IMG/VR virus record: IMGVR_UViG_2851976983_000001 | Location: 1-64,000 of that record | Length of the DNA: 64,000 nucleotides | Origin: a virus | Taxonomy: Duplodnaviria > Heunggongvirae > Uroviricota > Caudoviricetes | Reading direction: 5' to 3' (one strand) | Part shown: one piece after another, positions 1-64,000 of the stretch | How the letters are laid out: every line of letters starts with the position of its first letter | Position numbering within the stretch: the first letter of the stretch is position 1 | Translations under genes and position numbers: made by a program | Notes under the pieces: model-generated | Seen by the model: only the letters and a program-made list of their open reading frames with translations | Told to the model about the DNA's origin: nothing | The model's database searches: none

Positions 1-437
1 TCGATAACTAGCGAGTCGGTGTCCATTTCTTCTGTCATGCTGCCAACGAGAACATTCAACTCACGCTCTTCAAAGCCGAAAACCTCGATATCGTCCAGAA
101 CAAGCGACTCAAGCTCTTTCTGTAGCTTAATTGCATCGTAATCAATGCTGGCAAGTCGGTTATCTTCAAGGCGCTTCGCACGAACCTCGTCATCACTGAG
201 ATCATCGCGAACAATAACCGGTACGCGCTCAAGTCCAGCAAAAATTGCAGCCTCACGGCGGCCGTGGCCAGTAATAATTACGTCGTTCTTATCGACCGTA
301 ATTGGCTGGTCAAATCCGCGCTTTTTAATGGCTGCGGCTAGATCTCGGATCTGCTGTTCATCATGCTTTTTGGCATTCATCTCATAGGGAATAAGATCTG
401 CCGGGTCGCGATATACGATTTCAAACTTTTTGGTCAT
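1..437 (-). CDS. ParB-like nuclease-domain protein, 3'-partial (runs off window start)
   Basis: Reverse-strand ATG at 437-435 (TAATG overlap with upstream gene) translates MTKKFEIVYRDPADL...; a ParB/Srx-type ITGHGRREAA motif follows in the same frame (looser read); no stop before position 1; absent from ORF track because open at window edge. Confidence 0.5.
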   Translation of the reverse strand, partial: MTKKFEIVYRDPADLIPYEMNAKKHDEQQIRDLAAAIKKRGFDQPITVDKNDVIITGHGRREAAIFAGLERVPVIVRDDLSDDEVRAKRLEDNRLASIDYDAIKLQKELESLVLDDIEVFGFEERELNVLVGSMTEEMDTDSLVI

Positions 438-1135
438 TACATACGCTCCTTGTAGTAGTCGACCAGCCACACCAGAGCCTCACCAGCGTTCTCCATTTCA
501 TTACCGGTGTTAATAGCCTGCTCTTTGATGATGTTTTTTATGGTTTCTGCAACACGATCTGACGCATCGAAAGTTACTTTGAAGCGCATGGTCTGATGTT
601 CCGCCCCCACACGTTCGGTTTTCTCTCGTTTGTCGGTATCGACAGGCTCATCACTACCACGAGACAACGCCTCCAGTGCTTCAAGGTCGATTGCCGCCTC
701 TTTTGCTAAAACCATCGAGATTTCGTCGTCATACGGGGCGATTTCAGACAGTTGATAGTCAAGTTCTGACTGAATTTCTTCAATGAAGCGTTGCAATGCG
801 ATTTGGTCGTCTTCACCGTATCGCTCGTTGTCCACCAGTGACATCTGTTTAGCTACGACATCGCTAATTTTGCCCACAGAAAGCACTGGAACCGTTGAAA
901 TTCCTTGCTCAATAGCGGCACGCCAGCGATGTTCGCCGCCGAGGATTTCAAAAAATCCATCTTCAAGTTCACGAGCCAAAATTGGCTTAAAAAAGCCCAA
1001 TTTTTCGATAGAACCTTTCAGTTTTTCAAAATTCTGCGCACCAACCGAATTGGTGTTCCAGGTATTCGGGCGAAGGTTGGCAACATCAACCTGCAAAATC
1101 GTGATTTTTACATCCATTTTATTGCTACAATCCAC
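437..1135 (-). CDS. ParB N-terminal-domain-like protein
   Basis: 232-aa ORF; FFEILGGEHRWRAAIEQG resembles the ParB/sulfiredoxin-fold box; tandem with the partial ParB-like gene. Confidence 0.5.
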   Translation of the reverse strand: MDCSNKMDVKITILQVDVANLRPNTWNTNSVGAQNFEKLKGSIEKLGFFKPILARELEDGFFEILGGEHRWRAAIEQGISTVPVLSVGKISDVVAKQMSLVDNERYGEDDQIALQRFIEEIQSELDYQLSEIAPYDDEISMVLAKEAAIDLEALEALSRGSDEPVDTDKREKTERVGAEHQTMRFKVTFDASDRVAETIKNIIKEQAINTGNEMENAGEALVWLVDYYKERM

Positions 1136-1199
1136 TAAGTAATCACTTACTTATTATAATAGCCAAATAACATACAAAAGGCACTAAGGAAAGAGGTTT

Positions 1200-2759
1200 A
1201 TGACTGTTCGGATTGTATCTAACGCAGTTAATGCGCTTATTTCTGGCGCAGATGACAAGGTAAAGCAACTGGTGCAACAGATGTTGAGCTACGAAGTCGA
1301 GACTGGCGACTGGAAGGGCACAAGCACAATGTTCAACTGGAGTAAAAACTCGTTCCCTGCAGGCTTTGCCAAGCCTGTAGCGGCGAACTTGAACAAGGCG
1401 GGCATCAAATGTGTTCATATCCGCAAAGACAAAGCCCCGGCGCTTGGTAAACCAAATCCGGCGGTTAACCCATTCCCATACAATCCTGATTATGCGTATC
1501 AGGATCAGACTGTGGAAACACTGGTTCGAGAGGGAATGATGATTGCGCAGATCGCTACTGGTGGCGGGAAATCTAACGTTGCCTGCAAAGCAGCTGCACG
1601 TATCGGTCGAATGACATTATTTTTAACAACCCGCTCTGTTCTGATGTTTCAAATGGCCGAAAACTTCCAGAGATCCATCGACTACCGCGCCGAAAATGGC
1701 GAACCGTGGTTAAAAGACCAAAAGGTTGGAGTCATTGGCTCGGGTGAGTTCCAGGTATCACGACATATCAACGTCGCTACAGTTCAAACTCTTGCAAGTT
1801 TCCTCGAAGAACCACCACGCGATGCAACACCAGATAAGAAAAGCTACCACCTCAAACGTCGGGAGTTGGTGAAACGCTTCCTTTCAAGTGTCTCTCTTCT
1901 TATTCTGGAAGAGGCGCATGAGTCTTCAGGCTCAAATTTCTATGACATCGCCAGATTATGTGTGAACGCAGACTATCGTCTGGCGCTTACAGCCACGCCG
2001 TTCATGAAGGATTCGACGGAAGCCAACATGCGCCTGATGGCGGTGGCCGGGCGAATTGAAATTAAAGTCACAGAAAAGTACCTGATTGATCGAGGCATTC
2101 TGGCAAAGCCGTACTTCCTTTATCATAAAGTTGCCTACAAGCCAGACGAGGCCAGAATCAAGGCCGAACTTGCCAACAAACACCTCAATTTTAGAGTTGG
2201 TATGAGCACCGCCTACCAAAAGGCTTATCAGTTGGGGATCGTGTATAATTTGGGACGTAACGAGGCCATTGTTCGCGAAGCATTGCTCTATAAGCAACAT
2301 TCTCTCAATTGTATGACTCTGGTTCGTCTTAAACGCCACGGGCAAATCCTGATGGAAATGATGAAAGAGTCCGGCCTTAGAGTTGACTTCATCTATGGGG
2401 AATCTAACCAGGCGACAAGGCAAGCAAAGCTGAACAGTTTAGCGTCTGGAGAAATAGATGTTTTAATAGGCTCGACTATTCTGGATGTCGGTGTTGATGT
2501 GCCAAGCGTTGGTGCGGTCATTCTTGCTGGTGGTGGGAAAGCAGAAGTTGAAATGAGGCAGCGTGTCGGTCGTGGCTTACGAGCCAAAAAAAATCAGGCA
2601 AACGTGTGTTTTATCACTGATTTCATTGACATTAGCAACAAATACCTGTTGTCTCACTCTTATGAGCGAAAACACATCATCGACACCACACCTGGCTTTG
2701 CAGAAGGTGTATTGCCTATTGATGGAGCATTCGATTTTGGAGTTCTGAAACGAGATTAG
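1200..2759 (+). CDS. SF2 DEAD/DEAH-type DNA helicase
   Basis: 519-aa ORF; Walker A ATGGGKS, DEAH-like LEEAH, motif III LTATP, C-terminal helicase domain with GRGLR; purine-rich RBS before ATG. Confidence 0.8.
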   Translation: MTVRIVSNAVNALISGADDKVKQLVQQMLSYEVETGDWKGTSTMFNWSKNSFPAGFAKPVAANLNKAGIKCVHIRKDKAPALGKPNPAVNPFPYNPDYAYQDQTVETLVREGMMIAQIATGGGKSNVACKAAARIGRMTLFLTTRSVLMFQMAENFQRSIDYRAENGEPWLKDQKVGVIGSGEFQVSRHINVATVQTLASFLEEPPRDATPDKKSYHLKRRELVKRFLSSVSLLILEEAHESSGSNFYDIARLCVNADYRLALTATPFMKDSTEANMRLMAVAGRIEIKVTEKYLIDRGILAKPYFLYHKVAYKPDEARIKAELANKHLNFRVGMSTAYQKAYQLGIVYNLGRNEAIVREALLYKQHSLNCMTLVRLKRHGQILMEMMKESGLRVDFIYGESNQATRQAKLNSLASGEIDVLIGSTILDVGVDVPSVGAVILAGGGKAEVEMRQRVGRGLRAKKNQANVCFITDFIDISNKYLLSHSYERKHIIDTTPGFAEGVLPIDGAFDFGVLKRD

Positions 2760-2761
2760 TT

Positions 2762-3040
2762 ATGAGCGAAAAGAAAACAACTTATTGTCAGGTAGCATTG
2801 TCTGATAAGGCCAATGACAAACTTGGAAAGTTTCAAGTGAAACTAAAAGAAAAAAATATCAAAATGTCTAAGGCTGAAGTCATAAATACCATTCTGGAAC
2901 AATTGACAATGGCCGACTTTGACAAGGTTATATCTTCTGTCGGGGCTTCCGCTAAGACTCGTGAGAAAATCATGCGTATCTATGAGAACTCTAATATGAC
3001 AAAGGAAGATCTCGAAACGCTATTAAGCAGATTAAAATAA
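2762..3040 (+). CDS. hypothetical protein (92 aa)
   Basis: ORF starts 3 nt after helicase stop, same strand; no recognisable motif. Confidence 0.45.
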   Translation: MSEKKTTYCQVALSDKANDKLGKFQVKLKEKNIKMSKAEVINTILEQLTMADFDKVISSVGASAKTREKIMRIYENSNMTKEDLETLLSRLK

Positions 3041-3108
3041 TCACGCTATCAATTAGGGAGACAAAGATGAAGTCTCCCATACTGTTCACTTTCTGTTCTA
3101 AAACTATC

Positions 3109-3531
3109 ATGAAATACTCGCTTCTCCCTCTACTAACGTTACCAGTGTTGATGCTTACCGCGTGCCAATCACGCCCAATATCAATCCATGACGCCAAACC
3201 AGCACCGCAGGCCAAAGTGTTCAAGTATCAAAGCGCAGCGCCAGCTACGTTGGTGGTAATGAGAGACACAGGTTTTGTAGGAGCTGGATGTGATGCTTCC
3301 ATTTTCATCAACGGCGAAACTGTCGCAAAACTGGCTACAGGCGAAAAAGCGACTTTCCATTTAAATGCCGGAGAATTAATTGTGGGTGCATCTCTTGAAG
3401 GTGCAGGTTTATGTGCTCTAAACCCCGCTCGTCAAGAGCGAGAAACGACTCTGAAGAATGGAGACACAAAAGCGTTCAGGGTGTTCACCAGCAATTCTGG
3501 TGACATCGACATTCTGCCAACAACTCTGTGA
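3109..3531 (+). CDS. putative lipoprotein
   Basis: Internal Met start MKYSLLPLLTLPVLMLTAC gives signal peptide plus lipobox LTAC; the longer track ORF from 3067 is probably an N-terminal over-extension. Confidence 0.55.
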   Translation: MKYSLLPLLTLPVLMLTACQSRPISIHDAKPAPQAKVFKYQSAAPATLVVMRDTGFVGAGCDASIFINGETVAKLATGEKATFHLNAGELIVGASLEGAGLCALNPARQERETTLKNGDTKAFRVFTSNSGDIDILPTTL

Positions 3532-3535
3532 TGAC

Positions 3536-4060
3536 ATGACAACCAAAGATATTACCTACGGTATCCAAGCTGAACTCTGGCCGCGAGATTACACTAACGT
3601 TGAAAAACTACTGATGTTCTGGCGCAGAGAACAAATTCCTGTAAGGGTCACTCTCGAAGATGGTCAGGCGTTTTGCATGTACGTTTATGGCCTCATGCCA
3701 TCTCGCAACAAAGTTGACCTTTGCCCAGCCCCTTTTGACAAAGAAAATCGTATAAGGCTCCCACTTGAACGCATTAGTACAATTGAATCAGGTGTGGTTG
3801 ACAGTATCGCTCACGATTTCAAAGGTCGATTAACAGTTCACCCTGATTATGTCGATAATCGGCCATCACGCCGCGATTTTTTTGCAATTTGCAACCAAGC
3901 CTACAAAGCAAACAAATCTATAAGGGTGTACATGGCGGATGGCCGTGAAATTGAGGGGGTGTCAGCAGGCGCAGATGCTTGTCAGGTTACACTACGTGTC
4001 GAGAACGGTAGAAAAATAGTTGTTTTGTTCGATTGGGTTGAACGAATTTTGCCTTTTTGA
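3536..4060 (+). CDS. hypothetical protein (174 aa)
   Basis: Track ORF 3458..4060 overlaps the lipoprotein gene; first in-frame ATG after the lipoprotein stop is 3536 (MTTKDITYG...). Confidence 0.45.
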   Translation: MTTKDITYGIQAELWPRDYTNVEKLLMFWRREQIPVRVTLEDGQAFCMYVYGLMPSRNKVDLCPAPFDKENRIRLPLERISTIESGVVDSIAHDFKGRLTVHPDYVDNRPSRRDFFAICNQAYKANKSIRVYMADGREIEGVSAGADACQVTLRVENGRKIVVLFDWVERILPF

Positions 4061-4063
4061 GTT

Positions 4064-4372
4064 ATGAAATCGATATTGTTACCACCATTATTTTTACTTT
4101 GCTCAGTTGCGGCAAATGCAATGGACTATAAGCCTGTCATTCAGTCGCTGATGAATGACGTGTGCTCAACGTCTCAGAATGTATCAGTTTGCATGTATCA
4201 ATTTTCGGCAGCCGTAAAAGCAGGAAAAGCGATAGGTGAGAATGTGGAACTGTGTAAGAAAGTGGCAAATGAAGAACGGGCAATGTTGGATTGCGAATCT
4301 AGCGAGTCATCGGCACAGTTCGTTGATGCGCTATTTGACACCAATCGTAAGGCTGTAGAGTCTGTTCAATAA
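4064..4372 (+). CDS. secreted hypothetical protein
   Basis: 102-aa ORF with N-terminal signal-like segment MKSILLPPLFLLCSVAANA. Confidence 0.5.
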   Translation: MKSILLPPLFLLCSVAANAMDYKPVIQSLMNDVCSTSQNVSVCMYQFSAAVKAGKAIGENVELCKKVANEERAMLDCESSESSAQFVDALFDTNRKAVESVQ

Positions 4373-4655
4373 ATCTATAAGGTTAATAACCGGCTAAGTC
4401 CGGTTATTATTTTTCACATCACTTCTTTATATCTACAAATCAAATAACCTAAATATATATAAGGTCGAAAGCCGGAATCGATTATTTATTTAGGGAACAC
4501 CTTCGACGATCTCGCTTTTATTTCTAGGACTTTCATCCCTGCAAAAAATTTTAAAAAAACACTTGCAATCTTTTTTCGCGTATCGATAATTGAACTCGTC
4601 GAAAGCGAAGACGCTAACGACAATAAATTTTAAATTTACATAAGGAAAAATTATC

Positions 4656-5306
4656 ATGGCTAACATTATCATTTCTAAAAAGTCCATCATTGAAGCTGCA
4701 TCTATTGTATCCGACGAGCTGCGCGAAAAAGCAGATCTGGCAACTCAAACATATAACGAACATTATAAAAATGGTACGCACACTAAAGCAGACAAAGCAA
4801 ATATGCAAGCTGCGACCACTAAACTTGCTTACTTCATCAACAACGTTGTAAACGCTGTAGAAGACGAAAAATTATGCTCTGTTTTTTACTATGCGATTAA
4901 AGCAAGCAAACAAGCGCCAGAAGTATTTTTCCGTGATGCAATGACTAATAGTTATTCTCTGGAAAAACTGGTTTATCTGGTTAAATCAATTAAATCTGGT
5001 AAATGCGTTTATTCCATCGCTGATATGTCAGGATCTCGTGTATTCGCTTTAATCGATATGATTAACGACGAGATCGACACGTTCACCAATGGCGCTGTTT
5101 TCGATTTAATGAATGAAGCTAAAAAAGCGTGTGAAATTAAATTGGACGCTGGCTATACTCAAGCCAACCAGTTGATCAATCTTTGCGAACGTCTTGGACT
5201 TGTTGAAAAAGTCAAAGGAGCTGGGAGCGCGAAAGCTGGTACTCAGCAATATCGCTTCATTAAAAATGATTTCTACAATTATTTAGCTGATGCTTTCAAA
5301 GCGTAA
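4656..5306 (+). CDS. hypothetical protein in AT-rich island
   Basis: 216-aa ORF; AT-rich codon usage unlike neighbours; followed by hairpin AGCGCCCATTATGGGCGCT. Confidence 0.5.
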   Translation: MANIIISKKSIIEAASIVSDELREKADLATQTYNEHYKNGTHTKADKANMQAATTKLAYFINNVVNAVEDEKLCSVFYYAIKASKQAPEVFFRDAMTNSYSLEKLVYLVKSIKSGKCVYSIADMSGSRVFALIDMINDEIDTFTNGAVFDLMNEAKKACEIKLDAGYTQANQLINLCERLGLVEKVKGAGSAKAGTQQYRFIKNDFYNYLADAFKA

Positions 5307-5355
5307 TTAATGGAATCAAGCGCCCATTATGGGCGCTTTAAAGGAGCTTTAAAAA

Positions 5356-5559
5356 ATGGTCAGCTATGACAAGATCCGCGCGGAATATCGCGCAAAGTAT
5401 CGCGCTTATAAACTGGAATTAATCGATGATTTGATCGCGCAACGCGACCAATTAAATTTTACGTTTTCTGATTTGCTTAACAGCAAGCGAGATTGCAAGC
5501 GCAAACGTGAATACTTACGTTTAAGCGCATTAATCGGAAAACTTCAAAATTCTATTTAA
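5356..5559 (+). CDS. hypothetical small protein (67 aa)
   Basis: ORF with AAGGAG RBS 7 nt upstream; same AT-rich island. Confidence 0.4.
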   Translation: MVSYDKIRAEYRAKYRAYKLELIDDLIAQRDQLNFTFSDLLNSKRDCKRKREYLRLSALIGKLQNSI

Positions 5560-5579
5560 TTTTTTTAAGGAGCTTAATC

Positions 5580-5810
5580 ATGTTTGTTCTTATCGCTGGC
5601 GTTAACGTCCATAACGAATATTATGTTAATCGCATCGCTGGGATCGCTGGTTACGCTGGGCGCGCAGTCGAGCTTATAGATGAAACGACGCGCAAAATTG
5701 ACTTATTGAGCGACCAGGAGCGAAAAAAAGCAGACGTGAACGACGCTGATATATTTTTAATGTTAAAAGCGTTTGTAGAAATGGGATTTGAAATCAGTTT
5801 ACATAAATAA
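5580..5810 (+). CDS. hypothetical small protein (76 aa)
   Basis: ORF with AAGGAG RBS; followed by rho-independent terminator. Confidence 0.4.
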   Translation: MFVLIAGVNVHNEYYVNRIAGIAGYAGRAVELIDETTRKIDLLSDQERKKADVNDADIFLMLKAFVEMGFEISLHK

Positions 5811-5815
5811 AATCG

Positions 5816-5841
5816 AGCGCCCACTATGGGCGCTTTTTTCG
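5816..5841 (+). terminator. rho-independent terminator
   Basis: Hairpin GAGCGCCCACTATGGGCGC followed by TTTTTT; near-identical stem at 5319-5337. Confidence 0.6.
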
Positions 5842-5863
5842 TTTCCAATACTTCCACCATAAC

Positions 5864-5887
5864 GCGCCAATGATGGCGCTTTTTTTA
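5864..5887 (+). terminator. rho-independent terminator (tandem second)
   Basis: Hairpin GCGCCAATGATGGCGC followed by TTTTTTT. Confidence 0.55.
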
Positions 5888-6264
5888 TTGTCTTTGACTC
5901 ACTCCAACAACATAAAAATAAGCGCCAAAATAACGCCACAGACGAGCTTTTATATCCTTACCAGTATATACCCATTACTTAGCGCATTAACGCGCTTAAA
6001 ACGCGTTATATTGCGTTATGGTGTATGGTTAATCATTGGCTTTTAGTCTTGCTTTATGATCCGCGTTTATTTGTCGGCGCGGATCGGCATTTTGTTTTGT
6101 TCCGTATCCGCTCGCGTATTATGTGCGCGTGATTTTTCACATAATCACACCACTTAATCACGTATGTGATTATGCTACGAAAGAAATCTGGATGTCTCAG
6201 GCGACGAAAGTCATCATAATTTTCCCCGCTCACCTGTCCGACAACCGCTGGTTGGATTCCACCA

Positions 6265-6420
6265 GCTTCCCGATGTTTTTTTCTACACAAAGGCGAATGC
6301 AGCCGTTTCCCGAAAAAATCCTGGCCGTTTCCCGTCGGCTCATGAATGCGTTCCTTGCCGTTTCTGAAAATTTCCCTGCGGCAGCTGGTGGCTATAGAGA
6401 AAGGGCCGTTTCTGGCCCTC
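6265..6420. repeat. iterated GCCGTTTCCC-type repeats (block copy 1)
   Basis: About 5 copies of gccgtttccc/gccgtttct at roughly 22-bp spacing; also contains TTCCCTGCGGCAGCTGGTGGCTATAGAGAAA, related to sequence at 8690-8715. Confidence 0.6.
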
Positions 6421-6427
6421 TTCTCAG

Positions 6428-6910
6428 TTACACGCCATCAAGGATGTGGATGCGGTTGCTTGCGTATACATTCAGCATAAAGTTAGCGCAAAACAGTTTC
6501 CATGTATCAACGCCAGCGGTATACGTAATGTTTTTGCATTTAATTGCATTGTTGGCGATCCGCATCCCCTGCGATACTGCTTCATCGTCGGAAAATTTGA
6601 ACGACGATTGAGTTTTAATCCAGACAGAAATCTGCGTAGCGAACTCAATCAACTTGGACTGGCAGAATCGCCCGGAGCGCACCGGAAAGACGAACGTTCC
6701 GAATCCAGAATTTACCACATACGCTTTCTCAAATACCCGCGAGTAACGACGATTGCCAATGATGTCGCGTGCAATAATGCATTTTTCTTGTGCTGACAGT
6801 TCTACCGTCTCATTGTCGCGCCATGCACCAAGTACTCGTTTTTCAATGTCAGAGAACGTTACAGCGATATTGCCATGTGCGGGTGCGTTTACAGTAGCGA
6901 TAAAATTCAT
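6428..6910 (-). CDS. hypothetical protein (160 aa)
   Basis: ORF with AAACAAATTGTTTTCTT motif immediately upstream. Confidence 0.5.
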   Translation of the reverse strand: MNFIATVNAPAHGNIAVTFSDIEKRVLGAWRDNETVELSAQEKCIIARDIIGNRRYSRVFEKAYVVNSGFGTFVFPVRSGRFCQSKLIEFATQISVWIKTQSSFKFSDDEAVSQGMRIANNAIKCKNITYTAGVDTWKLFCANFMLNVYASNRIHILDGV

Positions 6911-7114
6911 GATTAATTCCTTATCGTAAATAACAAATTGTTTTCTTGTTGGTGTTAATTATCGTTGTACGAATAAGGCGTCAAAGTGGAAAGTTGCGGT
7001 AGCCGGACGGGAACAGGTGGGTTTGTCGGTTGCCTGGAGGTAAGAGGTTGGTGTTTTTAGCCTGCGGGAAACAGGATGGTCATTTAAGGCCACCAATGCT
7101 GATGGCCTTAATAA

Positions 7115-7258
7115 TTATCGACCGATTACGCTAAGGATCTTTTCCTCAACTGATTTGTTGTTGCGACTAAACTGCCTTGCGTATCTGATGACAGAAGAGG
7201 CGTTTTGCTTTCTGACCATCTCGGCTCTTTCCTTCAGGCGTTTCTTGAAATCGCCCAT
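7115..7258 (-). CDS. possible small basic protein (47 aa)
   Basis: Hand translation MGDFKKRLKERAEMVRKQNASSVIRYARQFSRNNKSVEEKILSVIGR; below the track length cut-off; weak. Confidence 0.25.
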   Translation of the reverse strand: MGDFKKRLKERAEMVRKQNASSVIRYARQFSRNNKSVEEKILSVIGR

Positions 7259-7260
7259 AT

Positions 7261-7637
7261 TTACCACCAGGCGCAGAAGGTCAGTTTATTATTGTGAAAG
7301 TCGTGGTTCTTAATCAGATCTTCCACAAGCTCTTTCAACTCCCCCACATCATGCCAGTAACCTTCATCGTACTCCTGACTGCCGAAGAAAAAACCTTCCC
7401 GAGTAGGCAAGTACTCTTCGCAATTACTTTCGTTTATGTGCATCAAATGAGCTTTCAGAAGACAAATGTCATTCATCGTTAATTCTAAAAGCTCACAATT
7501 TTCGACTTCACCTACGTTGCGCTCCATCCACCCAACGAGCGCATTGAACTTACGGAAGTAAGCAACCTGCTTTCTGGATGCCTCGTTATTCAGATCGTTT
7601 TTAGGCTGTGTCTCGATATAGATATCAAGTCCCATGA
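7261..7637 (-). CDS. hypothetical protein
   Basis: Track ORF 7261..7677; internal start MGLDIYIETQ preferred on RBS spacing. Confidence 0.45.
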
Positions 7638-7752
7638 TGGTTTCCTTATTAAGTTGCTTCAGTGAAATCATTTTCACAAATCAGATAAGGCAGAAAACAA
7701 ATTGTTATCGGGTATAAGAAAATGGCGCGGTTTGCGCGCCATTTAAAGAGGA

Positions 7753-8148
7753 TTAAGCGAATACGCTTTCAGGGATTAAGGTGTCAGCAGGAATGCCGGA
7801 GGTAATGCGCAGACCATACTGGCCAATCCAGGTGGTGCTGGTGTTCAGGCTGGAGGCGAATACGGTGTTAACCATATTCATCATGGTTTCAAACACCTCT
7901 TCATCAACCTGGCGGAAGTAGTTCTCGATTTTCAGCAGCAGCGGGTCAGTTGCATCGAGAATGGACTGGTATTGAGTCGCGTACTCGCCGCCGGAGGCAT
8001 CACCTTTACGCACGATCGTACTGGCCTGGACTTCGGCACCAGTTTCGGTGTTGTACGTAACAACGGTGATTTTTGCCACATTCTTACCTTCGGCGGTTTC
8101 AGAGGCATAGTAAACATCAACTGTCAGTTTTTCGCGTTTAACGGTCAT
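7753..8148 (-). CDS. hypothetical protein (131 aa)
   Basis: ORF with palindrome GTAAGTATGTACTTAC upstream (8194-8211). Confidence 0.5.
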   Translation of the reverse strand: MTVKREKLTVDVYYASETAEGKNVAKITVVTYNTETGAEVQASTIVRKGDASGGEYATQYQSILDATDPLLLKIENYFRQVDEEVFETMMNMVNTVFASSLNTSTTWIGQYGLRITSGIPADTLIPESVFA

Positions 8149-8274
8149 TTCACTCTCCGTAGTGTCTTGGTTATTTTTCTATTCTATGATCGTAAGTATG
8201 TACTTACAATACAAAAAAGCCCCGTAAGGATGGCGGGGCTGTCGTACGGTCGACTAATTACCACTTGCACATTA

Positions 8275-8586
8275 TCAGGCTATTGCCATCACTGATGCTC
8301 TCTGAATTTCTTGCTGGGCCACGCGGTTAACTTCCATCAAGGCCAGTTCGAGCTGATGTTCCGGCCACATTCTTTGAAACGCCATCCAGCCTTTTCCACG
8401 CTGGCGACGAACATTCATTACATAACGAGTAAAGGTGTTTTTATCGAAAGACACCGCTGTTTCACGGAACAGACGAATAGAGGTTCCATTGGCAACGATG
8501 TCCAGCAAAGTTAATTGAGCAACCAGTGCAGGCTTCTCTTTTCTCTTCTGGTCTTTGTCCAGACCAAGAACCAATGATTTTTTCAT
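8275..8586 (-). CDS. hypothetical protein
   Basis: Track ORF 8275..8616; likely start MKKSLVLGL; AAACAACTTGTTTTCT motif upstream. Confidence 0.45.
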   Translation of the reverse strand: MKKSLVLGLDKDQKRKEKPALVAQLTLLDIVANGTSIRLFRETAVSFDKNTFTRYVMNVRRQRGKGWMAFQRMWPEHQLELALMEVNRVAQQEIQRASVMAIA

Positions 8587-8739
8587 CACAACTCCGTAAA
8601 CAACTTGTTTTCTCAATGGCGTAAATAATACCAGTAAGAAAACGGCTACAAAGCATAATGATCAGGTGCATGGGCGATATGCAGGTTCTTCCCTGCGGCT
8701 ATAGAGAAATTAAGCCAGCAATGCTGGCTTTGGTTGGGA

Positions 8740-9069
8740 TTACGCGAATACCTCAAGAAACTCCTGAACGTCCCAATGCTGGACGAGGTGAAGATAGACC
8801 TTAGAAATCACGTCATTTTCGCTATCGCATGTGAAGTAGTACTTCTGGCTGCGGTTGTATGTGTCCACACAAAATTCGCTCATATCCATAAAGTCAGCAT
8901 CTTCACCCAGGTCGCTGATCATCAAAGCAGGTGCATCATCACGAGTCATCAGCTCCAGCACCCATCTTGAATTAATCAGAGTGGAAGACCAACCTTCCAG
9001 CTCATAGAACTGGTCAAACTCTTTTTGAGTTAATTTCTTGATTTGGTTGATGTCGATATTTGCAAACAT
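8740..9069 (-). CDS. hypothetical protein
   Basis: Track ORF 8740..9090; likely start MFANIDINQ; AAACAACATGTTTTCTTGTTGGTGTTAT motif upstream. Confidence 0.45.
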   Translation of the reverse strand: MFANIDINQIKKLTQKEFDQFYELEGWSSTLINSRWVLELMTRDDAPALMISDLGEDADFMDMSEFCVDTYNRSQKYYFTCDSENDVISKVYLHLVQHWDVQEFLEVFA

Positions 9070-9429
9070 AAAGCAATCCTTAAACAACATGTTTTCTTGT
9101 TGGTGTTATTATCGCAATAACACACAGGCGAAAAAGGATTTTATTCCGGTGAATGTGGTTTTGGCAGTGAGTTTTCAGGTTCAGTATCGAGTACACTTTT
9201 TACATTATTCTGATTTAGTGGCCGAAGGTGGCTGGTGGGCAGAATAATCCTCTCCCCGAAAACCTACTGAAATCGATTGTGACCCGCTGACTGTCTGGCA
9301 CAATTACGCTGTAGTTGGGCATTCAGAGGGAATCCAGCGGTAAGTAAGTTCGCCTGCACGTGAGCGCCTCTCTTCTTCCCGCACATTACAGGTGGGTAGC
9401 CGCAACTCTCCCTCACGCTATACCGGTAC

Positions 9430-9575
9430 GCCGCCGTTCCTGAACCGGCATCGAGCCTTTTCCCGAAATCCACACAGGCAACTCGACCGTTTCCCTGAAA
9501 ACCTCCAGCCGTTCCCCGAAGGCAACCCAGCCGTTTCTGTAGCGGGATGCAGCCTTTTCCCTGTATGGACCGAAG
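9430..9575. repeat. iterated GCCGTTTCCC-type repeats (block copy 2)
   Basis: Six copies (gccgttcctgaa, gccttttcccgaaa, accgtttccctgaaaa, gccgttccccgaa, gccgtttctgtag, gccttttccctgta) at about 22-23 bp spacing. Confidence 0.65.
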
Positions 9576-9739
9576 GCTGACCGTAGGGGTGTTACGGGGG
9601 ATAAAATCAGGAGTTGAATAAATACGAAAAAGGAGGCGACACCCCTCCTTCCCTCCCCACTTATACATACCTGACTTCTTCGCTATACATGTTGTGTTTT
9701 CTTCGTGTTTTATCTGTCTCAACCTCTCTATAGTCGTTA

Positions 9740-10540
9740 ATGCTCACTCCTTCCAGAACGTTCTATACGGCGACTATTTCTGTTGGTGAATTGGGTGTGT
9801 TGTTTTCTCTGTCGGTGTATGTGGTTTCGTTAGTTTTGCGGTGATTCTTCTATGGGGTGTTCTCGTCGTTTTGGTGATTGTTCTTCTCCGTGTATGGAGT
9901 AATGGCAGGTTGGCGATTCCTTTCGTTATTGTGTTTGAGTTGTTTGTCTGGAGTGTGTGAAGGCTTTTGTAGTTATTCGTGTATTGGGTAATGGCGTTTC
10001 CCGTGATTGTTATGTTTCGTGTCTTTTGGGATTGAGAGAAACCTTGCGGTTACAGGCTTCGTTGGGGTTTCAGCGGTTCAGGTGTTTCTTCGCTGTTTGG
10101 GTAATGGCGTGTCGTGGGTATCGCGCGTATGAATGTTTTCGGATTGCCTGTGAAAGTTAGGTTGGTTGTCCGGTAGCCTGGGGAGAAGAGGTGGGTCTTT
10201 TCGGTAGCCTGCCATAAAGAGGTTGGTTGTTTTGGGAATGGCATATGTGTTATTTAGTTGTTTTGTTATGCCTGAAAATAAGTTGTTTATATGGTTGTGT
10301 AACGCAACGGGAACGATTTTGAGCGTGTGTTTTTGTTGGTAGTGTGTTGAGTCGTCTGTGGTGAAAATTGGACGCTGTGGCGCTGTCTGCTGCGTAGAAT
10401 TACGGGTATAAGAAGTGATGTGTGAAAACGTCAATTTTTTAGACCAAATCGGGTGAAAGCGTTGATGTTTCGTTGATCTGTTATTTAGTTGTTTTCTTGA
10501 TTGTATAAACAACTATAACTTATTGATATTTAAGGATGTG
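9740..10540. other. 0.8-kb non-coding region, strongly G+T-rich on the + strand
   Basis: Very few C on the + strand; degenerate internal repeats (GGGTAATGGCGT at 9980 and 10100; GGTAGCCTGG..GAGGTGGG at 10160-10245, related to 7000-7075); track ORFs here are low-complexity artefacts. Confidence 0.6.
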
Positions 10541-10631
10541 ATTGCGGGTATGGAAGGGGAGTAGTGGCGATCAACGGATTCTTATAGAAAAGAATCAAAT
10601 TGTGACCGCCATTATCAATAAGTTACAACCG

Positions 10632-11201
10632 CTAGTTGTTCAGATAAACATTTGGAACACGGACGTAGAAGTTCCTGTCGCCGGTAAGTTCCAGAGTAAT
10701 GTTAATGTCATTACCATTGTCTAGTGTAGCCGTTGCTCTATAGAACTTATCCGTCACCTTGTCCTCTATTGTCACCTTCATACATTTTGGTGCAGTCGAA
10801 CCGTTATTCTCTTTCAGAATAGTTGTCACGAGAGGGCAGGCTGCTTCTTCAAGAGCAACCTCGTCCTTGTGTGGGATGCCGATGAAGATAATCCAAGCCA
10901 GCGACGCAACGATTATGATAAATGGCACTCTGCTGCCTTTTGTAATAGTCGCGCGCTTCCAGAGATAGACAGGCAGGAGGAATACCCCCCATAGAATTGA
11001 AGGTGGTTCACAGCCAGACTCCGATAGAGCCATTCTGTCAGCTACTAACAAACCGATGGTAGTTACACCCCCAATTATAATAGCGTAATTGGTATACTCT
11101 TCCGGCGATACTCCAAAGAAGAAAGGCATGAACGCTAGAATCCACGCATAAATGTTATTCAGAGGTTTTGTTTGTTGGTTCTGGGTTTCCATCACATCCA
11201 T
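10632..11201 (-). CDS. integral membrane protein, hypothetical
   Basis: 189-aa ORF with several hydrophobic helix-length segments. Confidence 0.5.
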   Translation of the reverse strand: MDVMETQNQQTKPLNNIYAWILAFMPFFFGVSPEEYTNYAIIIGGVTTIGLLVADRMALSESGCEPPSILWGVFLLPVYLWKRATITKGSRVPFIIIVASLAWIIFIGIPHKDEVALEEAACPLVTTILKENNGSTAPKCMKVTIEDKVTDKFYRATATLDNGNDINITLELTGDRNFYVRVPNVYLNN

Positions 11202-11353
11202 TCCATCACATAAAAATCGCGTTTATATATTATCAATTTTCTCACTTGTATAACCTAAATACGCATCCGTTTATCAATCCACCTTCCACAAACATCGGCT
11301 TTAGCTATGAAAAATAACAATCTCAAAGTGAAAACCATTATCATAGGAAACGA

Positions 11354-11539
11354 TTAGATGAGATGGTCTAATTCATCATCTATCATTGCTTTAACACTTG
11401 AGTCATTAACCCCGTATTGATTTATGAACCGTTTCAGCTCCGGTGAAAACTGAAGGTAGATATCGTGAGCGTTTTTCACTGTAGGTTCAACGCCACGCAT
11501 TTCAAGCGCCTTTAGTAGATATGAGTCTTCTTTAAGCAT
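11354..11539 (-). CDS. hypothetical small protein (61 aa)
   Basis: ORF in co-directional gene string. Confidence 0.35.
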   Translation of the reverse strand: MLKEDSYLLKALEMRGVEPTVKNAHDIYLQFSPELKRFINQYGVNDSSVKAMIDDELDHLI

Positions 11540-11575
11540 AAATTCTCCGTTGTCTAGTATGAAGCGATTGCCGGA

Positions 11576-11884
11576 TTACCATTGCCAGCACTCTAGCCCT
11601 TCAACGACCGGTGCACCACAATCAAAATGTACAGAGTCAAAGCCTACATCAAGTACTTTCTGAATGTTCGCAATCGCGCCCTCGGATATACCATATCGAC
11701 GCAACTCATCTTTCCAGTCATCGTCCTGTAACCCGGCGTGGACAATGCAACCGTACTCAATTTGTGAAACCCAATCCAGCTCATTGCTTGCGATCATGAA
11801 TCGGCGAGCATCTTCCTCTGATGTATGAGATGAACTGATCAATGCCACCTGGTAGGCTTGGGTAATGTTCAACATTTCAACCAC
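11576..11884 (-). CDS. hypothetical protein (102 aa)
   Basis: ORF with AAACAATTTGTTTTCTT motif upstream (two copies at 11886-11955). Confidence 0.45.
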   Translation of the reverse strand: MVEMLNITQAYQVALISSSHTSEEDARRFMIASNELDWVSQIEYGCIVHAGLQDDDWKDELRRYGISEGAIANIQKVLDVGFDSVHFDCGAPVVEGLECWQW

Positions 11885-12036
11885 TCCAAAACAATTTGTT
11901 TTCTTATGTGGCTTATTATCTCAATCAACAAAAGGTAGAAAACAAATTGTTTTAAGGCTTGTTTAAATCAGGAGGGATTGTGTCTATATGAAAATGCCCA
12001 GCGTGTTGCCGGGCATTGCGAACAGAGGTTGTTTAA

Positions 12037-14070
12037 TTACTTAACCTGGTGGCCAGGTTTAGCACCGACATCCGGGCTTAACAGGAAGATATCTTTCCCG
12101 CCAGGGCCAGCAGCCATCACCATGCCTTCGGAGATACCGAAGCGCATTTTACGCGGAGCCAGGTTAGCCACCATAATGGTGTGACGACCAATCAGTGCCT
12201 GTGGGTCTGGATAAGCAGAACGAATGCCGGAGAAGACATTGCGTTTTTCACCGCCGAGATCCAGCGTCAGGCGTAGCAGTTTGTCAGAACCTTCAACAAA
12301 CTCTGCGTTTTCGATCAACGCCACGCGCAGGTCAACTTTGGCGAAGTCGTCAAAGGTGATGGTTTCCTGAATCGGGTCGTCAGCCAGTGGGCCAGTTACC
12401 GGTGCGGCTGTGGCTTTCACTTCTTCTTTGGATGCTTCCACCAGTGCTTCAACCTGCTTCATATCGATGCGGTTATACAGTGCCTTGAACGGATTCACTT
12501 TATGGCCCAGCAGCGGTTGCTGGATACCATCCCAGGTCAGTTCTGTATTCAGGAATGCTTCTGCACGTTCAGTCAGTTTCGGCAGTACCGGCTTCAGGTA
12601 CGTCATCAGCACGCGGAACAGGTTAATGCCCATAGAGCAAATCGCCTGCAGATCGGCATCGCGTCCTTCCTGCTTCGCCACCACCCACGGAGCCTGTTCA
12701 TCGACATAGCGGTTAGCCAGATCAGCCAGCGCCATGATTTCACGAATCGCTTTACCAAATTCGCGGCTTTCCCATGCTTCACCAATCACTTCAGCGGCAT
12801 CAGTAAAGGTTTTGTACAGTTGCGGGTCAGCCAGTTCGCCTGCCAGCACACCGTCAAAACGCTTATTGATAAAGCCCGCGTTACGGGACGCCAGATTCAC
12901 CACTTTGTTCACGATATCGGCATTCACGCGCTGAACGAAATCCTCCAGGTTGAGATCGATATCATCAATGCGCGAAGAGAGTTTCGCAGTGTAGTAGTAA
13001 CGCAGGCTGTCAGCGTCAAAATGATTCAGCCAGGTGCTGGCTTTAATAAAGGTGCCGCGAGACTTGGACATCTTCGCACCGTTCACCGTCACATAGCCGT
13101 GAACAAATAGGTTAGTCGGCTTGCGGAAGTTGCTGCCTTCCAGCATGGCAGGCCAGAACAGGCTGTGGAAGTAAACGATATCTTTACCGATGAAGTGATA
13201 CAGCTCGGCGGTGGAGTCTTTCTTCCAGTATTCATCGAAGCTGGTGGTATCGCCGCGCTTGTCGCACAGATTCTTGAAGGAACCCATGTAGCCAATCGGC
13301 GCGTCCAGCCAGACGTAGAAGTATTTGCCCGGTGCGTTCGGAATTTCAAAACCGAAGTAAGGTGCGTCACGGGAGATATCCCACTGTTGCAGGCCAGATT
13401 CAAACCACTCCTGCATTTTGTTTGCCACCTGCTCCTGCAACGCACCGCTGCGGGTCCATGCCTGCAACATTTCGCTGAAAGAAGGCAGATCAAAGAAGAA
13501 GTGTTCGGAATCACGCATTACCGGCGTAGCACCAGAAACTACCGATTTCGGCTCGATCAGTTCAGTCGGGCTGTAAGTCGCGCCGCAGACTTCACAGTTA
13601 TCGCCGTATTGATCTGGCGCTTTACATTTAGGGCAGGTGCCTTTTACAAAACGGTCCGGCAGGAACATGCCTTTTTCCGGGTCGTACAGCTGAGAGATAG
13701 TGCGGTTTTTAATAAAACCGTTCTCTTTCAGGCGAGTATAGATAAGCTCAGACAACTGACGGTTCTCTTCGCTGTGCGTCGAGTGATAGTTGTCATAGCT
13801 GATGTTAAAGCCTGCGAAATCAGTCTGGTGTTCCTGACTCATTTCGCCAATCATCTGCTCCGGTGTGATACCAAGCTGCTGTGCTTTCAGCATGATCGGC
13901 GTACCGTGGGCATCGTCGGCACAGATGAAATTAACCTCGTGGCCGCGCATTCGCTGGTAACGAACCCAGACATCAGCCTGGATGTGCTCCAGCATATGGC
14001 CGAGGTGGATTGAGCCGTTAGCGTACGGCAGCGCGCACGTCACCAGAATTTTCTTCGCGACTTGGGTCAT
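12037..14070 (-). CDS. metG: methionine--tRNA ligase (MetRS)
   Basis: Class I aaRS HIGH-type motif ([14 protein letters not shown]), KMSKS, zinc knuckle CPKC...CEVC, C-terminal tRNA-binding domain; near-identical over full length to enterobacterial MetG as I recall it; start set at MTQVAKK (14070), not the 720-aa track ORF. Confidence 0.95.
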
Positions 14071-14227
14071 AGTAGGCATTACTTCTTTGTAGTGAAAAGG
14101 GGCTTGATAGTAACAAAATGGCCTTATGTCTGCCATGTGATAACAGCATTTCTCATAAATGATTAAATGTCGTAGCTGGAGTACACTACAAGGCGACAAT
14201 TGCGCAAATTAAAATAAAGGAGACGGG

Positions 14228-15328
14228 ATGAGCGAGTCCAAATCGCCGGATGCCCTGAGAGCAATGGTAGCCGGTACGCTGGCTAATTTTCAGCACCCAA
14301 CCCTGAAACACAACCTGACTACGCTTAAAGCGTTACACCATGTTGCGTTGATGGATGACACACTGCATGTCGAACTAATCATGCCTTTCGTGTGGAATAA
14401 GCCTTTTGAAGACCTGAAAGAGCAATGTAGTGGTGATCTGCTCCGTATCACTGGCGCAAAGGCTATTGACTGGAAGCTGTCGTACAACATTGCCACGCTT
14501 AAGCGCGTCAAAAACCAACCAGGCATTAATGGCGTTAAGAACATTATCGCCGTCAGCTCAGGCAAAGGCGGCGTGGGTAAATCCTCCACGGCGGTAAACC
14601 TGGCACTGGCGTTGGCTGCTGAAGGTGCGAAAGTTGGTATTTTGGATGCCGATATCTATGGTCCATCAATTCCAACCATGCTGGGCGCGGAAAACCAACG
14701 TCCAACCTCACCTGACGGTACTCACATGGCACCTATCATGTCTCATGGCCTGGCAACCAACTCTATTGGTTATCTGGTCACCGACGACAATGCAATGGTG
14801 TGGCGTGGACCGATGGCCAGCAAGGCGCTGATGCAGATGTTGCAGGAAACTCTATGGCCTGATCTGGACTATCTCGTTCTCGATATGCCGCCGGGCACTG
14901 GTGATATTCAGTTGACGCTGGCGCAGAACATTCCTGTAACTGGTGCGGTTGTGGTAACTACGCCGCAAGACATCGCGCTGATCGATGCGAAGAAAGGCAT
15001 TGTGATGTTCGAAAAAGTCGAAGTGCCGGTACTGGGTATCGTCGAAAACATGAGTGTGCATATTTGCAGTAACTGCGGTCATCACGAGCCAATTTTTGGC
15101 ACCGGTGGCGCACAGAAACTGGCCGAGAAATACAACACGCAGTTGTTAGGCCAAATGCCACTTCATATCTCTCTTCGTGAAGATCTGGATAACGGAACAC
15201 CAACCGTTATTAGTCGTCCAGATAGCGAATTTACGGCTATTTATCGTGACCTCGCAGATCGCGTTGCTGCCCAAATGTATTGGCAAGGTGAAGTAATACC
15301 TGGCGAAATCGCATTCCGCGCAGTGTGA
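14228..15328 (+). CDS. apbC: Fe-S cluster carrier ATPase ApbC/Mrp
   Basis: P-loop SSGKGGVGKSS, CxxC pair (CSNCGHHEP); divergent from metG as in enterobacterial chromosomes. Confidence 0.9.
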   Translation: MSESKSPDALRAMVAGTLANFQHPTLKHNLTTLKALHHVALMDDTLHVELIMPFVWNKPFEDLKEQCSGDLLRITGAKAIDWKLSYNIATLKRVKNQPGINGVKNIIAVSSGKGGVGKSSTAVNLALALAAEGAKVGILDADIYGPSIPTMLGAENQRPTSPDGTHMAPIMSHGLATNSIGYLVTDDNAMVWRGPMASKALMQMLQETLWPDLDYLVLDMPPGTGDIQLTLAQNIPVTGAVVVTTPQDIALIDAKKGIVMFEKVEVPVLGIVENMSVHICSNCGHHEPIFGTGGAQKLAEKYNTQLLGQMPLHISLREDLDNGTPTVISRPDSEFTAIYRDLADRVAAQMYWQGEVIPGEIAFRAV

Positions 15329-15365
15329 TAAAAAGGCGGTGCATTGCACCGCCTAATCAGTTCTC

Positions 15366-15755
15366 CTACATCACGGGACAATCATCAAACTCGCCACTTC
15401 TTGCGTCGTTGATAATGTGAGTGATCACACCAAACACGGCATTGCTGCCCGTGCATCCATCGTCATCCTTTGGCAATGCTTCCTTCTTACCGGTTCTTAA
15501 ATCCTCCAGATGCTGACGTGGATACTTCCGGTATCTTTTTACGCGATATTCCCCATCCAGAGCGCATACAAGCAGAGAACCATCAACCGGGGTAAGTGAG
15601 GAATCGACCACCAGCAATGCACCCTGTAATATTCCCTCACGATGATGACTATCAGCTGCCCTCATGAAGTAGGTCGCTGAAGGATGTCTAATTATCTGCT
15701 GATCAAGAGAAATACGGCTCTCAGCATAATCCGCCGCAGGAGAAGGGAAGCCCAT
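15366..15755 (-). CDS. UmuD'-like S24 peptidase (HumD-like)
   Basis: GFPSPAADY, Ser in DS motif and Lys in RVKRY align with the UmuD catalytic dyad; no N-terminal cleavage arm, so UmuD'-like; LexA box 17 bp upstream. Confidence 0.75.
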   Translation of the reverse strand: MGFPSPAADYAESRISLDQQIIRHPSATYFMRAADSHHREGILQGALLVVDSSLTPVDGSLLVCALDGEYRVKRYRKYPRQHLEDLRTGKKEALPKDDDGCTGSNAVFGVITHIINDARSGEFDDCPVM

Positions 15756-15771
15756 AATACTCGCCTCTTAA

Positions 15772-15791
15772 TACTGTATATGCATACAGTA
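15772..15791. promoter_or_regulatory. LexA (SOS) box
   Basis: TACTGTATATGCATACAGTA matches CTGT-N8-ACAG consensus. Confidence 0.75.
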
Positions 15792-16417
15792 TATGTTGAA
15801 GCTATATATTTTTGAACTCTATCTCTTAAAAAAGATGTTAATAAGATGCTAACTATTGAAAGGCATAAATATATACAATTCCAACAAACGTTATTTTTAA
15901 CAAATTTTTTCTCTCCGTTGACTTTTGCGAAAGCCTTGTCTGGCCTAAATTGCGCGGAAGCTACTTTTTCCTTACAGAGTTATCCACAGAGTTATGCACT
16001 TGCATGTATAACCTATACACACTATCTTAATTCGCAAGACACTGATGTTGCGGTATTGAAGGTTCATTGGGTTAAAAATAGACATTAAAAAGCCCAGTTG
16101 ACTAGGCTGGGCTTTTTAAAAGGAAACAGAGTTTGCGGCTCTGTTCCTGAGCCATAAGTATCTGGCGACTGAATTAAGATTAACCGAATGTACTGGATTC
16201 ATCAAGAAACGTTGAGTGGTCATACCAGGTAATAATGGCCATTTACTAAACATCGTTGTTCTCAAAGAAGATTTAAGTCCAGGTTTTTGGTGACTCTAAA
16301 ACCTTACCTTAACTCGAAATCGTGCCGTAAGTATCTGGCGACTACAGATATTGCAACTGCAAAGGCAAGCCCAAAGGTATTTGCAGCTAGGCGCGATAAA
16401 ACTAAGTGAGGCCTGTT

Positions 16418-16501
16418 ATGGTTAACTTACTGTTCAAAATCGTGCCGCCGATGTTCGCGATTATCAAAGCGATCATTGAGTACGTAAACCAGCGTCCATA
16501 A
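16418..16501 (+). CDS. possible small hydrophobic peptide (27 aa)
   Basis: Hand translation MVNLLFKIVPPMFAIIKAIIEYVNQRP; followed by hairpin at 16510-16545; weak. Confidence 0.2.
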   Translation: MVNLLFKIVPPMFAIIKAIIEYVNQRP

Positions 16502-16556
16502 CGCTAGTTGCTACAGGCCCCATCAAGAGCATGGGGCCTCTTTATCGTACTATTGC

Positions 16557-17183
16557 TTATTTTTTACGGACTGAGTTGTTCACTGCTCTGGCAATCTTCT
16601 CCCGCAATTGCTGCGTTCCGTGATACGTAACCGCAATATCCCGCAACTCGTTCACTAGTTCTCGAATTTGGTGATCTTTAAGCTCATTATTTGGGTGATT
16701 GGTAACAACTCTGGTTAATTCCCCCTTGTCTTTTGCTCTTACGTATGCAGCTCTTGTGCATTCGACCCATGTATTACCACCTACATTAACTTCGTAGATT
16801 AGGCTGGACTTATCTGTCAATTCGGAACAAATACGGGCCGTGGTCTGGCAACTAGAGCATTCGCAGTTATCGCGGAAACCGTGATCTACCGGTCGAGAAA
16901 GAGGTTTAACTTTTTCATCCAACTTCATCACAGCATCGTGATAAGCGTTCCAGCCGTCATCTTTACCAAGTTGATAAATCTCTGAAGGCTCCATGTAGTC
17001 TATATCGCAACCATCTTCATCTGATCTATCTGGTCGTTTCCCTGGTAATCGCTCATAAAAACGATTTCTGTCTCGACGTTCGGCTCTCAGTGCTAACGCA
17101 AGAAGTTGCTCAAGCGAGGTATTCGCACCAGCAATAATTTCATTGAGAATATCTTCTGTGAGATCTTTCGCTACCGTGCTCAT
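16557..17183 (-). CDS. hypothetical protein (208 aa)
   Basis: Last gene of a tightly packed minus-strand string 20614 to 16557. Confidence 0.5.
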   Translation of the reverse strand: MSTVAKDLTEDILNEIIAGANTSLEQLLALALRAERRDRNRFYERLPGKRPDRSDEDGCDIDYMEPSEIYQLGKDDGWNAYHDAVMKLDEKVKPLSRPVDHGFRDNCECSSCQTTARICSELTDKSSLIYEVNVGGNTWVECTRAAYVRAKDKGELTRVVTNHPNNELKDHQIRELVNELRDIAVTYHGTQQLREKIARAVNNSVRKK

Positions 17184-17563
17184 TTATCTCTCTCAGTATG
17201 TTGCGATGGCGTAAATTTGACGACATCAAATATTTTGGATGGCATCAACTTTATCCGCGAGCTTAGTTCGGCTCTTCTCTGTAATGCGGTTAATAATGTT
17301 TTCGTTCTGACGCCTTCGTGTATCCTCATCCCTGGCACAAGGACTACATCGCAGGGGAGATGCTCAGGTGACAAATCATTTTGGGCATCACCAATAAGTC
17401 GTGTAATCTCTCTTTCAAGCCGACCGCCTAGCTCTGTTTTAGTGCAATGTTCTGACCAATCGCCAGCCTCAAGCAGCGCGAGAATGCTTAAAATATCGTC
17501 CAATAGATCAGTGGTATTATCGACTTCCTTCTGAAGCTCACCGGCTACTGATTTATGCATCAT
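17180..17563 (-). CDS. hypothetical protein (127 aa)
   Basis: ORF overlapping neighbours by 4 nt (ATGA). Confidence 0.45.
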   Translation of the reverse strand: MMHKSVAGELQKEVDNTTDLLDDILSILALLEAGDWSEHCTKTELGGRLEREITRLIGDAQNDLSPEHLPCDVVLVPGMRIHEGVRTKTLLTALQRRAELSSRIKLMPSKIFDVVKFTPSQHTERDK

Positions 17564-18213
17564 TCGTCATCCTCATCCGAGTCATCCTCATCACAGAATG
17601 AAAGTAGTGGGCTAGTCATTCGCCCTACTTGAGTGGCGTAGCCACGCCGACAGAGATTGCGCAGCACACTGTATATTTCGAACATCTCGGTTCGTTCATC
17701 GCCAACATCAAGCTCAGATGCTATAGCGTGGCATTCAGTCGCGAGAGCCGATATTTTCTGAAATAACTCTGCATTATTCACTGTTCGACTCCTGCGGCGT
17801 TCTGGTAGTTGCATCCAGTGTGTGACATTGCTAATCAGACCATATTCATTAGTTTGAGGATGGTTGCCGTTATCGTCTCCGTATTTAAGACTCTCCATAA
17901 AGCCATAATGCCTATCACCATTAACGCTCACAAAGCCGTAATAAGCAGGTATAACGCCGATCTCACACGTAACCAGTAAAGGAAAACTAGTTCTCCAATT
18001 TAGCTCGCCAATTACAGGCATTCGCTCACTACAGCTTATCCAACCATCCTTAGATGCGGCTGTATTGGCATAGGCCTTACGGTGCTTCTGTAGCTCTGTT
18101 GCAATCGCTCTCACGACTTCAACTGGTGCCCTTGCAGCAAACTCAATGTTGGTGATCAGCTCATTAAGATATTTCTCGCTTGGGTAGCATTTCTTATTGT
18201 TAATGGTGGTCAT
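17560..18213 (-). CDS. hypothetical phage protein (217 aa)
   Basis: ORF with acidic C-terminus; HWMQLPE-type segment. Confidence 0.45.
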   Translation of the reverse strand: MTTINNKKCYPSEKYLNELITNIEFAARAPVEVVRAIATELQKHRKAYANTAASKDGWISCSERMPVIGELNWRTSFPLLVTCEIGVIPAYYGFVSVNGDRHYGFMESLKYGDDNGNHPQTNEYGLISNVTHWMQLPERRRSRTVNNAELFQKISALATECHAIASELDVGDERTEMFEIYSVLRNLCRRGYATQVGRMTSPLLSFCDEDDSDEDDE

Positions 18214-18410
18214 TAGGCAGCTCTCTCAACAACAAGCAATTCGTCGTAGTCATAATCAGTTTCGGAACCATCCGTACCGAACAGAGTCACTTTGTCACCT
18301 TCCATCCATAAAGATTTAACCGCACATCGTTTGCCTTTAGATGTTATGACCACATCACCTGGGGTTACATCTTCAGCGCGAATTTCTACTGTTCTCATCA
18401 TGCTGACCAT
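18213..18410 (-). CDS. hypothetical small protein
   Basis: Track ORF 18213..18434 overlaps upstream gene; internal Met start assumed. Confidence 0.35.
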   Translation of the reverse strand: MVSMMRTVEIRAEDVTPGDVVITSKGKRCAVKSLWMEGDKVTLFGTDGSETDYDYDELLVVERAA

Positions 18411-18939
18411 CTTTGGTGAAAACGCCTGATGCAATACTGTTTATGATGCTGTCAGTACAGGGAGTAGAAAGCTGGGCATCTCCAGCTATTTTCATGACTT
18501 CGACATCCGCATATCGAATACCGAGGTGTATCAGACCTGCTATACCTGACTTAAGTCGAACATTTTCCAGAAACAGATCCTTTTCCCGCTGTTTAATGGT
18601 CTCCAGCTCAACACGCAGTTTCTCAAGCGTTAGGGCCATCTCTACGTTCTCCTGCTCAAGACGTCGGATGTGTTGCTGTCTTTTATCCAGTTCGTCCAGC
18701 AGTGCAATCACATCGGGATCACTATCATCAACTACTGTTACGCGTGATTTTTCATAATGTTCGTCTGCAAAAGTACGTCCTATCTTAAAATATCCATCAT
18801 CACTCTCACCGGAGCAGGCATAAACGACATGTGCTCCAGATATGCGCTGTATTGACATTTCCTCGCCACAAACAGAGCATCTAGGCGCTGGTTTTTGTGA
18901 ATAACGCTCACGTAACGCCAGGTAGTTAATCTCACTCAC
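18373..18939 (-). CDS. zinc-ribbon plus coiled-coil protein, hypothetical
   Basis: CSVCGEE...C motif near N-terminus then heptad-like region. Confidence 0.45.
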   Translation of the reverse strand: MSEINYLALRERYSQKPAPRCSVCGEEMSIQRISGAHVVYACSGESDDGYFKIGRTFADEHYEKSRVTVVDDSDPDVIALLDELDKRQQHIRRLEQENVEMALTLEKLRVELETIKQREKDLFLENVRLKSGIAGLIHLGIRYADVEVMKIAGDAQLSTPCTDSIINSIASGVFTKDGQHDENSRNSR

Positions 18940-19391
18940 TGTCTATCTCCTTTACGTAGCTCGGCGGCAAAAGCTACTGCGTGATCATGATGTTCAAGTG
19001 TGTATGCACACTCCGCAAACATCTCCACGCCCTGCGCACGTACTTCAGCCAGAAAAGCATCGGTGGCTGGAGTCTCCATTAATTCGCTAACCCAATTATC
19101 TCCGTGTTCCTCGGCACACATCTCATCGAATGCTCGCTCAGATTCTTTCAGGGCTGCATTCTCCGCCGCTAATGCGTCTCTTTGCGCCCGCAACTTCTCA
19201 ATTTCGGCAGCCATGTAGTAACCAACCATAGCGAAGACGGCAAAAGAGTTGTCTGCCTCATCAGGCGACACTGAGGCCATTAGCAGGCCATCGTAAAAAT
19301 CGTGACTCCCATTGGTGATCGCCACCGCATAGGAGTCGTGGTTCTCGCGCTTGTGAATGAGAACTACGGGATTTTCGATTTTGTTACTCAT
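18936..19391 (-). CDS. hypothetical protein (151 aa)
   Basis: Start MSNKIENPV preceded by conserved AGAAAAACAC-ATG initiation motif. Confidence 0.5.
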   Translation of the reverse strand: MSNKIENPVVLIHKRENHDSYAVAITNGSHDFYDGLLMASVSPDEADNSFAVFAMVGYYMAAEIEKLRAQRDALAAENAALKESERAFDEMCAEEHGDNWVSELMETPATDAFLAEVRAQGVEMFAECAYTLEHHDHAVAFAAELRKGDRQ

Positions 19392-19529
19392 GTGTTTTTC
19401 TCTTCTTTGCTGTTACATAAGCACTACCAAGTGCTGGTTTATTTTCACAAATAAGAAAATGTAGAAAACAATTTATTTAAGGCCATAAGTTATGGCCTTT
19501 ATTTATTCATGCAGAAGGATTTGTAGCGC

Positions 19530-19910
19530 CTAATTGCCGGATAAAATGGGTTGAGGTGCTTGCCAGTAAGCTCCACCGTCCCATGTGAACCCCATGCGAA
19601 TAAGAGTGTTTATTGCGGCTTTGGTAGACTCTGATTCGACGCTGACTTTTCGAAACTCTTGAACCTCTTTCGCCAACTTGTATGTAATTGTGCAGGGGAC
19701 GATTGCAGCCCAGCCTTTCTCATGACTGTTAATGACCATCTGGATGTGACCATCCAGAATAGGTTGATCAGGCATGTTATTGAAAACGTCTGCCTGTTTT
19801 TGAATGTGAAGAAAAAGCCTTGCCAGCGCCATTTGCTCACTACGAGACAAGGGATTATCAAGAGGGCTTTTTGCAAAAGCGGCTATACGCTGTGCATCAA
19901 TGCCAAACAT
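19530..19910 (-). CDS. hypothetical protein (126 aa)
   Basis: ORF in operon string. Confidence 0.45.
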   Translation of the reverse strand: MFGIDAQRIAAFAKSPLDNPLSRSEQMALARLFLHIQKQADVFNNMPDQPILDGHIQMVINSHEKGWAAIVPCTITYKLAKEVQEFRKVSVESESTKAAINTLIRMGFTWDGGAYWQAPQPILSGN

Positions 19911-20614
19911 CAGCGCACCTCACCATCTTTATGGCTGGAGTTAACTTCCGCCATTAAATGTCCGACGTAATCGACAAGAGAGCCACCTGGTGGAATCTGG
20001 CATTCCTCAACTAACTGGAAGTAGATATCCGCTGCATTACGTGTATTACTACCCTCGCATATTCTTTCTTCCCGAAGTGCATGAAGTTCGTTGATCAAAC
20101 GGTCACACTCTCCGTTACGCTGATCCACAACGGCCTCAAGCTCTGCGACGCGTTCACCTGGCGTCTTACCTTCTTTGCGTTGGATGGTAACGACGAAATC
20201 GCCAATTGCAGGGACGTTGTAATCCAGCTCAAGGTAGTTTTTGGCACCGCTGCGGACGAACTCACCCGCGAACATGGTGGCGAACATCGCAGAGGCCACT
20301 TCGCCGTTGAAAAGTGACTCCAGATCTAACGGAGTCCCGGCAGCAAGAGCCTCTTTTGCTGTATCCATTGCATCCATGAACCGATCAAACTCACTAGCGC
20401 GCTTTTCCAGGTCTTTCCATTGCTCGCTCCAACGTTTGGCAACGAAGTCTATGAATGTTTTCGCGGATTCATCAAAATCCCCCTCAAACTTAACGATGCC
20501 TTTATCAATAATGATCTGGCCTACCGCATCCTCTGCATAACCTTTCAATGTAAACTTGAAAGGAAAATCAGAATGGCCTGTGACGTTAAAATGCTCTAAC
20601 TGGAGGTTGTTCAT
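19910..20614 (-). CDS. hypothetical protein (234 aa)
   Basis: Start MNNLQLEHF preceded by AGAGAAAAACAC-ATG motif. Confidence 0.5.
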   Translation of the reverse strand: MNNLQLEHFNVTGHSDFPFKFTLKGYAEDAVGQIIIDKGIVKFEGDFDESAKTFIDFVAKRWSEQWKDLEKRASEFDRFMDAMDTAKEALAAGTPLDLESLFNGEVASAMFATMFAGEFVRSGAKNYLELDYNVPAIGDFVVTIQRKEGKTPGERVAELEAVVDQRNGECDRLINELHALREERICEGSNTRNAADIYFQLVEECQIPPGGSLVDYVGHLMAEVNSSHKDGEVR

Positions 20615-20675
20615 GTGTTTTTCTCTTATCGTTTAGTTATTACATTCTTACACAAATTAAGTAAGTATTTACCTA

Positions 20676-21476
20676 TCATTTAACGCGTTTGAAAACGTAT
20701 ACGCTGACTGTGATCCCTGTGTCTTCAAACTCGTTGGTAAACGACTTCCCTCTGGCATAAACGTAATTATCCATCGTCATCCAGTCCAGTATTGGCGCAG
20801 TGCCCGGCAATACTGCTACAAGACGCCCGCCGACTTTCAGATGCCCCAGCGCAGCCAGCGTGTGCTCTCTATGACGACCAAGCGAGTACGGCGGGTTCAT
20901 AACGATTTTGTCGAACTGATAACCTGCGTTGTCCTCAGACCACTTTATGAAGTCGCAGCAAATCGTGTTCGTATACCCTTTTCCACGCAGGATATCAGCG
21001 AAGAGAGGTGCGATTTCTATGCAGGTAACATCTTCCAGATCGGCGTTAATATAGGCCAGAAGATCCCCACGTCCGGCTTGAGGCTCCAGCAGCTTCTCAC
21101 CAGGCTTCAATTCAGTGGCTCTGGCAACGTACTCAGCAATCAAGCGTGGGGTAGGGTAGAACTGGTGTGATTTTGTATCCGGTATTAAACCGGTAGCCAC
21201 AATCGTATTTAGCGTATGGCCGATGTCATACGGGAACTGCCAGTGCTTTTTCTCCTGCACGCCGCCAATGAAGCTCAGTGTGCGCTCAAGCTCTTCCACC
21301 TGCGACTTCTGGAGAGCTGAATCAGAGAAGTACCATACGCCTTTGTCTTTGCTCAATCGCCCGTCACGAAGCGCAGTGCGAACCGGCACGGAGATCGTCT
21401 TCTGGATTAACCCGAACTGCTTTGGTGCCCGTGTTTTTGGCGCAGTTCGGCATGGCGCGGGGATTGCAGCAGGCAT
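20676..21476 (-). CDS. N6-adenine DNA methyltransferase (orphan)
   Basis: Motif I LLEPQAGRGDLL and motif IV NPPY; start set to MPAAIP (21476); the track ORF extends by GTG toward the IS. Confidence 0.7.
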   Translation of the reverse strand: MPAAIPAPCRTAPKTRAPKQFGLIQKTISVPVRTALRDGRLSKDKGVWYFSDSALQKSQVEELERTLSFIGGVQEKKHWQFPYDIGHTLNTIVATGLIPDTKSHQFYPTPRLIAEYVARATELKPGEKLLEPQAGRGDLLAYINADLEDVTCIEIAPLFADILRGKGYTNTICCDFIKWSEDNAGYQFDKIVMNPPYSLGRHREHTLAALGHLKVGGRLVAVLPGTAPILDWMTMDNYVYARGKSFTNEFEDTGITVSVYVFKRVK

Positions 21477-21537
21477 ACTGTAAGCCAGCACCTCATTCAA
21501 CTTCCAGGCCACGTCAGGATGTATTTCAAAGTGAACG

Positions 21538-24908
<3,371 letters not shown>

Positions 24909-25137
24909 ATAACACCTCTGATACCGTGTGTTAGCTTTTGGCCTTCTTTCAATCTGAACTCCGTATGCGCCGGGAAGGATCTGCGCCTCAATACGCCTTT
25001 TCTTGTTAACCTTCCAAGATAAAACGCTACGGGATTTCCTTGTGGCGGGTAGGGCTTGTGAAACATCACCGTCTGGCCTCGTTCAAGTCTTTTCATCGTG
25101 ATGGCAAAGTCTCGAAAGCTCCCATAACGACTTTGCT

Positions 25138-26223
25138 TCACACAGCCTCCGAACTCTCCGCTTCGGTGAGGATTTCCTGACACAAAATATCCAATTTGCT
25201 CAGATCAAATCCGCCGTCAGTATCGTGGACAATCTTGCAATAAGCAGATACCGACTCTCCCAGGCTATCGATTTTGCTGGTTTCAGTTGTGCTGGCTGTC
25301 CCTTCCATCATTGATGACTTACGGATGAAGTTGCACACGACACCTTTTGCACCCATTGTTTTGAGGATGTTCTGGTACTTAATGCCTTCTTCATCGTTCT
25401 CAATTACGGCGCGGAAACGCACGTAGTTGCCGCGAATTTGGTCATCAGCAACATCATCTTCCAGGTTAATGAATTTAGGCGCACTGGTTTCGTAGTGACT
25501 GAAACTGCCGTCCGGGTTTACGATCATGTAGCCAGCCAGAGATCCAACATCTCCCCAATTTTGATGAGTCAGTGCACCGACACTGATAACTCCAGGAATG
25601 ACCTCTTTGTGGTTGTGGTAATGCCCACTAAGCACGAGACGAAAGCCGATATCCTTTAACTCCAGCGCATCGATACCGACGTCAGGCATTGTTGGAATGG
25701 CTTTGTTAATGGATGTATGGATAACAACGTCATGATTATCACCTTCTACGCTCTTACGTAATGCTTTCAGATCGCTGATAAGCTCCGCATGATTGTTACG
25801 CCAGCTAATCAGGTGGACAGTCACATCACCAATTTTTATTGAGTGTGGGCGCTTGCCACATACGATTACCACGCCGATAGAACTCAGCGATGCTGCTGCG
25901 TTGGCGCTATATACTGAATCGTTGGTTTCAAGATCGTGATTACCGGCCAGCATTACTACTGTCAGATCAAGCTCGTTGATAATCCACTTGTACGTTTCAG
26001 TTACGTAATGCAAAACAGAAGGGGACACAGTTCCTCGGACGTGAAATGTATCACCGGCAACCAACATGTACGTACAACCGGCCTTCTTCATGGCGATGGC
26101 TGCTTCTTTCGTTGCTTCCAACTGTATTTCAAGTCTGGAGTTAAGCCCCTCAGCGTTCGTCGTGGAGAACGCATCCCATTTGTGGTAGTGGCAGTCAGAA
26201 ATGACGCCGTATGGCAAAGTCAT
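25138..26223 (-). CDS. SbcD/Mre11-like metallophosphoesterase (T4 gp47-like)
   Basis: Motifs GDTFH, GNHD, SGHYH; start preceded by GGAAAAACAC-ATG motif. Confidence 0.8.
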   Translation of the reverse strand: MTLPYGVISDCHYHKWDAFSTTNAEGLNSRLEIQLEATKEAAIAMKKAGCTYMLVAGDTFHVRGTVSPSVLHYVTETYKWIINELDLTVVMLAGNHDLETNDSVYSANAAASLSSIGVVIVCGKRPHSIKIGDVTVHLISWRNNHAELISDLKALRKSVEGDNHDVVIHTSINKAIPTMPDVGIDALELKDIGFRLVLSGHYHNHKEVIPGVISVGALTHQNWGDVGSLAGYMIVNPDGSFSHYETSAPKFINLEDDVADDQIRGNYVRFRAVIENDEEGIKYQNILKTMGAKGVVCNFIRKSSMMEGTASTTETSKIDSLGESVSAYCKIVHDTDGGFDLSKLDILCQEILTEAESSEAV

Positions 26224-26477
26224 GTGTTTTTCCTTTGTGGTTATTTTGATACAAATTTTAAGAGCAATGAGAAGGTAAACAACTATGCATAACGGTATGT
26301 TAGGAATGAAACGAGCGCCTTAATATACAAAATTTATAAGTAAGTATATACCTATTTATCGTGGCGCAACTTTGCTTGTCTGTATGACTAAAAATAAGAC
26401 AGGATCACTGTAGAACGCTATGAGAGCTATTTTGAGGGGGCGTAGATTCTATCTACGCCAATATACGATCTGGAGGG

Positions 26478-27122
26478 TTACAGCGCGTCAGTGGGCTTTT
26501 TACGCGCTGCGTTTATGCTTATGACGCCAGCTTTTGGACGTGGGTCAACAAGGTTAAGCTCTTCTTCGCTGTGGTATTCGAGGTCGAACTCACGTTTTAC
26601 ATGTCTGATGTAGATTGCTGTGAGCAGGCTATCTTTGGTCAGAAAGTGTCCGTAGGATTTGCGGATCACTTCTTCTACCTTCTCGATTTTCTCACCACCC
26701 ATACAGAGATGATTAAACCGGCTGTGTTTCCGCAACATTTCGTCTACTGGGCCTGAGTAAACCTTGTCTACTTTCCCAAAACGGATGATTTTCCCTGTGT
26801 CTGCGGATACGAGGCAAATCAGCTTGTCTGGTGATAAACGATCTCGCCACGTCACACCTGAACGGAGTGTGTTGAAGTAGGGAGCATCCAATCCGATGAT
26901 CGGTTTACGAAATGCGAGTAATGGAACGTACCTGATGCAACTGTTTAAATGAAAATTCACACCAGCCTTATCAAGTTTAATTCTGGTTTCGTAGATCGGG
27001 CACTTCGCCGCTATACCGCAGATGTCACAAAGCAACTTCTGCTTATTCAGGTTGGAATTTGATTCGATAGTGTAGGAGCCGTCTTCAAGACGACGAACCC
27101 AGCGCGTGCGTTTTAGATCCAT
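26478..27122 (-). CDS. hypothetical Cys-rich protein (214 aa)
   Basis: CDICGIAAKCP cluster; no family recognised. Confidence 0.45.
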   Translation of the reverse strand: MDLKRTRWVRRLEDGSYTIESNSNLNKQKLLCDICGIAAKCPIYETRIKLDKAGVNFHLNSCIRYVPLLAFRKPIIGLDAPYFNTLRSGVTWRDRLSPDKLICLVSADTGKIIRFGKVDKVYSGPVDEMLRKHSRFNHLCMGGEKIEKVEEVIRKSYGHFLTKDSLLTAIYIRHVKREFDLEYHSEEELNLVDPRPKAGVISINAARKKPTDAL

Positions 27123-27200
27123 ATGTCATTTTTCTGTGATTGTTAGCCGAGGCAACGATAACCCACCAGGTGCGCCGAAGGTAGTAAATGCCTGTTTTAA

Positions 27201-27290
27201 TTATTCACATATCCACAGGATAGATCCTAATAAAGAGATCCATAGATAGATCCTTGTATAGATCAAATAAGATCCCCGATCGCTGTAAGC
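27201..27290. promoter_or_regulatory. origin-proximal DnaA box and GATC cluster
   Basis: TTATTCACA at 27201-27209 fits TTATNCACA; six GATC within about 60 bp with (A)GATCC repeats, as in P1 oriR by my recollection. Confidence 0.55.
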
Positions 27291-27322
27291 CGCGCCACGA
27301 CTGGTCTGAAGCCATGTTCATG

Positions 27323-27423
27323 TATGCTGTCAGCGGTAATTGATAGTCTGTCAACGGTTCGCCGTATGCTGCCAACTGTTTTTGGTATGCTGCCAGCGGC
27401 AAATCAAGTATGCTGTCAGCGGT
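27323..27423. repeat. RepA iterons, upstream set (4 copies)
   Basis: GTATGCTGTCAGCGGT-type 16-mers at 27323, 27364, 27385, 27408. Confidence 0.8.
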
Positions 27424-27443
27424 TGAATGACAAAGGTGTCCAC

Positions 27444-28538
27444 ATGTCCACAAAAAATAAAAAAGGTAAAAATAACAAAGAAGTAGAAGATAATCTCGAC
27501 AACTTTGAAGAAGGTTCCCTTGAATTGTACACAGGGGAACTTGTCCCTAATAGCAACAATACAGTCCAACCAATTGCGTTGATGCGGCTGGGATTGTTCG
27601 TGCCCACGCTCAAGGGGACAAAATACAGCAAGCGTAACAAGCCAAATGAGATCGATGCTTCAAAGGAGCTTGTTCAGCTCGAAGTAGCCCGTTCTGAAGG
27701 CTATTCCGATATCAAGATAACCGGTCCTCGTCTCGACATGGATCATGATTTCAAAACGTGGGTGGGCGTTGTGCGTTCGCTGGCAGAATACGGCGAACCT
27801 AACGGTCGTGTCGAGTTAAGCATCACGAAATTTGCGAAGTTTTGTGGCTATCCATCGTCACAGATCCGCAAAACACTCCGCGACCGGCTTACAAACAGTC
27901 TTTTGAAGATCATGCGTACAACTCTGTCTTTCCAGAGAACGTATGAAGAAAAGAACGTCGACGGCTCTAACAAGATCTCGCTTCTGATGGTGCACCTCAT
28001 CAATAGCGTGGACTACAACGAGCAGAAAGATACGGTGGTGTTCTATGCAGAACCGAAGCTGGCCGAACTATATCGCTTTGACCATAAGGTTCTTTTGCAG
28101 TTAAAGGTTATCAATAAGCTACCACGCAAAGAAACAGCACAGGCTCTGTACACCTTCATCGAAAGTCTTCCAACCAAGCCTGCGCCGGTATCGCTTGCTC
28201 GATTGCGTGCGCGACTCAATTTGAGTAGCAGGAATGTCAGCTCGCAGAATCAGACTATACGTAACGGCTTAAAAGCTCTCCAAGATTTGGGCTATCTCGA
28301 ATACAGCGAGATTAAGCGAGGGCGGTCGATCTATATCCAGATTCACAGCCGCAATCCAAAACTTAAAGTCGCACCGCCAAAACCTGAAGACATCGAACCC
28401 AAAAAACCAGATGAGAAAGCCGGGGAAATTGATGCTAAACAGAACATTATCAACAAGATAACTGAACTTTCGCAGAATTTGACGCCTGAAAATATCAAGA
28501 TGATTGAGATCCTTTCCAATAGTCTCAAACTGCTTTGA
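27444..28538 (+). CDS. repA: iteron-binding replication initiator RepA (P1/P7 RepA family)
   Basis: Segments NSNNTVQPIALMRLG, KITGPRLDMDHDFKTW and HSRNPKLK match P1 RepA as I recall it; iterons on both sides; start at MSTKNKK with AAAGGTG RBS. Confidence 0.8.
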   Translation: MSTKNKKGKNNKEVEDNLDNFEEGSLELYTGELVPNSNNTVQPIALMRLGLFVPTLKGTKYSKRNKPNEIDASKELVQLEVARSEGYSDIKITGPRLDMDHDFKTWVGVVRSLAEYGEPNGRVELSITKFAKFCGYPSSQIRKTLRDRLTNSLLKIMRTTLSFQRTYEEKNVDGSNKISLLMVHLINSVDYNEQKDTVVFYAEPKLAELYRFDHKVLLQLKVINKLPRKETAQALYTFIESLPTKPAPVSLARLRARLNLSSRNVSSQNQTIRNGLKALQDLGYLEYSEIKRGRSIYIQIHSRNPKLKVAPPKPEDIEPKKPDEKAGEIDAKQNIINKITELSQNLTPENIKMIEILSNSLKLL

Positions 28539-29070
28539 TATGCTGTCAGCGGTGAAATGTATGCTATCAGCGGCTATTTTTCTGAAAAGTATGCTGTGAA
28601 CGGTTAAAGATATGCTACCAGCGGTATAGTGAGATAAACGTATGCTGTGAGCGGTAAATCATCTATCACCACTCAATGCTCTTTTATACCTCCCCAGTGG
28701 TTACTAACCTCGAAGAGTGCATTCCATATAGGTTTGCGCTCACTAACATTCTATTCCCATTGCGCTGATTACTTGTAGTGAAAGGTATTTATTGCCTGCT
28801 GCTCCCTGATAGAACGTATGCTGTCAGCGGTGTTTTATTGAGGAATTTTTGTTTGGATATGCTATCAGCGGTAATTAATGGCATATATCAGACCTTCGTA
28901 TGCTGCCAGCGGTAATTTTGTTCTGGTTATACCCATACCGATACACATTATTCATGCAATGTCTTAAGTATGCTGTCAGCGGTAAAAAATCGAGTAAAGT
29001 ATGCTGTGAGCGGTGAGATAGACTCTCGATATGCTATCAGCGGCAGTTGATTGTGTATGCTGTCAGCGGT
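28537..29070. repeat. RepA iterons, downstream set (12 copies in two clusters)
   Basis: (G/A)TATGCT(G/A)(T/C)(C/G)A(G/A)CGG(T/C) at 28537, 28559, 28589, 28610, 28641, 28816, 28857, 28898, 28968, 28999, 29030, 29055; begins at repA stop codon. Confidence 0.8.
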
Positions 29071-29117
29071 GACGACTATGAAATATGACTGCGGAACGTG
29101 CCGCAGTCAGTTTGCAT

Positions 29118-29330
29118 TTAGTGTATTTTCTTCAACAGACCCCAAAGTGTTCCGGCTTTTGTAGTCAGTTTTCCTGTTTCTGGATCGTACATACGCCATT
29201 CACGCCGCTGGTGGACGATATACCCATCTTCACGTTCCAGACGCTCAAGAATGCCAGGCTGCTTGAAACCCTTAGCACGCCAGTATCCGCTTGTTTTCTC
29301 GATTTCCAGACCTGCCAGTGTTAATGCCAT
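29118..29330 (-). CDS. hypothetical small protein (70 aa)
   Basis: ORF in co-directional string after the iteron array. Confidence 0.4.
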   Translation of the reverse strand: MALTLAGLEIEKTSGYWRAKGFKQPGILERLEREDGYIVHQRREWRMYDPETGKLTTKAGTLWGLLKKIH

Positions 29331-29665
29331 TATCCAACCTCCTTGCAGTCATCGAAAAGGTAGCTTTGCTGAGAAGCGTGAACGCCATAGAAGCCCTTGT
29401 ATTTGTTGTATACGAAGTGGTCTTCTCCGACGCCGGTTAATTTGCCATTACGGTTTGTGAGATATGGGGATGACAACACTCGATCGTCACGCACAACATA
29501 GAACTGGTCGCCGCTGTCTACGACCATCGCTCCATATGGTGCTTTTATGACGTCGGCAAGAGCGCCATTCTTAACGTCGGCTACAGACATTTCACACTGA
29601 TAAACAGTGGTGTCGGCCACAACGATCGAGGAAAGGAACAACAGAGTGAATGGGATGGCCTTCAT
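29330..29665 (-). CDS. secreted hypothetical protein (111 aa)
   Basis: N-terminal signal-like MKAIPFTLLFLSSIVVA. Confidence 0.45.
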   Translation of the reverse strand: MKAIPFTLLFLSSIVVADTTVYQCEMSVADVKNGALADVIKAPYGAMVVDSGDQFYVVRDDRVLSSPYLTNRNGKLTGVGEDHFVYNKYKGFYGVHASQQSYLFDDCKEVG

Positions 29666-29839
29666 GCTGCCACCTCTTTGATTACATCAAATGCTGAATT
29701 AAATACGAGCACGATAGCCAAAGCGTTTATGACTACGTCGTTCACCGGGGAAAAGACTTTACGAATGACACCGGTGAAAATGCAGTCGATGACAAAAGCT
29801 ATTGAAACGATGAGTAACAAGTATTCAATAAAAATCTTC
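29663..29839 (-). CDS. small membrane protein (58 aa)
   Basis: Hand translation MKIFIEYLLLIVSIAFVIDCIFTGV...; ATGA overlap with downstream gene. Confidence 0.35.
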
Positions 29840-29880
29840 ATGATAGGTAGATACTAACTTATATAAATTTTACTGTAAAC

Positions 29881-30156
29881 TCACTCAAAAGTGCTGATGC
29901 TTAAAATACGCTCAAGATGTTCGGCATCTTCATCACTGATTTGTTGAGTCTCTTCTACGTACCAACAGTTGCCGTTATGCCAACAAACACCATCATCATC
30001 AACCATCACTGAATCAGCGTCATGACCTGTATATTCAACAAGAGTACGCTGGATCAGCGCGTCAGTTTCTTCGTCGTTAAGGCCATCGACTTTGATCATA
30101 AAAAGTGGAAACACGTCATAGACAGTGCTGGTAACGATTCGAACTAAAACTCTCAT
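29881..30156 (-). CDS. hypothetical protein (91 aa)
   Basis: Start preceded by AAAGGAAAAACAC-ATG motif. Confidence 0.45.
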   Translation of the reverse strand: MRVLVRIVTSTVYDVFPLFMIKVDGLNDEETDALIQRTLVEYTGHDADSVMVDDDGVCWHNGNCWYVEETQQISDEDAEHLERILSISTFE

Positions 30157-30211
30157 GTGTTTTTCCTTTTGTGGTTAGTGTTTACTTATTTTGTTAGTTA
30201 TGAATAGGCGA

Positions 30212-30637
30212 TCAATCTTCTTGTTTAGGGAAAAACTGTTCAATAACTCTGTCAACGGCTGTGTCTATATGGAGTAGATGCCACACAACCATATCTTTGC
30301 TTCCCATGCCTTGTGTGAATATCACGTCATACTTACGCCATGCGCAGTGGAACCAATATGCTGAGTCATCAATTGGTAAATCCTCTCCCGCCTCTTTGAA
30401 GTATTTCAGCAGCATTGCCTGCTCTGCCGTTGGCGTTGGACCTATTTCCTGAGCGTACATACGGATGAATCGCTGCCAGTCTGTCTCGTCGGGGGTTGGA
30501 TCTGGTGGGGTCATTTCTGCGATAGCGTTTCGTAGCTGATGCGCCCAATCAGGTTCAGGAAAGCCTTTTGCTACTTCATCATCAATAACATCCAGAGCCA
30601 CGTTTGCGGCATCGTAGAGTATCTTAATAGCTGTCAT
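30212..30637 (-). CDS. hypothetical protein (141 aa)
   Basis: ORF with AAACAAATTGTTTTCTT motif upstream. Confidence 0.45.
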   Translation of the reverse strand: MTAIKILYDAANVALDVIDDEVAKGFPEPDWAHQLRNAIAEMTPPDPTPDETDWQRFIRMYAQEIGPTPTAEQAMLLKYFKEAGEDLPIDDSAYWFHCAWRKYDVIFTQGMGSKDMVVWHLLHIDTAVDRVIEQFFPKQED

Positions 30638-30728
30638 GTTTTCTTATCCTTTTAAACAAATTGTTTTCTTAATAAGATAATTGCGATAAAAAAGGCGTCC
30701 AACTGGACGCCTGAACTTTTTAGGGGAG

Positions 30729-31559
30729 TTATTTCACTGTAATGAAAGGAGTGTTAGCCCCTTGAGTCATGTACTGCGGTAACTGGCCATTCCATTTATT
30801 GATGGCTTCCAGTTCCATAACGTTCGGGTTTTGACGCAGAGCTTCACCGCGCAGACGAATGGCGTCTGCTTCTGCTTGCGCACGAGCACGGATAGCATCA
30901 GCTTCACCATTAGCCTGTTCACGTAGCATATTCGCCTCAGCTTTACGCTGTTCAACTTCCTGCTGACGTTGCAGAGTACGCTGGTTAGCCGTTACTTTGG
31001 CGTTAATAGATTCAATGACGGTTTTTGGGTAATCAGGCTTTCCAACCCATGACAGGCTCAGTACCTCAATACCAACCGGAGACATCTCTTTCTGAATATC
31101 TTTCAGTGCGTTGTCCAGCAATTGTGCCTTACCACCGTCGATAAATGAGTCAGTGGTCATACGGCTGGCCAAACGGTTTAGAGAGTCGGCAATTTTCTGA
31201 CGCAGATCTGATTCGGTGATATCGTCTACGCCTTTGCGATAGGTCTGGAACACCGTCGTTACCTTGTCACGATTAACCAGATACGCAACGCCAATTTTGT
31301 GACCAATAGCAGTACCGTCACTCATCTGGAATGTGAACGGTTCGTCGTAGGTCTTCATTTGTTTGAAGGTCGGGAATACGTAAAGTTCGGTGTTAAGACC
31401 TGTCCATTGGCGACCAACGCCAACCACTTCACCAATCCCTTTGTCTTCACCTAATTTGTTTACTTTGATGCCAACGTATCCAGGCTCCACGCGATCACAG
31501 CCAGTAAGACCCATTGTGCAAATAGCCGCCAGAGCAACTGCAAGTAAACCTTTCTTCAT
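30729..31559 (-). CDS. lipoprotein, possibly SPFH/band-7-like
   Basis: Signal peptide with lipobox LTGC; central domain then Ala/Gln/Arg/Glu-rich coiled coil as in HflK/C-type proteins; family call tentative. Confidence 0.45.
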   Translation of the reverse strand: MKKGLLAVALAAICTMGLTGCDRVEPGYVGIKVNKLGEDKGIGEVVGVGRQWTGLNTELYVFPTFKQMKTYDEPFTFQMSDGTAIGHKIGVAYLVNRDKVTTVFQTYRKGVDDITESDLRQKIADSLNRLASRMTTDSFIDGGKAQLLDNALKDIQKEMSPVGIEVLSLSWVGKPDYPKTVIESINAKVTANQRTLQRQQEVEQRKAEANMLREQANGEADAIRARAQAEADAIRLRGEALRQNPNVMELEAINKWNGQLPQYMTQGANTPFITVK

Positions 31560-31562
31560 TAC

Positions 31563-31763
31563 TTATTTCCCCTTTGCTTTGATTAATGAGTTAATAAACT
31601 TACGACCACCAATAAGACCGATTACTGGAGCGCCAAAACCAACGAGAACTCCAAGCATGACGGCCAAATCACTCTTTGCAGAAATCAGCGACGGAACCAG
31701 TAATCCGTAGATGAGAGCCACTGAAAGGCCTGTGGCTACTGCCAATAGATAGATTTTGATCAT
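31563..31763 (-). CDS. small two-helix membrane protein (66 aa)
   Basis: Two hydrophobic segments; start preceded by AGGAAAACAC-ATG motif; directly upstream of the lipoprotein gene. Confidence 0.45.
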   Translation of the reverse strand: MIKIYLLAVATGLSVALIYGLLVPSLISAKSDLAVMLGVLVGFGAPVIGLIGGRKFINSLIKAKGK

Positions 31764-31855
31764 GTGTTTTCCTATGTGGTTGTTATGTGAAAATGATAAG
31801 TAAGCACTTATATATTTTCAAGAGATAAAAAAGGCGTCCTGTGGACGCCTTGTGT

Positions 31856-32929
31856 TTACTCTTCTACTGACTCGGTGGGATTGTCTTTTGATCTCCGGTC
31901 GTCGATTGCCTGTAAAGCCGCAATGATTTCAGCTAGTGGCTTCTCCCGATACATCTCGACGATCTGTGATTTGGTGTATTTCTTGTCACCAATTTCTACT
32001 CGACCGCTGGCGTTCTTTGGCAGGTATCCTTCTTCCAGCATGTACTCGACGAGCGACTCGATAACGTCGAGGCCACGAGTAGGATCGAAGTAGAATTTCC
32101 AGGTGCATTTGCCATACGGTGGTGCAACTTTGTTTTTGATGCACTCTGCGCCTACGTCCTGACCGATCTTCTCTTTCCCATCCTTCATCACCGATGCACC
32201 GAGACGGATGCGCACAGAAGCGTAAAACTTCGGTGAATCGCCGCCTGGAGACGTAGTAGGGTCGCCAAACATTACACCGATTTTTGTGCGAACCTGATTC
32301 AAGAAGATGATGCAGGCGTTGTATTTGCGTGCCCACAAAGCCAGAGTAGGGAAGTTCGCACTCGTCGCACGAGCCAGTGCCGTATTGTCGTTCATGTTTA
32401 GCTGATCTTTGTCTTTGGCTGTGCCTTCAGCCATCTTTTCGAACTTCTCGGCTTTGGAGTTCGGAACCATAGACGCAAGAGAGTCAGCCACGATACAGAT
32501 AGGTGCTGATTCGGGGATAAGCTCTTCATCACGAACCAATTTAAGTATTGTGCCGATCAACTCTACAGAGTCTTCGAAGGTATCTGGCTGCTTGTATACC
32601 CACTGACCGTCATCCTCATCTGCGTTCAGGCCATTGGCTACAGCCAGGCCAACGTCAAAACTGTTTTCATGATCGAGGAATACCGCCAGACCATCTTGTT
32701 TTTGAGCGGAGATCATCGCTGCTGTTGCAAGGAACGTTTTCCCCGCGCTTGGTGGCCCGAATACTTCTACGATACGACCACATGGGAAACCGCCATCGTA
32801 ACGACCGGAAATAGCTTTGTTTAACGGAGGAAAGCCTGTGTCAATCCAATGAGTTACTTTCTGAATTTCGTCGTTGCTACCGATTTTCTTTTTCAGAGCA
32901 AGTGCCAGTGCGGATTTTCCTTTTGCCAT
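31856..32929 (-). CDS. RecA/UvsX-like recombinase
   Basis: Walker A GPPSAGKT, RecA-fold core, Walker B-like CIVAD. Confidence 0.8.
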   Translation of the reverse strand: MAKGKSALALALKKKIGSNDEIQKVTHWIDTGFPPLNKAISGRYDGGFPCGRIVEVFGPPSAGKTFLATAAMISAQKQDGLAVFLDHENSFDVGLAVANGLNADEDDGQWVYKQPDTFEDSVELIGTILKLVRDEELIPESAPICIVADSLASMVPNSKAEKFEKMAEGTAKDKDQLNMNDNTALARATSANFPTLALWARKYNACIIFLNQVRTKIGVMFGDPTTSPGGDSPKFYASVRIRLGASVMKDGKEKIGQDVGAECIKNKVAPPYGKCTWKFYFDPTRGLDVIESLVEYMLEEGYLPKNASGRVEIGDKKYTKSQIVEMYREKPLAEIIAALQAIDDRRSKDNPTESVEE

Positions 32930-32931
32930 GA

Positions 32932-33204
32932 TCAGGCTCCTTTTGTTTCGTTGATTCGTTTTAAAGCGGCGGATTCGTCGAATACAATCGCATCGTGATT
33001 AAGGAGTCTGGATACACGAGCGAGGATTTTTACGACCTGCTCGCTGACTAATCCAAACTCGCGATCTGTCGCTTTCATTCCGGCAGCGCCTAGAATTGAC
33101 GGCAGTGCGATGACAGCGTACTCACCGTGATAAAAGACAATCTCTTTTGCCAGTTGGGTGGGGGTGGTTGTAGCGCCATTAATAATCGATTTAAGCATTA
33201 GCAA
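32932..33204 (-). CDS. hypothetical protein (90 aa)
   Basis: ORF between recombinase and exonuclease genes. Confidence 0.4.
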   Translation of the reverse strand: MLMLKSIINGATTTPTQLAKEIVFYHGEYAVIALPSILGAAGMKATDREFGLVSEQVVKILARVSRLLNHDAIVFDESAALKRINETKGA

Positions 33205-34193
33205 TACCTTTCGAATGGAAGAACAAACACTTCAAGGTCTTCAAGGAACGAACGGAAATTCAGCTCGTAGCACAGTTGCTCGAATGCTTTCACGTCACGA
33301 TTGCCTTTGATTGTTTCGATTTCGGTAGGCGGAAACTTCGTCTCAATCAGGTTCATTAGCGTGATGTTTCTCTTGAACGCTTCGAGCATTCGACAGCCTG
33401 TTTTCTCGTTGAAGGCATTCTTCGCTAGTTTGTTGAAGGCGGTCTTATGGCGTCCTTTGTCAACCACGATTGAGCCGTCGTTGATGCCGCGTACCATCGT
33501 TGCGACACTTCCCCATTCATGCAGAAGCTCTTTCGCACCGCCAGCACCAATGCCACCAACACCGCTAATGTTGTCCGATTTATCGCCTTGTAATGCTTTT
33601 GCTTCCAAAAATGCGCGAGGCGTGGCGAATCCTGTCAGCTCCGCAAATTGCTCAAAATTAACCTGCTTGTTTTTGGCGTCTTCACGCAGGCTTACCCAGC
33701 TTACGTTTTCACGAACTAACTGAAGCCAGTCGCTATCGCCTGTTAACAGATAGATGTGTTCAACGGTTGGCTGCGGTGCCATGCGGGATACCAGCAGCCC
33801 GGCCAGATCATCCGCTTCTGCATCTTTTGCAATGAGTTGGGTAACTCCAAGCGCGGTCATCATTTTGAGGATGTATGGCTTCTGGATAGCAAAGCCTTCC
33901 TTCATCTTTTTCATATCAGGATCGTCGTCGCGATTTGCTTTGTAGTCCGGGTAAAAGTCGCGACGCTTGTCACTAAATCCATCCCAAAGAATCATAGGTC
34001 GGGCATGGAGGATGGAGGCATAACGACGGACGTTCTTAACAAAGCCGAAAGCAGCCTGTACTTCCATTTCGCCGTTGTGCAATTTGTCAGATTGTTGGTG
34101 GTAATAACCCAGGCTATTGCCATCTACGAAGAGATAATTCACCGGTACATTCCTTCCAAAAAGTAAGGCGTCCGTAGACGCCTTACTGGTCAC
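33198..34193 (-). CDS. 5'-3' exonuclease / flap endonuclease (T4 RNase H / T5 D15 type)
   Basis: Motifs FVDGNSL, KANRD, AEADD, LLTGDSD, GDKSDNISGVGGIG. Confidence 0.8.
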   Translation of the reverse strand: MTSKASTDALLFGRNVPVNYLFVDGNSLGYYHQQSDKLHNGEMEVQAAFGFVKNVRRYASILHARPMILWDGFSDKRRDFYPDYKANRDDDPDMKKMKEGFAIQKPYILKMMTALGVTQLIAKDAEADDLAGLLVSRMAPQPTVEHIYLLTGDSDWLQLVRENVSWVSLREDAKNKQVNFEQFAELTGFATPRAFLEAKALQGDKSDNISGVGGIGAGGAKELLHEWGSVATMVRGINDGSIVVDKGRHKTAFNKLAKNAFNEKTGCRMLEAFKRNITLMNLIETKFPPTEIETIKGNRDVKAFEQLCYELNFRSFLEDLEVFVLPFERYC

Positions 34194-34202
34194 GTAATGG
34201 GA

Positions 34203-35231
34203 TTACAGAGAGTCCAGCTCTCTCAGTAGGTCATCCAGACCTTCATCTTCCGTCGCAGATGCGGTTGCTACAGATGTCGCTGCGACTGCTTCAGACTCTT
34301 TGACTGATACGGCAACGGCAGCGGAACTTGCCTCTGGTTTAAATTCAGTTTCAACGGCACGGAGGATTTCTTCATCAACCAGACTGGTTGGTTCAGAAGC
34401 CGGTGTGTGCGCGGTTGCTACAGCCGTCGCTCCTTCTGTATGACCAGTGACAGAGCCAAATCCAGGTAGTGCCGCAGCCGATGTTTTCGCGGTTGAGGAA
34501 ATTGCTGGTGCAGATGCTGCGGCAGTTGGTGCAGCGATGCCAATCAGACGACCCATAGTGCGAACTGTCGACAGAAGACGAGTTTCATCAGCCTGATTTG
34601 CGTATGCGATCAGATCATGCTGGGTGTTCCAGAATTTATCTTCGATATCGCCTTTGTAGACTTTACGCTTAGGCGAGACGTCATATTTGGTATCGCGACC
34701 AGAGCCAGTACGTTTAATCAGGAATGCGTAGCCTTCCTCTTTGCTCAGTGGATTGCCGATATCATCAGCGATGTCTTCGGTGATTGCTTTGCAGATATCA
34801 TCGAATACAGTAGACGGCAGCTCGATTAACTGGCATTTCTCAGCATCTGCGAAATCCTCACGAGCAGAAAGAATGCCGTTGACCAGGTAGCGAGGAGTGG
34901 CACGCATTTGACCGATGCGTTCTTCCATTGCTTTGTTACCCTTGTGACGAGCGCGACCTTCCATCACCATTTCGCATAGCTGACAAGCGCGACCGTGAGT
35001 ATGTTGCTCACAAATATAAGCGTTGGTTGCTTCTTTACCTTCCTCATTCTGATACTTAACGTAGTGCATACCGAAAGTCTGGAAGAACTTACCGTTTGGG
35101 TCGTCTTTATTCGGGAAGATGCGGATATAGTTGACGCCGTCTTTTAAGCGAGTCAGATCAACGTTGTTACCACGTTTGGCGGCAATGTCTTCACGAGTTT
35201 TGTTAAGCAAATCAAGTAATGTCTTAGACAT
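34203..35231 (-). CDS. single-stranded DNA-binding protein, gp32-like
   Basis: His/Cys zinc subdomain (CEQHTHGRACQLC), Ala/Ser-rich linker, acidic C-terminal tail DEGLDDLLRELDSL; start preceded by AGGAGAAACAC-ATG. Confidence 0.6.
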   Translation of the reverse strand: MSKTLLDLLNKTREDIAAKRGNNVDLTRLKDGVNYIRIFPNKDDPNGKFFQTFGMHYVKYQNEEGKEATNAYICEQHTHGRACQLCEMVMEGRARHKGNKAMEERIGQMRATPRYLVNGILSAREDFADAEKCQLIELPSTVFDDICKAITEDIADDIGNPLSKEEGYAFLIKRTGSGRDTKYDVSPKRKVYKGDIEDKFWNTQHDLIAYANQADETRLLSTVRTMGRLIGIAAPTAAASAPAISSTAKTSAAALPGFGSVTGHTEGATAVATAHTPASEPTSLVDEEILRAVETEFKPEASSAAVAVSVKESEAVAATSVATASATEDEGLDDLLRELDSL

Positions 35232-35348
35232 GTGTTTCTCCTTGTTGTGATTTGGCCGATGGCGCTATGCGCGTTGGGCTTTCGTTCATTCGTGGCTCTT
35301 TCGAGCTGTTAAATGATAGATCAGTACTTACTTATTATCTATCAAAAA

Positions 35349-35780
35349 TCAACGGGGAGTAATAAAGCGTTCAGAGCCTAATCGCTCTAATTCAACGATG
35401 GCCATCTTTGACGCCTGAACGATCATGTCTCGGCGATGCGAAAAGGCGGCGACAGCATGTTTGTATATGTCTGCGATGTGCCGTGCTTCATCCAACTTCT
35501 GCCGTTTAGACAGATACTGTGGGTTTGTTTTAACCTTAGCGTCCAGTACAGACTCGTTGAACTTAATGCCGTTCATACTCAAATTCTTACGCTCTGTGTC
35601 GTATAGCTTTGCTTCAACAGCTTCAAGGTTAAGTTTTGCCTCTGCGACATCTCGATCTGCCTGCGCTAGTTTTGACCCATACTCCATTAAAAGCCGTGGC
35701 TGTTTACGCCATACTTCCTCAAGGTTGTCGCGGTCGAACTCCAGATCGGCCATGATTTTAGAAAAAATATCAGTGTTCAC
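35349..35780 (-). CDS. hypothetical coiled-coil protein (143 aa)
   Basis: ORF; position next to the SSB gene suggests a recombination accessory role, not shown. Confidence 0.4.
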   Translation of the reverse strand: MNTDIFSKIMADLEFDRDNLEEVWRKQPRLLMEYGSKLAQADRDVAEAKLNLEAVEAKLYDTERKNLSMNGIKFNESVLDAKVKTNPQYLSKRQKLDEARHIADIYKHAVAAFSHRRDMIVQASKMAIVELERLGSERFITPR

Positions 35781-36034
35781 TCTAATAGGTTCCTACTTAT
35801 AAAATCTGTATCAATTATATCAAACAGAGAACGGGTTTATGGCGTCATGTCAACTTTGTTCAGGGGAAAATATTGAGATCACCGAAGATAATTAGTTGTC
35901 TTATTTTGGTAAGCTGTGCTGACCATCTTTAGGTCACATACATGAGATGGATGGGGGTGTGGCATGAACGGATGAAATTCAGTCGCCGTTGACAGATGTC
36001 AACACTGTGAATAGAATACTATTATCGGAGGCGA

Positions 36035-36259
36035 ATGAAGCAACATCCGAATAAGCATATTCAAGCAGCCATTGACTATGCATTAAGTAAAGGCTGGATC
36101 TGGGTAGCTGCTGGTGGTGCTGCACATTGTTTTTGCAGACTGCGATGCGGTAATCCAGAAGGTGAACACAAAACTCACCAAATGAGCGTATGGTCGACTC
36201 CGGGTAATCCCGAAAACCATGCCAAACAGATCAAACGAATGGTTGATCGTTGTAAATGA
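36035..36259 (+). CDS. small Cys/His-containing protein (74 aa)
   Basis: ORF with GGAGG RBS; first gene of a two-gene plus-strand cassette. Confidence 0.45.
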   Translation: MKQHPNKHIQAAIDYALSKGWIWVAAGGAAHCFCRLRCGNPEGEHKTHQMSVWSTPGNPENHAKQIKRMVDRCK

Positions 36260-36319
36260 TTTCAAGGCGGCATTAGCCGCCTTTTGCAGAAACTGTCCAA
36301 CTATCTTCAAAGGAAAACT

Positions 36320-36883
36320 ATGGCGCTTTATAACTTCACTCTGACGCTCTCAGGCGTATCGTATGAGACGGAAGGACTGGAAGACGCGCTGTACCAAAAC
36401 GGCTGTGACGATGCGCTAATTTGCGCATATGGAAACTCCGTCTATGTAGAATTTGACCGCGAAGCACAATCACTTGATGCAGCTATCGCATCTGCGGTCG
36501 ACAATATTGAATCAGCCGGTATCGGTGCAATTGTTGAATCCGTCGACTCGGCTCTTGTGGGCTTAAGCGATATCGCGGAACTGACAGACCTGTCTCGCCA
36601 GGCAGTGGCGTTGCTCAAAGACGGTAAGCGCGGAAGCGGCGACTTCCCTTGCCCTGTACAACGCATAAAAGGCCAGTCTCCTCTCTGGGATTGGGCTGAT
36701 GTGGCTGAATGGCTCATGAATAACGGACGACTTAAAGAGGGCGATCAAATTGTCCAAAATGCCCGAACTTTGAGTAAATGGAATCTGGCGCTTCGAAACA
36801 GCGTCTCGAAAGATTTCAACGAAATAGAGCAAATTGCGGAGAAACTGATTAAACGCCGCAAAGATATTGCGAAATGCGCATAA
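36320..36883 (+). CDS. putative HTH DNA-binding protein (about 187 aa)
   Basis: Track ORF 36284..36883; start MALYNF preferred; HTH-like GLSDIAELTDLSRQAVALL. Confidence 0.45.
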   Translation: MALYNFTLTLSGVSYETEGLEDALYQNGCDDALICAYGNSVYVEFDREAQSLDAAIASAVDNIESAGIGAIVESVDSALVGLSDIAELTDLSRQAVALLKDGKRGSGDFPCPVQRIKGQSPLWDWADVAEWLMNNGRLKEGDQIVQNARTLSKWNLALRNSVSKDFNEIEQIAEKLIKRRKDIAKCA

Positions 36884-37212
36884 TGATGCCCGCCAATTGG
36901 CGGGCATCTGTTCTCTGTAAAGGTGTCTGGCATCGTCTGGTTCGTTAACGTTTACTAAACCAATGGTGACAAAAATTAGTTATCTTTGAAAAATAAAGGT
37001 TGCATGAAAAGAAGGGGTATGCGTTAATAGCATCGTTGGTTTGCAAGACAGACCTTATGTAAGCAGTTTTAGTAAAGCAGTCTCAGTTCAGTGTTATCTT
37101 CTGATTTCCCTTCTTCGTGAGTCTCCTCCTTAAGTGCCTAAGTAAGTCCCAATCTATACAGATCAAATTCTCGCCGCACTATGTGGCTCACAAAATTAAG
37201 AAGGTAATATCT

Positions 37213-37428
37213 ATGTCTAATAAAATGACTGGTTTAGTAAAATGGTTTAACTCTGATAAAGGCTTTGGCTTTATTTCTCCTGCTGATGGCAGTAAAGATG
37301 TTTTTGTACATTTTTCGGCAATTCAGAGTAATAATTTCCGCACTTTGGAAGAAGGCCAGCAGGTCGAATTCTCTATCGAGAATGGGGCTAAAGGCCCAGC
37401 AGCAGCAAATGTCGTTGCTCTAAGCTGA
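37213..37428 (+). CDS. cold-shock protein, CspA family
   Basis: [38 protein letters not shown] carries RNP1/RNP2 motifs; long 5' leader as in csp genes; track ORF from 37117 is over-extended. Confidence 0.9.
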
Positions 37429-37703
37429 TTCAACGCTGATGATCCTCATTTCTACAATAACGAAGACGGTGTAAGCCTGAGTGGATAGATTTGTAGGATT
37501 GTACAAGTTGAATAAATTAGCATGGTAAGGCCATGCTAATTAAATCGACACAACGGCCAGTTTATTCCATAAAAGTGAATTGCCCATTGTGGCGAAATGC
37601 GGGGTTGCCGCATGAATAGTCAAAGGCAGAAGCTAACTGCCGGCATGGCAAAACAAAGTGCGTAAGAGGAGTGACTTCCTCAACAAGCGCCATAATTCTT
37701 TAT

Positions 37704-37733
37704 AAACCCGCCAACAGGCGGGTTTTCTTTATT
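37704..37733. terminator. bidirectional rho-independent terminator
   Basis: Hairpin AAACCCGCCAACAGGCGGGTTT with T-run; between convergent csp and dnaE-like genes. Confidence 0.6.
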
Positions 37734-40700
37734 ACTTATTTATTGTCTCCGCGATATCAGCCAGAATGGCCTCCAGTCGCTCTCCTTCTTCCGGTCGGAA
37801 GTACAGGATATTCGGGTTAAATCCGTAGAAGACGGTTGCATCAAGCTCTGGGAAGTACTCCTTACGACCAATCAGATCTGATGGTTTACTCTTATTGTTA
37901 AATAGTGCGGTTGAACGACTACCACACGTCAAAATGTAGGTTGGTCGTACAAGATTAATTTCTTCCCGCATAAAGTCTGTGAACTGGCCTATCTCGTCTT
38001 TGGTATAGTCTTTCTCTTTGTCCTTAACCTTCTTACAAACACCCGTGACATAAAGATCGCCCATGCGCAGATCTCCAACTGTCAGTAGTTTTGCCTTAAA
38101 GTCGTCGTATCCGTTCTCCATGAAGTAGCCGGTACGAGCGTCATTGCCGTTCGCATTGTCCAGAATGATCATGATTTTGGGTTTAATACCAATAGTCGGG
38201 CGTATCAACTCCTCACCCAAGCCCATTTCAGCCGCCATACGTGTCATGAGTACGTTGATTTCGGCAGAACGCTTAGGATTCATTTCGAACGGACGTGATG
38301 CTTTAACAGCGTCAATGATGAGATTGCCCATCAGTTCAGCCTGGTCGCGCAGTCGTTCAGGATCAGTTGCTGGCAGACTGCCTGGCTCAATTGACGCAAA
38401 AGCCCCTACTTTATGAAGCGACTCGCGTACACGACTGTTACATGCACGCTTCTCGACCGCTTCATCGAATTGTGCCACTGACTCGAATTTGCCACCAACT
38501 TTCTCACGCGCACGCATAATTGCCTGACAACCATTTTCAGAACAGCCTTTCACAGCAGAGAATGGCGCATACAGTGCCTGACTGCCGTCTTCGAGTGTGC
38601 GGATCTCAATTCGGTTAGATGACACATTAACGTCTGGTGGCAATACGCGAATGCCATAGGTCAGCGCATCCTTCACCAGCCCCTGATGCTTATCCTCGCC
38701 CAGAATGGTGAGCGCAGCTGCGAAGAACTCAGCAGGGTAGTGCGTCTTTAGCCACATAGACTGATAACTGATTAAAGAATAAGCAACGGAGTGTGATTTA
38801 TTGAACTGATAGGCTCCGTTTTTCTCAAATGCAGTCCATATCTCTTTTGCCTTCGTCTCAGACAGACCTGGATGTGACGTTGTAACGCGCACAACTGGCA
38901 TTGGCAGCTTCACTCCATGCTCCAACGCCTCTTCAACTGTCCTCAGAGTACCGTCCTCGCATTTAAAATGTTCTGCGCGATGAATCCGTTGTATTGCGCC
39001 ATTTTCAAGCTCTACGTCGATCCACCCAGCTTGAGCCTGAATGACAAATTTCTCACCCATGCTCCTCATCTTTTCCATGTTCTTCTTACCGATTGCTGAA
39101 CGCACACCATCCGCCTCGGCCATTGTGAAACCAGCAAGAAGCCTTGTTGCGTTCATCGTTTGTTCCTGATAGAGAATCACTCCATTTGTTTCAGAGGTCA
39201 GTTCATCCAAGACAGGATGTAGTGATGTAGGCGTCATAAATCCTTTCGCAACGGAAACATAGTCATCCAACATGCCGGATTGAATCGGTCCCGGTCGGAA
39301 GAGGGCGGTAGTTGCGACAACGGTTTTGAAACTCATTGGCTCGATGCCACCGCCCAGATCTTTAAGCAGCTTACGCATGGGGCCGGACTCCAGCTGGAAT
39401 ACGCCCTGCGTGTACCCTGCAGCGAACCCATCCAGAACCTTGCGATCGTCCAGTGGGATAGCGTCGAGATTGATGTCTTCACCGGTACTCTCTTTGATGT
39501 AGCGTTTCGCGCTATCCAGAAGATCGAGTGTTGCCAGACCGAGAACGTCCAACTTAATCAGCCCCATCGCCTCGCAGTAACGTTTATCGAACGCAATACA
39601 TCGAGCATTGCCACGCAGCTCGACGGGCGTGCGCTCTACTAATGGAACGCCAGCGACGATCATCCCCGCAGCGTGACGACCAAAACCACGCATCAGGCTT
39701 TGCAGCTTACACGCCGCTTTGAACGCTTCCGGGTTTTTCGTGGCGTATTTGTCCAGGCTGGCCAGTTGCTCGCGCAGCTCTTCCAGAGACAGGCTGTCGT
39801 CCTCCATATTCTTGAACTCTTTGGATACCGCCATATCCGCAGCATCGACACCGTAAATACGTGCAGTGTCACGCAGCGCAGATGCCGCGCCCAGATAGGT
39901 GAAGTTCGGAATGCCTGCAACGTAATCTTCGCCGTAGCGTTCATTCAGATACTCGATCACCTCATGGCGACGTGCCTGGCTGAAGTCCAAGTCCGCATCC
40001 GGCAAGTCGAGACGCTCAGGGTTGATGAAACGCTCAAACAGAAGACCGTGACGGATTGGGTCGACGTTGGTTATGCCTATGCACCACGCCACCAGAGAAC
40101 CGGCAGAGGAACCACGACCAGGCCCGACAGGAATGCCAGTTTCACGGCTGTGATTCATCAGATCGCGTACCATCAGGAAGTAACCACAGAATCCCAGGCG
40201 AGTCAGCGTGTCCATTTCGTACTTTAGCCGCTCAACATAAACCCTGTTCTCAGAAGCAGGTGGTGTGTATCCAAACTCTTTTGTGGTAAGACGTTTACGC
40301 AGCCCTGCAACAGCCAGTTTCATCAGCGTTGCAGGTTCGTCGTCTGCCATCTTGGGCAGTGCTGGTGGCAATTCATGCCAGCGCCATGTGCAGGCATCGA
40401 TAATGGAGTCCTGCGTTGTTGAGGCCATTGCAGCTGTTACCGGCACATCCATGCGAACGGAGAAGGCTTTAAGCGCCTCAAGGAGATGGCGACGACCATT
40501 GATGGCGTTATCTCGCTGGTGGGGGATACGCAGACGATGCGGCTGGTCGATTTTTATGTTGTTCGTAACCATGTGCGCAATGTCTTTAATGTCTGCATCG
40601 TCGATCGATTCGTAATAAGCGGGATAGAACGCCACTGGCTCTATTTTCAATGCGCTGGCGACTTTCATCGCCCGGACGTTAATCTGGTCGTAGAATGGGG

Positions 40701-41250
40701 TAGGGTGCGGATAAACCACACTATAGAAGTTGTCTTTTCCACCCGCTGTAATCAGTGTGCTTATGATTTTTGCAAAATCGTTGCGTTGGAACACGCTACC
40801 GATGTCGGAAGTAAGCAGGATGATGTTACCTTTGGCATATGTAGAAACCAACTGTTCGAGCGAGAGACGCGGTACAAAGTAGAACTGTTCTCGTGTGTTG
40901 GCCGCCGTCATTAGTTCGCAGATGTCGCGATATCCTTTCTCATTTTTAATTAGAGCGGTAAACGAGTAGTTACGTCCTCGCTCCAATGATTCCATACATC
41001 CCTTAGACTCTTTAGCAAGTTTAGCCCGGTGCTCGTATGTGGGATCATCAACGATGTTTAGTTTCACACCACAAATAACCGCCATGTCGTCACCAGCGGC
41101 ACGTTGTAGTGGAATAACGCTCGCAATATTCATGCTATCTGCTGAAATTACAGCGGTGTAGCCAGCTTCTCTGGCAATCTTCACCGCGTTTTCTGCTTTT
41201 AAAGCCGACTCCCCAAGTGAGAAGTCAGTTCGAACCATCAGTGCCTTCAT
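37732..41250 (-). CDS. DNA polymerase III alpha subunit-like (DnaE family)
   Basis: 1172 aa; N-terminal PHP-like region; GPGRGSSAGSLVAWCIGITNVDPIRHGLLFERFINPER matches the conserved DnaE core; start preceded by GGTAAAAACAC-ATG. Confidence 0.9.
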   Translation of the reverse strand: MKALMVRTDFSLGESALKAENAVKIAREAGYTAVISADSMNIASVIPLQRAAGDDMAVICGVKLNIVDDPTYEHRAKLAKESKGCMESLERGRNYSFTALIKNEKGYRDICELMTAANTREQFYFVPRLSLEQLVSTYAKGNIILLTSDIGSVFQRNDFAKIISTLITAGGKDNFYSVVYPHPTPFYDQINVRAMKVASALKIEPVAFYPAYYESIDDADIKDIAHMVTNNIKIDQPHRLRIPHQRDNAINGRRHLLEALKAFSVRMDVPVTAAMASTTQDSIIDACTWRWHELPPALPKMADDEPATLMKLAVAGLRKRLTTKEFGYTPPASENRVYVERLKYEMDTLTRLGFCGYFLMVRDLMNHSRETGIPVGPGRGSSAGSLVAWCIGITNVDPIRHGLLFERFINPERLDLPDADLDFSQARRHEVIEYLNERYGEDYVAGIPNFTYLGAASALRDTARIYGVDAADMAVSKEFKNMEDDSLSLEELREQLASLDKYATKNPEAFKAACKLQSLMRGFGRHAAGMIVAGVPLVERTPVELRGNARCIAFDKRYCEAMGLIKLDVLGLATLDLLDSAKRYIKESTGEDINLDAIPLDDRKVLDGFAAGYTQGVFQLESGPMRKLLKDLGGGIEPMSFKTVVATTALFRPGPIQSGMLDDYVSVAKGFMTPTSLHPVLDELTSETNGVILYQEQTMNATRLLAGFTMAEADGVRSAIGKKNMEKMRSMGEKFVIQAQAGWIDVELENGAIQRIHRAEHFKCEDGTLRTVEEALEHGVKLPMPVVRVTTSHPGLSETKAKEIWTAFEKNGAYQFNKSHSVAYSLISYQSMWLKTHYPAEFFAAALTILGEDKHQGLVKDALTYGIRVLPPDVNVSSNRIEIRTLEDGSQALYAPFSAVKGCSENGCQAIMRAREKVGGKFESVAQFDEAVEKRACNSRVRESLHKVGAFASIEPGSLPATDPERLRDQAELMGNLIIDAVKASRPFEMNPKRSAEINVLMTRMAAEMGLGEELIRPTIGIKPKIMIILDNANGNDARTGYFMENGYDDFKAKLLTVGDLRMGDLYVTGVCKKVKDKEKDYTKDEIGQFTDFMREEINLVRPTYILTCGSRSTALFNNKSKPSDLIGRKEYFPELDATVFYGFNPNILYFRPEEGERLEAILADIAETINK

Positions 41251-41434
41251 GTGTTTTTACCTTTCTGGTTTTTTTGATTTTGTCATTTGGGAAGCCTACG
41301 AACTTCCCATGCATCGAAATCGCAACTTCTTTTGCTGATTGGTGACAATCGGGCTTGTCTGGACACACCAGACAAGCCTTACCAGTTTCAGAAGCAGCGA
41401 TAAGAGAGCCGAAACATCCTTTACGCACGATCAA
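41225..41434 (-). CDS. small Cys-rich protein (69 aa), uncertain
   Basis: ORF overlapping the dnaE-like start by 26 nt. Confidence 0.3.
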   Translation of the reverse strand: MIVRKGCFGSLIAASETGKACLVCPDKPDCHQSAKEVAISMHGKFVGFPNDKIKKTRKVKTHEGTDGSN

Positions 41435-42666
41435 CCAAATATTTTTTGAACAACTTCACGAGCCGCTTGTGCAGAAGCTGAAGGGAGTTTGTTAATGAAA
41501 GAACGCTCAATACCTGTCACAAAGTCGCCTCGCATCATTCCAATCTTGGCCGACAACAAAAGTTCACGAGGGCCAATTGGCTGACTGATAAGGTGTTCTT
41601 CGTATCCATCGCGAACGATACCGGCAAACTTAACCATCTTTTCTGCGTATTCATCCACGATACCGGCATTTATCAACATGTTGATCTCTGCCTCTTTGCT
41701 CATGTATTTCACATTCGAAACGATGCCAAAACGCGAAAAGTTCGCGGCGTTCTGGATGTTTGTACCCTGGTACAAGCCGGTTTCATCACCAGATCCGTTC
41801 GTGTTGCCAGTGCCAATGAAAGCAAACCGTTCATGCGGAGTAATGCGACGCCATTCTGGAGTCGCCTCTTTGATGACTAACGCTTCACCTTCCAGCACTG
41901 GCTGATACACGCCAAGAATTTGTGGAAACGCAAAGTCGTATTCATCCGCGAGGTAAACCCAGCCATGCTTCATTGCGAGCGCAAGCAAGCCAGGCTCGAA
42001 ATACGTAGAGCCATCACGCGCCAGAATTTGCCCCGTAACATGTGCCTCTTCCATTGATGCTGTATGTTGGGCACGGATCAACGGACGATTGAGCAAAGCA
42101 CATAGTTGTGTAGGCAATGACGATTTGCCTGTTCCTGCATGACCCCACAAATAGCCAGGTATGCCAAGTTCAAGCATCATGAAAATGTCTTTGATCAGTT
42201 CGAAGTCGCCATATACGTATCCCTTCTTCACTTCTGGAACGAACTCTGGAAACGGCGTATTGACGTTGACGCTAACCATGAGCGGCGTCCCACGTTTTGT
42301 TCCGAGTTCTTTCACCGTTACATTTAGCAGTTCGTGAGCTGCGACCAGATCTGTCTTGTACTCAACTGTGCCTGTGTAGCCTGGGCTACTGGTCACGCCA
42401 GATGATTTGGCCATTTCGCTTTTTTGCTCGGCACGTTTAGCTTGAATTGCATCAAGTGCCTTTTTCGATAGCGTTGGCTCATCTGGAAACTGTGTTGTGT
42501 ACATTTTCAGTACGGTGTCAGGATCGGCATCTTTTACTGACTCAGGAATGCCCTCGCAATTACCATTGGCTACATGGGACTTAAAATAGTGAAATGATTT
42601 TCCGCACCACTTGCAAACAAGGTAATCAGAAGGATTTTTTTCATTTTGCAGTGCAGTAGTAGTCAT
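41431..42666 (-). CDS. AAA+ ATPase, CobS/MoxR-like
   Basis: Walker A GHAGTGKSS and Walker B-like YLADEYD; paired with downstream vWA protein. Confidence 0.65.
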   Translation of the reverse strand: MTTTALQNEKNPSDYLVCKWCGKSFHYFKSHVANGNCEGIPESVKDADPDTVLKMYTTQFPDEPTLSKKALDAIQAKRAEQKSEMAKSSGVTSSPGYTGTVEYKTDLVAAHELLNVTVKELGTKRGTPLMVSVNVNTPFPEFVPEVKKGYVYGDFELIKDIFMMLELGIPGYLWGHAGTGKSSLPTQLCALLNRPLIRAQHTASMEEAHVTGQILARDGSTYFEPGLLALAMKHGWVYLADEYDFAFPQILGVYQPVLEGEALVIKEATPEWRRITPHERFAFIGTGNTNGSGDETGLYQGTNIQNAANFSRFGIVSNVKYMSKEAEINMLINAGIVDEYAEKMVKFAGIVRDGYEEHLISQPIGPRELLLSAKIGMMRGDFVTGIERSFINKLPSASAQAAREVVQKIFG

Positions 42667-42761
42667 GCGTTTTTCCTTTGTTTTCTAATGAGCGTTCAAC
42701 TTCTTATATAAATATATCATTATCTATCGTAAGTGGTTACTTATCGTTAAGGCTGTTTTGT

Positions 42762-52049: not shown

Positions 52050-52309
52050 CATGTTGTGAAACCAGGGGCTACATAGGCAACAATGATTTCACCAGAGGGT
52101 TAAAGAATCCTGCTTTCACAACGTTGAGGCCGCTGAACCGATTTATGTTCGACCCAACATATTGATCAGTCACTACAGCTCTGTGGAATCACCTGTATGA
52201 TTAAAAGAAAAACAGTGACCTCAACGTTGTGCGCTGGCTAACCAAGCCAGCCGGGTTACGTCGCCGCTTTTAACCCAAGATTAAACGACATAAGTAATGG
52301 AAATGACGT

Positions 52310-52382
52310 AACAGGATGGACGGTCAGCTGGCTGAAACCGGGATGATGGAATGGAATGAGGAAACCAACCGTCCATCCTGTT
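52310..52382. repeat. 17-bp inverted repeat with about 40-nt loop
   Basis: GTAACAGGATGGACGGT ... ACCGTCCATCCTGTTAC; followed by hairpin AGGGCATG...CATGCCCT. Confidence 0.55.
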
Positions 52383-52616
52383 ACTTCATCGAATAGGGCA
52401 TGGGTGGTGCAACATGCCCTATCCTGCGTTCTGAAATCACACTCGCTCAGTGTGTCCCATTTCGGTGACGAGGCTGGAAACTGACCTCGCTGGTGTTTGG
52501 CTTCTTAGGCTACTGCCAGGTACGTATCTTCGTTTGCAGTTATATTTAACGTTCAAACAGTCGCATCTCAACGAAAACAAGTGAATCTTATACGTATTAA
52601 ATAAGTAAGTAAATGC

Positions 52617-52922
52617 TTATTTTTCTGTGGCTCGTTCAGTTGCTATCTTTTTGATCAAACTCACCTTCTGTTCCGGCGTTCTCGTGATGATGGCCGTAAA
52701 ACGCTTCGCATGAATAGTGATAGTTTCGTTCTCCTTCAGTTCACCGTAGTGAGTCTCCAGCAGAGAACCCAGGCGCCACAGGCCGTCGTCTATGCGTTTA
52801 TGGCTGGCAAATCTGATCAGCAGTAGCTTTACGATTAACTGACCAATGTAAAAGGCATATCCGAAGCCGGCCGCCACAAGGTAGGTTACCAGCCACCAGT
52901 AGAAAGAGGTCAAATTGCTCAT
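52617..52922 (-). CDS. membrane protein (101 aa)
   Basis: N-terminal hydrophobic FYWWLVTYLVAAGFGYAFYIGQLIV. Confidence 0.45.
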   Translation of the reverse strand: MSNLTSFYWWLVTYLVAAGFGYAFYIGQLIVKLLLIRFASHKRIDDGLWRLGSLLETHYGELKENETITIHAKRFTAIITRTPEQKVSLIKKIATERATEK

Positions 52923-53071
52923 TTCCGCACTCCCGTCTCGTGAACAACCCGATACAGACGCTTACCGATGCGAAGCGTTTTGGTTTCCAGTTCCTGCCTG
53001 ACCATATCGCGACAGATACTGAAGCCGAGGGCCACGCCCCCAGCAAAAGATAATAGGATGTATGGAATCAT
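52919..53071 (-). CDS. small membrane protein (50 aa)
   Basis: Hand translation MIPYILLSFAGGVALGFSICRDMV...; start lies inside 17-bp repeat copy 2. Confidence 0.35.
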   Translation of the reverse strand: MIPYILLSFAGGVALGFSICRDMVRQELETKTLRIGKRLYRVVHETGVRK

Positions 53072-53072
53072 C
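53056..53072. repeat. 17-bp direct repeat copy 2 (GGATGTATGGAATCATC)
   Basis: Identical to 52033-52049. Confidence 0.7.
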
Positions 53073-53283
53073 AGAACGCCCCCGCCTCAGTCAATTGCTG
53101 CAACAGTGAGTGTCCTTTTTCAGTGAGTTGATAGTTCTCCACACATCCCTTTGGCGAAACGTTAGCGACAAGATTCATACGTTCCAGTTTGGCGCGGGTC
53201 TTTGGCTTCCAGTTGGAATAGAACTCTTTCCATTGGCTGATTTCACGCAGAGTTTCCTTCTCCCGTTTACTTAACATGATCAT
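53071..53283 (-). CDS. hypothetical small protein (70 aa)
   Basis: ORF in overlapping string downstream of ligase. Confidence 0.4.
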   Translation of the reverse strand: MIMLSKREKETLREISQWKEFYSNWKPKTRAKLERMNLVANVSPKGCVENYQLTEKGHSLLQQLTEAGAF

Positions 53284-53443
53284 CCTTAATCTCCTTCAGT
53301 GTGTACGTGATATCTACAATGCGGTTAATGCGGCCGCGCCTCTGCATGACACCGGCTTTTACGTAATCGTTGATGCAGCTGGACGTAACCAGACTGCCGA
53401 TAACAATGCCGACGACCAAAAATACAATCATCCAGCCGAGCAT
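53267..53443 (-). CDS. small membrane protein (56 aa)
   Basis: Hand translation MLGWMIVFLVVGIVIGSLVTSSC...; start overlaps ligase stop. Confidence 0.35.
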   Translation of the reverse strand: MLGWMIVFLVVGIVIGSLVTSSCINDYVKAGVMQRRGRINRIVDITYTLKEIKDDHVK

Positions 53444-54765
53444 CAGTCTTTATCTCCAATACGGTCTTCGGTATCTCGCAGACATTTCGGCCACTTCAGA
53501 CGTGGGTGGCGTAAGCTACCGTCCGGCGTTTTCTCATGGCAGTGAACCTCGACGATGCGTCCACGATACTTCTCCTGATTGTTCCAGATCTCATCCAGGT
53601 ACTTATGCTTGATACCGCTGGCACGAACGATGACGCCGTTCTCCAGACGAATCACTATCTTGCCCAGCGTATGCGCAAAGCCAGAGTCCGGGTCGCCTGG
53701 CTCGAAGTCGATGATTTCACCGTCTTCGGAATCCTCGTCTTTCAACTTCCACCAGCTGCGGGTACGCTTGAACTCGTAAACAGAATCCGGATCTTTGCCC
53801 ATCTCCCCCTCTTCGTTCTCGTCCAGGCGCTTCATGAAGCGTTCGATAAAGTCTCCATGGCTATGGATGATGTAGAACGGATGCAGGTGGATATCTTGCG
53901 CGTAATCTTCCCCGCAAGTGTTGCGGAACAACGCCACCAGCATAGCCAGGCGCTCTTTCAGCTTCATGCCGGTCTTCAGGTACTCTTTGCTTTTTGCCTG
54001 AGCACGCCACTCCGGTAAGAAGAAATCGAAGATGTGGTAAACGGCACCAATGGCTTTCACGTTCTTCTTGCGAAGCGCCGATACGGACTGGTTGAACGTA
54101 CCTGCAGTACCCTCACCATCGAAGAAGATGTGCTTGAACCCGGAGAGTCTGCCTCGCTCCAGCATGGCCGGTTTAAGGTGATCGAGTGACGTAATCGGAT
54201 TTCCGGTACGCGTCAGGAAGTTCACCTCTTCCTCGTCAACGATGACTTCGCAGATAACCCGGAGACCATCGAGTTTGAGGCTGCCGATCATTGGCCACTT
54301 GGCCTTTGGATTTGGTTTAAATGGGTATTTGTCGCCTTTCTCCTTGTACGGAGACGCCAGCTGTACCTCAAACTTCGGAATTGGGTTTTCGAACACCTTG
54401 TTGCACAGGCTGATGCCGACGCCGGCTTTCGGATCTTTCAGCAGGAAGCGACGAAACACGTCCTGCCCGTCAGCGCACATTGAGGCAACGAGTGATTCGA
54501 CAGCAGTAATGGCCGCGTTCCCGGTCAGTTCGCGCGCCGCCAGCTTCTCCAGCAGCTCGACTACCTTCTGGTCGATGGGTACGGAAGTATCGAGTGGCTC
54601 GACCACTTTGTACTTCTTCACACCGAATCGAATGAATGGGTTGAGCATTAGCGAGACCATGCTCTGCTCAAATTCATCAAGGTTGGCCAGCGCCTCTTTT
54701 TTGGCGTTGGTTCCCATCGTTTTTATGGCATCCAGCTTGTGCTTTAGGGCGATCAGTTTTTCCAT
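53443..54765 (-). CDS. ATP-dependent DNA ligase
   Basis: Adenylation motif I KLDGLR, motif III FFDGE, motif V WWKLK; 440 aa. Confidence 0.85.
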   Translation of the reverse strand: MEKLIALKHKLDAIKTMGTNAKKEALANLDEFEQSMVSLMLNPFIRFGVKKYKVVEPLDTSVPIDQKVVELLEKLAARELTGNAAITAVESLVASMCADGQDVFRRFLLKDPKAGVGISLCNKVFENPIPKFEVQLASPYKEKGDKYPFKPNPKAKWPMIGSLKLDGLRVICEVIVDEEEVNFLTRTGNPITSLDHLKPAMLERGRLSGFKHIFFDGEGTAGTFNQSVSALRKKNVKAIGAVYHIFDFFLPEWRAQAKSKEYLKTGMKLKERLAMLVALFRNTCGEDYAQDIHLHPFYIIHSHGDFIERFMKRLDENEEGEMGKDPDSVYEFKRTRSWWKLKDEDSEDGEIIDFEPGDPDSGFAHTLGKIVIRLENGVIVRASGIKHKYLDEIWNNQEKYRGRIVEVHCHEKTPDGSLRHPRLKWPKCLRDTEDRIGDKD

Positions 54766-54803
54766 TAGTGTTTAACCTCCATCGGTCGCTCGGGAGTTTT
54801 CAT
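54766..54803 (-). CDS. 12-codon mini-ORF bridging two genes
   Basis: ATGAAAACTCCCGAGCGACCGATGGAGGTTAAACACTAA; ATGA overlap with upstream stop and TAATG overlap with ligase start; carries conserved AAAGAAAACAC-ATG motif. Confidence 0.3.
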
Positions 54804-55263
54804 GTGTTTTCTTTGGTTGCTTCTTCAATGAGTGCCGCGTACACGTCAGTGACAGGCCCCAGTGAATCGGTGGACGTGGTTTCGGGTTTGGCTGGTTCTG
54901 TTTTCTTCGTGCGTTGAATCGTCATGGTGTTGCGCTTCCGGGTAAGCGTTCTGGCGTGGTCGTTTTGCTCTTCCACTTCTTTGATAAGCGCAGCCATATC
55001 GATGAAGTAGAGCTGTTCGCCTTTGCGGATCTCTTCGACCATCATCTTCAGCGCCTGGCATTTTCCAGCAGCAATGGCCGCAGCGCAGGACTGGAACGAT
55101 GTCGCTGGGAGACGCTTCTCTTTGTAGGCGAGGATGGTGTGCTGGCAGACTGTATAGCTGCAATGGGCCTCATGGCCGTTGATCTTCACTTCCTGACAGC
55201 GCAGCGAATAACCGTTGTTTCCGGAGATAGACGGGATTTTCGACAAATCTGTTTTTGTGGACA
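54800..55263 (-). CDS. Cys/His-rich hypothetical protein
   Basis: Track ORF 54800..55342; internal start MSTKTDL preferred; cluster CQEVKINGHEAHCSYTVCQH. Confidence 0.4.
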
Positions 55264-55345
55264 TGCTTCTAACCGTAGTCGTGTACTTACTTATTGAGCG
55301 CAGTTTAAAAAAGCCCCACCAGGGGGCTAAATGGTTTATCAAGGC

Positions 55346-56140
55346 TTACCAGGTAGCCCAGCCAGTCATTTTGTCCTGAGCGGCTTCGAACCGGTATGGT
55401 TCCAGTAAATCGTTGGCATGGTGGACGGCGTAGGATTTTGCCTCCTGTTTAATCATCGGCAGCTCGTTGGCCAGGCGTGCCACCTGCCCTGCAAAACTGG
55501 CGAGCACACCGTCACATGTCTGACCCGCGTCGACAATGATGCGCACCAGGTCTAAGTCGCTGCGGCACATATCGCAGATGATGCCGTATTCCACCTCACG
55601 AATGCGCTCAACGGCTTTTTTGGTATCGCCACTGACCACCAACTCCAGCAAACCAGGTGGGGTTGTCAGATCTGTAACGCGTTCGGTAACTTCAGGCAGT
55701 TCGACAATGCTCAGGAACGCCGCGATAGAAGGATCATCCTCTACGCCAGCCCTGCCTTTGATCGCGCGAAGAGTCGCGTCGACAATTTCCTCAAACCGTT
55801 CACCTTCATCGCACACTGCCTGATTGGTGTAGACAACGCGACCGTCGTACCATGCACCGGCGCGTACTTCGACCGTTGCGTCCTTCATTTTGCGAGTGAA
55901 CGCCACGAGTGCCGCGCGTTTCTGTTTAACACCAGGCAGCTCCGGGGACTCCCCAAAACGAACCCAGACCCGCATGTATTTCGAGCCTTCCGAAAGAGGT
56001 GCGGTGCTCACAGACGTGGCGATGTGCTCCAGCGCAGTCTGGATCGCCTCATCGATAATCTTCTGGCGCTCTTCTGTATCAATTTCTACGCCTGATTTGT
56101 CGATGATTTCGGTAACGGACTTCTGAATATCTGCTTTCAT
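55346..56140 (-). CDS. hypothetical protein (264 aa)
   Basis: ORF; palindromic TAAGTA-type motif upstream. Confidence 0.5.
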   Translation of the reverse strand: MKADIQKSVTEIIDKSGVEIDTEERQKIIDEAIQTALEHIATSVSTAPLSEGSKYMRVWVRFGESPELPGVKQKRAALVAFTRKMKDATVEVRAGAWYDGRVVYTNQAVCDEGERFEEIVDATLRAIKGRAGVEDDPSIAAFLSIVELPEVTERVTDLTTPPGLLELVVSGDTKKAVERIREVEYGIICDMCRSDLDLVRIIVDAGQTCDGVLASFAGQVARLANELPMIKQEAKSYAVHHANDLLEPYRFEAAQDKMTGWATW

Positions 56141-56323
56141 AAAGGTTCCTCAATTCCTTCGTCGAGCATATTCTTACAGAAATATAAGTATGTATCTACT
56201 TATCAATGTAGGCGTTTAGTTTCGTTTATAAAAAATGCTCTTAATCTTGTCCAGTTGTAGCTGTCAGGTCACTTCTATATGATTTCACTTAACTAATACG
56301 TTAAACACACAAGGCTTAGGTCT

Positions 56324-57376
56324 ATGACAACGTTGTCCAAAAACGTGATGCAACACAGGAAGGTATTGAAAGAAACTGGTTTGGCGTTTGCCAAATCTAT
56401 ACCGCTTGTTGGACCTCATATTGAGGCAGCGGAAAAAATGTTCACGTTGTTCTCAGAGATAAATGCGACGACTTGTCGTGATCGATTCAACCGTTACATT
56501 ATGGGCATTGGTGAAATTTGCGACGATGAGGTCGATATCTCAAGAGAACACTTTTCGGCGTTAGTCAAAAAGCTCGTGCTTGATGATGAAGACAAGAAAA
56601 CAGAATACTACATTCGCTTGACGGTAAGCCTAGCCCGCAGCAGCCTTAACGACGATGAAAAACTATTTTTTATCCACATACTGAGTGGGTTAACCTGCTT
56701 TGATATTGAATATGCGCGCAAACTTTACATCACAACAAGCTCGCCAATAAAAGGCTATAAATCAACTGTATTAGCCCAAGTTAGCCTCACATCACAAAAA
56801 AGTGGAATGGCTCTGAGATCGCTAAATAAGCTCATAACCTCGGGTCTCGTCTACGAAGACAGGGCTGGCGAGATCCAAGCGAACCCCATGTTCAAATTAA
56901 CAGATGAACTTGAGCGTCTTTTAGGATTTATTTTTCACAAGGATGATTTGGAGCCTGAAGCTTTATCTATTGAGCCAAAGGAAGAATACGACGTCATTAT
57001 CATTGAAAGCAGCGAAATCTATAGTGGGGCATATCCAAACAGCATTTATCGTAGTTTGAAAGCCGCCGGCATTAAGGTTTGCATAGAAAAAAATGAAGAC
57101 TGCATTACAACCAAGCTGGCAAAGTACTTCATCTCAGTCAAAACAGGGAGCGGACTCAATGGTGAAGGTGAGTGGATTGAATTTGGGCAAATTTACGTCC
57201 TCAAACGCCTAGATTCAAGCAGTAAACGTTTCTATGAAAATGAGCACAGTGAGACAGTCAGTATCAGCAATTTTAAACCTAAGGATAACGACCAAACATA
57301 TGATGCAAGTTTGCTAAATATAGCACTAAATAATATCGCTGCGTTTGTCCTGAACCGTCTGTCTCCCACAACTTAA
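56324..57376 (+). CDS. orphan hypothetical protein (350 aa), opposite strand, lower GC
   Basis: Only plus-strand gene between 45.8 and 61.0 kb; visibly AT-richer than flanks; own AT-rich upstream region; converges on primase stop with 1-nt gap. Confidence 0.55.
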   Translation: MTTLSKNVMQHRKVLKETGLAFAKSIPLVGPHIEAAEKMFTLFSEINATTCRDRFNRYIMGIGEICDDEVDISREHFSALVKKLVLDDEDKKTEYYIRLTVSLARSSLNDDEKLFFIHILSGLTCFDIEYARKLYITTSSPIKGYKSTVLAQVSLTSQKSGMALRSLNKLITSGLVYEDRAGEIQANPMFKLTDELERLLGFIFHKDDLEPEALSIEPKEEYDVIIIESSEIYSGAYPNSIYRSLKAAGIKVCIEKNEDCITTKLAKYFISVKTGSGLNGEGEWIEFGQIYVLKRLDSSSKRFYENEHSETVSISNFKPKDNDQTYDASLLNIALNNIAAFVLNRLSPTT

Positions 57377-57377
57377 A

Positions 57378-58562
57378 CTACACGAGTGACTCGATACCGA
57401 GCACTTTGCATTTTAACTCCAGCTGTTTGGAGTAAGGCTTGGCACGATAATAGGCTTTGAGGATCTGCTCTGGCGTCGCGTCGCCGGGGTCGAGACCTTC
57501 TTCGCCCAGACAGGCCACTTTGACATTTAGTCCGATGCTGGTGAGGCGTTTGGCCGCCGACATGGTGTTGCGGATCGCTTGCTTCTCGCTATCCCACATC
57601 ATGATGACGTTGCGTAATCCACGCGCCTTGAGCGTCAGGAACGCGCCCAACTGATCTTCAGCGTCCTCATTCATATTTCCGGACAAGTGCATCCCGAACG
57701 TGCCAATTGGCTCTACATAATCCCTCAGCGTCTTTTCGTCGAAGATGGCTCGCTTCACGCCCATTACGTCAAATGCCCCTTCACACACAACGACTGTTTG
57801 TTTCCCGACTGCGTTGTGGCCGTTGTAGAGAAACTTACCCGACGCCGGCAGCTGCATAGGGAAGAGATAACGGCGTTCTGCTGCACCGGTAATGTCACGC
57901 CCCTGGAAGGTCTTCATCACGCCATCCAGATCGTAAACCGGTATCAGGATGCGCATATCAAACACCTGCCCTTTGACCTGGTCTGTGTACGGATCGACGT
58001 ATGCGTGCTTGCCTTCGACGCAGTAACGCAGATCAAAGTATTTGGCCAGATCCGGGGAGATATGGCGCTCCACCAGATAATCAGGAAGACGACCGTCAAT
58101 GGGGAGTTCGTAATGTCGAGGGAGAGCTACTGGCCCTTCGAGTTCAACCTTGCTGGCCAGCACGACCTCTTCCTTCTTCGGCGCCCATCCTTGTGAGATC
58201 AGCGCGTTCTGCACATATTCCTCGAACTGTCGTCGTGATTTACCGCTGTAGTGCTTGAGGAAGACCAGCTTATTGAACTGAATCTCTTCGGGATGATCAC
58301 CAGCAAAGCATTTGCCGACGCCACTGGTCAGATTGAAATATACCTTCCAGTTGGAGCTGCCACATACCGGACACTCCTTGATATTCACTTCACGACCGCG
58401 AGCACTCACGCCTCCACGTCGATAAACGATACCTTCAGTGTCCAACCATTGTTCAAAATCTAATTCGGTAATTAGCTCTTTCAGCTCGCTCACGATAATT
58501 CCACTTTTAATAGGCAATATTGTGACCAACCTAAATGTTGATATAACATAAAGGCTCATGTG
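57378..58562 (-). CDS. DNA primase (zinc-finger plus Toprim)
   Basis: Zinc ribbon CPVCGSS...CFAGDH, Toprim VVVCEGAFDV; start set at MSLYVIS by the conserved AGAAAAACAC-ATG motif. Confidence 0.7.
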   Translation of the reverse strand, partial: HMSLYVISTFRLVTILPIKSGIIVSELKELITELDFEQWLDTEGIVYRRGGVSARGREVNIKECPVCGSSNWKVYFNLTSGVGKCFAGDHPEEIQFNKLVFLKHYSGKSRRQFEEYVQNALISQGWAPKKEEVVLASKVELEGPVALPRHYELPIDGRLPDYLVERHISPDLAKYFDLRYCVEGKHAYVDPYTDQVKGQVFDMRILIPVYDLDGVMKTFQGRDITGAAERRYLFPMQLPASGKFLYNGHNAVGKQTVVVCEGAFDVMGVKRAIFDEKTLRDYVEPIGTFGMHLSGNMNEDAEDQLGAFLTLKARGLRNVIMMWDSEKQAIRNTMSAAKRLTSIGLNVKVACLGEEGLDPGDATPEQILKAYYRAKPYSKQLELKCKVLGIESLV

Positions 58563-58640
58563 TTTTTCTTTTGTGGTTTGGCAAAAGAAAAGTTGTTTCA
58601 CCAATGAATCAAGCGTGGAGGTGTTCTCCACGCTTATTTT

Positions 58641-59981
58641 TTAGGTAACGTCTAAGATTCGCTCAATGAAGCGCATTTGTTCGAGTTTTTGTTTAACGCG
58701 AATGCTGATCCCTCCCTGCTGGTTACGTGAACCAGCAAAGTAGAGACGAGCCTCTCCTTTCGCTTCTTCTTCTTCGGTTTTGTTGATCGTTATTACCAGG
58801 TCAGCAATACGTACTTTTTCGATGTTGTCGGCGGCGTGCATCATTGTGGCAACTTCTGACGCGCCACCTTCACGGTTTGTCTGCGATGCCGTGATTCCAG
58901 CAACGTTATGTTTGTCATAAAGAGCACGTAAATCGGTGTAGATACTACGAATGTTGGCGCGATCATCACGAAGGTCATAACTGGCACGCATCAAATCTGC
59001 GTAGTCGACAACAACCATGTCAGGCACCATGCCGTTGGCTTTCATGCTGTTAAGCATACGGTCCAGATCTGCCGGTGACATACTTCCTGACGGACGCTCA
59101 ACCACCCACAAACTACCAATCCCCTTCGTGGCTCCCAACTCTGCCAACTTACGATGAACCTCATCGCGCCGTTCCACCAGCTTGGACATTTCCGTCTCCG
59201 ACAATCTTGCATCAAAACGGTCGGATAAAATGGTAGTGTGAACCTCCAGCGAGAGATACAGAACATTGTAGCCAGCAAGCGTTGCGTTTATGGAAAACTC
59301 ACCCATTGCGGTCGATTTACCGGATTTAGCGAACCCCATGAAGAGCACCATTTCACGCTTCGCCCAGCCTTTTTGGTACAGCAACCTATCGAGCAGAGGG
59401 AGTCCAGTTGTAATGCTGTTTGGCACATACTCCTCTGAAGCCTCATATTCACGCGCTTTCAATCGCTCACTTGCGGAGGTGTAGTAGTCATAGATTCCGG
59501 TCGCTTCGTTCGATCCAATCTGCTGAACCTTGGCCATGATTGCCATCGCCCCCTGAAAGTCGCCTTTCTCTTTCAGTTCAGCAGCCTTAATCAGAGCATC
59601 ATCAAACGCTACGCTTTTTGCGAAGGTTGATACCTGGTCAACCATGTACGAGGTATCGGACAATTTTTCTGCAAGGATGCGCTTAAACGCAGCAACAACA
59701 TCGGCGAATAGTTCCTCACGGATAGTCTTATCGCGTTTCGCACGCTTAAGCATATCCAGAATTGCAGATGAAGAGGGCGCGCTCTTGTACATACGGTAAT
59801 AGCCCGAAACCATATTAACCAATATGGCATTGGCCGCATTGGCAAATTGGCTAGGCACAACCAGATCTCCCGCACGAGTAAGAAACTCGTGATCACGACA
59901 AAAATATGCCGTCAGTCTGTTCTGGAAATCTTCATCAAACTCTTCGGACAGCCCGCGTCCTGTATGGCAAAGTTCGGTCAT
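58641..59981 (-). CDS. DnaB-family replicative DNA helicase
   Basis: Walker A GFAKSGKST, Walker B VVVDYADLM, ITASQTNR motif; 446 aa. Confidence 0.8.
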   Translation of the reverse strand: MTELCHTGRGLSEEFDEDFQNRLTAYFCRDHEFLTRAGDLVVPSQFANAANAILVNMVSGYYRMYKSAPSSSAILDMLKRAKRDKTIREELFADVVAAFKRILAEKLSDTSYMVDQVSTFAKSVAFDDALIKAAELKEKGDFQGAMAIMAKVQQIGSNEATGIYDYYTSASERLKAREYEASEEYVPNSITTGLPLLDRLLYQKGWAKREMVLFMGFAKSGKSTAMGEFSINATLAGYNVLYLSLEVHTTILSDRFDARLSETEMSKLVERRDEVHRKLAELGATKGIGSLWVVERPSGSMSPADLDRMLNSMKANGMVPDMVVVDYADLMRASYDLRDDRANIRSIYTDLRALYDKHNVAGITASQTNREGGASEVATMMHAADNIEKVRIADLVITINKTEEEEAKGEARLYFAGSRNQQGGISIRVKQKLEQMRFIERILDVT

Positions 59982-60024
59982 GTGCTTTCCTTTGTTTTTT
60001 AAACAAATTGTTTTCTAGTATTAG

Positions 60025-60765
60025 TTAATTAGATAGGGGATCAATAAACCGCCGTGCTTCTTCCAGTTCTTCTGGAAAGTGGGCGGAAATAAGGCGCTCT
60101 GGAACGATTTCCATTAGCCAGATAGCGGAGAAAATTGCGCGTATGCGCTTGCTGCGGGGGATGGTGCGTAAACGCTCCAGAATCCACTCAAAATAGCTTT
60201 CCTGGATCGGGTTGAACTGCATGTCTCCCATATGCTTAAAGCTAACCAGAGAGTCATCCAGACGGGTTGTTGCGCGTCTGGCTAATTTCTCTTCAAATAT
60301 CTCAATCAGTTCTGGCTGCCATAAATGCTGTGGGCGCGGCAGCTTGTCCCACAGCCGTCGTGCAGCTGCGGAAAGAACGGTGGAGATAAAGTAGTCGTAT
60401 GAGCAGCAATAGCGGTCAGCAAACTGGCGTGCTTTCCATAGAGACGTTTTATTGGCAGTCGACAACTCCTGATAAGGCAGGCGTTTTAACCCGGTGGTGA
60501 ACGGAGCTGTTTCAAAGTGTTCTCGACCGTGCGTCAGCATGATATTTGAGTACTGACGTTTGTATGCCTCCGTAAAAAGACAGGTGGCCATGAGAGGATG
60601 CATGTCGCGGTAATCAAACCACTTCGTCTCGAAGAGTTCAGCCTCGTCTTTACAGCGCGACAAACCAATGTTTTCAGCGACCCACTTGTCCATAACAGCG
60701 GTATTCCACTCTGTCATGAAGTCGTACTGGTCGTTGTCGATGGTATCGAAAAAGATTTGGCTCAT
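60025..60765 (-). CDS. hypothetical protein (246 aa)
   Basis: ORF; TAAGTA-type motif upstream. Confidence 0.5.
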   Translation of the reverse strand: MSQIFFDTIDNDQYDFMTEWNTAVMDKWVAENIGLSRCKDEAELFETKWFDYRDMHPLMATCLFTEAYKRQYSNIMLTHGREHFETAPFTTGLKRLPYQELSTANKTSLWKARQFADRYCCSYDYFISTVLSAAARRLWDKLPRPQHLWQPELIEIFEEKLARRATTRLDDSLVSFKHMGDMQFNPIQESYFEWILERLRTIPRSKRIRAIFSAIWLMEIVPERLISAHFPEELEEARRFIDPLSN

Positions 60766-61047
60766 GTGGCTCGCCTGGTAGGTAGTTACTTACTTATCAC
60801 AATGAGCGAATGATAGCGACTGGTGGCAGTTTTTGGAAGTGGAAACGGAAGGGAGTTGTTCTGGTGGTGTCTTTTAAAAGACCTGCTTCCGTATATATTT
60901 AATAAGTTACTTATTATTTATATATACAGAAGCAGGCATAACTTGTCGTCTTAGACGCCCAGAAGCTCTACACTTTGAGCCTGTTAAATTGATTAAAAAC
61001 TTATGTGTAAAATAGAACGCATTAGTCAGTAGCTAAGAGATGCAATA

Positions 61048-61815
61048 ATGGACGATTTATCGGTATACGCGAGATCATTGGATAAGGCTAAATACTATGT
61101 TTACTGTCTCTATGATACAGAAGACAAGATGAAAAGACCGTTTTACATAGGAAAAGGCAAATCGACTCGTTGTCTCGATCACATCAAGTATCCCGATGAC
61201 TCTCCCAAATCCATGCGGATCAAAGAACTTTTGGCTAATAAAAAATTAGGCATAGATATACTTCGTCATGGTATGGATGAAACCACAGCCAAACTTGTTG
61301 AGGCGACATGCATCGACCTTATGGGGGTCGGAGAGCTTACGAATAAGGTTCGAGGAAGTGGTTCCATGATGGGCAGAATATCACTGGACGCCTACCATCA
61401 CTTAGTGCTGCAAGAGGAAACTGAAATTGCTCCTGAGCACGCCGGTCTTGCCTTCCTGCTAAACAGCACCTACAAGTCAGGAATGTCCGCTCTGGCATTA
61501 TATGAAGCTACGCGTGGCGTATGGGCAAAGGTTCCAAGAGACGAGAATCTCAAATATGCCTACGCTACATATGGTGGGCTGATAATGGAAGTTTATCAGA
61601 TTGAATGCTGGGTCAAAGCCGGTTCTCAGCAGTACTTTACAAGGGATATAGCTCTTGGCCCCGACACAAAACGTTATGAATTTGTTGGCAGAATAGCCGA
61701 TGAGCATATTAGAAAACTGTATGTAGGCAAATTAATCAAGAAGCCACCAAGCTACGGTAGCCCTTTTGTGAAGGTTGGGGTGGTTAGGACTGAACATAGT
61801 GTTAGCGCGGCATAA
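61048..61815 (+). CDS. GIY-YIG nuclease-domain protein (free-standing)
   Basis: N-terminal YYVYCLY...FYIGKGKSTR...DH resembles GIY-YIG; opposite strand to neighbours; own terminator. Confidence 0.55.
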   Translation: MDDLSVYARSLDKAKYYVYCLYDTEDKMKRPFYIGKGKSTRCLDHIKYPDDSPKSMRIKELLANKKLGIDILRHGMDETTAKLVEATCIDLMGVGELTNKVRGSGSMMGRISLDAYHHLVLQEETEIAPEHAGLAFLLNSTYKSGMSALALYEATRGVWAKVPRDENLKYAYATYGGLIMEVYQIECWVKAGSQQYFTRDIALGPDTKRYEFVGRIADEHIRKLYVGKLIKKPPSYGSPFVKVGVVRTEHSVSAA

Positions 61816-61833
61816 AGCTGACACAGTAGTTAT

Positions 61834-61868
61834 GCATTGGCGCAACGTACGCGCCAATGCATGATTTT
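61834..61868. terminator. bidirectional rho-independent terminator
   Basis: Hairpin GCATTGGCGC-AACGTAC-GCGCCAATGC followed by ATGATTTTTA. Confidence 0.6.
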
Positions 61869-62227
61869 TAACCTTTTTTCATCAACTCTCGTTTGATTTC
61901 ATCGGTACGCATCGTGACATCGGCAGCTGTGATCGCCTCGTTAAGTTTCACGATGTCCTCGATTTCCTGCGGTGACTTCTCTGCCAGATGGAAAATGGCT
62001 GCGCGAATCACGTCTGAACGGGTGAACTTCTCGAAGCGAGGGATGAACTTCATCATCTCCAGCAGTTCGAAGTATTCGTCCTCCAGTGACATTGTGCGGC
62101 TTTTAATTTTCTCTTTGCCACGAGTCGGGCGTCCCTGTGGTCTGACTGGTTGGCGCAAAGGAGTTGTGTTCTTAGCCGGTGCATCAGGCTCTTTGCGCTT
62201 TGCTAGGTCACCCATTTTCATGGACAT
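61868..62227 (-). CDS. small partition-protein candidate (ParG/ParB-like partner of ParA)
   Basis: 119 aa, basic N-terminus; directly downstream of parA with overlapping stop/start. Confidence 0.5.
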   Translation of the reverse strand: MSMKMGDLAKRKEPDAPAKNTTPLRQPVRPQGRPTRGKEKIKSRTMSLEDEYFELLEMMKFIPRFEKFTRSDVIRAAIFHLAEKSPQEIEDIVKLNEAITAADVTMRTDEIKRELMKKG

Positions 62228-62895
62228 TATTCTTCTTCCTCCAGACTCAACAGATAATCTACAAATTCTTCAAACTCGGCTTCCGCCTTTTTGTCGCGCT
62301 CGCTACCGGTCATTTCAAAGATAGAACGACCAGACTCTTCCGCATCATCATAGACGTTGCGGTTATATAGATTGACTGGCGCAGACTCGATGCCAAACGT
62401 CTCAACAATCTCTTTAGCCGCCAGAATGCGAGACACTTGTGATGGCAAAGCCGGGCACTGGTTCATGACCGCGCGGACCTTCACTTTATCGTTTACATTA
62501 CGAACATTGTCGATAATAGGATCGATGTCACGCAGAGATTTCAAATCACGACGCTTAGGACGAAGCGGGATAATGATAACGTCGGCCATCAGCATCGCTT
62601 GTCGCTGAATTTCGGAGTCAAAGCCACCAGCATCTACCACTACATACTCAGCTCTACCCTGAAGCGATTTTAGGTGCTTAATGATGTCATCCTGAACGTA
62701 TGCAAAAGGAATCAGCTCAAGGTCTTCGTTCTGTCGACGGTCTTCACACCAGCTCGTTGTCGTGCGCTGAATATCTATATCGGTGATATAAACCTTCTTC
62801 TTCTTTTTGACTTTCAGGCAAACGGCAATTTGCTGGGCAACGGTGGATTTGCCAGGCCCGCCCTTTGTGCCGCCAACCACAAAGATCTTGGTCAT
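62227..62895 (-). CDS. parA: ParA-family partition ATPase (small type)
   Basis: Deviant Walker A GGTKGGPGKST at N-terminus, 222 aa. Confidence 0.8.
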   Translation of the reverse strand: MTKIFVVGGTKGGPGKSTVAQQIAVCLKVKKKKKVYITDIDIQRTTTSWCEDRRQNEDLELIPFAYVQDDIIKHLKSLQGRAEYVVVDAGGFDSEIQRQAMLMADVIIIPLRPKRRDLKSLRDIDPIIDNVRNVNDKVKVRAVMNQCPALPSQVSRILAAKEIVETFGIESAPVNLYNRNVYDDAEESGRSIFEMTGSERDKKAEAEFEEFVDYLLSLEEEE

Positions 62896-63071
62896 TGGAG
62901 AGTTCCCTTTGCGTATATAATTATCGTCTGAAACAACTTGTTTTCTTATATGTGATATAGCCTAAATGCCTACGGCTGTGGTGTAAAGGTTAAATGGTAG
63001 GTGCTGCCTTAGAATTTTTAGGCGAGAATCAATGGCTGTTAACAAAAAAGGCGACCAAAGTCGCCTGATTT

Positions 63072-63824
63072 TTAATCTTTTAGGTATAAACCTACTGGAG
63101 TTCTTGTTTTGCGGGAGATGATAAGTACGATAAATTTCTGAACGTTAACTTGCACTTTGTTTGGGAGCCAAGAGCTTAACTCTGCATCAAGCAACAATCC
63201 TCTGTTCCACGGCAAAAATCCGGTTTCTTTCCCCATCCCGTACTCGCCTAACACATCCTCGAACGTTTCTGTTTTGGCATTGTATATACGCACATCGCCG
63301 GTTCGCATGAGAGGCCCTGCCCAGATCTTAGCACCAGGAATGGTTTGTGTATCGTCGCAGACTAAATGCTCATACCAATGAAGAAGAAAGAGATAGGTAC
63401 GGTGACACAATCCTCGCTGACGACGCTCTCTGACAGTTTCGACACCAGCTACCTGGTAACATTCGATCTCATTACCGTCTTCAACAAAACTATATTCACG
63501 CAGAGCTATCCTACCAGCGATCGTATTTTTGTTTTCGTCCAGAAGCCCGGACTGGAGCACCTCTTTGATAATCTCTTCTTCAGGGGCATCTTCATCCGCT
63601 CGATCTAAGATGAATTCGCTCAGGTCGCCTTGGTCGCGCGCACCTACACGTTCCATAGAGACATACAGGCAAATGTCATCTTCTGGTTCAATGATTTCAA
63701 TTTCTGAGATTTTATAGAGGGAGGCTTCATTGATAAGAAAGCCAAAACGAACAACACGAGTCTCCCCTTTATGAGGAAACTCGCTTAGATCTTTTGAATA
63801 TGCGCTATCTAGTGTAGGAGCCAT
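63072..63824 (-). CDS. hypothetical protein (250 aa)
   Basis: ORF; terminator hairpin GGCGACCAAAGTCGCC downstream. Confidence 0.5.
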   Translation of the reverse strand: MAPTLDSAYSKDLSEFPHKGETRVVRFGFLINEASLYKISEIEIIEPEDDICLYVSMERVGARDQGDLSEFILDRADEDAPEEEIIKEVLQSGLLDENKNTIAGRIALREYSFVEDGNEIECYQVAGVETVRERRQRGLCHRTYLFLLHWYEHLVCDDTQTIPGAKIWAGPLMRTGDVRIYNAKTETFEDVLGEYGMGKETGFLPWNRGLLLDAELSSWLPNKVQVNVQKFIVLIISRKTRTPVGLYLKD

Positions 63825-64000
63825 TTTGTAGCAGAATCATCAGCCTTAACCGTGCTGACAATGCTACCATGATTGCGTAAGAAGCGGCGAATAGAATGTT
63901 CAATAACCTCCGAAAAAGCCTCGATAAAACGAGACAGCTCAGGGTACTGTTTAGCTGGCTTGACTACAAAACGAACACGACCATTCAGGTAAATTGCTTC
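63809..64000 (-). CDS. hypothetical protein, 5'-partial (starts beyond window end)
   Basis: Open reverse frame from window end to TAG at 63811-63809, overlapping next gene start by 16 nt. Confidence 0.3.
   Translation of the reverse strand, partial: EAIYLNGRVRFVVKPAKQYPELSRFIEAFSEVIEHSIRRFLRNHGSIVSTVKADDSATKWLLH

Follow-up and report, generated by a model that had tools for sequence, protein, structure and literature searches.

Is a short AT-rich stretch of a viral genome, bracketed by near-identical hairpins, foreign cargo or part of the inherited backbone of the element that carries it? The stretch in question lies at positions 4380–5900 of the 64 kb of DNA analysed here (henceforth referred to as the window), which belongs to a phage-plasmid of the SSU5/pHCM2/pMT1 type, with a sequence identity of 100% to E. 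coli plasmids, 97–93% to phages CMS-2020a and Cyrano and ~83% to SSU5. A first-pass annotation had taken it for a horizontally acquired moron. We favour another reading, to which we give a probability of roughly 0.55, namely that the segment is a core, vertically inherited and self-contained operon of this type of phage-plasmid, with a strong-looking promoter, a first gene (g1) presumably used outside lysogeny and a terminator-bounded slot.

Composition and conservation of the segment

The GC content of the segment is 37.7%, versus 46.5% for the whole window, and 0.3% of all 1,521-nt windows are equally low. A sliding GC scan placed the minimum of the entire 64 kb in the 1,521-nt window starting at 4401, and GC drops furthest, to 32%, in the intergenic promoter region (4351–4650). 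The annotation was accurate in describing a segment markedly AT-richer than its flanks (no other 1.5-kb stretch of the 64 kb is as poor in GC) and in finding there three small proteins of 216, 67 and 76 aa (g1, g2 and g3), all encoded on the plus strand and each with a strong ribosome-binding site. The SD sites are TAAGGA, AAGGAG and AAGGAG, respectively, located 7–9 nt 5' of the ATG.

The origin that had been proposed for the segment fared less well. The first gene, g1 (4656–5306, plus strand, SD TAAGGA), codes for a 216-aa core protein (phrog_1513) found in 812 PLSDB plasmid records, while the core SSB gene is present in ~820 records from Enterobacterales; counted per genus, the ratios of g1 to core SSB are 346/347, 214/221, 91/92, 62/63, 49/49 and 25/25. 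It is also present in 12/12 SSU5-type phages of the phage collection. Its synteny is identical in SSU5, Cyrano, pMT1, Klebsiella, K. oxytoca and Pectobacterium, with protein identities of 49% in K. oxytoca and 39% in Pectobacterium (plasmid Drgb1). Presence and absence among relatives gave a divided answer, g1 being carried by essentially every SSU5-type plasmid, which speaks against a moron, and g2 and g3 being variable, which speaks for one. The annotation had set its moron against an island conserved with core-like synteny and homologous to structural phage proteins: the former is what we found for g1, and none of g1, g2 and g3 showed homology to structural proteins of phages.

The g1 gene has 39–40% GC in all orthologs compared, versus 43–51% in the flanks. 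As far as these sequences tell, its low GC is ancestral and common to all orthologs, and the AT-richness of g1 is probably owed in part to codon adaptation. Remote-homology searches returned no homologs of g1, g2 or g3 outside the phage-plasmid lineage, so that no donor is visible and the expected foreign source did not materialise. A recent horizontal acquisition of the whole island is thus mostly not supported.

Promoter region and 5' leader

The left edge of the cassette is a terminator-like hairpin, TAATAACCGG-CTAAGT-CCGGTTATTA followed by TTTTT (4384–4414, plus strand; terminator scan; -12.6 kcal/mol, z -4.2), which ends the upstream operon of an FljA-like regulator, encoded at 3458–4060, and a 102-aa secreted protein and is kept in 6/6 aligned relatives. 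These two genes and phrog_1641 are the neighbours of the g1 unit. Downstream of the hairpin, three blocks of (nearly) invariant alignment columns lie on the plus strand: B1, ATATATAAGG (4455–4464), B2, ATTTATTTAGGGAACACCTTCGA (4484–4506), and B3, TTTATTTCTAGGACTTT (4517–4533). All of them are retained in the Pectobacterium plasmid Drgb1 despite the 39% identity of its g1, and they are presumed to be candidate binding sites for a regulator.

The blocks are followed by a predicted sigma-70-type promoter (4543–4590, plus strand) consisting of a UP-element-like A-tract (4543–4560), a -35 hexamer TTGCAA (4563–4568) and a -10 hexamer GATAAT (4585–4590), with a 16-nt spacer, a 9/12 match and a predicted start at ~4597. 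A comparison of 61 different upstream sequences (76 loci) showed the A-tract, CTTG and TCGATAAT to be conserved, and across the 76 loci the promoter, the A-tract and the strong SD of g1 are conserved. Elsewhere in the window, B-block motif and promoter patterns occurred at chance level, the patterns being imperfect ones that missed the true site. CsrA-, IHF- and LexA-type sites upstream of g1 were rejected by eye since their key bases are not conserved in relatives, and an Rfam scan of 3000–8000 (E≤1) returned two chance-level matches only (Hrs1 and bxd_5).

A 5'-UTR stem-loop, GTCG-AA-AGCG-AAGA-CGCT-AA-CGAC (4598–4621, plus strand), sits where the mRNA is predicted to begin and folds in each of the lineages (-5.5 to -10.3 kcal/mol). 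Over the alignment 93% of cells are paired, and slid registers drop to 12–45%. Compensatory changes occur at 2 pairs and the covariation score was reached by 2/500 shuffles, a thin signal given that 5/8 pairs never vary and that the three GC cells at the base pair belong to three E. coli-type sequences that are close relatives, hence probably to one event. Divergent lineages carry non-homologous hairpins at this position, and in all lineages the hairpin begins ~7–8 nt past the -10 hexamer, the transcription start being a predicted one.

The g1 protein and its codon usage

The structural model of g1 combines a helical N-terminal part, whose first ~70 residues form a long helical hairpin, with a C-terminal winged helix-turn-helix in which the helix-turn-helix precedes a beta-hairpin wing; the input was an alignment of little depth (18 sequences sharing at least 54% identity), and the winged-helix assignment spans ~80–110 residues only. 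The model suggests a protein of the DNA-binding type. It has a mass of 24 kDa and is nearly neutral (pI 7.6) rather than basic, and its putative recognition helix is invariant among relatives, as is the stem of the palindrome described below.

No significant Pfam, NCBIfam, PADLOC or PDB sequence match was obtained for g1, g2 or g3, nor did the Pfam, NCBIfam and PDB sequence searches place g1 in any curated HTH family. A BFVD fold search gave only partial wHTH matches (E>0.04). A profile search against 1.84 billion representatives yielded 23 matches only, none of them outside the small g1 family; the 11 that were placed belong to phage-plasmid-sized contigs or plasmids. From ArsR/MarR/TubR/PadR-type winged-helix proteins g1 differs in the lack of sequence-level membership, in its unmatched helical N-terminal part and in having no evident metal or ligand site.

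The codon adaptation index of g1 (CAI 0.445) is the fifth of 82 ORFs, and its positive CAI residual against GC3 is the largest among 67 ORFs (z 2.8). The value was matched by 0/1000 synonymous resamplings at the same GC3 (mean 0.319, sd 0.027), from which it stands 4.7 sd above, although the adaptation is moderate in that codon choice is mixed for Asn, Asp, Ile and Tyr. Other high-CAI ORFs of the window include the gp32-like SSB and the UvsX-like recombinase.

Expression in a lysogen

The lysogen transcriptome considered here is that of phage Cyrano in E. coli LF82, one strain, with a Cyrano element without g2. There, g1 (CYRAN_113) and g3 (CYRAN_112) had 5.9 and 5.0 normalised reads, with a floor of 4.99 (PMC9928086 S1 Table), next to a median of 9.8 for the Cyrano element and values of 9–114 for the neighbours CYRAN_114 to 118 (PMC9928086 S1 Table). 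The moron cutoff used by the Cyrano authors themselves did not select CYRAN_113 or CYRAN_112 (PMC9928086). About 0.7% of the LF82 cells were spontaneously induced, and g1 reads were no higher than those of other silent genes. In this one strain, the g1 unit is off in the lysogen, from which we infer by elimination that it is most likely used when repression is absent, i.e. during infection or induction. A literature search found neither a lytic or induction transcriptome nor a functional study of SSU5-type elements.

Such tight silence beside expressed neighbours is also what one would expect if g1, instead of being abundant, were a regulator present in few copies (resembling Cro, an antirepressor or a late activator) that switches lysis/lysogeny or copy number, with B1–B3 as operators of g1 itself or of the repressor. 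The winged-helix fold of the model fits this, as do the strong conservation of the upstream blocks even at 39% protein identity and the SOS-inducibility of Cyrano. However, high-output genes rather than regulators are marked by codon adaptation, an A-tract promoter, a 5' hairpin and triple terminators, no inverted-repeat operator lies over the core promoter, and the putative repressor CYRAN_45 is ~58 kb away from g1, so we consider a switch regulator rather unlikely.

Repeated hairpins and the variable slot

The first-pass description of three hairpins sharing the stem GCGCC(C)A..TGGGCGC, two of them with T-runs, proved correct, the T-run being absent only from the first (5319). This one, T1, is a 19-nt palindrome, AGCGCCCATTATGGGCGCT, that can be written as AGCGCCCA-TTA-TGGGCGCT (5319–5337, plus strand; -15.1 kcal/mol, z -3.2). 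It begins 13 nt past the g1 stop and is followed by TTT only and then by TTTAAAGGAG, the ribosome-binding site of g2. T2 is the same palindrome, GAGCGCCCA-CTA-TGGGCGCTT, followed by TTTTTTC (5815–5840, plus strand; hairpin 5815–5835, -15.5 kcal/mol, z -4.9), and T3 is GCGCCA-ATGA-TGGCGC followed by TTTTTTT (5864–5886, plus strand; hairpin 5864–5879, -10.7 kcal/mol, z -3.3), with a conserved stem and a variable loop among relatives. In the 64 kb, GCGCC(N)A..TGG(G)CGC is matched at these three sites only.

The GC-rich stem and U-tract of an intrinsic terminator are both found in T2 (9 bp and TTTTTT) and T3 (6 bp and TTTTTTT), whereas T1 has the stem and only TTT. We therefore predict that T2 is a strong intrinsic terminator and the right boundary of a slot, and T3 a back-up terminator; T1, at the left boundary, would be a leaky terminator or a 3' stabiliser. 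Facing T3, a terminator-like hairpin on the minus strand, GGCGTTATTTTGGCGCT followed by TATTTTT (5937–5921; terminator scan), may insulate the cassette from convergent transcription.

The slot holds two accessory genes for which a promoter scan revealed no promoter of their own. The product of g2 (5356–5559, plus strand; SD AAGGAG at 5341–5346; phrog_6145) is a basic protein of 67 aa (pI 9.7), and that of g3 (5580–5810, plus strand; SD AAGGAG at 5567–5572; phrog_1585) an acidic one of 76 aa (pI 5.2). They occur in 514 and 373 plasmid records, i.e. 63% and 46% of the 812 g1-carrying plasmids. The 'MIT/CorA transporter' label given to g2 in SSU5 is a probable mis-annotation. For g3, modelling gave a weak, generic ferredoxin/ACT-like fold (1/5 models confident) with no functional lead. 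Among relatives the slot contains nothing, g2, g3, both or a duplicated g3, and with H standing for the hairpin the architectures seen in 78 loci are H-g2-H, H-g3-H, H-g2-g3-H, H, HH, HHH and H-g3-H-g3-H, g3 alleles being stacked in some elements. The T-run of T1 is long only with an empty slot (Kox/L055). These arrangements suggest that the stretch from the first palindrome copy to the second is a putative plug-in slot for small genes.

The palindrome stem does not vary in 90+ loci, the 49%-identity lineage among them, and the loop varies or flips. Such invariance across lineages at 49% identity exceeds what a terminator strictly needs. Two other viral contigs have an identical 19-mer with a T-run at the end of an unrelated gene. 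In Pectobacterium a different palindrome, again followed by a T-run, occupies the same position, which indicates that it is terminator function that is conserved. The 19-mer palindrome, B1–B3 and the GCCGTTTC repeats of the element would be candidate target DNA of g1.

The palindromes could instead be primarily protein-binding sites, either DNA operators for a g1 dimer (8-bp half-sites with a 3-bp spacer, one helical turn) or RNA hairpins controlling read-through into g2/g3, with termination a secondary role. The constancy of AGCGCCCA/TGGGCGCT in the 90+ loci next to a variable or flipped loop, their confinement to the g1 locus in each element and the equal invariance of the putative recognition helix of g1 would be in keeping with this. 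Against it stand the replacement palindrome and T-run of Pectobacterium, the canonical U-tracts at T2 and T3, the recurrence of the 19-mer with T-run behind an unrelated gene of two further viral contigs and the absence of any copy near the promoter. Moreover, frequent recombination in the slot would homogenise the stem too. Binding as the primary role is therefore distinctly improbable in our view.

Comparison with known systems

High-output cassettes with tandem terminators or an intra-operon hairpin are exemplified by rrn T1T2, by the pap- and puf-type 3' stabilisers and by the ompA-type 5' stem-loop. The g1 unit resembles them in the A-tract with a near-consensus promoter, the 5' stem-loop, the strong SD, the codon bias, the post-g1 hairpin and the two terminators. 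It differs from them in that the post-g1 hairpin exactly repeats the final terminator and bounds a variable slot, and in that the g1 elements are predicted from sequence.

A moron, in the sense of Juhala and Hendrix, is a promoter-gene-terminator unit between core genes of lambdoid phages, and its definition includes expression while the prophage is repressed. An island of this kind, horizontally acquired and benefiting the host, would account for several traits: the predicted sigma-70 promoter and intrinsic terminators of its own, a composition unlike the flanks with the lowest GC of the window, and the gain and loss of g2 and g3 among relatives. To these can be added the PHROGs class of g2 ('moron, auxiliary metabolic gene and host takeover'), assigned only via the doubtful 'MIT transporter' label. 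Of the first-pass interpretation, the autonomous transcription unit, the atypical composition and the variability of g2 and g3 stand. Patchy presence among close relatives, however, holds for g2 and g3 only, g1 being universal, core and fixed in its synteny. The deviating composition is found in all orthologs and comes partly from codon adaptation, no homologs beyond the lineage betray an outside donor, and g2 and g3 are promoterless. Nor was expression from the repressed prophage seen for g1 or g3, both at the RNA-seq floor in LF82 (one strain) and both passed over by the authors' moron screen. The moron reading is largely refuted for g1, and for the island it is very improbable. Highly doubtful, too, is an anti-defence or host-takeover locus in which, by analogy with acr-aca, a strong immediate-early promoter serves an HTH-type protein and changing defence inhibitors g2 and g3: a conserved HTH-type gene does adjoin small, variable, lineage-restricted ORFans, the strong-looking promoter is silent in the lysogen and some elements stack g3 alleles, but the gene order is reversed relative to known acr-aca loci, g1 is far larger than Aca proteins and codon-adapted, the promoter lacks inverted repeats, only two cassette families exist, both limited to the phage-plasmid lineage, and PADLOC and Pfam searches gave no lead.

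Integron cassette arrays share with the slot promoterless small genes that are stacked, duplicated or absent, accompanied by the same hairpin repeat and served by one upstream promoter. The slot repeats, however, are perfect 8-bp stems with a 3-nt loop and T-runs, not attC-like imperfect palindromes, and the slot has two cassette families only and no adjacent integrase; no integrase (IntI) was found within ~4 kb of the g1 unit in any relative examined. An integron cassette array was thus rejected for want of an integrase and of attC-type palindromes with extrahelical bases, and ordinary homologous recombination or slippage would explain the slot pattern.

Proposed working of the operon

In the core operon that we favour, transcription would start at the conserved sigma-70 promoter with the A-tract just upstream, and blocks B1–B3, upstream of the promoter, would act as control sites. 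The mRNA would open with a short stem-loop resembling those that shield 5' ends, and the strong ribosome-binding site and codon-adapted frame would drive the synthesis of g1. The T1 palindrome directly after g1 may work as a partial terminator or 3' stabiliser, with T2 and T3 presumably halting transcription short of the convergent genes. The promoterless g2 and g3, each with its own AAGGAG, would be expressed only by read-through at T1. Their gain, loss and duplication would result from recombination, either from one hairpin copy to another or from one AAGGAG site to the other.

A bolder proposal, unlikely when taken as a whole, is that g1 is the founder of a new, abundant, phage-plasmid-specific family of DNA-binding proteins made exclusively on entry or induction, that the slot swaps small host-takeover or anti-defence genes such as g2 and g3 from element to element, and that the conserved RNA-binding FljA-type neighbour may repress the g1 mRNA in lysogeny via the 5' stem-loop. 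If true, g1 could, for example, help to coat, organise or protect the genome as it enters or replicates.

For genome scans, the locus is a warning that low GC and terminators can flag a codon-adapted core gene and not foreign DNA. Phage-plasmids of the SSU5/pHCM2/pMT1 type are frequent in clinical E. coli, Klebsiella, Salmonella Typhi and Yersinia pestis, some of them with resistance genes, and their regulation is almost unstudied. The duplicated terminators described here may offer these elements a small-scale route for the exchange of accessory genes. The g1 unit itself, conserved and seemingly built for high output yet silent in one lysogen, is a candidate for a function in the infection or induction phase, and would be a convenient reporter of exit from lysogeny.

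Genomic context of the AT-rich segment

The lowest-GC 1.5-kb stretch within the 64 kb lies at 4380–5900 (37.7% GC, against 46.5% for the whole window) and carries, as the first-pass annotation had noticed, three small ORFs with strong ribosome-binding sites, here called g1 (4656–5306, 216 aa, Shine-Dalgarno TAAGGA), g2 (5356–5559, 67 aa, AAGGAG) and g3 (5580–5810, 76 aa, AAGGAG), all on the + strand. E. coli plasmids CP025897 and NZ_CP025870 match the 2.5 kb around the segment at 100% identity. Identity is 97% with Escherichia phage CMS-2020a, 93% with phage Cyrano (pLF82) and ~83% with Salmonella phage SSU5, and 773 plasmid records match (Klebsiella, Escherichia, Enterobacter, Yersinia pMT1, Salmonella pHCM2 type and others). 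Judging by these sequence matches, the window is part of an SSU5-type phage-plasmid.

A probable terminator-bounded slot for accessory genes

Three hairpins with a common stem motif, T1 at 5319 (after g1), T2 at 5815 (after g3) and T3 at 5864, have fold energies of -15.1, -15.5 and -10.7 kcal/mol (z -3.2 to -4.9); T2 and T3 are followed by T-runs, as had already been noted, and the motif occurs nowhere else in the 64-kb window. T1 and T2 contain a 19-nt palindrome, AGCGCCCA-YTA-TGGGCGCT, invariant in six of six aligned elements, in which T3 keeps its stem and varies in its loop. The exact 19-mer was found in 93 IMG/VR stretches. Among 99 loci examined for its context (these stretches, five relatives and the window), g1 adjoins it in 92, and five of the remaining seven are truncated, yet retain g3, the convergent phrog_1641 gene or both. 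In the last two, the 19-mer hairpin (palindrome AGCGCCCACTATGGGCGCT) and a T-run end an unrelated gene whose product ends in ...GSSAGTYKVS (~12915 in stretch L007, ~1472 in L093, contigs without g1, g2 or g3), either by chance convergence or as a travelling terminator.

The content of the slot between T1 and T2 varies. With H denoting a copy of the palindrome, arrangements counted among 78 loci were H-g2-H (~22), H-g3-H (~19) and H-g2-g3-H (~16), while in ~20 one to three hairpins stood 44–47 nt apart, with either nothing or a divergent allele of g2 between them; two different alleles of g3 were also seen together, as H-g3-H-g3'-H. The presence/absence comparison proposed at first pass, run on the ~812 g1-carrying PLSDB plasmids, found g2 in 514 and g3 in 373, with strong lineage patterns: Yersinia plasmids have g3 only, almost all Enterobacter plasmids g2 only, and Escherichia plasmids nearly always g3, with g2 in about half (116 vs 216). 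Directly repeated ribosome-binding contexts, TTTAA(A)GGAGCTT, precede g2 and g3, and a deletion between these repeats would yield exactly the arrangement of Cyrano, the SSU5-type phage in E. coli LF82.

The palindrome stem is constant, with loops CTA, TTA, ATA, CAA, TTG, CTT and TAG, the last being CTA flipped. Several relatives (L009, L012, L021, L031, L058 and others) have one copy with an inverted loop (CTA to TAG) on an unchanged stem, a pattern that template switching inside a hairpin would be expected to leave. The T-run of T1 is only 3–5 T long when a cassette follows, running into the next AAGGAG site, and is full when the downstream slot is empty. Together with the slot arrangements and the palindrome found after g1 in Pectobacterium, these loop and T-run patterns lead us to favour plain intrinsic terminators as the probable identity of T1–T3. 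A rival reading takes the palindromes for protein-binding sites: their stem is conserved more than a terminator requires, which leaves room for a possible sequence-specific role, for example as a candidate site for the g1 winged helix, but in Pectobacterium the palindrome is another one, CCGCCA-TTAC-TGGCGG, with a T-run behind it. As a plain terminator, T1 would be leaky in the window's element and would serve the g1 message as a 3' hairpin, and terminator duplication would provide the homology for gain, loss or duplication of promoterless cassettes. That the locus holds a terminator-bounded slot for accessory genes is, in our judgement, very probable.

The g1 transcription unit

Downstream of a terminator-like hairpin (4384–4414) that closes the upstream operon, a promoter is predicted at 4563–4590 (TTGCAA-16-GATAAT). 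Signals for strong expression are kept across 76 loci (61 distinct sequences): an A-tract, CTTG at -35, the TAAGGA site and a -10 hexamer that is TCGATAAT in most lineages and CATAAT or CATATT in a few. A stem-loop lies immediately 3' of the -10 region in every lineage; its usual form is (A/G)TCG-AA-AGC(G/A)-loop-(C/T)GCT-AA-CGA(T/C), and unrelated hairpins take the equivalent position in more divergent lineages. In its alignment 93% of cells pair, compensatory changes occur at two positions, the covariation score is reached by only 2 of 500 shuffles, and pairing falls to 12–45% in slid registers. If transcription starts as predicted, ~7 nt past the -10 hexamer, this stem-loop would be of the 5'-terminal, mRNA-stabilising kind. 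Three nearly invariant blocks upstream of the promoter (ATATATAAGG, ATTTATTTAGGGAACACCTTCGA and TTTATTTCTAGGACTTT), kept even in Pectobacterium, where the g1 protein is only 39% identical, are most simply read as putative regulator binding sites.

The codon adaptation index of g1 (0.445, Sharp-Li E. coli scale) ranks fifth of 82 ORFs despite a GC3 of only 0.35. Its residual from CAI on GC3 is the largest positive one among 67 ORFs (z 2.8), and 1000 synonymous resamplings with GC3 matched never reached its index (mean 0.319, sd 0.027). The favoured codons are GCT, GTT, ACT, TCT, AAA, GAA and TTC; other top-ranking ORFs include SSB-like and UvsX-like replication/recombination genes, and g2 and g3 are average. 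Codon choice in g1 explains part of the AT-richness of the segment and the promoter and leader region (32% GC) the remainder. Low GC is a property of every g1 ortholog (39–40% against 43–51% in the flanks; 32% against 38% in Pectobacterium).

The g1 protein (24 kDa, pI 7.6) had no match in Pfam, NCBIfam, PADLOC or PDB sequences. Its AlphaFold model (18 homologs, pLDDT 82.5) predicts that the chain begins with a long helical hairpin, continues through a helical middle part and ends in a winged helix-turn-helix; conservation is highest at residues 85–112 and in the putative recognition helix YTQANQLINLCERLGL. One rival reading would make g1 a low-copy switch regulator; another would make the locus anti-defence. 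The g2 protein (67 aa, pI 9.7) is probably helical; its SSU5 label, "MIT/CorA transporter", is without support. The weak ferredoxin/ACT-like model of g3 (76 aa, pI 5.2) gave no functional lead.

A core gene, silent in the LF82 lysogen

By tblastn, g1 is present in 812 PLSDB plasmids, and its records per genus closely follow those of a core marker, the phage-plasmid gp32-like SSB gene (Klebsiella 346 vs 347, Escherichia 214 vs 221, Enterobacter 91 vs 92, Yersinia 62 vs 63, Salmonella 49 vs 49, Citrobacter 25 vs 25). All 12 SSU5-type phages of the phage collection have it. The same neighbourhood (ParB-like, UvsW-type helicase, small genes, FljA-family regulator, g1, ~0.5 kb gene-free, convergent phrog_1641) recurs in SSU5, Cyrano, pMT1 and K. 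pneumoniae, and also in a K. oxytoca element that has another replicon and only 49% protein identity and in Pectobacterium plasmid Drgb1 at 39%. Homologs of g1, g2 and g3 were found only in the SSU5-type lineage, most on contigs of ~100–115 kb, and a profile search for g1 among 1.84 billion representatives returned only 23 proteins. We are therefore highly confident that g1 is a core gene and the segment not an imported island.

RNA-seq values are available for every Cyrano gene in the E. coli LF82 lysogen, in LB cultures (overnight, 1 h, 6 h) and in bacteria within macrophages (PMC9928086). The orthologs of g1 (CYRAN_113) and g3 (CYRAN_112; Cyrano is without g2) have 5.9 and 5.0 normalised counts, against a floor of 4.99 and an element median of 9.8, and log2 values of 2.3–3.9 in most conditions, g1 reaching ~5.6 only at 6 h in macrophages (PMC9928086). 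Their neighbours CYRAN_114, 115, 117 and 118 have 18, 29, 114 and 46 counts, and neither ortholog is among the picks of that study's screen for lysogeny-expressed "morons" (PMC9928086). The unit, which looks built for high output, is therefore off in the prophage state in LF82 and, by elimination, most likely used on infection or induction; we found no lytic-phase data set in the literature on SSU5-type elements. Elsewhere in Cyrano (OV696614), CYRAN_43, a hypothetical gene adjoining the integrase and a putative repressor, is expressed in lysogeny 723-fold above the element background.

The original reading of the segment as a horizontally acquired moron fails on the fixed synteny of core g1, the low GC of all its orthologs and its silence in the LF82 lysogen, while what it described, a self-contained unit of odd composition whose small genes vary, stands. 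Of the two observations named beforehand as telling against it, core-like synteny in relatives was found and homology to structural proteins was not.

Neighbouring regions

Upstream, the conserved gene at 3458–4060 (+) encodes a member of the FljA family (PF03614, E 2.5e-84) whose residues 146–188 show weak similarity to Hfq; in the LF82 lysogen, where g1 is silent, the Cyrano counterpart of this gene is expressed. FljA proteins are post-transcriptional repressors of fliC (PMC2652032). Host flagellin mRNA or the g1 leader could be candidate targets. Between this gene and the terminator of the upstream operon, 4064–4372 (+) encodes a 102-aa protein (phrog_9536) with an N-terminal signal-peptide-like sequence, MKSILLPPLFLLCSVAANA. 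The gene is absent in SSU5, Cyrano and pMT1; K. pneumoniae has a ~99-aa gene at the equivalent position. Because it is carried on a lysogeny-expressed operon, the 102-aa gene is more plausible as a moron than the 4380–5900 segment.

Between the last cassette terminator and the convergent gene 6428–6910 (-), ~500 nt (5900–6430) without a convincing ORF are present in all relatives, and GCCGTTTCCCGAA is retained even in Drgb1. The best-conserved part, 6295–6425, contains four direct copies of GCCGTTTC(C/T) (6302, 6324, 6357, 6405), a motif enriched across the window (8 hits vs 1.9 expected), and is possibly an iteron-like protein-binding array or an RNA. Farther on, 9700–10450 is G+T-rich and strongly strand-biased (GC skew as high as +0.49, AT skew as low as -0.55); it holds recurring GGTAATGGCG-like motifs and a single GGCGTTTCC. 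We found no convincing ORF or tandem repeat in it, and it is possibly a non-coding RNA, or a region of the origin or iteron type.

Implications

Taken as a whole chain, the reading we prefer, with a probability of roughly 0.55, is a core operon, tightly silenced and of high output, that encodes a winged-helix ORFan and is followed by a terminator-bounded two-gene accessory slot. What is new is a protein family not characterised before and a neat case of cassette turnover mediated by terminators, a limited novelty, in SSU5-type phage-plasmids, a clinically common and little-studied group.

Follow-up and report, generated by a model that had tools for sequence, protein, structure and literature searches.

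Results

The analyzed window, a 64,000-nucleotide stretch of DNA, represents an SSU5-like phage-plasmid with ∼98% identity to phage Cyrano. The element's largest gene-free stretch spans 9091–10631 (1541 bp; the next-largest gaps in Cyrano are 744–849 bp) and contains no conserved or credible ORF, in agreement with an initial annotation that had described ∼1.5 kb of this kind. Stops or frame changes disrupt the two mechanical ORFs at 9264–9722 and 10078–10512 (minus strand) in relatives whose flanking genes are intact, and in RefSeq records of the six lineages sampled and of the E. coli plasmids listed, PGAP calls no gene in the gap; the region reads as non-coding. At its left edge lies an early-type promoter/operator (PO) unit (9083–9137, minus strand) belonging to a 116-aa gene (8740–9090), followed by a Chi site (9231–9238, plus strand), which the E. 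coli CT29 relative retains; Klebsiella differs by one mismatch. A repeat array (B, described below) is joined to a strand-biased body by a conserved block (9566–9672) containing an invariant TTGAAT, CACTTATAC, and a 17-nt polypyrimidine tract at 9642–9658 (purines on the minus strand).

The body itself is strongly skewed. G+T is 0.69 on the plus strand over 9700–10560 (∼860 bp), consistent with the ∼800 bp of G+T bias noted initially, with a GC skew of +0.41 to +0.53 in 200-bp windows across 9800–10600 and an AT skew that falls to −0.64 at 9800–9999 and is about zero by 10400–10600. G+T is held at 65–69% in every lineage, even at only ∼67% sequence identity. The core of the body (9700–10160, plus strand) carries three ∼28-nt repeats that include TAATGGC (C units) at 9884–9911, 9973–10000, and 10086–10113. 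To its right, after a second type of array (A), come two operator-like half units related to the PO palindrome, TTATTTAGTTGTTTT and GAAAATAAGTTGTTTAT (10245–10302), and a highly conserved inverted pair, CGTCAA...GTTGAT (10429–10466; GTTGAC in relatives), that resembles back-to-back −35 elements. A PO-like unit with no downstream gene (10478–10520, minus strand) is directed into the G+T-rich body and falls within the window's sixth least stable 60-bp duplex (10473–10532), a segment whose AT-richness is missing from the SSU5 lineage. The right boundary is a dyad, TGGCGATCA-N28-TGACCGCCA (10566–10611), at which synteny with relatives stops; the variable cargo beyond it is, depending on the relative, a type I R-M system plus DUF262, a GIY-YIG nuclease, or membrane proteins.

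A hypothetical minus-strand RNA over 9860–10500 would contain 28–36% C and 9–16% G in each 80-nt window, and the 461 nt whose folding was tested reached −53 kcal/mol, no better than shuffled sequence (z = −0.5). These values bear on the main rival to the role in phage-mode replication that we favor (see Discussion), namely that the locus is a transcriptional barrier or regulatory leader, a predicted Rho-sensitive gap between the variable cargo on the right and the early genes on the left. The leftward transcript would be untranslated, C-rich, G-poor, and unstructured for ∼0.7 kb, an ideal predicted Rho loading site, and read-through from the cargo or the gene-less promoter would be halted unless a phage antiterminator were present, as at lambda tR1/nut. 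The bias is oriented to suit the direction of all neighboring genes, its persistence at ∼67% identity fits such a role, and the right edge of the gap coincides with the synteny break at the cargo. Lambda tR1 is a Rho-dependent terminator with a rut site under antitermination control, and the gap resembles it in placing untranslated, C-rich, G-poor, unstructured RNA between an early promoter and further early genes. However, the region is ∼7 times the typical rut length (a Rho site needs ∼100 nt, compared with 700 here) and carries phased DNA repeats, and we identified neither nut-like boxA/boxB nor an antiterminator. We consider a barrier possible yet rather unlikely.

Published RNA data from LF82 lysogens show that the gap is not an abundant transcript in lysogens and is near silent: gap RNA is at 0–14 FPKM in all ten libraries, even where neighboring PO-driven genes are induced. 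The gene that reads into the gap has one of the higher expression levels in Cyrano (∼57 normalized reads, 6-fold over local background), and the annotated ORF just past it is at 0 FPKM, a drop that a barrier would predict. Transcription originating on the right side falls to zero just beyond the boundary dyad, but this is ahead of most of the C-rich region where Rho would be expected to load. The same libraries argue against a non-coding RNA gene, in which the gene-less promoter would produce a long lytic RNA, either a C/A-rich sponge or decoy or one rich in G clusters over the B array. Such an RNA would account for a PO-like promoter without an ORF at the right end of the gap, for a terminator-like hairpin on the minus strand (9653–9627), and for the B units, which read on the minus strand as regularly spaced GGGAAA motifs. 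Yet the hairpin is found in this lineage only and is not conserved in SSU5, the gap has no Rfam match and shows no RNA covariation across relatives, and ARN (Hfq-type) motifs are not enriched, making an RNA gene very doubtful.

Iterated units of two types occur in two blocks, which the initial annotation had described as sharing iterated units and a further element. Exact matches to the B motif GCCKTTTCYS number seven in 64 kb (1.3 expected), all within 6302–6414 or 9455–9561; a looser core, CCKTTYCYN, was used to place four units in one copy and six in the other. B copy 1 (6302–6415, plus strand; four GCCGTTTCCC/GCCGTTTCTG units at 6302, 6324, 6357, and 6405, with looser cores at 6303/6325/6358/6406) has a spacing of 22/33/48 and occupies a 0.6-kb gene-free zone in which plus- and minus-strand transcription converge. 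It adjoins a conserved TTCCCTGCGGCAGCTGGTGG block that includes a Chi site, GCTGGTGG (6384–6391, plus strand). B copy 2 (9433–9565, plus strand; units at 9434, 9456, 9487, 9509, 9531, and 9553) is spaced 22/31/22/22/22, bearing out the ∼22-bp periodicity first noted. This spacing is preserved in most E. coli, Salmonella, and Enterobacter relatives, and the 22/31/22/22/22 and 22/33–34 phasing recurs at ∼70 related loci in several genera. Across relatives, the units of copy 2 are invariant and its spacers variable, a pattern that looks like a protein footprint.

The second shared element, the A unit, is confined to two arrays of three units each at 30–31 bp. With up to three mismatches, GGTAGCCTG-N5-AAGAGGTKGG matches only at 6998, 7028, 10172, and 10203 in 64 kb (0.01 expected). 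A copy 1 (6994–7086, plus strand; GGTAGCC-N-AGGTGGG units at 6994, 7024, and 7052, ∼30 bp apart) is matched by A copy 2 (10138–10232, plus strand; units at 10168 and 10199 and a third, degenerate unit at 10138 located with a weight matrix); few parts of the gap are better conserved between genera than A copy 2. All array units share one orientation, with four to six B units spaced by two or three helical turns and three A units by three turns; the best explanation is that the units are asymmetric candidate binding sites, phased so as to lie along a single helical face. Cooperative binding, suggested initially from the regular spacing, gains indirect support from this orientation, the phasing at ∼70 loci, the invariant units, and the failure of coding or RNA structure to explain the units; neither of the specific roles then suggested was confirmed, a lytic origin being a possible one and a packaging site unlikely.

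The first block includes a gene. Between its A and B arrays lies a conserved 160-aa ORF (6428–6910, minus strand; PHROG 1641) with a PO unit immediately upstream (6932–6986, minus strand; TTGACG, ATAATT, and the palindrome AACAAATTGTT), and A copy 1 is directly upstream of this promoter. The gene ends in an intrinsic terminator (6405–6419, minus strand; GGGCC-AGAAAC-GGCCC then TTTCTCT; the stem is GGGGC...GCCCC in SSU5, Enterobacter, and Klebsiella), whose stem-loop doubles as the fourth B unit. A similar junction (8680–8730, minus strand), in which a lone B-like unit, CTATAGCCGCAGGGAA, comes after the terminator of the 116-aa gene, matches the terminator-plus-B arrangement at 6375–6419. In a barrier, the A and B arrays would be putative regulator sites for the flanking early promoters and terminators, which suits an A array upstream of a promoter and B units after terminators at 6405 and 8690. 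But a barrier leaves the exact A and B phasing, the array duplication, and the conserved TAATGGC repeats unexplained.

The two blocks, whose array sets are ∼3.1 kb apart, agree in order, orientation, and A-to-B length (650–790 bp in every lineage). What had been called a duplicated block is upheld for the arrays common to both, but similarity ends there (alignments of 63–74 bp and ∼54 bp at 70–76% identity), and we rejected a recent segmental duplication in favor of shared motif arrays. Copy 2 might instead be an old A-promoter-gene-terminator-B cassette whose gene has rotted while its flanking regulatory repeats still function; the matching layout would follow, and small early genes here do sit in cassettes with common promoter and terminator junctions. 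Against this, the G+T-rich body has no residual similarity to the 160-aa gene at the equivalent position, and a rotting gene would neither gain or keep 65–69% G+T in each lineage nor retain conserved internal repeats over genus-level divergence. We regard a decayed duplicate as improbable.

The region has homologues at 888 places in 836 plasmid records (at least six genera; 66–100% identity), about one per element. Copies per E. coli genome have a median of 1 and a maximum of 2, and none of 5,426 complete E. coli genomes has a homologue on the chromosome, which distinguishes the region from a host REP-like element. Of the 108 kb of the Cyrano genome, the 107 kb scanned contain A and B motifs only at this locus, and a scan of three further gene-free gaps in the window revealed no direct-repeat arrays besides the RepA iterons. 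The best explanation for this sequence pattern is that both blocks, together with the gene-free stretch, act in cis at the DNA level as a single module peculiar to SSU5-type phage-plasmids.

Retention in all 836 plasmid-state records could reflect an accessory centromere or plasmid-pairing site, where a partition or ParB-like protein encoded by the element would bind the arrays and aid segregation or pairing. Type Ib and type II centromeres typically consist of phased direct-repeat arrays, and the element has a small ParA (parA at 62227–62895; 29.3 kb in Cyrano) and ParB-like proteins (437–1135). However, parA lies ∼50 kb from the arrays in this window and the ParB-like genes at least 5 kb from them, whereas the centromeres known to us adjoin a par operon; ParB-type sites are palindromes, unlike the A and B units, and the G+T bias would go unexplained. 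A centromere therefore seems unlikely.

To our knowledge, pac and cos sites sit in or beside terminase genes, and we know of no two-step injection in SSU5-type phages. The packaging site proposed initially, or a first-entry region, with the arrays serving terminase or injection control, is the least probable explanation. On the circular map, the locus is within the last 10–15 kb upstream of terS, and its phased repeats and large non-coding region resemble lambda cosB and the large, repeat-rich non-coding injection-stop region of the siphovirus T5 genome (10.1101/866236). But 9–14 kb separate it from terS in the collinear Cyrano genome, no A/B-type arrays surround terS in the 107 kb scanned, and Cyrano coverage in the LF82 virome is not above plasmid background.

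Discussion

The locus is most likely a DNA site for protein assembly. More specifically, the reading we favor, at a probability of about 0.3, is that a nucleoprotein complex forms on the DNA here to support replication in phage mode and that, as in P4 ori/crr, a second copy of the site lies at a distance. P4 ori/crr and SPP1 oriL/oriR each consist of two clusters of short direct repeats a few kilobases apart, one of them in non-coding DNA. The present locus shares this two-cluster layout, which is distinct from any plasmid-type origin, but its unit sequence and spacing are unrelated, it has no annotated initiator, and its replication role is putative; two array types per site and a 0.8-kb strand-biased spacer are also absent from P4 and SPP1. 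Theta-plasmid iterons (P1 incC/incA, RepFIB, and the element's own RepA iterons) likewise are direct repeats at about two turns, four to six per cluster, with a second cluster elsewhere, but these arrays lack an adjacent Rep gene and DnaA boxes are not enriched at the locus. We rejected a plasmid origin because the RepA iterons, GTATGCTGTCAGCGGT at 27.3–29.1 kb, are a different sequence from GCCGTTTCCC.

T4 oriF/oriG are R-loop origins in which easily opened DNA follows a promoter with a transcript that is dispensable for making protein. A gene-less promoter in easily opened DNA is found here too, and the element, like T4, encodes UvsW-, UvsX-, UvsY-, and gp32-like proteins and RNase H, in addition to a helicase, primase, and Pol III alpha and epsilon (by annotation and helicase domains). 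However, the T4 origins have neither iteron arrays nor a long skewed spacer, and an R-loop here is putative. In T4-type promoter-early stem-loop cassettes, each small early gene lies between a terminator and a promoter unit that is nearly identical from gene to gene, and the small early genes of this element with their PO unit and terminator are similar. Neither these cassettes nor the T5 region is known to have A/B arrays or strand bias.

We infer that protein binds the arrays and that replication is the module's function. Several features point in this direction: motifs specific to two sites in 64 kb, conserved phasing and bracket length, invariant units with variable spacers, occurrence about once per element and never on an E. 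coli chromosome, the position in the largest gene-free stretch, a PO-like promoter facing the gap from unusually unstable duplex, and replication genes without an annotated initiator. Silence in lysogens is as expected for a lytic-only site. On the other hand, we identified no binding protein, no initiator gene adjoins the locus, and the helicase and primase genes are far away on the Cyrano map. DnaA boxes are not enriched, the unstable segment loses its AT-richness in SSU5, and an origin has no need for 0.8 kb of G+T bias. We found no replication data for the SSU5-type family in the literature searched. B copy 1 after an intrinsic terminator in a convergent zone, and a lone B-like unit after another, would fit a role in transcription equally well or better.

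The A and B arrays bracket ∼650–790 bp that hold the 160-aa gene and its promoter in copy 1 and, in copy 2, the strand-biased, ORF-free spacer reached by the gene-less early-type promoter. If the locus does serve phage-mode replication, this promoter would fire upon derepression and the region would open, so that transcription or R-loops may play a part. A putative element-encoded protein would polymerize on the arrays to form a nucleoprotein complex for lytic replication of these phage-plasmids, and the array set 3.1 kb away would act as an enhancer or pairing partner, comparable to P4 ori/crr or SPP1 oriL/oriR.

Repeat arrays in two copies

The element in the window is an SSU5-type phage-plasmid. 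In a sequence search, its 6.0–10.7 kb segment matched the reverse strand of Escherichia phage Cyrano, a prophage-plasmid of E. coli LF82, at 97.9% identity; three further E. coli phage records matched at 94–97%, and Klebsiella phage-plasmids and Salmonella phage SSU5 matched more weakly. In the segment examined, nearly all genes rightward of 6.4 kb lie on the minus strand and those at 1.2–5.8 kb lie on the plus strand, making 5.8–6.4 kb a zone of convergent transcription.

The initial annotation had described iterated units about 22 bp apart in two blocks, together with a two-part element shared by both, and each of these was recovered when the units were defined and counted. The first kind of repeat, the B unit (GCCKTTTCYS), occurs exactly seven times in the 64 kb against 1.3 expected, always within 6302–6414 or 9455–9561. 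With a looser core, block 1 holds four B units at 6303, 6325, 6358, and 6406 (spacing 22/33/48) and block 2 holds six from 9434 to 9553 (spacing 22/31/22/22/22). The two-part element, or A unit (GGTAGCCTG-N5-AAGAGGTKGG), matches only at 6998, 7028, 10172, and 10203, where 0.01 matches were expected. A third, degenerate unit, at 10138, emerged from a weight matrix derived from 44 distinct A units, giving three A units at 30–31 bp per copy; since no further unit was found, we rejected the idea that the G+T-rich DNA beside it consists of an extended run of degenerate A units. Both arrays, A and B, thus occur twice, 3.1 kb apart, and similarity between the copies is confined to them. The A, B, and TAATGGC motifs cluster nowhere else in the 107 kb covered of the 108-kb Cyrano genome. 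Tandem Repeats Finder was blind to the arrays, which are too degenerate for it.

Read along the minus strand, copy 2 begins with a conserved boundary dyad, TGGCGATCA-N28-TGACCGCCA (10566–10611), followed by an early-type promoter/operator (PO)-like unit with no gene behind it (10478–10520), a conserved inverted pair of −35-like hexamers (10429–10466), two operator-like half sites (10245–10302), and the three A units (10232–10138). About 450 bp of strongly skewed DNA with three ~28-nt C units, the repeats containing TAATGGC, then leads to a conserved block with a 17-nt purine tract and, in this lineage, a terminator-like hairpin, and next to the six B units (9565–9433). Some 300 bp including a Chi site (9231) separate these from the PO of a 116-aa gene (9137–9083), and a lone B-like unit follows that gene's terminator (8680–8730). 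In copy 1, three A units (7086–6994) precede a PO (6986–6932) and a conserved 160-aa gene (6910–6428), whose intrinsic terminator is itself the fourth B unit (6419–6405); a Chi site (6384) and three further B units (6366–6302) complete the copy.

A noncoding gap with strand-biased composition

Copy 2 lies within a gap of 1541 bp (9091–10631) that contains no credible ORF, in line with the roughly 1.5 kb originally estimated. The two ORFs that can be called mechanically in the gap are disrupted in relatives, PhiR41_1 (95% identical) among them, by stop codons or changes of frame, whereas the flanking genes remain intact wherever a relative has them. PGAP called no gene in the gap of the RefSeq E. 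coli plasmids listed, nor in the matching 1.4–1.9 kb gaps of Klebsiella, Enterobacter, Citrobacter, and divergent E. coli relatives. The possibility that the region is coding, which had been raised against the noncoding assignment, therefore finds no support in the broken ORFs or in the PGAP calls. A decayed cassette, in which copy 2 would be an old duplicate whose gene has been lost, is quite improbable; a tblastn search of the gap with the 160-aa protein gave a best E of 0.13 and no trace of that protein. The gap is the largest gene-free region of the element, the next in Cyrano measuring 744–849 bp.

The strong G+T bias first noticed over about 800 bp was reproduced: G+T is 0.69 over 9700–10560, GC skew is +0.41 to +0.53 in 200-bp windows spanning 9800–10600, and AT skew falls to −0.64 within the gap, weakening toward the right end. 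G+T in the body remains 0.65–0.69 in all six lineages although identity drops to ~67%. A parsimony count of substitutions among 25 close relatives, with uncertain rooting, predicted an equilibrium G+T of ~0.59 against the 0.69 observed, so the bias is probably not simply a present-day mutational equilibrium; by this rough analysis, the current substitution flux would be eroding it. Dinucleotide helical periodicity gave no clear 10–11-bp signal in the skewed body.

Conservation among SSU5-type elements

Homologues of 9380–10560 were found in 836 plasmid records and 12 phage records at 66–100% identity, in genera including Klebsiella, Escherichia, Enterobacter, Salmonella, Citrobacter, and Cronobacter; E. 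coli plasmid CP025897.1 is identical over this stretch (100%). Among 5,426 complete E. coli genomes, 243 contained the sequence at 248 places, all of them on plasmids and none chromosomal, with a median of one per genome. The concern that the repeats might be a common host REP-like element can thus be set aside, because the places are never chromosomal and are usually single.

Alignment of six diverse relatives showed conserved islands (the B units, A units, TAATGGC repeats, operator-like sites, and boundary dyad) with variable DNA between them. Viral contigs and plasmids yielded ~70 loci in which spacing was compared. Most E. coli, Salmonella, and Enterobacter types have copy 2 spaced at exactly 22/31/22/22/22, and Klebsiella-type loci have it at 22/22 or 22/22/22; copy 1 is spaced 22/33–34, then ~48. 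The B step is 22 bp with one step of 31–34 bp in both copies. The first B unit lies 650–790 bp from the first A unit in both copies, and the 18 distinct six-unit arrays compared differ in their spacers but not at the unit positions. A scan of the whole-genome collection with a B-pair pattern was too loose, returning chance matches in all phyla. We consider it well supported that the module is conserved, noncoding, and specific to SSU5-type elements, and also that its repeated units behave like footprints of sequence-specific binding to one face of the helix.

Transcription and RNA in the gap

The Cyrano record annotates two ORFs in the gap, CYRAN_103 and CYRAN_104, which are the nonconserved mechanical ORFs, so that the supplementary RNA-seq table of an LF82 study (ten libraries; PMC9928086) reports on the gap. 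CYRAN_103 has a log2(5+FPKM) of 2.32 (zero FPKM) in LB and a maximum of 4.27 in the ten libraries, and CYRAN_104, which lies over the B array, has 2.6–4.66 (PMC9928086). CYRAN_102, whose transcription runs into the gap, is one of the more strongly expressed prophage genes at ~6-fold above background, and the PO-driven CYRAN_105–111 reach 5.5–7.8 in macrophage conditions (PMC9928086). The low values for CYRAN_103 and CYRAN_104 indicate that the gap is close to silent in lysogens. FPKM is 0 just downstream of CYRAN_102, and cargo-side transcription ends at about the boundary dyad.

These lysogen data, which reveal no detectable noncoding transcript, bear on whether the gap encodes a lytic-phase noncoding RNA, which we regard as very doubtful. 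Rfam gave no match in the region, either at gathering score or with the E limit relaxed to 5, and one chance-level match outside it. The conserved block 9560–9672 showed no covariation, with a positive RNAalifold covariation term and compensatory pairs at only 2 of 23. Motifs of an Hfq-type (ARN)n sponge were not enriched (4 against 6.1 expected). Plus-strand RNA of 9700–10160 is no more structured than shuffled sequences, and a minus-strand RNA would be nearly unstructured (−53 kcal/mol per 461 nt, z = −0.5). We consider it well supported that the module functions as DNA, or is active solely in the lytic phase.

A minus-strand RNA would have the composition of a rut site, with 28–36% C and 9–16% G over 9860–10500, unstructured and untranslated. 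It may thus be that the gap holds a Rho-sensitive barrier, or an antitermination-controlled leader, between the cargo and the early genes. This proposal, a close second in our ranking, would account for the composition, the orientation, the position of the bias, and the silence in lysogens; it leaves unexplained the phased arrays, their duplication, and the 0.7-kb length.

Position relative to replication, partition, and packaging genes

The arrays do not adjoin the terminase (Cyrano 135–2023), helicase/primase (Cyrano 32–35 kb), or integrase genes. On the 108.4-kb Cyrano circle the locus (94.3–99.4 kb) lies 9–14 kb from terS (135–767), away from where a pac or cos site would be expected; a packaging or injection site is the least probable of the functions that we considered. 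Cyrano virome coverage is no higher than plasmid background. A centromere or pairing site, for which arrays of binding sites might serve, is improbable, parA being ~50 kb away (window 62227–62895; Cyrano 29307–29975).

RepA (Rep3_N domain, Rep_3 family) is encoded at 27324–28538 and flanked by at least 15 GTATGCTGTCAGCGGT iterons on both sides (27302–27443 and 28538–29090), mostly in ~21-bp steps. The repA locus with these copies is a classic iteron origin. The B motif is absent around RepA, and we rejected the gap as a RepA iteron or incompatibility locus, since the RepA iterons are a different 16-mer, located at 27.3–29.1 kb.

Other features of the element

To the left of B copy 1, the 0.5 kb of gene-free DNA in the convergence zone (5811–6300) is ~80% conserved across genera and contains three terminator-like hairpins in succession, recurring AACGCG/AGCGCC motifs, and an inverted repeat of 9 bp, ATAATCACA...TGTGATTAT; Rfam Hrs1 matched at 5820–5886 at a weak, chance level (E = 0.68). 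Just right of the gap region lie a full-length methionyl-tRNA synthetase gene (12037–14199, minus strand) and a gene for an ApbC/Mrp-type Fe-S carrier ATPase (14228–15328, plus strand), whose Cyrano homologue is among the genes expressed in LF82 lysogens. Elsewhere, a cspA thermoregulator 5′ leader (37035–37453, plus strand) matches Rfam RF01766 over its full length at 186 bits, and a tRNA gene (51797–51868) is surrounded by a series of 19–22-bp inverted repeats (51710–52389). The paired repeats are separated by 42–43 nt in three of four cases and by 77 nt in the fourth; 51710–51729/51773–51792 (100%) and 52303–52324/52368–52389 (95%) are examples.

The palindrome AACAAnTTGTT occurs eight times in the window against 0.12 expected (6932, 7696, 8599, 11890, 11941, 30655, 60002, and 62932) and 12 times in Cyrano (83, 29260, 32081, 58596, 70327, 80550, 81279, 93115, 93166, 96287, 97191, and 98426). 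Every copy precedes a start codon by 23–76 nt on the coding strand, at genes including terS, parA, and helicase; the element looks like a genome-wide operator or 5′-leader element of an undescribed regulon, for which the product of a FljA-like repressor gene (Pfam Flag1_repress, 3458–4060) is a candidate partner.

Chi (GCTGGTGG) is enriched ~10-fold, with 14 sites in the window against 1.3 expected. Its polarity switches, from the plus strand in 8 of 10 sites at 2.5–40.5 kb to the minus strand in all 4 sites at 53.7–62.6 kb; the switch does not coincide with repA (27–29 kb) and would fit double-strand ends arising between ~41 and 53 kb.

The boundary dyad (window 10566–10611) marks the end of synteny with relatives. 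Large Klebsiella IncFIB/IncHI1B plasmids also carry the DNA running from the G+T-rich body to the dyad, along with a DUF262 gene and a type I restriction-modification system; their copy is truncated by an IS fragment and lies ~2.2 kb from psiA. This suggests that cargo blocks are exchanged at this border. We rejected a link to conjugative leading regions: the psiA-adjacent match is a truncated fragment that moved with the DUF262/type I restriction-modification cargo block, and is therefore not independent evidence.

Discussion

We rank first, at a probability of roughly 0.3, the reading that the locus is a nucleoprotein site serving replication in phage mode, with its second copy at a distance. 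It ranks first because known origins, as in P4 ori/crr, SPP1 oriL/oriR, and iteron plasmids, likewise have identical phased sites in two clusters separated by a few kb on one replicon; because the element has its own replisome genes and no mapped lytic origin; because the gap is the largest gene-free region, and the gaps scanned held no other direct-repeat arrays apart from those of RepA; and because a gene-less promoter points into the gap from unusually unstable DNA. The B units, direct repeats at about two helical turns, have the form of iterons, but they are unlike the repeats flanking the cognate Rep gene, and the locus is not accompanied by DnaA boxes or by an AT-rich unwinding element that is conserved. 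Against the replication-site reading, DnaA boxes are not enriched (8 TTWTNCACA against 6.5 expected in 64 kb, with one nearby at 6133), and the unstable segment (10473–10532) is not conserved, not being AT-rich in the SSU5 lineage. No initiator is annotated on the element, and nothing in the model calls for the strand bias.

The replication-site and Rho-barrier readings are mutually compatible. Combined, they would make the locus a phage-plasmid control region in which Rho-sensitive transcription is coupled to the start of phage-mode replication, a switch between plasmid and lytic states in SSU5-type elements; we think this unlikely in full. Transcription from the gene-less early promoter would yield an unstructured RNA low in G and U as it crosses a 0.8-kb keto-skewed spacer flanked by two phased arrays of protein, and the whole would combine an iteron origin with an R-loop origin, the remote copy acting as an enhancer.

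Phased repeat arrays in noncoding phage DNA are an already known kind of feature. We know of no close match to the combination seen here, two arrays paired twice at a conserved distance with a 0.8-kb keto-skewed spacer in one pair. The literature searched, which stopped short of most subscription journals and of the original SSU5, pHCM2, and D6 papers, held no description of the gap region, no mapping of an SSU5-type lytic origin, and no replication data for this family.

SSU5-type elements, which carry resistance and defence genes, rank with the most frequent phage-plasmids of Escherichia, Klebsiella, Salmonella, and Enterobacter. The gap lies at the border where variable cargo is exchanged and holds the only phased direct-repeat arrays found besides the RepA iterons. 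The gain would be modest if this were an ordinary regulatory leader. Naming the binder would open a way into the control of replication, into how cargo is insulated from lytic genes, or into both, and the locus would also serve as a sequence marker for typing SSU5-type elements.

Follow-up and report, generated by a model that had tools for sequence, protein, structure and literature searches.

Sequence analysis of a metG-apbC cargo module and a neighbouring direct-repeat locus in an SSU5-type phage-plasmid of Escherichia coli

Why should a mobile element carry the gene for an essential aminoacyl-tRNA synthetase? This question is raised by the window analysed here, a stretch of 64,000 nucleotides (positions 1 to 64,000 of IMG/VR virus record IMGVR_UViG_2851976983_000001) in which host-type metG and apbC genes lie next to a umuD'-like gene. 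The initial annotation had proposed that the synthetase gene acts as an addiction or dosage module, or that the locus marks a chromosome-plasmid cointegration junction.

The element and its distribution

The window is 100% identical to the E. coli plasmid p503829_100, whose annotation includes a RepB initiator and genes of the ParB family. Membership of the SSU5 supergroup is defined by an SSU5-like backbone plus plasmid replication/partition genes, and both are found here; within positions 36000-60000 (24 kb) of the window, 57% could be matched to Salmonella phage SSU5 with 86.9% identity. Judged by its sequence, the window belongs to an SSU5-supergroup (pSLy3/pWPMR2-type) phage-plasmid of E. 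coli. The plasmid p503829_100 (100 kb) contains pseudogenes and a methylase gene interrupted by IS100. Close relatives have been deposited as phages (Cyrano, PhiR41_1).

The features of the cargo region are as follows.

11991-12016, minus strand: hairpin and T-run downstream of metG (read from sequence)
12037-14070, minus strand: metG, full-length methionyl-tRNA synthetase (MetRS), 677 aa (ORF reading, profile search, alignment)
14071-14227, no strand: divergent metG/apbC control region (alignment)
14228-15328, plus strand: apbC/mrp, Fe-S cluster carrier ATPase, 366 aa (ORF reading, profile search, alignment)
15334-15354, minus strand: terminator-like hairpin between the convergent apbC and humD, right end of the cargo (sequence and comparison)
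15366-15755, minus strand: humD, homologue of pre-processed UmuD' (S24/UmuD'-like), 129 aa (ORF reading, profile search, alignment)
15772-15791, no strand: LexA box TACTGTATATGCATACAGTA (sequence scan, comparison with P1)
15816-15788, minus strand: promoter-like site for humD, its -10 overlapped by the LexA box (sequence)

Phage-type genes flank the metG-apbC-humD block on both sides, which bears out the earlier statement that host-type metG and apbC lie within a mobile backbone. The block occupies the same position in 79 plasmids from PLSDB and in 102 complete genomes of E. coli (presence was scored at no less than 80% of the 6.5-kb block), and likewise in the phage records Cyrano, CMS-2020a and PhiR41_1. 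A count over 5426 complete genomes of E. coli gave 217 metG sites on plasmids and 5424 on chromosomes; about 4% of such genomes have a plasmid-borne metG of this kind. There is about one metG per chromosome, and thus no integrated forms were seen.

Capture of metG-apbC and exchange with the chromosome

The true start of metG is MTQVAKK (677 aa), while the listed 720-aa ORF starts at an upstream TTG. The protein scores 1017.7 bits against the MetRS equivalog NF001100 (cut-off 587, residues 4-677) and 162 bits against the C-terminal tRNA-binding/dimerisation domain TIGR00399, and its translation contains the HIGH motif (as HLGH), KMSKS and the zinc-knuckle CPKC...CEVC. It differs from K-12 MetRS at 10 amino acids (dN 0.007, dS 0.27), and the nucleotide identity of the two genes is 94.3%. 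ApbC scores 759.3 bits against the equivalog NF008669 (cut-off 348), with a deviant Walker A (GKGGVGKS) and CXXC present as CSNC. Its gene is 82.4% identical to that of K-12 (dN 0.035, dS 1.5, ratio 0.023) and at most 82.7% identical to any of the 80 species loci. The control region aligns with E. coli only over about 47 nt adjoining metG, and over its full length only with the Citrobacter freundii complex (about 77%). For apbC and the spacer together, identity to any sampled genus did not exceed 83%. By these alignments the module is a mosaic of an E. coli-like metG and a diverged apbC and spacer.

The divergent metG-mrp/apbC arrangement is that of K-12, and a single alignment covers both genes in most of the 80 species loci, so the initial annotation was right to call it the chromosomal arrangement of enterobacteria. 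Homology to the chromosome is confined to 12036 through 15324-15329, ending exactly at both stop codons, and the window copy is about 6% (metG) and 18% (apbC) divergent from E. coli chromosomes. The hairpin at 11991-12016 sits within the cargo segment and is not the terminator of K-12 metG, a gene that is followed by another sequence in K-12. The pN/pS ratios among the phage-plasmid copies are 0.010 (metG) and 0.007 (apbC), and every copy is intact.

The left border of the cargo is at about 11985, where homology to the pTB212 backbone breaks. Between the same flanking genes, pTB212 has a DUF4145 gene in place of metG-apbC. This comparison indicates that the module sits in a swappable accessory-gene slot of the phage-plasmid. 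An enterobacterial chromosomal metG-apbC pair would have been captured long ago, trimmed to the two genes and their shared control region, and would now lie beside a P1-type humD that is presumably repressed by LexA. Strong purifying selection keeps MetRS and ApbC intact as extras beside the host genes. The apbC gene, under equally strong selection, accompanies metG, and its role is unexplained.

The metG gene has a further history of its own. In nine phage-plasmid copies, compared with four E. coli chromosomal references, we found 209 segregating sites in 2031 nt, and 206 of them have an allele that occurs among the four chromosomes as well. The Hudson-Kaplan minimum number of recombination events (Rm) is 38. 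The window and RHB03 are 99.9% identical in apbC and 100% identical in humD, yet they differ at 58 metG sites, 55 of which involve chromosomal alleles. The phage-plasmids share 16 fixed sites that none of the four chromosomes has, all of them at the ends of metG, and nucleotides 601-1800 of pECOH89 metG contain no non-E. coli allele. Thus, metG is hypervariable among phage-plasmids, and the pattern fits repeated gene conversion from the host chromosomal metG. It may be explained that internal tracts are repeatedly exchanged by homologous recombination between the metG of the element and that of the resident chromosome; this would keep metG about 94% E. coli-like and hypervariable among elements, while apbC and the spacer would be too diverged for recombination and would retain their old sequence. 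An E. coli-like ancestor that simply mutated could give part of the signal in which one allele equals the E. coli base. However, simple mutation explains neither why differences in metG outnumber those in the flanks roughly 30-fold nor why polymorphisms are shared with the chromosomes. Because tracts are swapped with the chromosomal metG, plasmid and chromosomal metG alleles would not be typed reliably from short reads.

The humD gene and the direct repeats beside it

The protein HumD scores 219.8 bits against the HumD equivalog NF051876 (cut-off 120). In alignments, residue 2 of its N-terminus, MGFPSPAADY, falls opposite residue 1 of the UmuD' crystal chain and opposite residue 25 of full-length UmuD, so the N-terminal cleavage arm is absent and the protein begins at the Cys24/Gly25 cleavage point of UmuD. 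The LexA box TACTGTATATGCATACAGTA is 16 nt from the humD start codon, and its position is kept in nine related phage-plasmids, pTB212 and P1. In the window, CTGT-N8-ACAG sites were observed four times against 0.85 expected. The umuD'-like gene without a cleavage arm and with an upstream LexA box, as first described, is therefore HumD, 91% identical to P1 HumD. P1-type humD is textbook knowledge.

The initial annotation had also noted direct repeats at the right border. The repeat GCC(A/G)TAAGTATCTGGCGACT is 20 nt long with one mismatch, its copies are 173 bp apart, and 16 nt of it (16155-16170 and 16328-16343) match exactly. The repeats exist as described, but the border role falls away, since both copies lie right of humD and the same pair is present in plasmids without metG at the locus. 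At the cargo borders themselves (about 11985 and 15366) we found no 20-nt direct repeat. A transposon or insertion bounded by direct repeats was likewise rejected, as both copies, 173 bp apart, are right of humD. The locus contains the following features.

16086-16171, minus strand: candidate antisense sRNA of about 86 nt (Rfam, hairpin/promoter reading, comparison)
16151-16170, plus strand: direct repeat copy 1, its complement forming the 5' end of the candidate sRNA (sequence comparison)
16324-16343, plus strand: direct repeat copy 2, in the peptide mRNA leader, 75 nt upstream of the ATG (sequence comparison)
16418-16501, plus strand: unannotated 27-aa ORF MVNLLFKIVPPMFAIIKAIIEYVNQRP, candidate type I toxin (ORF reading, comparison)
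16515-16539, plus strand: terminator-like hairpin ending the peptide transcript (sequence)

The candidate sRNA begins with a 5' tail complementary to repeat copy 1; behind the tail come a hairpin that shows compensatory changes and a terminator (16091-16108); a conserved promoter, TTGnnG-17-TAAnnT, lies at 16177-16205. The 27-aa ORF is conserved and has a GAGG Shine-Dalgarno sequence at 16408-16411. The repeat pair shows concerted changes in Enterobacter, Citrobacter and Klebsiella plasmids that lack metG at the locus. The 20-nt complementarity co-varies in four lineages, with eight pairs changed on both sides, and none of 500 shuffles matched its observed score. From copy 1 to copy 2, all differences within a locus that fall inside the duplex are A>G or C>T; changes in precisely this direction preserve G·U pairs between the antisense RNA of copy 1 and the mRNA of copy 2. 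Searches with the peptide gave no match in Pfam (E ≤ 10) or NCBIfam (E ≤ 0.01), and BLASTP against LdrD gave nothing. The candidate sRNA reached 27.6 bits against Rfam AgrB, below the gathering score of 40; the locus thus falls outside the curated toxin families and Rfam AgrB. No LexA box was found at the peptide gene.

These observations fit a divergent candidate sRNA that pairs with the leader of the peptide mRNA. The repeats would then belong to a separate neighbouring module resembling type I toxin-antitoxin systems, in which an sRNA of about 86 nt would pair through its 5' end with the leader, over about 20 nt. The repeats could also be DNA-level elements, such as protein-binding sites, iterons, or scars of recombination or transposition that delivered the cargo, as they are exact over 16 nt at a spacing of 173 bp, and a shared DNA-binding protein could also hold two DNA repeats identical or change them in concert. 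We consider this improbable. Neither copy lies left of the cargo, both being found past humD; plasmids without metG at the locus conserve the pair; and the differences inside the duplex run only in the G·U-preserving direction. Moreover, on the minus strand copy 1 is preceded by the conserved -35/-10 and followed by the hairpin and terminator, and copy 2 lies upstream of the conserved 27-aa ORF and its Shine-Dalgarno sequence.

The role of the extra MetRS and comparison with known systems

Phage-plasmid-borne metG (pWPMR2) has already been reported by Tam et al. (2024, medRxiv 10.1101/2024.10.27.24316207), whose work is cited in PMC12452169 and in bioRxiv 10.1101/2025.09.12.675607, so the core finding of metG as phage-plasmid cargo is already described. 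PMC12452169 calls phage-plasmid metG "multi- and highly variable" and links it to antimicrobial survival. A second metG on a phage-plasmid has already been tied to antimicrobial survival in epidemic Shigella sonnei. The earlier idea of a dosage module is compatible with what PMC12452169, citing Tam et al., reports for this element: an auxiliary MetRS would alter the dosage or composition of cellular MetRS, and, following the published work on the element family, this may give rise to a drug-surviving subpopulation.

Typical housekeeping genes in their chromosomal arrangement could suggest a recent chromosome-plasmid cointegration junction, or a mis-join of chromosomal and plasmid contigs. However, no chromosomal flank came along, the metG and apbC divergence holds against all E. 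coli chromosomes, and the host strain 503829 has its own intact metG at the normal chromosomal locus. The same placement in about 80 closed plasmids, 102 genomes and phage genome records argues against both forms of this reading, which we regard as practically excluded. MetRS is essential and, from its sequence, the copy on the element looks fully functional, so that carriers might lose or cripple their chromosomal gene and become unable to drop the element. Such addiction is very unlikely, because the host retains an intact chromosomal metG-apbC (metG of 2034 nt) and the counts above give 5424 chromosomal metG sites in 5426 genomes; the candidate toxin-antitoxin locus could itself serve maintenance of the element.

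Plasmid-borne resistant aminoacyl-tRNA synthetase genes are a known category, and MupA confers mupirocin resistance. By analogy, the extra MetRS might replace a target of a MetRS inhibitor or of a toxin acting on Met-tRNA charging, or might boost translation in lytic growth. Eight conservative substitutions (S112T, S151A, S275T, V276T, S319T, V442I, R538K, A554T) are common to seven of nine phage-plasmid copies and held under strong purifying selection, and the NCBIfam MupA/MupB models are distant matches of the window MetRS. However, the substitutions are few and conservative, and pECOH89 has lost four of the eight by conversion without evident harm. We know of no MetRS inhibitor from this niche. 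Furthermore, the cited literature assigns the gene a tolerance/persister phenotype rather than inhibitor resistance. We therefore give this explanation little credence. Old capture, retention as extra copies, metG conversion, an effect on MetRS dosage and a separate repeat module, taken jointly, form the best explanation, and we hold it to be probable.

The mosaic module, the swappable slot and the sRNA reading of the repeats were not found stated in the accessible literature. A tentative proposal, plausible but short of probable, is that the phage-plasmid metG stands permanently ready to recombine with the chromosomal gene and, at the same time, the repeat pair represents an unannotated type I toxin-antitoxin-like family. 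If it is true, the element shuttles alleles of the essential housekeeping gene metG, some of them associated with tolerance, between strains of Escherichia and Shigella; the reported metG hypervariability is the footprint of this allele traffic; and trans-sRNA loci are spread over Escherichia, Enterobacter, Citrobacter and Klebsiella phage-plasmids and plasmids. The toxin/antisense-like candidate beside the cargo may aid maintenance of the element, and the added context could matter for surveillance and mechanism.

Like dinQ/agrB, zorO/orzO and tisB/istR-1, the repeat locus has an ORF for a small peptide behind a long leader, a candidate opposite-strand sRNA about 170 bp away, and complementarity of about 20 nt arising from a direct DNA repeat; the candidate sRNA would consist of a 5' tail for pairing, then a hairpin and a terminator. 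Unlike known type I loci, it is homologous in sequence to none of the known toxin or antitoxin families beyond its weak Rfam AgrB resemblance, and its relatives carry two tandem peptide ORFs. The MupA/MupB IleRS, too, is an essential class I synthetase duplicated on a mobile element; however, it is highly diverged from the host enzyme, whereas the window MetRS has about 99% protein identity to that of its host. P1 humD is of equal length (129 aa), likewise starts at the UmuD' N-terminus, and has its LexA box, annotated in the P1 record, at an equal distance from the start codon. According to a note in that record, HumD complements the function of UmuD' in E. coli, which applies to P1 HumD only. 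The neighbours of P1 humD are phd-doc and lxr and differ from those here; an 80-aa ORF of the window, compared with Lxr, showed no similarity. The closest systems are the auxiliary-metG, pSLy3-type members of the SSU5 supergroup, pWPMR2, pECOH89 and pLF82 (phage Cyrano), which have the same backbone and the same metG-apbC-humD block in the same position. The 6.5-kb block of the window is 96.8-98.5% identical to E. coli plasmids among the matches listed, and 97.8% identical to both S. sonnei plasmid p38 and phage Cyrano. Compared with the pWPMR2-type relatives, the window plasmid is shorter (100 kb), has the methylase gene split by IS100, and encodes a MetRS with two extra substitutions, S411G and A668V.

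Replicon identity and gene content

The window matches plasmid p503829_100 of E. coli 503829 (100,470 bp, circular) at 100% identity; this plasmid encodes RepB and ParB functions. An Escherichia/Shigella pSLy3/pWPMR2 type of SSU5-supergroup phage-plasmid has been described (bioRxiv 10.1101/2025.09.12.675607), and the replicon of the window is a phage-plasmid of this type. Salmonella phage SSU5 was 87% identical to a 24-kb backbone stretch, aligned over 57%. At a coverage of at least 80%, the block that carries metG, apbC and humD (11000-17500) occurs in 79 plasmids of PLSDB and in 102 complete E. coli genomes out of 5426; the phage records Cyrano, CMS-2020a and PhiR41_1 contain it as well. At 108,379 bp, phage Cyrano is as long as plasmid pLF82, which matches too. 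A plasmid of S. sonnei was 97.8% identical to the block, and the same three genes are annotated in the phage-plasmid pECOH89. The element is an ordinary member of its family. An IS100 (istA/istB) lies at about 21604-23405 (22605-24406 in the plasmid's numbering, L001), between pseudogene fragments of a DNA modification methylase and an AAA ATPase, and a partial DUF551 gene is located nearby; the 100-kb copy may be a decayed phage-plasmid.

The initial annotation had placed a metG/apbC pair beside a UmuD'-like gene with a LexA box. Family scans gave a full-length equivalog match for each of the three genes, and the box was confirmed.

12037-14070, minus strand: metG (MetRS, 677 aa, starts MTQVAKK), from the ORF listing; NF001100, 1018 bits
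14228-15328, plus strand: apbC, from the ORF listing; NF008669, 759 bits
15366-15755, minus strand: humD (S24 family, 129 aa), from the ORF listing; NF051876 (HumD), 220 bits
15772-15791: palindromic LexA box TACTGTATATGCATACAGTA, 16 nt upstream of the humD start codon, overlapping a promoter-like -10 element

For metG, the MTQVAKK start was taken; a longer listed ORF begins at an upstream TTG. HumD is 91% identical to P1 HumD. In alignments, residue 2 of its N-terminus (MGFPSPAADY) falls on residue 25 of full-length UmuD and on the first residue in the crystal chain of UmuD', so HumD corresponds to a ready-processed UmuD'. The position of the LexA box is kept in all relatives examined and in P1, where a LexA site is annotated.

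Several other features were observed. An 80-aa ORF opposite humD (15846-16088, plus strand) is annotated in only one relative and showed neither similarity to P1 Lxr nor a Pfam or NCBIfam family match. Inside it, a tandem 12-nt repeat (ACAGAGTTATCC/ACAGAGTTATGC, 15974-15997) holds a perfect DnaA-box sequence, TTATCCACA (15981-15989). Two genes to the left of metG, a 61-aa ORF (11357-11539, minus strand) gave a sub-threshold Pfam match to the T7 Gp5.9 RecBCD inhibitor (E 0.006, 16.9 bits against a threshold of 24.5). About 27 nt separate a second good LexA-type box, CACTGTATAAGTAAACAGTA (46944-46963), from the downstream start of a 367-aa gene (45814-46917, minus strand) that looks like a tyrosine recombinase. 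The phage-plasmid may thus have a site-specific recombinase under SOS control. Finally, about 1.5 kb at 9070-10632 contains no RefSeq gene or convincing ORF. This stretch is strongly G+T-rich on the plus strand (GC skew +0.25, AT skew about -0.2) and has only degenerate dispersed repeats; searches for tandem repeats, tRNA genes and Rfam matches found none.

Borders of the metG-apbC cargo and its probable mosaic history

Two readings of the metG-apbC cargo were considered, a chromosome-plasmid cointegration junction or mis-assembly and an addiction module built on an essential gene. Exact junctions could be placed: homology to K-12 and 80 species representatives ends at 12036 and at 15324-15329, that is, at the two stop codons, and the terminators beyond are unrelated to the chromosomal ones. 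A junction or assembly artefact is rejected. The search for a donor failed for apbC, which reached at most 82.7% identity among the 80 species loci. A second metG, sought in the host chromosome, was found: strain 503829 retains an intact chromosomal metG-apbC pair at the usual locus, with metG 94.1% identical to the plasmid gene. Across the 5426 genomes, which contain 217 plasmid-borne metG places, there is about one chromosomal metG per genome, and all of these are 93.4-95.2% identical to the window copy; we therefore saw no integrated forms and no sign that carriers had lost the chromosomal gene. Addiction through the essential gene is likewise rejected.

The metG-apbC pair occupies a swappable slot. 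In pTB212, the slot has the same neighbours, a DUF5983-type gene and humD, but holds a DUF4145 gene in place of the pair; backbone homology with pTB212 is lost at about 11985 and returns at the stop codon of humD (about 15366). In the relative NZ_CP047004.1, an ISKox3 (ISL3-family) transposase is inserted in the shared metG/apbC control region.

Window metG is 94.3% identical to that of K-12, as far from it as Escherichia sp. E1V33 is from E. coli. For apbC, the identity to K-12 is 82.4%, against 90% between K-12 and E1V33. The dS values of the window genes against K-12 were 0.27 (metG) and 1.5 (apbC), with dN/dS of about 0.02-0.03 for both. The spacer between the genes aligned at full length, among the 80 species loci, only with the Citrobacter freundii complex (about 77%). 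Between the window and the phage-plasmid RHB03, identity is 100% for humD and 99.9% for apbC but falls to 97.1% for metG.

In nine phage-plasmid copies, metG was far more variable than its neighbours, with 209 segregating sites in 2031 nt and 26 differences from K-12 fixed in all nine. At 206 of the segregating sites one allele occurs in four E. coli chromosomes, and the four-gamete minimum was 38 recombination events. Chromosomal alleles are involved in 55 of the 58 differences between window and RHB03 metG; at 21 of these, the chromosomes themselves are polymorphic for the two alleles. Sixteen sites carry an allele that is fixed in the phage-plasmids but missing from the four chromosomes; every one of them lies in nt 6-477 or nt 1863-2031. 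From nt 601 to 1800, pECOH89 metG carries E. coli alleles only. A composite built from the non-E. coli alleles showed about 90% identity to E. coli and 84-86% to the other genera, and therefore does not point to another sampled genus as their source.

From these nine phage-plasmid and four chromosomal sequences, we infer that host chromosomal metG repeatedly converts the internal part of the plasmid gene. The ends of plasmid metG, which lie beside non-homologous DNA, would be spared, and apbC would be too diverged to take part. The protein sequences are nearly constant; in MetRS, eight conservative substitutions are common to seven of the nine copies, and pN/pS was 0.010 for metG and 0.007 for apbC. 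Such near-constant proteins and low ratios indicate that both genes are in use.

Two database observations concern metG elsewhere. Pseudomonas phage Y5 (OQ572407.1, 21501-22133) has a 75%-identical match to internal metG (window about 13050-13685), which hints at another phage-borne metG-like sequence. In CP170191.1 (L005 in our comparison), a chromosome labelled Enterobacter hormaechei B56, the metG-apbC sequence is the same as in E. coli K-12 (100% identity), so a labelling error is probable.

Direct repeats and a small-peptide locus

The reported direct repeats are present, to the right of humD, as 20-nt copies with one mismatch, at 16151-16170 (copy 1) and 16324-16343 (copy 2). They had been taken for the right border of the cargo, a reading that does not hold: the borders seen against pTB212 have no repeats, and a repeat pair of divergent sequence also occurs in plasmids without metG at the locus. 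The following features accompany it.

16086-16171, minus strand: candidate sRNA, a predicted antisense RNA of about 86 nt
16418-16501, plus strand: unannotated 27-aa ORF with a GAGG ribosome-binding site; copy 2 sits 75 nt upstream
16515-16539, plus strand: predicted terminator of the peptide ORF

Downstream of the copy 1 complement on the minus strand come a hairpin and a terminator (16108-16091), and a conserved TTGnnG-17-TAAnnT motif lies upstream of it. The 27-aa peptide is encoded in 90 plasmids and two phage records, with an annotation under the match in only one among the records listed. Between the window and pECOH89, the ORF has nine differences, namely six synonymous third-position changes, two amino-acid changes and one start change from ATG to GTG. 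No convincing promoter for the peptide mRNA could be placed by prediction or by eye. An Ldr-like impression of the peptide was unsupported by BLASTP.

Divergent versions of the locus occur in Enterobacter, Citrobacter and Klebsiella plasmids, without metG at the locus and with two tandem peptide ORFs. The tandem ORFs (L086 4880-5083, L087 4890-5085 and L097 1392-1580) encode MQMLLLFLKLAHP... and then MVSLLLKILPP...; in the Escherichia elements, just the latter type is present, in fusion with the conserved leader. Each divergent version keeps a repeat pair, with differing sequences (AATGTATCTGGCGACT, AATGTATCTGGCAGC, GTTGTTAACCGGCGAC). When the repeat pairing was scored as an intermolecular helix, 8 of 26 pairs were changed on both sides with pairing kept, and none of 500 shuffles reached the observed score. 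The hairpins of the candidate sRNA show six compensatory pairs. Within a locus, copy 2 departs from copy 1 inside the duplex only by A>G or C>T, and changes in this direction give G·U pairs. Maintenance of the repeats at the DNA level, instead of as an RNA pairing, is a weaker explanation. Judged from sequence, the repeats, the candidate sRNA and the peptide fit a type I toxin-antitoxin-like pair with a trans-encoded sRNA.

Comparison with known systems

This toxin-antitoxin-like locus is in no curated family of Rfam, Pfam or NCBIfam. Rfam gave nothing above threshold in 8500-17500, where matches to MIR395 and RNAI were at chance level, and Pfam and NCBIfam placed neither the 27-aa peptide nor its relatives in a family. 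The candidate sRNA resembles AgrB, the antitoxin sRNA of dinQ, below threshold (27.6 bits, E 0.25). A LexA box, as present at dinQ and tisB, was sought at the peptide gene and not found.

Published work already covers the main finding, a phage-plasmid that carries an essential aminoacyl-tRNA synthetase gene along with an SOS-controlled UmuD' homologue. Work by Tam et al. on phage-plasmid metG (medRxiv 10.1101/2024.10.27.24316207) is summarised in PMC12452169; according to that summary, expression of the gene produces a subpopulation predisposed to gain cephalosporin resistance. The proposed mosaic by conversion, the swappable slot and the tentative toxin-antitoxin-like reading of the repeats add modestly to this.

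Follow-up and report, generated by a model that had tools for sequence, protein, structure and literature searches.

The region from 27201 to 29110 of the window, the whole stretch of 64,000 nucleotides of viral DNA that was analysed, is very probably a complete plasmid replicon of the theta type, controlled by iterons, belonging to the RepFIB/P1 RepA family and keeping a phage-plasmid of the SSU5 supergroup (the pECOH89/p09EL50 lineage) as a low-copy plasmid. It encodes a homologue of P1 RepA with the fold of an iteron initiator. The gene is preceded by a leader homologous to P1 oriR, and a single 16-bp RepA-type site is present in 5 + 12 copies at helically phased spacing (Table 1). The oriR/incC-repA-incA architecture of P1, which a preliminary description of the sequence had invoked, holds against the annotated P1 record for the DnaA boxes, the GATC heptamers, the GC block, the five iterons and the array at the stop codon.

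The replicon belongs to a well-known family, in which it is nothing out of the ordinary, and would not surprise a plasmid-replication specialist. Its published annotations are partly wrong, and the main value of the finding is corrective. In the widely propagated 404-aa RefSeq (PGAP) gene model, the five origin iterons are read as coding sequence. The iterons number 17 (5 upstream and 12 downstream of repA), and not 4 or 8, and in one phage record they are labelled attL and attR. Judging from P1, the origin would lie upstream of repA and not in the downstream repeats, where a 2026 paper places it.

The carrier is a ~100-kb E. coli phage-plasmid. Of 5,426 complete E. coli genomes, 116 (about 2%) contain the replicon, with no chromosomal places among them, and it is further present in 177 plasmid records, mostly of ~110 kb and non-mobilizable. 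This agrees with the preliminary description, which had assigned the window to a phage-plasmid or plasmid rather than to a chromosome. The lineage is also found in Shigella, Salmonella and E. albertii, and some of its members carry blaCTX-M-15. The intact 17-iteron module is present on a 63-kb E. albertii derivative plasmid as well. The metG gene at 12-14 kb was considered as a sign of chromosomal DNA and rejected, since metG-apbC is a conserved cargo of the plasmid lineage. The phage N6-adenine methyltransferase of pECAZ155_2 is absent from the window because of an IS100-associated deletion.

Table 1. Elements of the replicon and its right-hand boundary, in window coordinates
Feature	Position	Strand	Description
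Two tandem DnaA boxes	27201..27217	+	Left end of origin; TTATTCACA at 27201-27209, ATATCCACA at 27209-27217
GATC cluster	27220..27281	+	Five AGATC(C/A) heptamer-type repeats and CGATCG
GC-rich block	27278..27321	+	GATCGCTGTAAGCCGCGCCACGACTGG..., between GATC repeats and iterons
Five origin iterons (incC-like)	27322..27423	+	At 27322, 27343, 27364, 27385, 27408; spacing 21/21/21/23 bp
Putative autoregulated repA promoter	27382..27411	+	TTGGTA (27382-27387), 18-nt spacer, AAGTAT (27406-27411)
Two weak DnaA-box-like 9-mers	27436..27452	+	GTGTCCACA, ATGTCCACA; right end of origin, overlapping the start codon; 2 mismatches each
repA	27444..28538	+	364-aa iteron-binding initiator, ATG 27444 to TGA 28538
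RepA domains			WH1-WH2 core, residues ~40-309; linker and two-helix tail, 310-364
Downstream iteron group 1	28538..28655	+	5 copies, spacing 21/30/21/30; first overlaps repA stop codon
Spacer 1	28656..28815		160 bp, without iterons
Downstream iteron group 2	28816..28913	+	3 copies, spacing 41/41
Spacer 2	28914..28967		54 bp, 68.5% AT
Downstream iteron group 3	28968..29070	+	4 copies, spacing 31/30/26; oriV of PMC13463583
Perfect palindrome, 9-bp stem	29086..29109		TGACTGCGGAACGTGCCGCAGTCA; closes the replicon, before the convergent cra-like gene
cra-like gene	29118-29330	-	Convergent with repA

The RepA initiator and its gene

The preliminary description had recognized a RepA-like initiator flanked by iterons, and the similarity of the protein to known initiators is indeed significant. 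In BLASTP it is 46% identical to P1 RepA over 278 aa (E 4e-86), the P1 protein aligning only from residue 32 of the 364-aa form. By tblastn it matches the P1 and P7 records (E 2e-64) and, at ~50% identity, RepFIB initiators in >5,000 plasmid records; classical RepFIB (~50%) is a somewhat closer match than P1 (46%). The Pfam domain Rep3_N (PF01051, the WH1 domain of Rep_3) matches residues 118-239 at E 3.9e-9, its 37.5 bits exceeding the gathering threshold of 22.4, and is present in all 120 homologues listed. A search of NCBIfam with RepA returned no family. The top match in PHROGs, phrog_775, bears the label 'replication helicase'. This label was rejected, since RepA is an initiator of the Rep_3 type and the RefSeq phage records give it to P1 RepA too.

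A sequence-only search of the PDB with RepA gave no match, and a structural model and a fold search were therefore needed. The AlphaFold model has a pLDDT of 69.8, with mostly 76-92 in the core. In the PDB, Foldseek matches at E < 1e-3 were confined to replication initiators: RctB, RepE, Rep-DUE and the WH1 domain of MSBI1.176. The top match is to domains 2-3 of RctB (E 4e-8); RepE in complex with operator or iteron DNA was also found, and π follows at 5.5e-3. The TM-scores are only 0.4-0.5 and the model is of moderate confidence, and at this level RepA is predicted to have the two-winged-helix fold of the solved initiators. The C-terminal tail was considered as a trait specific to the SSU5 group and rejected: in an alignment of 62 homologues most of the RepFIB family is tailed, and the P1-type RepA is the exception.

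The start of repA at 27444 is backed by homologues of other genera, by the annotation of PhiR41_1 and by an AAGG Shine-Dalgarno sequence at 27433-27436. A promoter scan found no promoter of ≥9/12 in the iteron region. The putative repA promoter, whose consensus score is only 7/12, overlaps the 5' ends of iterons 4 and 5 and is the positional homologue of P1 PrepA (TTGCTA-N18-TAGGAT), which suggests that an autoregulated repA promoter may lie within the origin iterons. The palindrome at the right-hand boundary gives a terminator-like match on both strands and may serve as a transcription stop. The downstream neighbours of the replicon are small ORFs of the minus strand.

The origin leader and the two sets of iterons

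The nucleotides of P1 oriR can be aligned with the leader from 27201 to 27321, which contains the two DnaA boxes, the six GATC sites and the GC block. The alignment is near-identical over the DnaA boxes, the GATC repeats and GCCGCGCCACG. The P1 record annotates the counterpart elements (the DnaA site, the Dam sites, the incC iterons, PrepA and incA), and the leader is also conserved in pJN2-26, JK004 and RCS47 despite their differing iterons. Each of the tandem DnaA boxes has one mismatch to TTATCCACA. In the alignment they fall on the DnaA-binding site annotated in P1 oriR, and they are conserved in the same three replicons.

The preliminary description had noted one of these boxes (TTATTCACA) and six GATC sites in about 60 bp. 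The six sites, at 27223, 27237, 27249, 27261, 27271 and 27278, span 59 bp, form the densest GATC cluster in the window (average 3.95 per kb) and align to P1 'Dam methylation sites 1-5'. The AT content of the leader between 27201 and 27285 is 63.5%, against 53.5% in the window. The cluster is probably the target of Dam and SeqA and, by comparison with P1, probably also the site at which the origin opens. The GC-rich block that follows is nearly invariant over P1, JK004, RCS47, pJN2-26 and the window, although the iterons differ. The DnaA-box-like 9-mers at the right end of the origin are weakly supported, since matches with two mismatches are common in the window (about 4 per kb); the P1 repA leader carries CTATCCACA at the equivalent position.

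At up to 3 mismatches, the 16-mer RTATGCTGTCAGCGGT/GTATGCTGTCAGCGGT has 16 matches in the window, all on the plus strand and all within 27322-29070, compared with a chance level from shuffles of 0.44 on average and 2 at most. Four of them lie upstream of repA (27322, 27364, 27385 and 27408) and 12 downstream (28538, 28559, 28589, 28610, 28640, 28816, 28857, 28898, 28968, 28999, 29029 and 29055). Inverted copies with ≤3 mismatches were not found on the minus strand of the window. The counts of the preliminary description were four and 12; the second stands, and the first is to be raised to five by a degenerate copy, ATAGTCTGTCAACGGT, at 27343. Because this copy fills a 42-bp gap, the upstream spacing becomes regular as in P1 incC. 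The number and spacing of the origin iterons are common to P1 incC (22/21/21/21), pJN2-26, JK004 and RCS47. The iteron itself has conserved halves at positions 2-7 and 11-15 and a variable centre at 8-10, a structure that would fit one winged-helix domain per half-site. The exact 16-mer matched 113 stretches in ~596 Gb of genomes, and since about 280 matches were estimated to occur by chance, it is not a dispersed repeat. Among the 80 loci listed all have single matches, except one 109-kb Klebsiella contig with two copies.

The downstream set starts at the repA stop codon, as had been described, its first iteron beginning on the last base of the TGA. It is divided not into two clusters but into three groups of 5, 3 and 4, parted by start-to-start gaps of 176 and 70 bp. 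Spacer 1 is identical in PhiR41_1, can be aligned only in part with Klebsiella pJN2-26, and tolerates a 1.7-kb insertion of the IS91 family in NZ_CP062914.1. Spacer 2 contains a single DnaA-like 9-mer with two mismatches (TTATACCCA at 28927); such 9-mers in the array spacers were rejected as real boxes, their frequency being that expected by chance. A search of Rfam over 26900-29400 gave no match at E ≤ 1, and the spacers thus contain no known RNA. Three of the four group 3 copies are missing in PhiR41_1 owing to an 87-bp deletion between two perfect copies, and the size of the array varies from 12 copies here to 9 in PhiR41_1 and 8 in pJN2-26. GATC sites are lacking from the array, as are DnaA boxes within 1 mismatch, and none of its 40-bp stretches reaches 75% AT. 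The missing origin elements, the variable size and layout and the tolerated IS insertion suggest, in the light of P1, that the array is a regulator rather than an origin.

Proposed control of replication and alternative readings

The mechanism, including firing, dependence on Dam, DnaA and chaperones, autorepression and handcuffing, is transferred here from P1. RepA monomers would bind the five phased origin iterons and, together with host DnaA at the flanking boxes, would open the AT-rich GATC-heptamer region and recruit the replisome. Methylation of the six GATC sites by the host Dam would be needed for firing, after which SeqA would sequester the hemimethylated origin. RepA bound to iterons 4 and 5 would cover its own promoter and so repress its synthesis. 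The 12 downstream iterons (28538-29070) may act like P1 incA, titrating RepA and pairing with the origin iterons (handcuffing); titration and handcuffing would hold the copy number down and determine incompatibility. The assignment to the P1/RepFIB type in this way leads to testable predictions on the host factors (DnaA, Dam/SeqA and chaperones), on copy-number control and on incompatibility. The weak promoter (7/12) and the chance-level right-hand DnaA-like boxes count against this explanation, as do the array, which unlike that of P1 has no inverted block and includes two non-iteron spacers, the moderate confidence of the RepA model and the published placing of oriV.

The location of the origin upstream of repA conflicts with the published reading of pEc_K1G_A (PMC13463583). 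According to that reading, oriV is made up of downstream iteron group 3 (28968-29070), possibly together with the AT-rich spacer 2, and the upstream repeats are part of the coding sequence of a 404-aa RepB that starts at 27324. The four 21-bp repeats assigned to oriV in that paper, at its positions 1803-1910, correspond to 28967-29074 of the window, and the adjoining spacer is rich in AT. The origin elements that are absent from the array as a whole are, however, absent from this part of it too, and three of the four repeats are missing in PhiR41_1. The upstream leader and the five iterons, on the other hand, are homologous base for base to P1 oriR, which is annotated as an origin. Of the iterons, PMC13463583 overlooked 4 downstream (of 12) and the whole upstream set of five. 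As to the long RepB, the frame is open from 27324, PGAP models the gene as 404 aa, and a protein of this length is annotated in many RefSeq records. Homologues of other genera nevertheless start at the Met equivalent to 27444, the alignment with P1 RepA begins well inside even the 364-aa form, and what the long forms add at the N-terminus is a translation of the iterons (a repeated MLSAV...) without conservation at the protein level. We therefore regard an origin in the downstream repeats as quite unlikely.

Two other readings appear still less probable than a downstream origin. The downstream array, being a long set of direct repeats at phased spacing beside a maintenance gene, could be a partition centromere like the 12-repeat sopC of F and not a locus of copy-number control, and the plasmid does carry a ParA-type ATPase. 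This small ParA/MinD-type ATPase is encoded at 62227-62895, ~33 kb from the replicon, and no homologue of P1 ParA or ParB adjoins the array. By tblastn over the window, P1 ParA has no match at E ≤ 1 and P1 ParB has only two weak matches, at 23217-23369 (E 0.007) and 42783-42944 (E 0.51). The former was rejected as parB; its position is equivalent to that of the SbcC-like AAA ATPase of pECAZ155_2. The repeats of the array share the sequence of the origin iterons, which marks them as candidate RepA sites, and in every relative the array lies directly at the repA stop; in P1, one of them, it is annotated as incA. A centromere is accordingly given very little credence. Equally little is given to the replicon being a decayed remnant in a phage-plasmid that is kept by another origin, an idea which could draw on the IS100-associated deletion nearby in this plasmid copy and on the helicase, primase and DnaE that members of the plasmid group encode. 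The repA gene is intact and 99-100% identical to that of >100 plasmids, all 17 iterons and the leader are conserved even on the 63-kb derivative, and in the 68 kb examined of the near-identical plasmid pECAZ155_2 no second Rep-type gene is annotated.

If the array is indeed a copy-number control locus, its all-direct layout could allow it to evolve as a dial of copy number. Identical iterons would recombine, in the manner of the loss of 87 bp and three iterons in PhiR41_1, and the number of RepA titrating and handcuffing sites would step up or down, with a reversible change in the copy number of the phage-plasmid. This proposal is speculative and rather doubtful. If it is true, gene dosage would shift in phage-plasmids that often carry resistance genes, and resistance could become unstable, for instance as heteroresistance. 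Heteroresistance has reportedly been connected with the RepA and copy number of a phage-plasmid in a 2026 preprint.

Relation to known replicons

The replicon of pECOH89, p09EL50 and pEc_K1G_A is the same as that of the window, and only its interpretation differs. Its type presumably bears the PlasmidFinder name IncFIB(H89-PhagePlasmid). The nucleotide identity to p09EL50 (NC_018651.1) is 98.2% over 1,921 bp, and the repeat coordinates of pEc_K1G_A map exactly onto those of the window. The RepA of pECOH89 is reported to be identical to that of p09EL50 and 48% similar to that of pLF82 (PMC3999498); the RepA of the window is 47.9% identical to that of Cyrano (= pLF82). By this indirect link through p09EL50, the window replicon would be of the pECOH89 type. 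In the literature this type figures as a typing marker, or as a replicon with 8 downstream repeats and a downstream oriV that is 'not related to P1 or P7' (PMC13463583).

The likeness to P1 and P7 nevertheless extends over the whole replicon. RepA is homologous, the leader can be aligned, five iterons spaced by ~21 bp stand ahead of repA, and the promoter-like pairs agree in position and in their 18-nt spacing. The control array adjoins the repA stop, like copy 9 of incA in P1, and has spacings of ~21, 31 and 41 bp. The iteron, however, is RTATGCTGTCAGCGGT here and GATGTGTGCTGGAGGGAAA (consensus ATGTGTGCTGGAGGGAAA) in P1, so that the same (IncY) incompatibility specificity would not be expected. 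The 12 downstream copies are all direct, in three groups over 533 bp, whereas P1 has 9 copies over 285 bp, 3 direct and 6 inverted by sequence and annotation (a scan at ≤4 mismatches recovered 3 + 5). JK004 has a comparable direct-then-inverted set, while the window has no inverted block. There are six GATC sites against five in P1. The RepA of 364 aa has a longer N-terminus and a ~55-aa tail of the RepFIB type, and P1 RepA, of 286 aa, is without the tail. The carrier is a siphovirus-type phage-plasmid of the SSU5 group and not a P1-like myovirus, and the P1-type (type Ia) parABS that adjoins incA in P1 has no counterpart next to the replicon here.

With classical RepFIB the replicon shares a RepA that is ~50-52% identical over residues 24-309, the same Pfam domain and the same kind of C-terminal linker-plus-helix tail. 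The tail is of a different type (…NLTPENIKxIEILSNSLKLL against …EKLxLLEKLGITLEDLEKLFK), and the carrier is a non-mobilizable phage-plasmid, in contrast to the conjugative plasmids of IncF RepFIB. In structure, the RepA model comes closest to RctB, the initiator of chromosome II of Vibrio cholerae. That chromosome has an iteron origin with a DnaA box, depends on Dam and SeqA, and has a separate negative-control region (PMC6090056). RctB has no detectable sequence similarity to RepA (14% identity in the structural alignment), possesses extra domains and 39-mer sites, and has its GATC sites inside the iterons.

Close relatives outside the lineage are the Klebsiella replicons IncpKPHS1/IncFIB(pKPHS1) of pKPHS1, pPMK1-B and phage pJN2-26. 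Their RepA is 85-88% identical and their iteron consensus is the same, as are the five upstream iterons at 21/21/21/23 bp, the all-direct downstream copies and the flanking genes. They differ in having 8 downstream iterons in two groups of four, with a shorter and largely unalignable spacer. Only four iterons and no known domain were reported for the IncpKPHS1 replicon (PMC6735626). In SSU5, pHCM2 and pLF82 (Cyrano) the replicon occupies the same genomic position, between a 214-aa ORF and the cra-like gene, with the same overall layout and a RepA of the same tailed family. The identity of that RepA to the window's is no more than 48%, and its iterons (AACCACTGTAGAGAGTA) are of an unrelated sequence. 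Direct and inverted copies occur together in the array, and in SSU5 the block of leader and iterons is duplicated upstream. The window thus does not share the RepA and iteron specificity of SSU5 and pHCM2, yet its phage-plasmid backbone is that of the SSU5 group.

Taken over the family, four iteron types track four RepA clades, and the layout of five upstream iterons and an array at the stop codon is kept: TATGCTGTCAGCGGT in the window and Klebsiella, TGTGCTGGAGGG in P1 and JK004, TTGACTATACGCGA in RCS47 and AACCACTGTAGAGAGTA in SSU5, each predicted to be bound by its own RepA. The part of the origin that serves host factors is conserved in nucleotides while the iterons and RepA diverge, which makes these replicons a clear example of specificity switching, as would be expected for the avoidance of incompatibility.

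The initiator and its start codon

The repA reading frame encodes a protein of 364 residues, which the preliminary description had called a RepA-like initiator, and both similarity and fold confirm this. It is 46% identical to P1 RepA, taken from the annotated P1 replicon, over 278 residues (E 4e-86), and Pfam places Rep3_N (WH1) above the cut-off (E 3.9e-9). Among phages, tblastn gives identities of 85-88% to the Klebsiella phage-plasmids, 48% to SSU5 and Cyrano, 43.5% to P1 and P7 and 41% to P1-like phages of the RepFIB type. More than 5,000 plasmid records also match, mostly through the RepFIB initiators of IncF plasmids at about 50% identity. This pattern (about 50% to RepFIB, 46% to P1) places the protein in the RepFIB/P1 RepA family, marginally nearer to RepFIB.

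An AlphaFold model built from a 62-sequence alignment has a pLDDT of 69.8, with values of 76-92 across most of the core. At E < 1e-3, Foldseek matched it in the PDB to replication initiators only: RctB (domains 2-3), RepE with operator or iteron DNA, Rep-DUE complexes and the WH1 domain of MSBI1.176. The next match is π (E 5.5e-3). The C-terminal 55 or so residues are modeled as a disordered linker and two helices. P1-type RepA has no such tail, whereas most RepFIB-family proteins carry one, as the window RepA does; this distribution, seen in a larger alignment, ruled out the tail as a trait peculiar to the SSU5 group.

The RefSeq/PGAP gene model ('RepB family'; WP_001717293.1, WP_024180339.1) is 404 residues long and begins within iteron 1, at 27324. 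There are several reasons to take the ATG at 27444 as the true start. Homologues from other genera begin at the equivalent Met (M-[ST]-T-x-K-K…), the alignment with P1 RepA begins only at residue 32 of the 364-residue form, and a Shine-Dalgarno AAGG is found 7 nt upstream of this ATG. The short form was chosen in the annotation of phage PhiR41_1, and many assemblies are rotated to begin at this codon. The N-terminal extension of the long forms consists of translated iterons (MLSAV… repeated), and the frame upstream of 27444 is open only because the iterons hold no in-frame stop. The 404-residue model is widely propagated; its additional segment, 27324-27443, is the five origin iterons in translation.

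Iterons and the origin leader

With up to three mismatches allowed, the consensus 16-mer GTATGCTGTCAGCGGT matches the 64-kb window at 16 places, every one of them on the + strand and within 27322-29070; dinucleotide-preserving shuffles give 0.44 ± 0.64 (maximum 2). These are the four upstream and 12 downstream copies noted at the outset. When the copies are lined up, a fifth, degenerate upstream iteron becomes apparent, which exactly fills a 42-bp gap, so that the upstream set comprises five iterons at 21/21/21/23 bp. The downstream array does start at the repA stop, as first described, but falls into three groups and not two clusters. The majority of these spacings are near multiples of the helical turn. 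Within the iteron, positions 2-7 and 11-15 are almost invariant and positions 8-10 are variable. The preliminary description had left room for a widespread unrelated repeat. The exact 16-mer is no dispersed repeat: it occurs in 113 stretches in about 596 Gb of species-representative genomes, and about 280 are expected by chance (estimated as 596×10⁹ × 2 / 4¹⁶). Among the 80 loci listed, it is present as a single copy in unrelated taxa, except for a 109-kb Klebsiella contig with two copies.

Features of the replicon and its surroundings (window coordinates)
Feature	Position	Strand	Details
metG	12037-14199	-	methionine-tRNA ligase
apbC	~14228-15328
IS100	21538-23491		IS21-family
Flanking ORF	26478-27122	-	214 aa, no Pfam match
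DnaA box	from 27201		TTATTCACA
Second DnaA box	directly adjoining		ATATCCACA
GATC cluster	27223-27281		six sites in 59 bp
GC-rich block			GATCGCTGTAAGCCGCGCCACGACTGG
Degenerate upstream iteron	27343	+	ATAGTCTGTCAACGGT
repA	27444 (ATG) to 28538 (TGA)	+	364 aa
Downstream group 1	from 28538, final base of TGA	+	5 copies, 21/30/21/30 bp
Downstream group 2	176-bp step after group 1	+	3 copies, 41/41 bp
Downstream group 3	70-bp step after group 2	+	4 copies, 31/30/26 bp
IS91-family element site in NZ_CP062914.1	~28775		L010 ~1333-3085
Deletion site in PhiR41_1	28968-29070		L002 4060-4075
Palindrome	29086-29109	both	TGACTGCGGAACGTGCCGCAGTCA, perfect, 9-bp stem, terminator-like score; between last iteron and convergent cra-like gene
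cra-like gene	29118-29330	-	70 aa, annotated 'P1 Cra' or 'Cre-associated'
ATPase and 119-aa ORF	61868-62895	-	pair
ParA/MinD-family ATPase	62227-62895	-	222 aa

The GATC cluster, the densest of the window, and the DnaA box before it were both correctly recognized earlier; the second, tandem box is an addition. Alignment of 27190-27450 with P1 oriR reveals nucleotide-level homology across the tandem DnaA boxes, the GATC heptamers and the GC-rich block, beyond which the two sequences diverge into their own iterons. The same leader is kept in Klebsiella pJN2-26, Cronobacter JK004 and RCS47, though the iterons differ. The P1 record is annotated with a DnaA-binding site, Dam sites 1-5, incC iterons 10-14 containing the repA promoter PrepA, repA, and incA iterons 1-9 from the repA stop; comparison with it supports the P1-like architecture (oriR/incC, repA, incA) originally proposed. 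At the position of PrepA (TTGCTA-N18-TAGGAT) the window has TTGGTA-N18-AAGTAT, which overlaps iterons 4 and 5. Because this candidate agrees with the promoter consensus at only 7 of 12 positions and was not reported by the promoter scan of the window, we can only infer autoregulation of repA. Two DnaA-like boxes with 2 mismatches each overlap the repA start codon, where P1 has CTATCCACA; this likeness is weak evidence.

Every relative examined has five upstream iterons about 21 bp apart and an array at or directly after the repA stop. The iteron is TATGCTGTCAGCGGT in the window and the Klebsiella relative, TGTGCTGGAGGG in P1 and JK004, TTGACTATACGCGA in RCS47 and AACCACTGTAGAGAGTA in SSU5. As judged from these sequences, it co-varies with RepA, which is the pattern expected of an initiator and its cognate sites. 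The arrays of P1, JK004, RCS47 and SSU5 consist of a direct block followed by an inverted block, whereas those of the window and the Klebsiella relative contain direct copies only. The window, pECAZ155_2 and a 63-kb E. albertii derivative each have twelve downstream copies, and pJN2-26 has eight. PhiR41_1 has nine, three having been lost by an 87-bp deletion between two perfect iterons, and is a natural array-size variant. In NZ_CP062914.1, an otherwise complete 120-kb plasmid, a 1.7-kb IS91-family element lies in the spacer between groups 1 and 2 (28656-28815), with 12 of 12 downstream iterons kept.

SSU5 keeps the common layout, except that its upstream block is doubled: two tandem leader and iteron blocks (L005 1757-1999 and 2130-2375) precede repA. 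DnaA boxes and GATC repeats are intact in the distal block, and most GATC sites are lost from the repA-proximal one. In the GenBank record of pJN2-26, the 20-bp repeats flanking rep (L004 2378-2397, 3648-3667) are labelled attR and attL and are actually replicon iterons. The Klebsiella relatives had been described earlier as having four iterons and no recognized domain (PMC6735626).

Location of the origin and its predicted control

A 2026 paper on pEc_K1G_A deals with the same replicon (PMC13463583), giving repeat coordinates that correspond exactly to those of the window. It uses the 404-residue repB model, counts eight downstream repeats, assigns oriV to the last four of them and regards the plasmid as unrelated to P1 and P7 (PMC13463583). 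An origin at these repeats is very improbable. GATC sites are absent from the downstream region, as are DnaA boxes within one mismatch and strongly AT-rich stretches, whereas the tandem boxes and the six clustered GATC sites sit upstream, in the region homologous to the annotated P1 oriR. Moreover, three of the four repeats assigned to oriV are missing from PhiR41_1. We favour an origin upstream of repA.

The mechanism outlined here for the upstream origin is drawn from the P1 record, a review of iteron control (PMC6090056) and established knowledge of iteron plasmids. Bound as monomers to the five origin iterons, RepA would act with DnaA to open the GATC-heptamer region, and Dam methylation would, along with sequestration by SeqA, time the firing. 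Here only the Dam of the host can supply this methylation, since the phage methyltransferase of the relatives is deleted; no methyltransferase match remains in the window. RepA may repress its own promoter. The downstream array would titrate RepA and handcuff origins, and so keep the copy number low and determine incompatibility.

Relative to pECAZ155_2, about 17 kb (~16.8 kb) is absent beside IS100, including nrdAB, thyA, dhfr, rnhA and the phage N6-adenine methyltransferase. The best match is the 100,470-bp plasmid NZ_CP025870.1.

Carriers, genomic setting and relation to P1

Of 177 plasmid records that match the 2-kb module, 155 do so at 95% identity or more; the records are mostly E. coli, about 110 kb and non-mobilizable. 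The module is also found in phages PhiR41_1 and CMS-2020a. It occurs in 116 of 5,426 complete E. coli genomes and never in a chromosome, in agreement with the original reading of the window as an autonomous phage-plasmid or plasmid. The module is 98.2% identical to p09EL50, whose RepA is reported to be identical to the pECOH89 protein and to have 48% similarity to the one from pLF82 (PMC3999498). Cyrano is pLF82, and its RepA is 47.9% identical to the window RepA. Taken together, these identities make the replicon pECOH89-type. We take it to be IncFIB(H89-PhagePlasmid) of the PlasmidFinder scheme, a name used in surveillance papers. The replicon is a well-populated member of an established family, and its description is of use mainly for annotation correction and for opening the copy-number control of this clinically common lineage of phage-plasmids to testing.

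The surrounding genes are the DNA-metabolism and structural set of the SSU5 group. Both flanking genes are syntenic in SSU5 and the Klebsiella relatives, but the enclosed replicon differs, with a RepA 48% identical to that of SSU5 and other iterons, a pattern suggesting divergence of the replicon or its exchange as a cassette at a fixed site. The ParA/MinD-family ATPase (Pfam AAA_31, MipZ, CbiA, ParA), 33 kb from the replicon and not P1-like, is followed by a 119-residue ORF with no Pfam match; the two are probably the partition pair of the plasmid.

Elsewhere, metG and apbC are conserved cargo of the phage-plasmid lineage. Most of the 9000-17000 segment is present in 138 of 5,426 complete E. 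coli genomes, the best-matching records being plasmids of about 110 kb. The remaining E. coli records mostly match at only 90-95%, presumably through chromosomal metG-apbC copies.

Compared with P1, the window replicon has 5 + 12 iterons of distinct specificity, the downstream ones in three groups, and its array is without an inverted block. Its RepA is RepFIB-like, and no P1-type parABS system adjoins it.

Follow-up and report, generated by a model that had tools for sequence, protein, structure and literature searches.

A two-gene cassette of an SSU5-like phage-plasmid probably encodes an SPFH lipoprotein and its inner-membrane partner

What does a phage gain from a gene for an SPFH protein, and does the small membrane protein gene beside it belong to the same function? 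SPFH proteins (stomatin, prohibitin, flotillin, HflK/C) are universal membrane organizers that recent cryo-EM work has shown to form cages; to our knowledge, the functions of the bacterial members are mostly unclear. A gene that is kept across hundreds of phages and phage-plasmids presumably pays for itself. Our full-text literature search, which covered prophage, superinfection, anti-phage and holin contexts among others, turned up no work on the function of any phage SPFH protein, and a 2026 paper states that why phages carry an SPFH gene "remains unclear" (PMC13239085). We addressed the question at one locus of a 64,000-nucleotide stretch of Caudoviricetes DNA (positions 1 to 64,000 of IMG/VR record IMGVR_UViG_2851976983_000001), referred to as the window herein.

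An earlier note on this DNA had described, at 30729-31763, a gene for a 66-aa membrane protein with two helices followed directly by a lipoprotein gene. Both genes lie at exactly these positions and, as their ORF coordinates show, on the minus strand, which the note had left unstated. In the direction of transcription, the locus reads as follows:

31824..31851, minus strand: intrinsic terminator of the recA/UvsX-like gene upstream of the cassette (terminator scan); the element doubles as the left-hand copy of the cassette's bounding repeat
31793..31821, minus strand: putative sigma-70-type promoter of the cassette (TTGAAA, 17-nt spacer, TATCAT)
31563..31763, minus strand: gene for the 66-aa two-helix inner-membrane partner (ORF, hydropathy, PHROG 1130)
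31569..31574, minus strand: Shine-Dalgarno-like AAGGGG within the terminal part of the small ORF, at a distance of 9 nt from the lipoprotein ATG downstream
30729..31559, minus strand: SPFH/Band 7 lipoprotein gene, 276 aa (Pfam, PHROG 200, AlphaFold2, Foldseek)
31497..31559, minus strand: lipoprotein signal peptide (residues 1-20) and lipobox Cys21 (codon 31497-31499), from sequence
31494-31496, minus strand: codon of Asp22, the +2 residue for inner-membrane retention, read from sequence
30933..31493, minus strand: SPFH (Band 7) alpha/beta domain, residues 23-209 (Pfam bounds, AlphaFold2, Foldseek)
30831..31025, minus strand: long C-terminal helix, residues 179-243 (AlphaFold2 secondary structure)
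30685..30712, minus strand: the cassette's own intrinsic terminator, which is the right copy of the bounding repeat (terminator scan; kept in relatives)
30685..31823, minus strand: insertion/deletion unit of 1139 bp with promoter, two genes and terminator (empty-site comparison)

An interval of 3 nt separates the stop codon of the small ORF from the ATG of the lipoprotein gene and points to translational coupling of the two. In relatives the ORFs overlap, by 4 nt in P88, by 8 nt in the N4-like Jura and by 20 nt in the P1-like L075, where the small ORF has 78 aa.

The SPFH-type reading that the earlier note had offered was borne out by both sequence and fold. The lipoprotein matched Pfam Band_7/SPFH (PF01145) with E=2.6e-30 and 106.2 bits (cut-off 23.6), a match that runs from residue 23 to 209 and spans profile positions 2-176 of 176; it also matched PHROG 200 'lipoprotein' at 3e-108. 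Homologues at E<=1e-5 numbered 570 among 8000 candidates scored, and the family comprises 2816 cluster representatives at E<=1e-3. The 66-aa protein matched PHROG 1130 at 5e-25, and a profile search returned 211 homologues, all unnamed or called 'membrane protein'. These PHROG matches and homologue counts imply that neither gene is a chance ORF. The AlphaFold2 model of the lipoprotein (mean pLDDT 83.9) consists of a signal helix, an alpha/beta domain and a long helix, with strands within residues 21-95, helices within 97-159, a strand at 164-176 and one continuous helix at 179-243. The last of these is the coiled-coil tail that had been noticed from the letters, and after it come a short helix and a conserved tail bearing the motif W256-x-G258-x-x-P261, in which W256, G258 and P261 are invariant in 72 sequences. 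Foldseek gave a probability of 1.00 to full-length chains of HflK, HflC, prohibitin, erlin, stomatin, flotillin and QmcA. The alignments to PHB1/2, erlin1/2, HflK/C, stomatin, flotillin and QmcA extended over 260-300 columns, and each of these proteins is a cage subunit. The best match was HflK (7vhq_E, 1.6e-14). In the model, the 65-residue helix 179-243 corresponds to the coiled-coil helix that forms the wall of SPFH cages.

Within the superfamily, several closer assignments were considered and rejected. For HflK/HflC orthology, TIGR01933 scored 18.7 bits (cut-off 159.4) and TIGR01932 30.2 bits (cut-off 134.4), both over partial regions; the cassette and its neighborhood contain a single SPFH gene, with no second one to form an HflK/C-style pair. 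Flotillin was set aside at 19.9 bits for Pfam PF15975 Flot (cut-off 27) and 16 bits for NCBIfam FloT (cut-off 700). QmcA (PDB 8z5g) is the best PDB match for the sequence profile of the family (2.3e-7); orthology to it was discarded since that profile puts the family as near to QmcA as to HflK/C or prohibitin. Distant family members carry the NCBI name 'prohibitin family protein', and the 2009 SPFH classification mentions neither lipoprotein nor phage members (PMC2636767). Against the 5027 defence models of PADLOC-DB v2, neither protein of the pair matched any family at E<=1, which ruled out a known anti-phage defence system.

On which side of which membrane would this protein reside? Its signal sequence reads MKK-GLLAVALAAICTMG-LTGC21 followed by Asp22, and thus has the basic n-region, the hydrophobic h-region and the lipobox [LVI][ASTVI][GAS]C near residue 20 that mark a lipoprotein. 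Cys21 is invariant in the 72-sequence alignment, and LVGC, LTGC and LSGC are the dominant lipoboxes among 97 homologues. In E. coli, Asp at +2 is a Lol avoidance signal that blocks Lol sorting. The +2 residue is Asp in 88 and Glu in 5 of the 97 close enterobacterial homologues; it is mostly Ser in non-enteric homologues, so inner-membrane retention is not arguable from the +2 rule there. For the window protein, we infer an inner-membrane-retained, periplasm-facing lipoprotein of 276 aa. The SPFH protein is under strong purifying selection, with 95% amino acid identity at ∼80-85% nucleotide identity.

The 66-aa protein has hydrophobic segments at residues ∼1-29 and ∼31-53, four residues (P24, S28, G38 and P46) that are invariant in an alignment of 11 free small proteins, and the conserved loop motif ...Y-G-L-L-V-P-S-L-I-S-A-K-S-D.... 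It is predicted to be N-in/C-in with this loop in the periplasm. SPFH proteins usually having a small membrane partner, the earlier note had expected one here and had suggested an NfeD profile search. NfeD identity was rejected: no match to NfeD (PF01957) was obtained from Pfam at E<=1, the sole Pfam match being DUF1427 at E=0.76, and a chain of 66 aa filled by two transmembrane helices leaves no room for the NfeD OB-fold domain.

The partner role itself held up. A motif-bearing small ORF lies directly upstream of the SPFH gene in 53 of the 68 distinct contexts sampled, among them SSU5-like and P1-like phage-plasmids, the P2-like P88, Stx phage phiP27, N4-family gp19/gp20, PVP-SE1, a Cohaesibacter (alphaproteobacterial) prophage and jumbo-phage contigs, with SPFH identity down to 38-41%. 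Moreover, the two proteins occur fused in one polypeptide in at least 18 cluster representatives and in further profile matches, which amount to more than 20 protein clusters. The fusions run from a small-protein homologue through a basic linker and a hydrophobic segment with an invariant Cys to the SPFH part, and the free small protein is homologous to their N-terminal region. For instance, in the model of a fusion from a Rhodopseudomonas palustris prophage, the SPFH domain is preceded by an N-terminal membrane-anchor region with three helices; with such a three-helix anchor and the SPFH domain outside the cytoplasm, the C-terminus of the small protein must be cytoplasmic. Asp at +2 and this fusion topology together place the SPFH domain, by prediction, on the periplasmic face of the inner membrane. 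Because adjacency is conserved and natural gene fusions exist, the sequences support the small protein as a genuine partner of the SPFH protein.

The association has its exceptions. The family members of LUZ24-like TL, phiEa104 and phiCbK are without the partner, and Bacteroidales relatives (<=30% identity) have a different neighbor of 108 aa. Relative to phage Cyrano, the SPFH gene has 99.5% nucleotide identity and the small gene 78%, so the SPFH gene can recombine independently of the small gene, which counts against tight pairwise co-adaptation. In L007 the pair is interrupted by a ∼770-bp insertion resembling IS1. As for annotation, the small gene is unannotated in phiP27, and a link between the PHROG 200 and PHROG 1130 families is unrecorded in the annotations examined. 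Annotations of the SPFH gene already exist in hundreds of records; what the present analysis adds, with modest novelty, is its partner, the natural fusions and the structure of the cassette.

The earlier note had also remarked that such a pair is no obvious part of a replication module, and the comparison with related elements agrees. E. coli D4 plasmid A (NZ_CP010144) lacks the cassette from flanks that are 97.7% identical; its empty site has a single terminator and then directly the leader of the DUF7238 gene, and the DNA that the window has in addition is exactly the 1139-bp unit 30685..31823. The empty site is also found in Cronobacter pCS1. The ends of the unit are given by a repeat, the 16-mer GATAAAAAAGGCGTCC at 31824-31839 and 30685-30700, with a spacing (31824-30685) of 1139 bp. 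Its left copy belongs to the terminator 31824..31851, with the stem AAGGCGTCC-ACA-GGACGCCTT followed by TTTTTTATC, and its right copy to the terminator 30685..30712, with the stem AGGCGTCC-AGTT-GGACGCCT followed by TTTTTATC. The hairpin GGCGTCC-N-GGACGCC occurs only in these two copies within the 64-kb window, versus 0 expected. Both terminators are kept in 10 relatives, and in L006 the stem of the left hairpin has changed in a compensatory manner. The putative promoter matches 10 of 12 consensus positions, and its TTGAAA and TATCAT hexamers are near-invariant in 10 diverged SSU5-like relatives, whereas the neighboring recA-like 3′ coding sequence is variable; the promoter is probably active.

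The cassette is thus dispensable, accessory and outside the replication module. With its putative own promoter, its terminator and its insertion between two genes that adjoin each other in related genomes, the pair is most likely a self-contained accessory cassette, or moron, of an SSU5-like E. coli phage-plasmid. The duplicated terminator could equally mediate loss of the cassette by recombination. Base composition gave no support for a foreign origin, the cassette having 46-48% GC and the flanks being alike. The cassette was found in 193 plasmids, and the family as a whole in these and in 413 phage records from Gram-negative hosts, virulent and temperate phages included; N4-like gp19/gp20 are likewise flanked by annotated terminators. 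P1 plp (putative lipoprotein)/upl was considered as a further instance of the pair and rejected, plp being an unrelated protein of 125 aa on the opposite strand of the P1 record. Since plp is unrelated, the P1 essentiality data (PMC10695390) are inapplicable to the pair.

The reading that we favor, to which we give a probability of about 0.6, is that the cassette encodes a phage HflK/C-like inner-membrane cage with a dedicated anchor subunit and that its function is not replication. A sigma-70 promoter, the small membrane gene, the translationally coupled SPFH lipoprotein gene and a terminator would form the transcription unit, and the two products would act as a single inner-membrane complex. 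The 66-aa protein would cross the inner membrane twice, with both ends cytoplasmic and the loop P-x-L-I-S-A-x-S/D in the periplasm. The 276-aa protein would be exported, lipidated at Cys21 and retained in the inner membrane through Asp +2, so that its SPFH domain and 65-residue helix would be on the periplasmic face, the same side as in HflK/HflC. There it may oligomerize into a closed cage around a patch of inner membrane with the small subunits and possibly host client proteins. A closed cage is expected by analogy, because every solved SPFH protein of such architecture forms one; the similarity from which the oligomer is predicted is that of the monomer fold. Most likely, the complex would condition the inner membrane of the host, both in plasmid-prophage carriage and in infection, and would gate or protect membrane proteins in the way that HflK/C act on FtsH, with no part in DNA replication.

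A bolder version is more tentative. The pair may constitute a phage-specific two-component SPFH system, in which a lipid-anchored periplasmic cage surrounds a two-transmembrane subunit that replaces NfeD and in which the host inner membrane is compartmentalized. In the fusion lineages the system would be made as one precursor, and cutting at the internal lipobox by signal peptidase II could regenerate both parts. Many phage families would then compartmentalize the host inner membrane during infection, for instance by caging a host protease or transporter or by sealing the membrane against incoming phage DNA.

The same location also invites a rival explanation, superinfection exclusion, in which the periplasm-facing lipoprotein and its membrane partner stop phage genomes from entering at the inner membrane, as do T4 Imm/Sp, P22 SieA and the Gram-positive lipoprotein Ltp. 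Injected DNA crosses at the outer face of the inner membrane, the putative host-type promoter of such a moron-type cassette would permit expression in the carrier state, and the PHROGs category of the small protein is 'moron, auxiliary metabolic gene and host takeover'. The pair is also found in temperate and virulent phages alike, as exclusion genes are, and in Vi01-like phages an SPFH gene adjoins an annotated superinfection-exclusion gene (PMC3220722). Nevertheless, we regard exclusion as unlikely. Besides the 5027 PADLOC models that returned no match, exclusion proteins are fast-evolving and phage-specific, whereas the SPFH protein is under strong purifying selection and is common to phages with very different entry machines and hosts.

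Somewhat less likely still is an HflK/C mimic that acts on host FtsH, altering the turnover of substrates (CII-like regulators, LpxC, membrane proteins) and thereby biasing the lysis-lysogeny decision or host physiology. Such a role has been suggested in the description of a Burkholderia phage genome (PMC10269572). Structurally, the family's nearest matches are HflK/HflC in FtsH complexes and the m-AAA-gating prohibitins, the predicted membrane side is that of HflK/C, and NCBIfam gave weak matches to HflC and HflK. These matches are far below threshold, however (30 bits vs 134 for HflC, 19 vs 159 for HflK), and by sequence profile the family is no closer to HflK/C than to QmcA or prohibitin. 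Moreover, there is one SPFH gene instead of a K/C pair, a lipid anchor takes the place of the FtsH-contacting transmembrane helix, and the gene is common in strictly virulent phages, which have no lysogeny decision.

We consider two further explanations very improbable. The first, an outer-membrane or vesicle lipoprotein that serves in lysogenic conversion or virulence, takes as its model Pasteurella multocida PM0222, a prophage-encoded HflK/C-like protein of 25-35 kDa in outer-membrane vesicles that signals via TLR1/2 and whose deletion attenuates virulence (PMC9872710). The window lipoprotein is similar in size to this possible relative and is on a prophage-like element, but its Asp at +2 should keep it in the inner membrane of E. 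coli, both the partner and the fused forms are predicted to be integral proteins of that membrane, and the gene also occurs in virulent environmental phages. The second is a delay of lysis through a cage that would trap holin or antiholin within the inner membrane. It would fit the predicted periplasm-facing inner-membrane location, the occurrence of the protein in numerous lytic phages (the N4 family, known for delayed lysis, among them) and the organization of membrane microdomains by SPFH proteins, but in the window, P88, phiP27, N4-like Jura and PVP-SE1 the pair lies among early, replication and recombination genes, with no annotated lysis gene in the flanks examined.

Taken together, the locus offers several handles: a defined unit of two genes, a possible interaction motif within the periplasmic loop of the partner, fusions that fix topology, and naturally isogenic plasmids that either carry or lack the cassette. 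Should the two-component cage reading be true, no function would have been described for a viral SPFH protein before it. A complex that cages a host factor such as FtsH or blocks the entry of DNA would represent a new kind of envelope manipulation by phages; one that is a generic membrane stabilizer only would be of routine interest.

How does the cassette compare with known systems? HflK/HflC (PDB 7vhq, 7wi3, 9cz2) have the same overall architecture as the window protein, in which a membrane anchor, the SPFH domain, a single long helix and a C-terminal tail follow one another, and the same orientation (predicted for the window protein), in which the SPFH domain is on the periplasmic side of the inner membrane. 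They differ in sequence (16-18% identity) and in being a K/C heteropair with an N-terminal transmembrane helix, where the window has one gene with a lipid anchor, and they are without a counterpart of the 66-aa partner. The prohibitin PHB1/2 and erlin1/2 cages are alike in fold and length (Foldseek 5e-14 to 1e-13, TM-score up to 0.62) and unlike in sequence (15-18% identity), membrane, anchor type and heteromeric composition. NfeD-type partners are thought to sit with the SPFH cage and are co-transcribed with the SPFH gene. The SPFH-NfeD operons (QmcA-YbbJ, YqiK-YqiJ, archaeal stomatin PH1511-PH1510) resemble the cassette in joining an SPFH gene to the gene of a small membrane-protein partner, but the window partner has 66 residues and neither an NfeD domain nor an OB fold, and natural fusions in its family place the partner N-terminal to the SPFH protein. 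Furthermore, QmcA and stomatin face the cytoplasm, whereas the window protein is predicted to be exported. Like phage morons, the cassette has its own promoter (putative) and terminator, is inserted between two genes of a conserved module, is polymorphic for presence and absence, and recurs in phages that are unrelated; unlike them, it has two apparently coupled genes instead of one and is bounded by a duplicated terminator. Its closest counterparts are the members of PHROG 200/1130 (N4 gp20/gp19, PVP-SE1 gp118/gp116, phiP27 L05 and the P88 'putative SPFH domain protein'), to which the window genes belong: the PHROG 200 homologues have 47-79% identity in the SPFH protein and the same gene order, and nothing structural separates them from the window pair.

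The earlier note had placed a small membrane protein gene and a lipoprotein gene side by side at 30729-31763, and we found both ORFs there, on the minus strand, which that note had not given.

The gene pair and its translation signal
31563..31763, minus: small membrane protein gene, ORF of 66 residues (MIKIYLLAVATGLSVALIYGLLVPSLISAKSDLAVMLGVLVGFGAPVIGLIGGRKFINSLIKAKGK)
9 nt ahead of the lipoprotein ATG, minus: Shine-Dalgarno-like element AAGGGG, from sequence reading
30729..31559, minus: lipoprotein gene, ORF of 276 residues

The lipoprotein gene starts 3 nt past the stop codon of the small gene. Hydropathy analysis gave two hydrophobic segments for the 66-aa protein, and the N-terminus of the 276-aa protein, MKKGLLAVALAAICTMGLTGC-D, comprises a basic n-region, a hydrophobic core, the lipobox LTGC and Asp at +2. 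The suspicion that the lipoprotein is of SPFH type was borne out by Pfam Band_7/SPFH, which matched over its complete profile (E=2.6e-30). An AlphaFold2 model (input alignment of 72 sequences; mean pLDDT 83.9) consists of a signal helix, an alpha/beta domain, an unbroken helix at 179-243, a short helix and a flexible tail. Upon Foldseek comparison to the PDB, nearly the full chain aligned to HflK (1.6e-14) and likewise to HflC, stomatin, flotillin, QmcA and human PHB1/2 and erlin1/2, all solved SPFH cage subunits. The lipoprotein scored 30 bits with the NCBIfam HflC model and 19 bits with the HflK model, below the respective cut-offs of 134 and 159, and was under threshold for the Flot model; the family profile in turn matched QmcA, HflK, HflC and prohibitin similarly weakly. 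Judged by sequence, the lipoprotein lies outside every family that Foldseek matched. It belongs to PHROG 200, 'lipoprotein' (3e-108).

The 66-aa protein falls in PHROG 1130, and none of its 211 detected homologues carries a name. NfeD, for which the earlier note had suggested a profile search, was ruled out as its identity, since there was no NfeD match and the protein is too short for an OB fold. Conserved adjacency and natural fusions tie it to the SPFH protein, and on this comparative evidence we regard it as a genuine, non-NfeD SPFH partner. Its homologue lies immediately upstream of the SPFH gene, often overlapping it, in SSU5-like and P1-like phage-plasmids (by 20 nt in the latter). The homologue is also directly upstream in P2-like phage P88, in a prophage of Cohaesibacter, in jumbo-phage contigs from metagenomes and in the coliphage N4 family, where the pair is gp19/gp20; one gene separates the two in PVP-SE1. 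An upstream small ORF was present in 53 of the 68 distinct contexts sampled, and SPFH identity across partner-bearing contexts went down to 38-41%. Stx phage phiP27 (NC_003356; about 3310-3500 of its locus, L115) has a 62-aa partner homologue, unannotated in the reference record, directly upstream of L05 'lipoprotein'. Exceptions are phiEa104, phiCbK and LUZ24-like phage TL, and Bacteroidales relatives (identity <=30%) have a different neighbour of 108 aa instead. In a Shigella flexneri/E. coli chromosomal prophage (L007, 5027-6001), a ~770-bp insertion, whose ORFs look like IS1 InsA/InsB, splits the small gene from the SPFH gene and cuts off the end of the former.

P88 and the window share 27% identity in the small protein and 77% in the SPFH protein. 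Hardly anything in the small protein is conserved apart from its loop, which makes the loop the obvious candidate for the contact surface. When phage Cyrano (L001) was compared with window positions 31563-31900, nucleotide identity was 99.5% in the SPFH gene, 78% in the small ORF and 74% upstream. This shift is a sharp mosaic boundary and implies recombination at about the junction of the two genes.

Small protein and SPFH protein also occur as single polypeptides of 330-390 aa; clustering at 50% gave at least 18 such representatives, and a profile search added others. The fusion N-terminus aligns with the small protein and keeps the motif P-x-[LM]-[IV]-S-[AS]-x-[SD]; a basic linker, a hydrophobic segment with the same invariant Cys as in the lipoprotein, and the SPFH protein follow. 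One fusion from Rhodopseudomonas palustris, an NCBI 'prohibitin family protein', lies in a prophage adjoining an integrase; in the model of this fusion, three helices precede the SPFH domain, within the N-terminal membrane-anchor region. In fusions such as P0136 and P0370 (alignment A4), the lipobox Cys is invariant even ~75-120 residues into the polypeptide, and a complete signal-peptide-like segment precedes it, so internal processing by Lgt/LspA is a possibility.

Five basic residues (RKFINSLIKAKGK) lie in the C-terminal tail of the small protein, and its loop has almost no net charge. From the positive-inside rule, we therefore infer cytoplasmic N- and C-termini and a periplasmic conserved loop. 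The fusions agree with this topology: if their basic linker is cytoplasmic, the third helix must lead out into the periplasm, as a signal peptide does. The Lol-avoidance signal of E. coli, Asp at +2, was found in 88 of 97 close lipoprotein homologues. Taken together with the fusion topology, this would put the SPFH domain on the periplasmic side of the inner membrane.

The window belongs to an SSU5-like phage-plasmid of E. coli, about 108 kb in size, in which the cassette (30685..31823, minus) is surrounded by genes for RepA (with iterons), a UvsX/RecA-like recombinase, an exonuclease and SSB.

Neighbouring elements
27324..28538: repA-like gene (PHROG 775)
28537-29084: iteron-like repeats, at least 10 copies, core (G/C)(A/G)TATGCTGTCAGCGGT, just downstream of the repA-like gene
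29330..29665, minus: gene for a 111-aa protein with an N-terminal signal-like sequence (PHROG 2077)
29662..29841, minus: gene for a 59-aa hydrophobic protein (PHROG 2535)
30212..30637: DUF7238 gene, next past the cassette terminator
30640-30684, minus: near-palindromic element AAGAAAACAATTTGTTT, between the cassette terminator and the DUF7238 gene
31856-32929: recA/UvsX-like gene, 357 aa, without an intein in the window

The iteron array presumably serves the phage-plasmid as origin of replication and for copy control. The near-palindrome is kept in all aligned relatives, empty-site plasmids included, and could act on the DUF7238 gene as an operator or promoter element. Two small envelope-type genes lie downstream of the cassette (29330-29841). 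The recA/UvsX-like gene is ~2340 nt in Cyrano and many plasmids, where long versions are labelled 'intein-containing recombinase RecA' or 'LAGLIDADG family homing endonuclease'; the window protein matches only positions 487-779 of PHROG 9666 (779 positions).

The pair has a predicted sigma-70-type promoter, TTGAAA-17-TATCAT (10/12 consensus positions), and is flanked by two predicted intrinsic terminators. Both promoter hexamers and both hairpins are conserved across ten diverged relatives, with a compensatory change in one terminator stem. The hairpins share AGGCGTCCA...GGACGCCTTTTTTATC, in copies 1139 bp apart, and no further copy was found elsewhere within the 64 kb. In E. coli D4 plasmid A, whose flanks are 97.7% identical, the recombinase stop is followed by one terminator and then the DUF7238 leader, a clean empty site. 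A moron inserted along with its own terminator would yield this pattern, and so would a deletion between the two terminator copies; by either route the cassette is an accessory unit, dispensable for replication and maintenance. The earlier view that the pair is no obvious part of a replication module holds. The recA-like/DUF7238 intergenic site (30640-31855) varies in content among SSU5-like plasmids; Cronobacter pCS1, too, is empty there, and a P22 NinX-family gene occupies the site in Enterobacter plasmids. The cassette itself is in 193 plasmids (PLSDB). Yersinia pestis plasmids (pMT1-type, 96-107 kb) also have the recA-like gene, at ~83% nucleotide identity, and the Y. pestis NCTC5923 assembly has a 108-kb contig with the full cassette, its SPFH protein 94% identical to that of the window.

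By tblastn, the SPFH protein was found in 413 phage records. Carriers include temperate phages (phiP27, Stx2a phages, P88, P1-like and SSU5-like phage-plasmids), strictly virulent ones (the N4 family, PVP-SE1-like, LUZ24-like and FelixO1-like Erwinia phages, phiCbK), Lak megaphages and crAss-like phages. All three distant members traced to long contigs lay within phage or prophage DNA, and hence the SPFH lipoprotein family is largely phage-borne. Labels are inconsistent across records ('lipoprotein', 'SPFH domain-containing protein', 'band 7 lipoprotein'); others read 'serine protease', 'putative transposase', 'transposase' or 'transposase fusion protein', which domain content suggests are propagated annotation errors. 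At the annotation level the protein is already known, as PGAP 'SPFH domain-containing protein' in hundreds of records. What is new is the non-NfeD partner and the motif conserved in its loop, the existence of Rosetta-stone fusions, the topology inferred above and a moron with exact boundaries for which an empty site occurs in nature.

Our literature search for an experimental function of phage SPFH proteins found none. A 2026 genome paper calls the reason why phages carry an SPFH gene unclear (PMC13239085), and HflC-like control of lysogeny has been proposed as speculation (PMC10269572). The mechanism with the best support is a structural one: expressed as a unit of their own, the two proteins would build an SPFH cage that sits in the inner membrane and faces the periplasm, with the small protein as its dedicated integral anchor subunit. 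Of the roles considered, a generic one, in which the cage conditions or protects the inner membrane of the host, is somewhat the likeliest. Superinfection exclusion is a poorer fit, as no defence model matched, the SPFH protein is under strong purifying selection and the gene is common to phages whose entry machines are unrelated. A specific FtsH mimic also fits less well, given a single SPFH gene, a lipid anchor and many virulent carriers. A Pasteurella prophage 'HflK/C-like' protein, comparable to the lipoprotein in size and a possible member of its family, acts as a virulence factor and, borne on vesicles, as a TLR1/2 agonist (PMC9872710). The predicted orientation of the SPFH domain in the proposed cage matches that of HflK/C and is opposite to that of QmcA.
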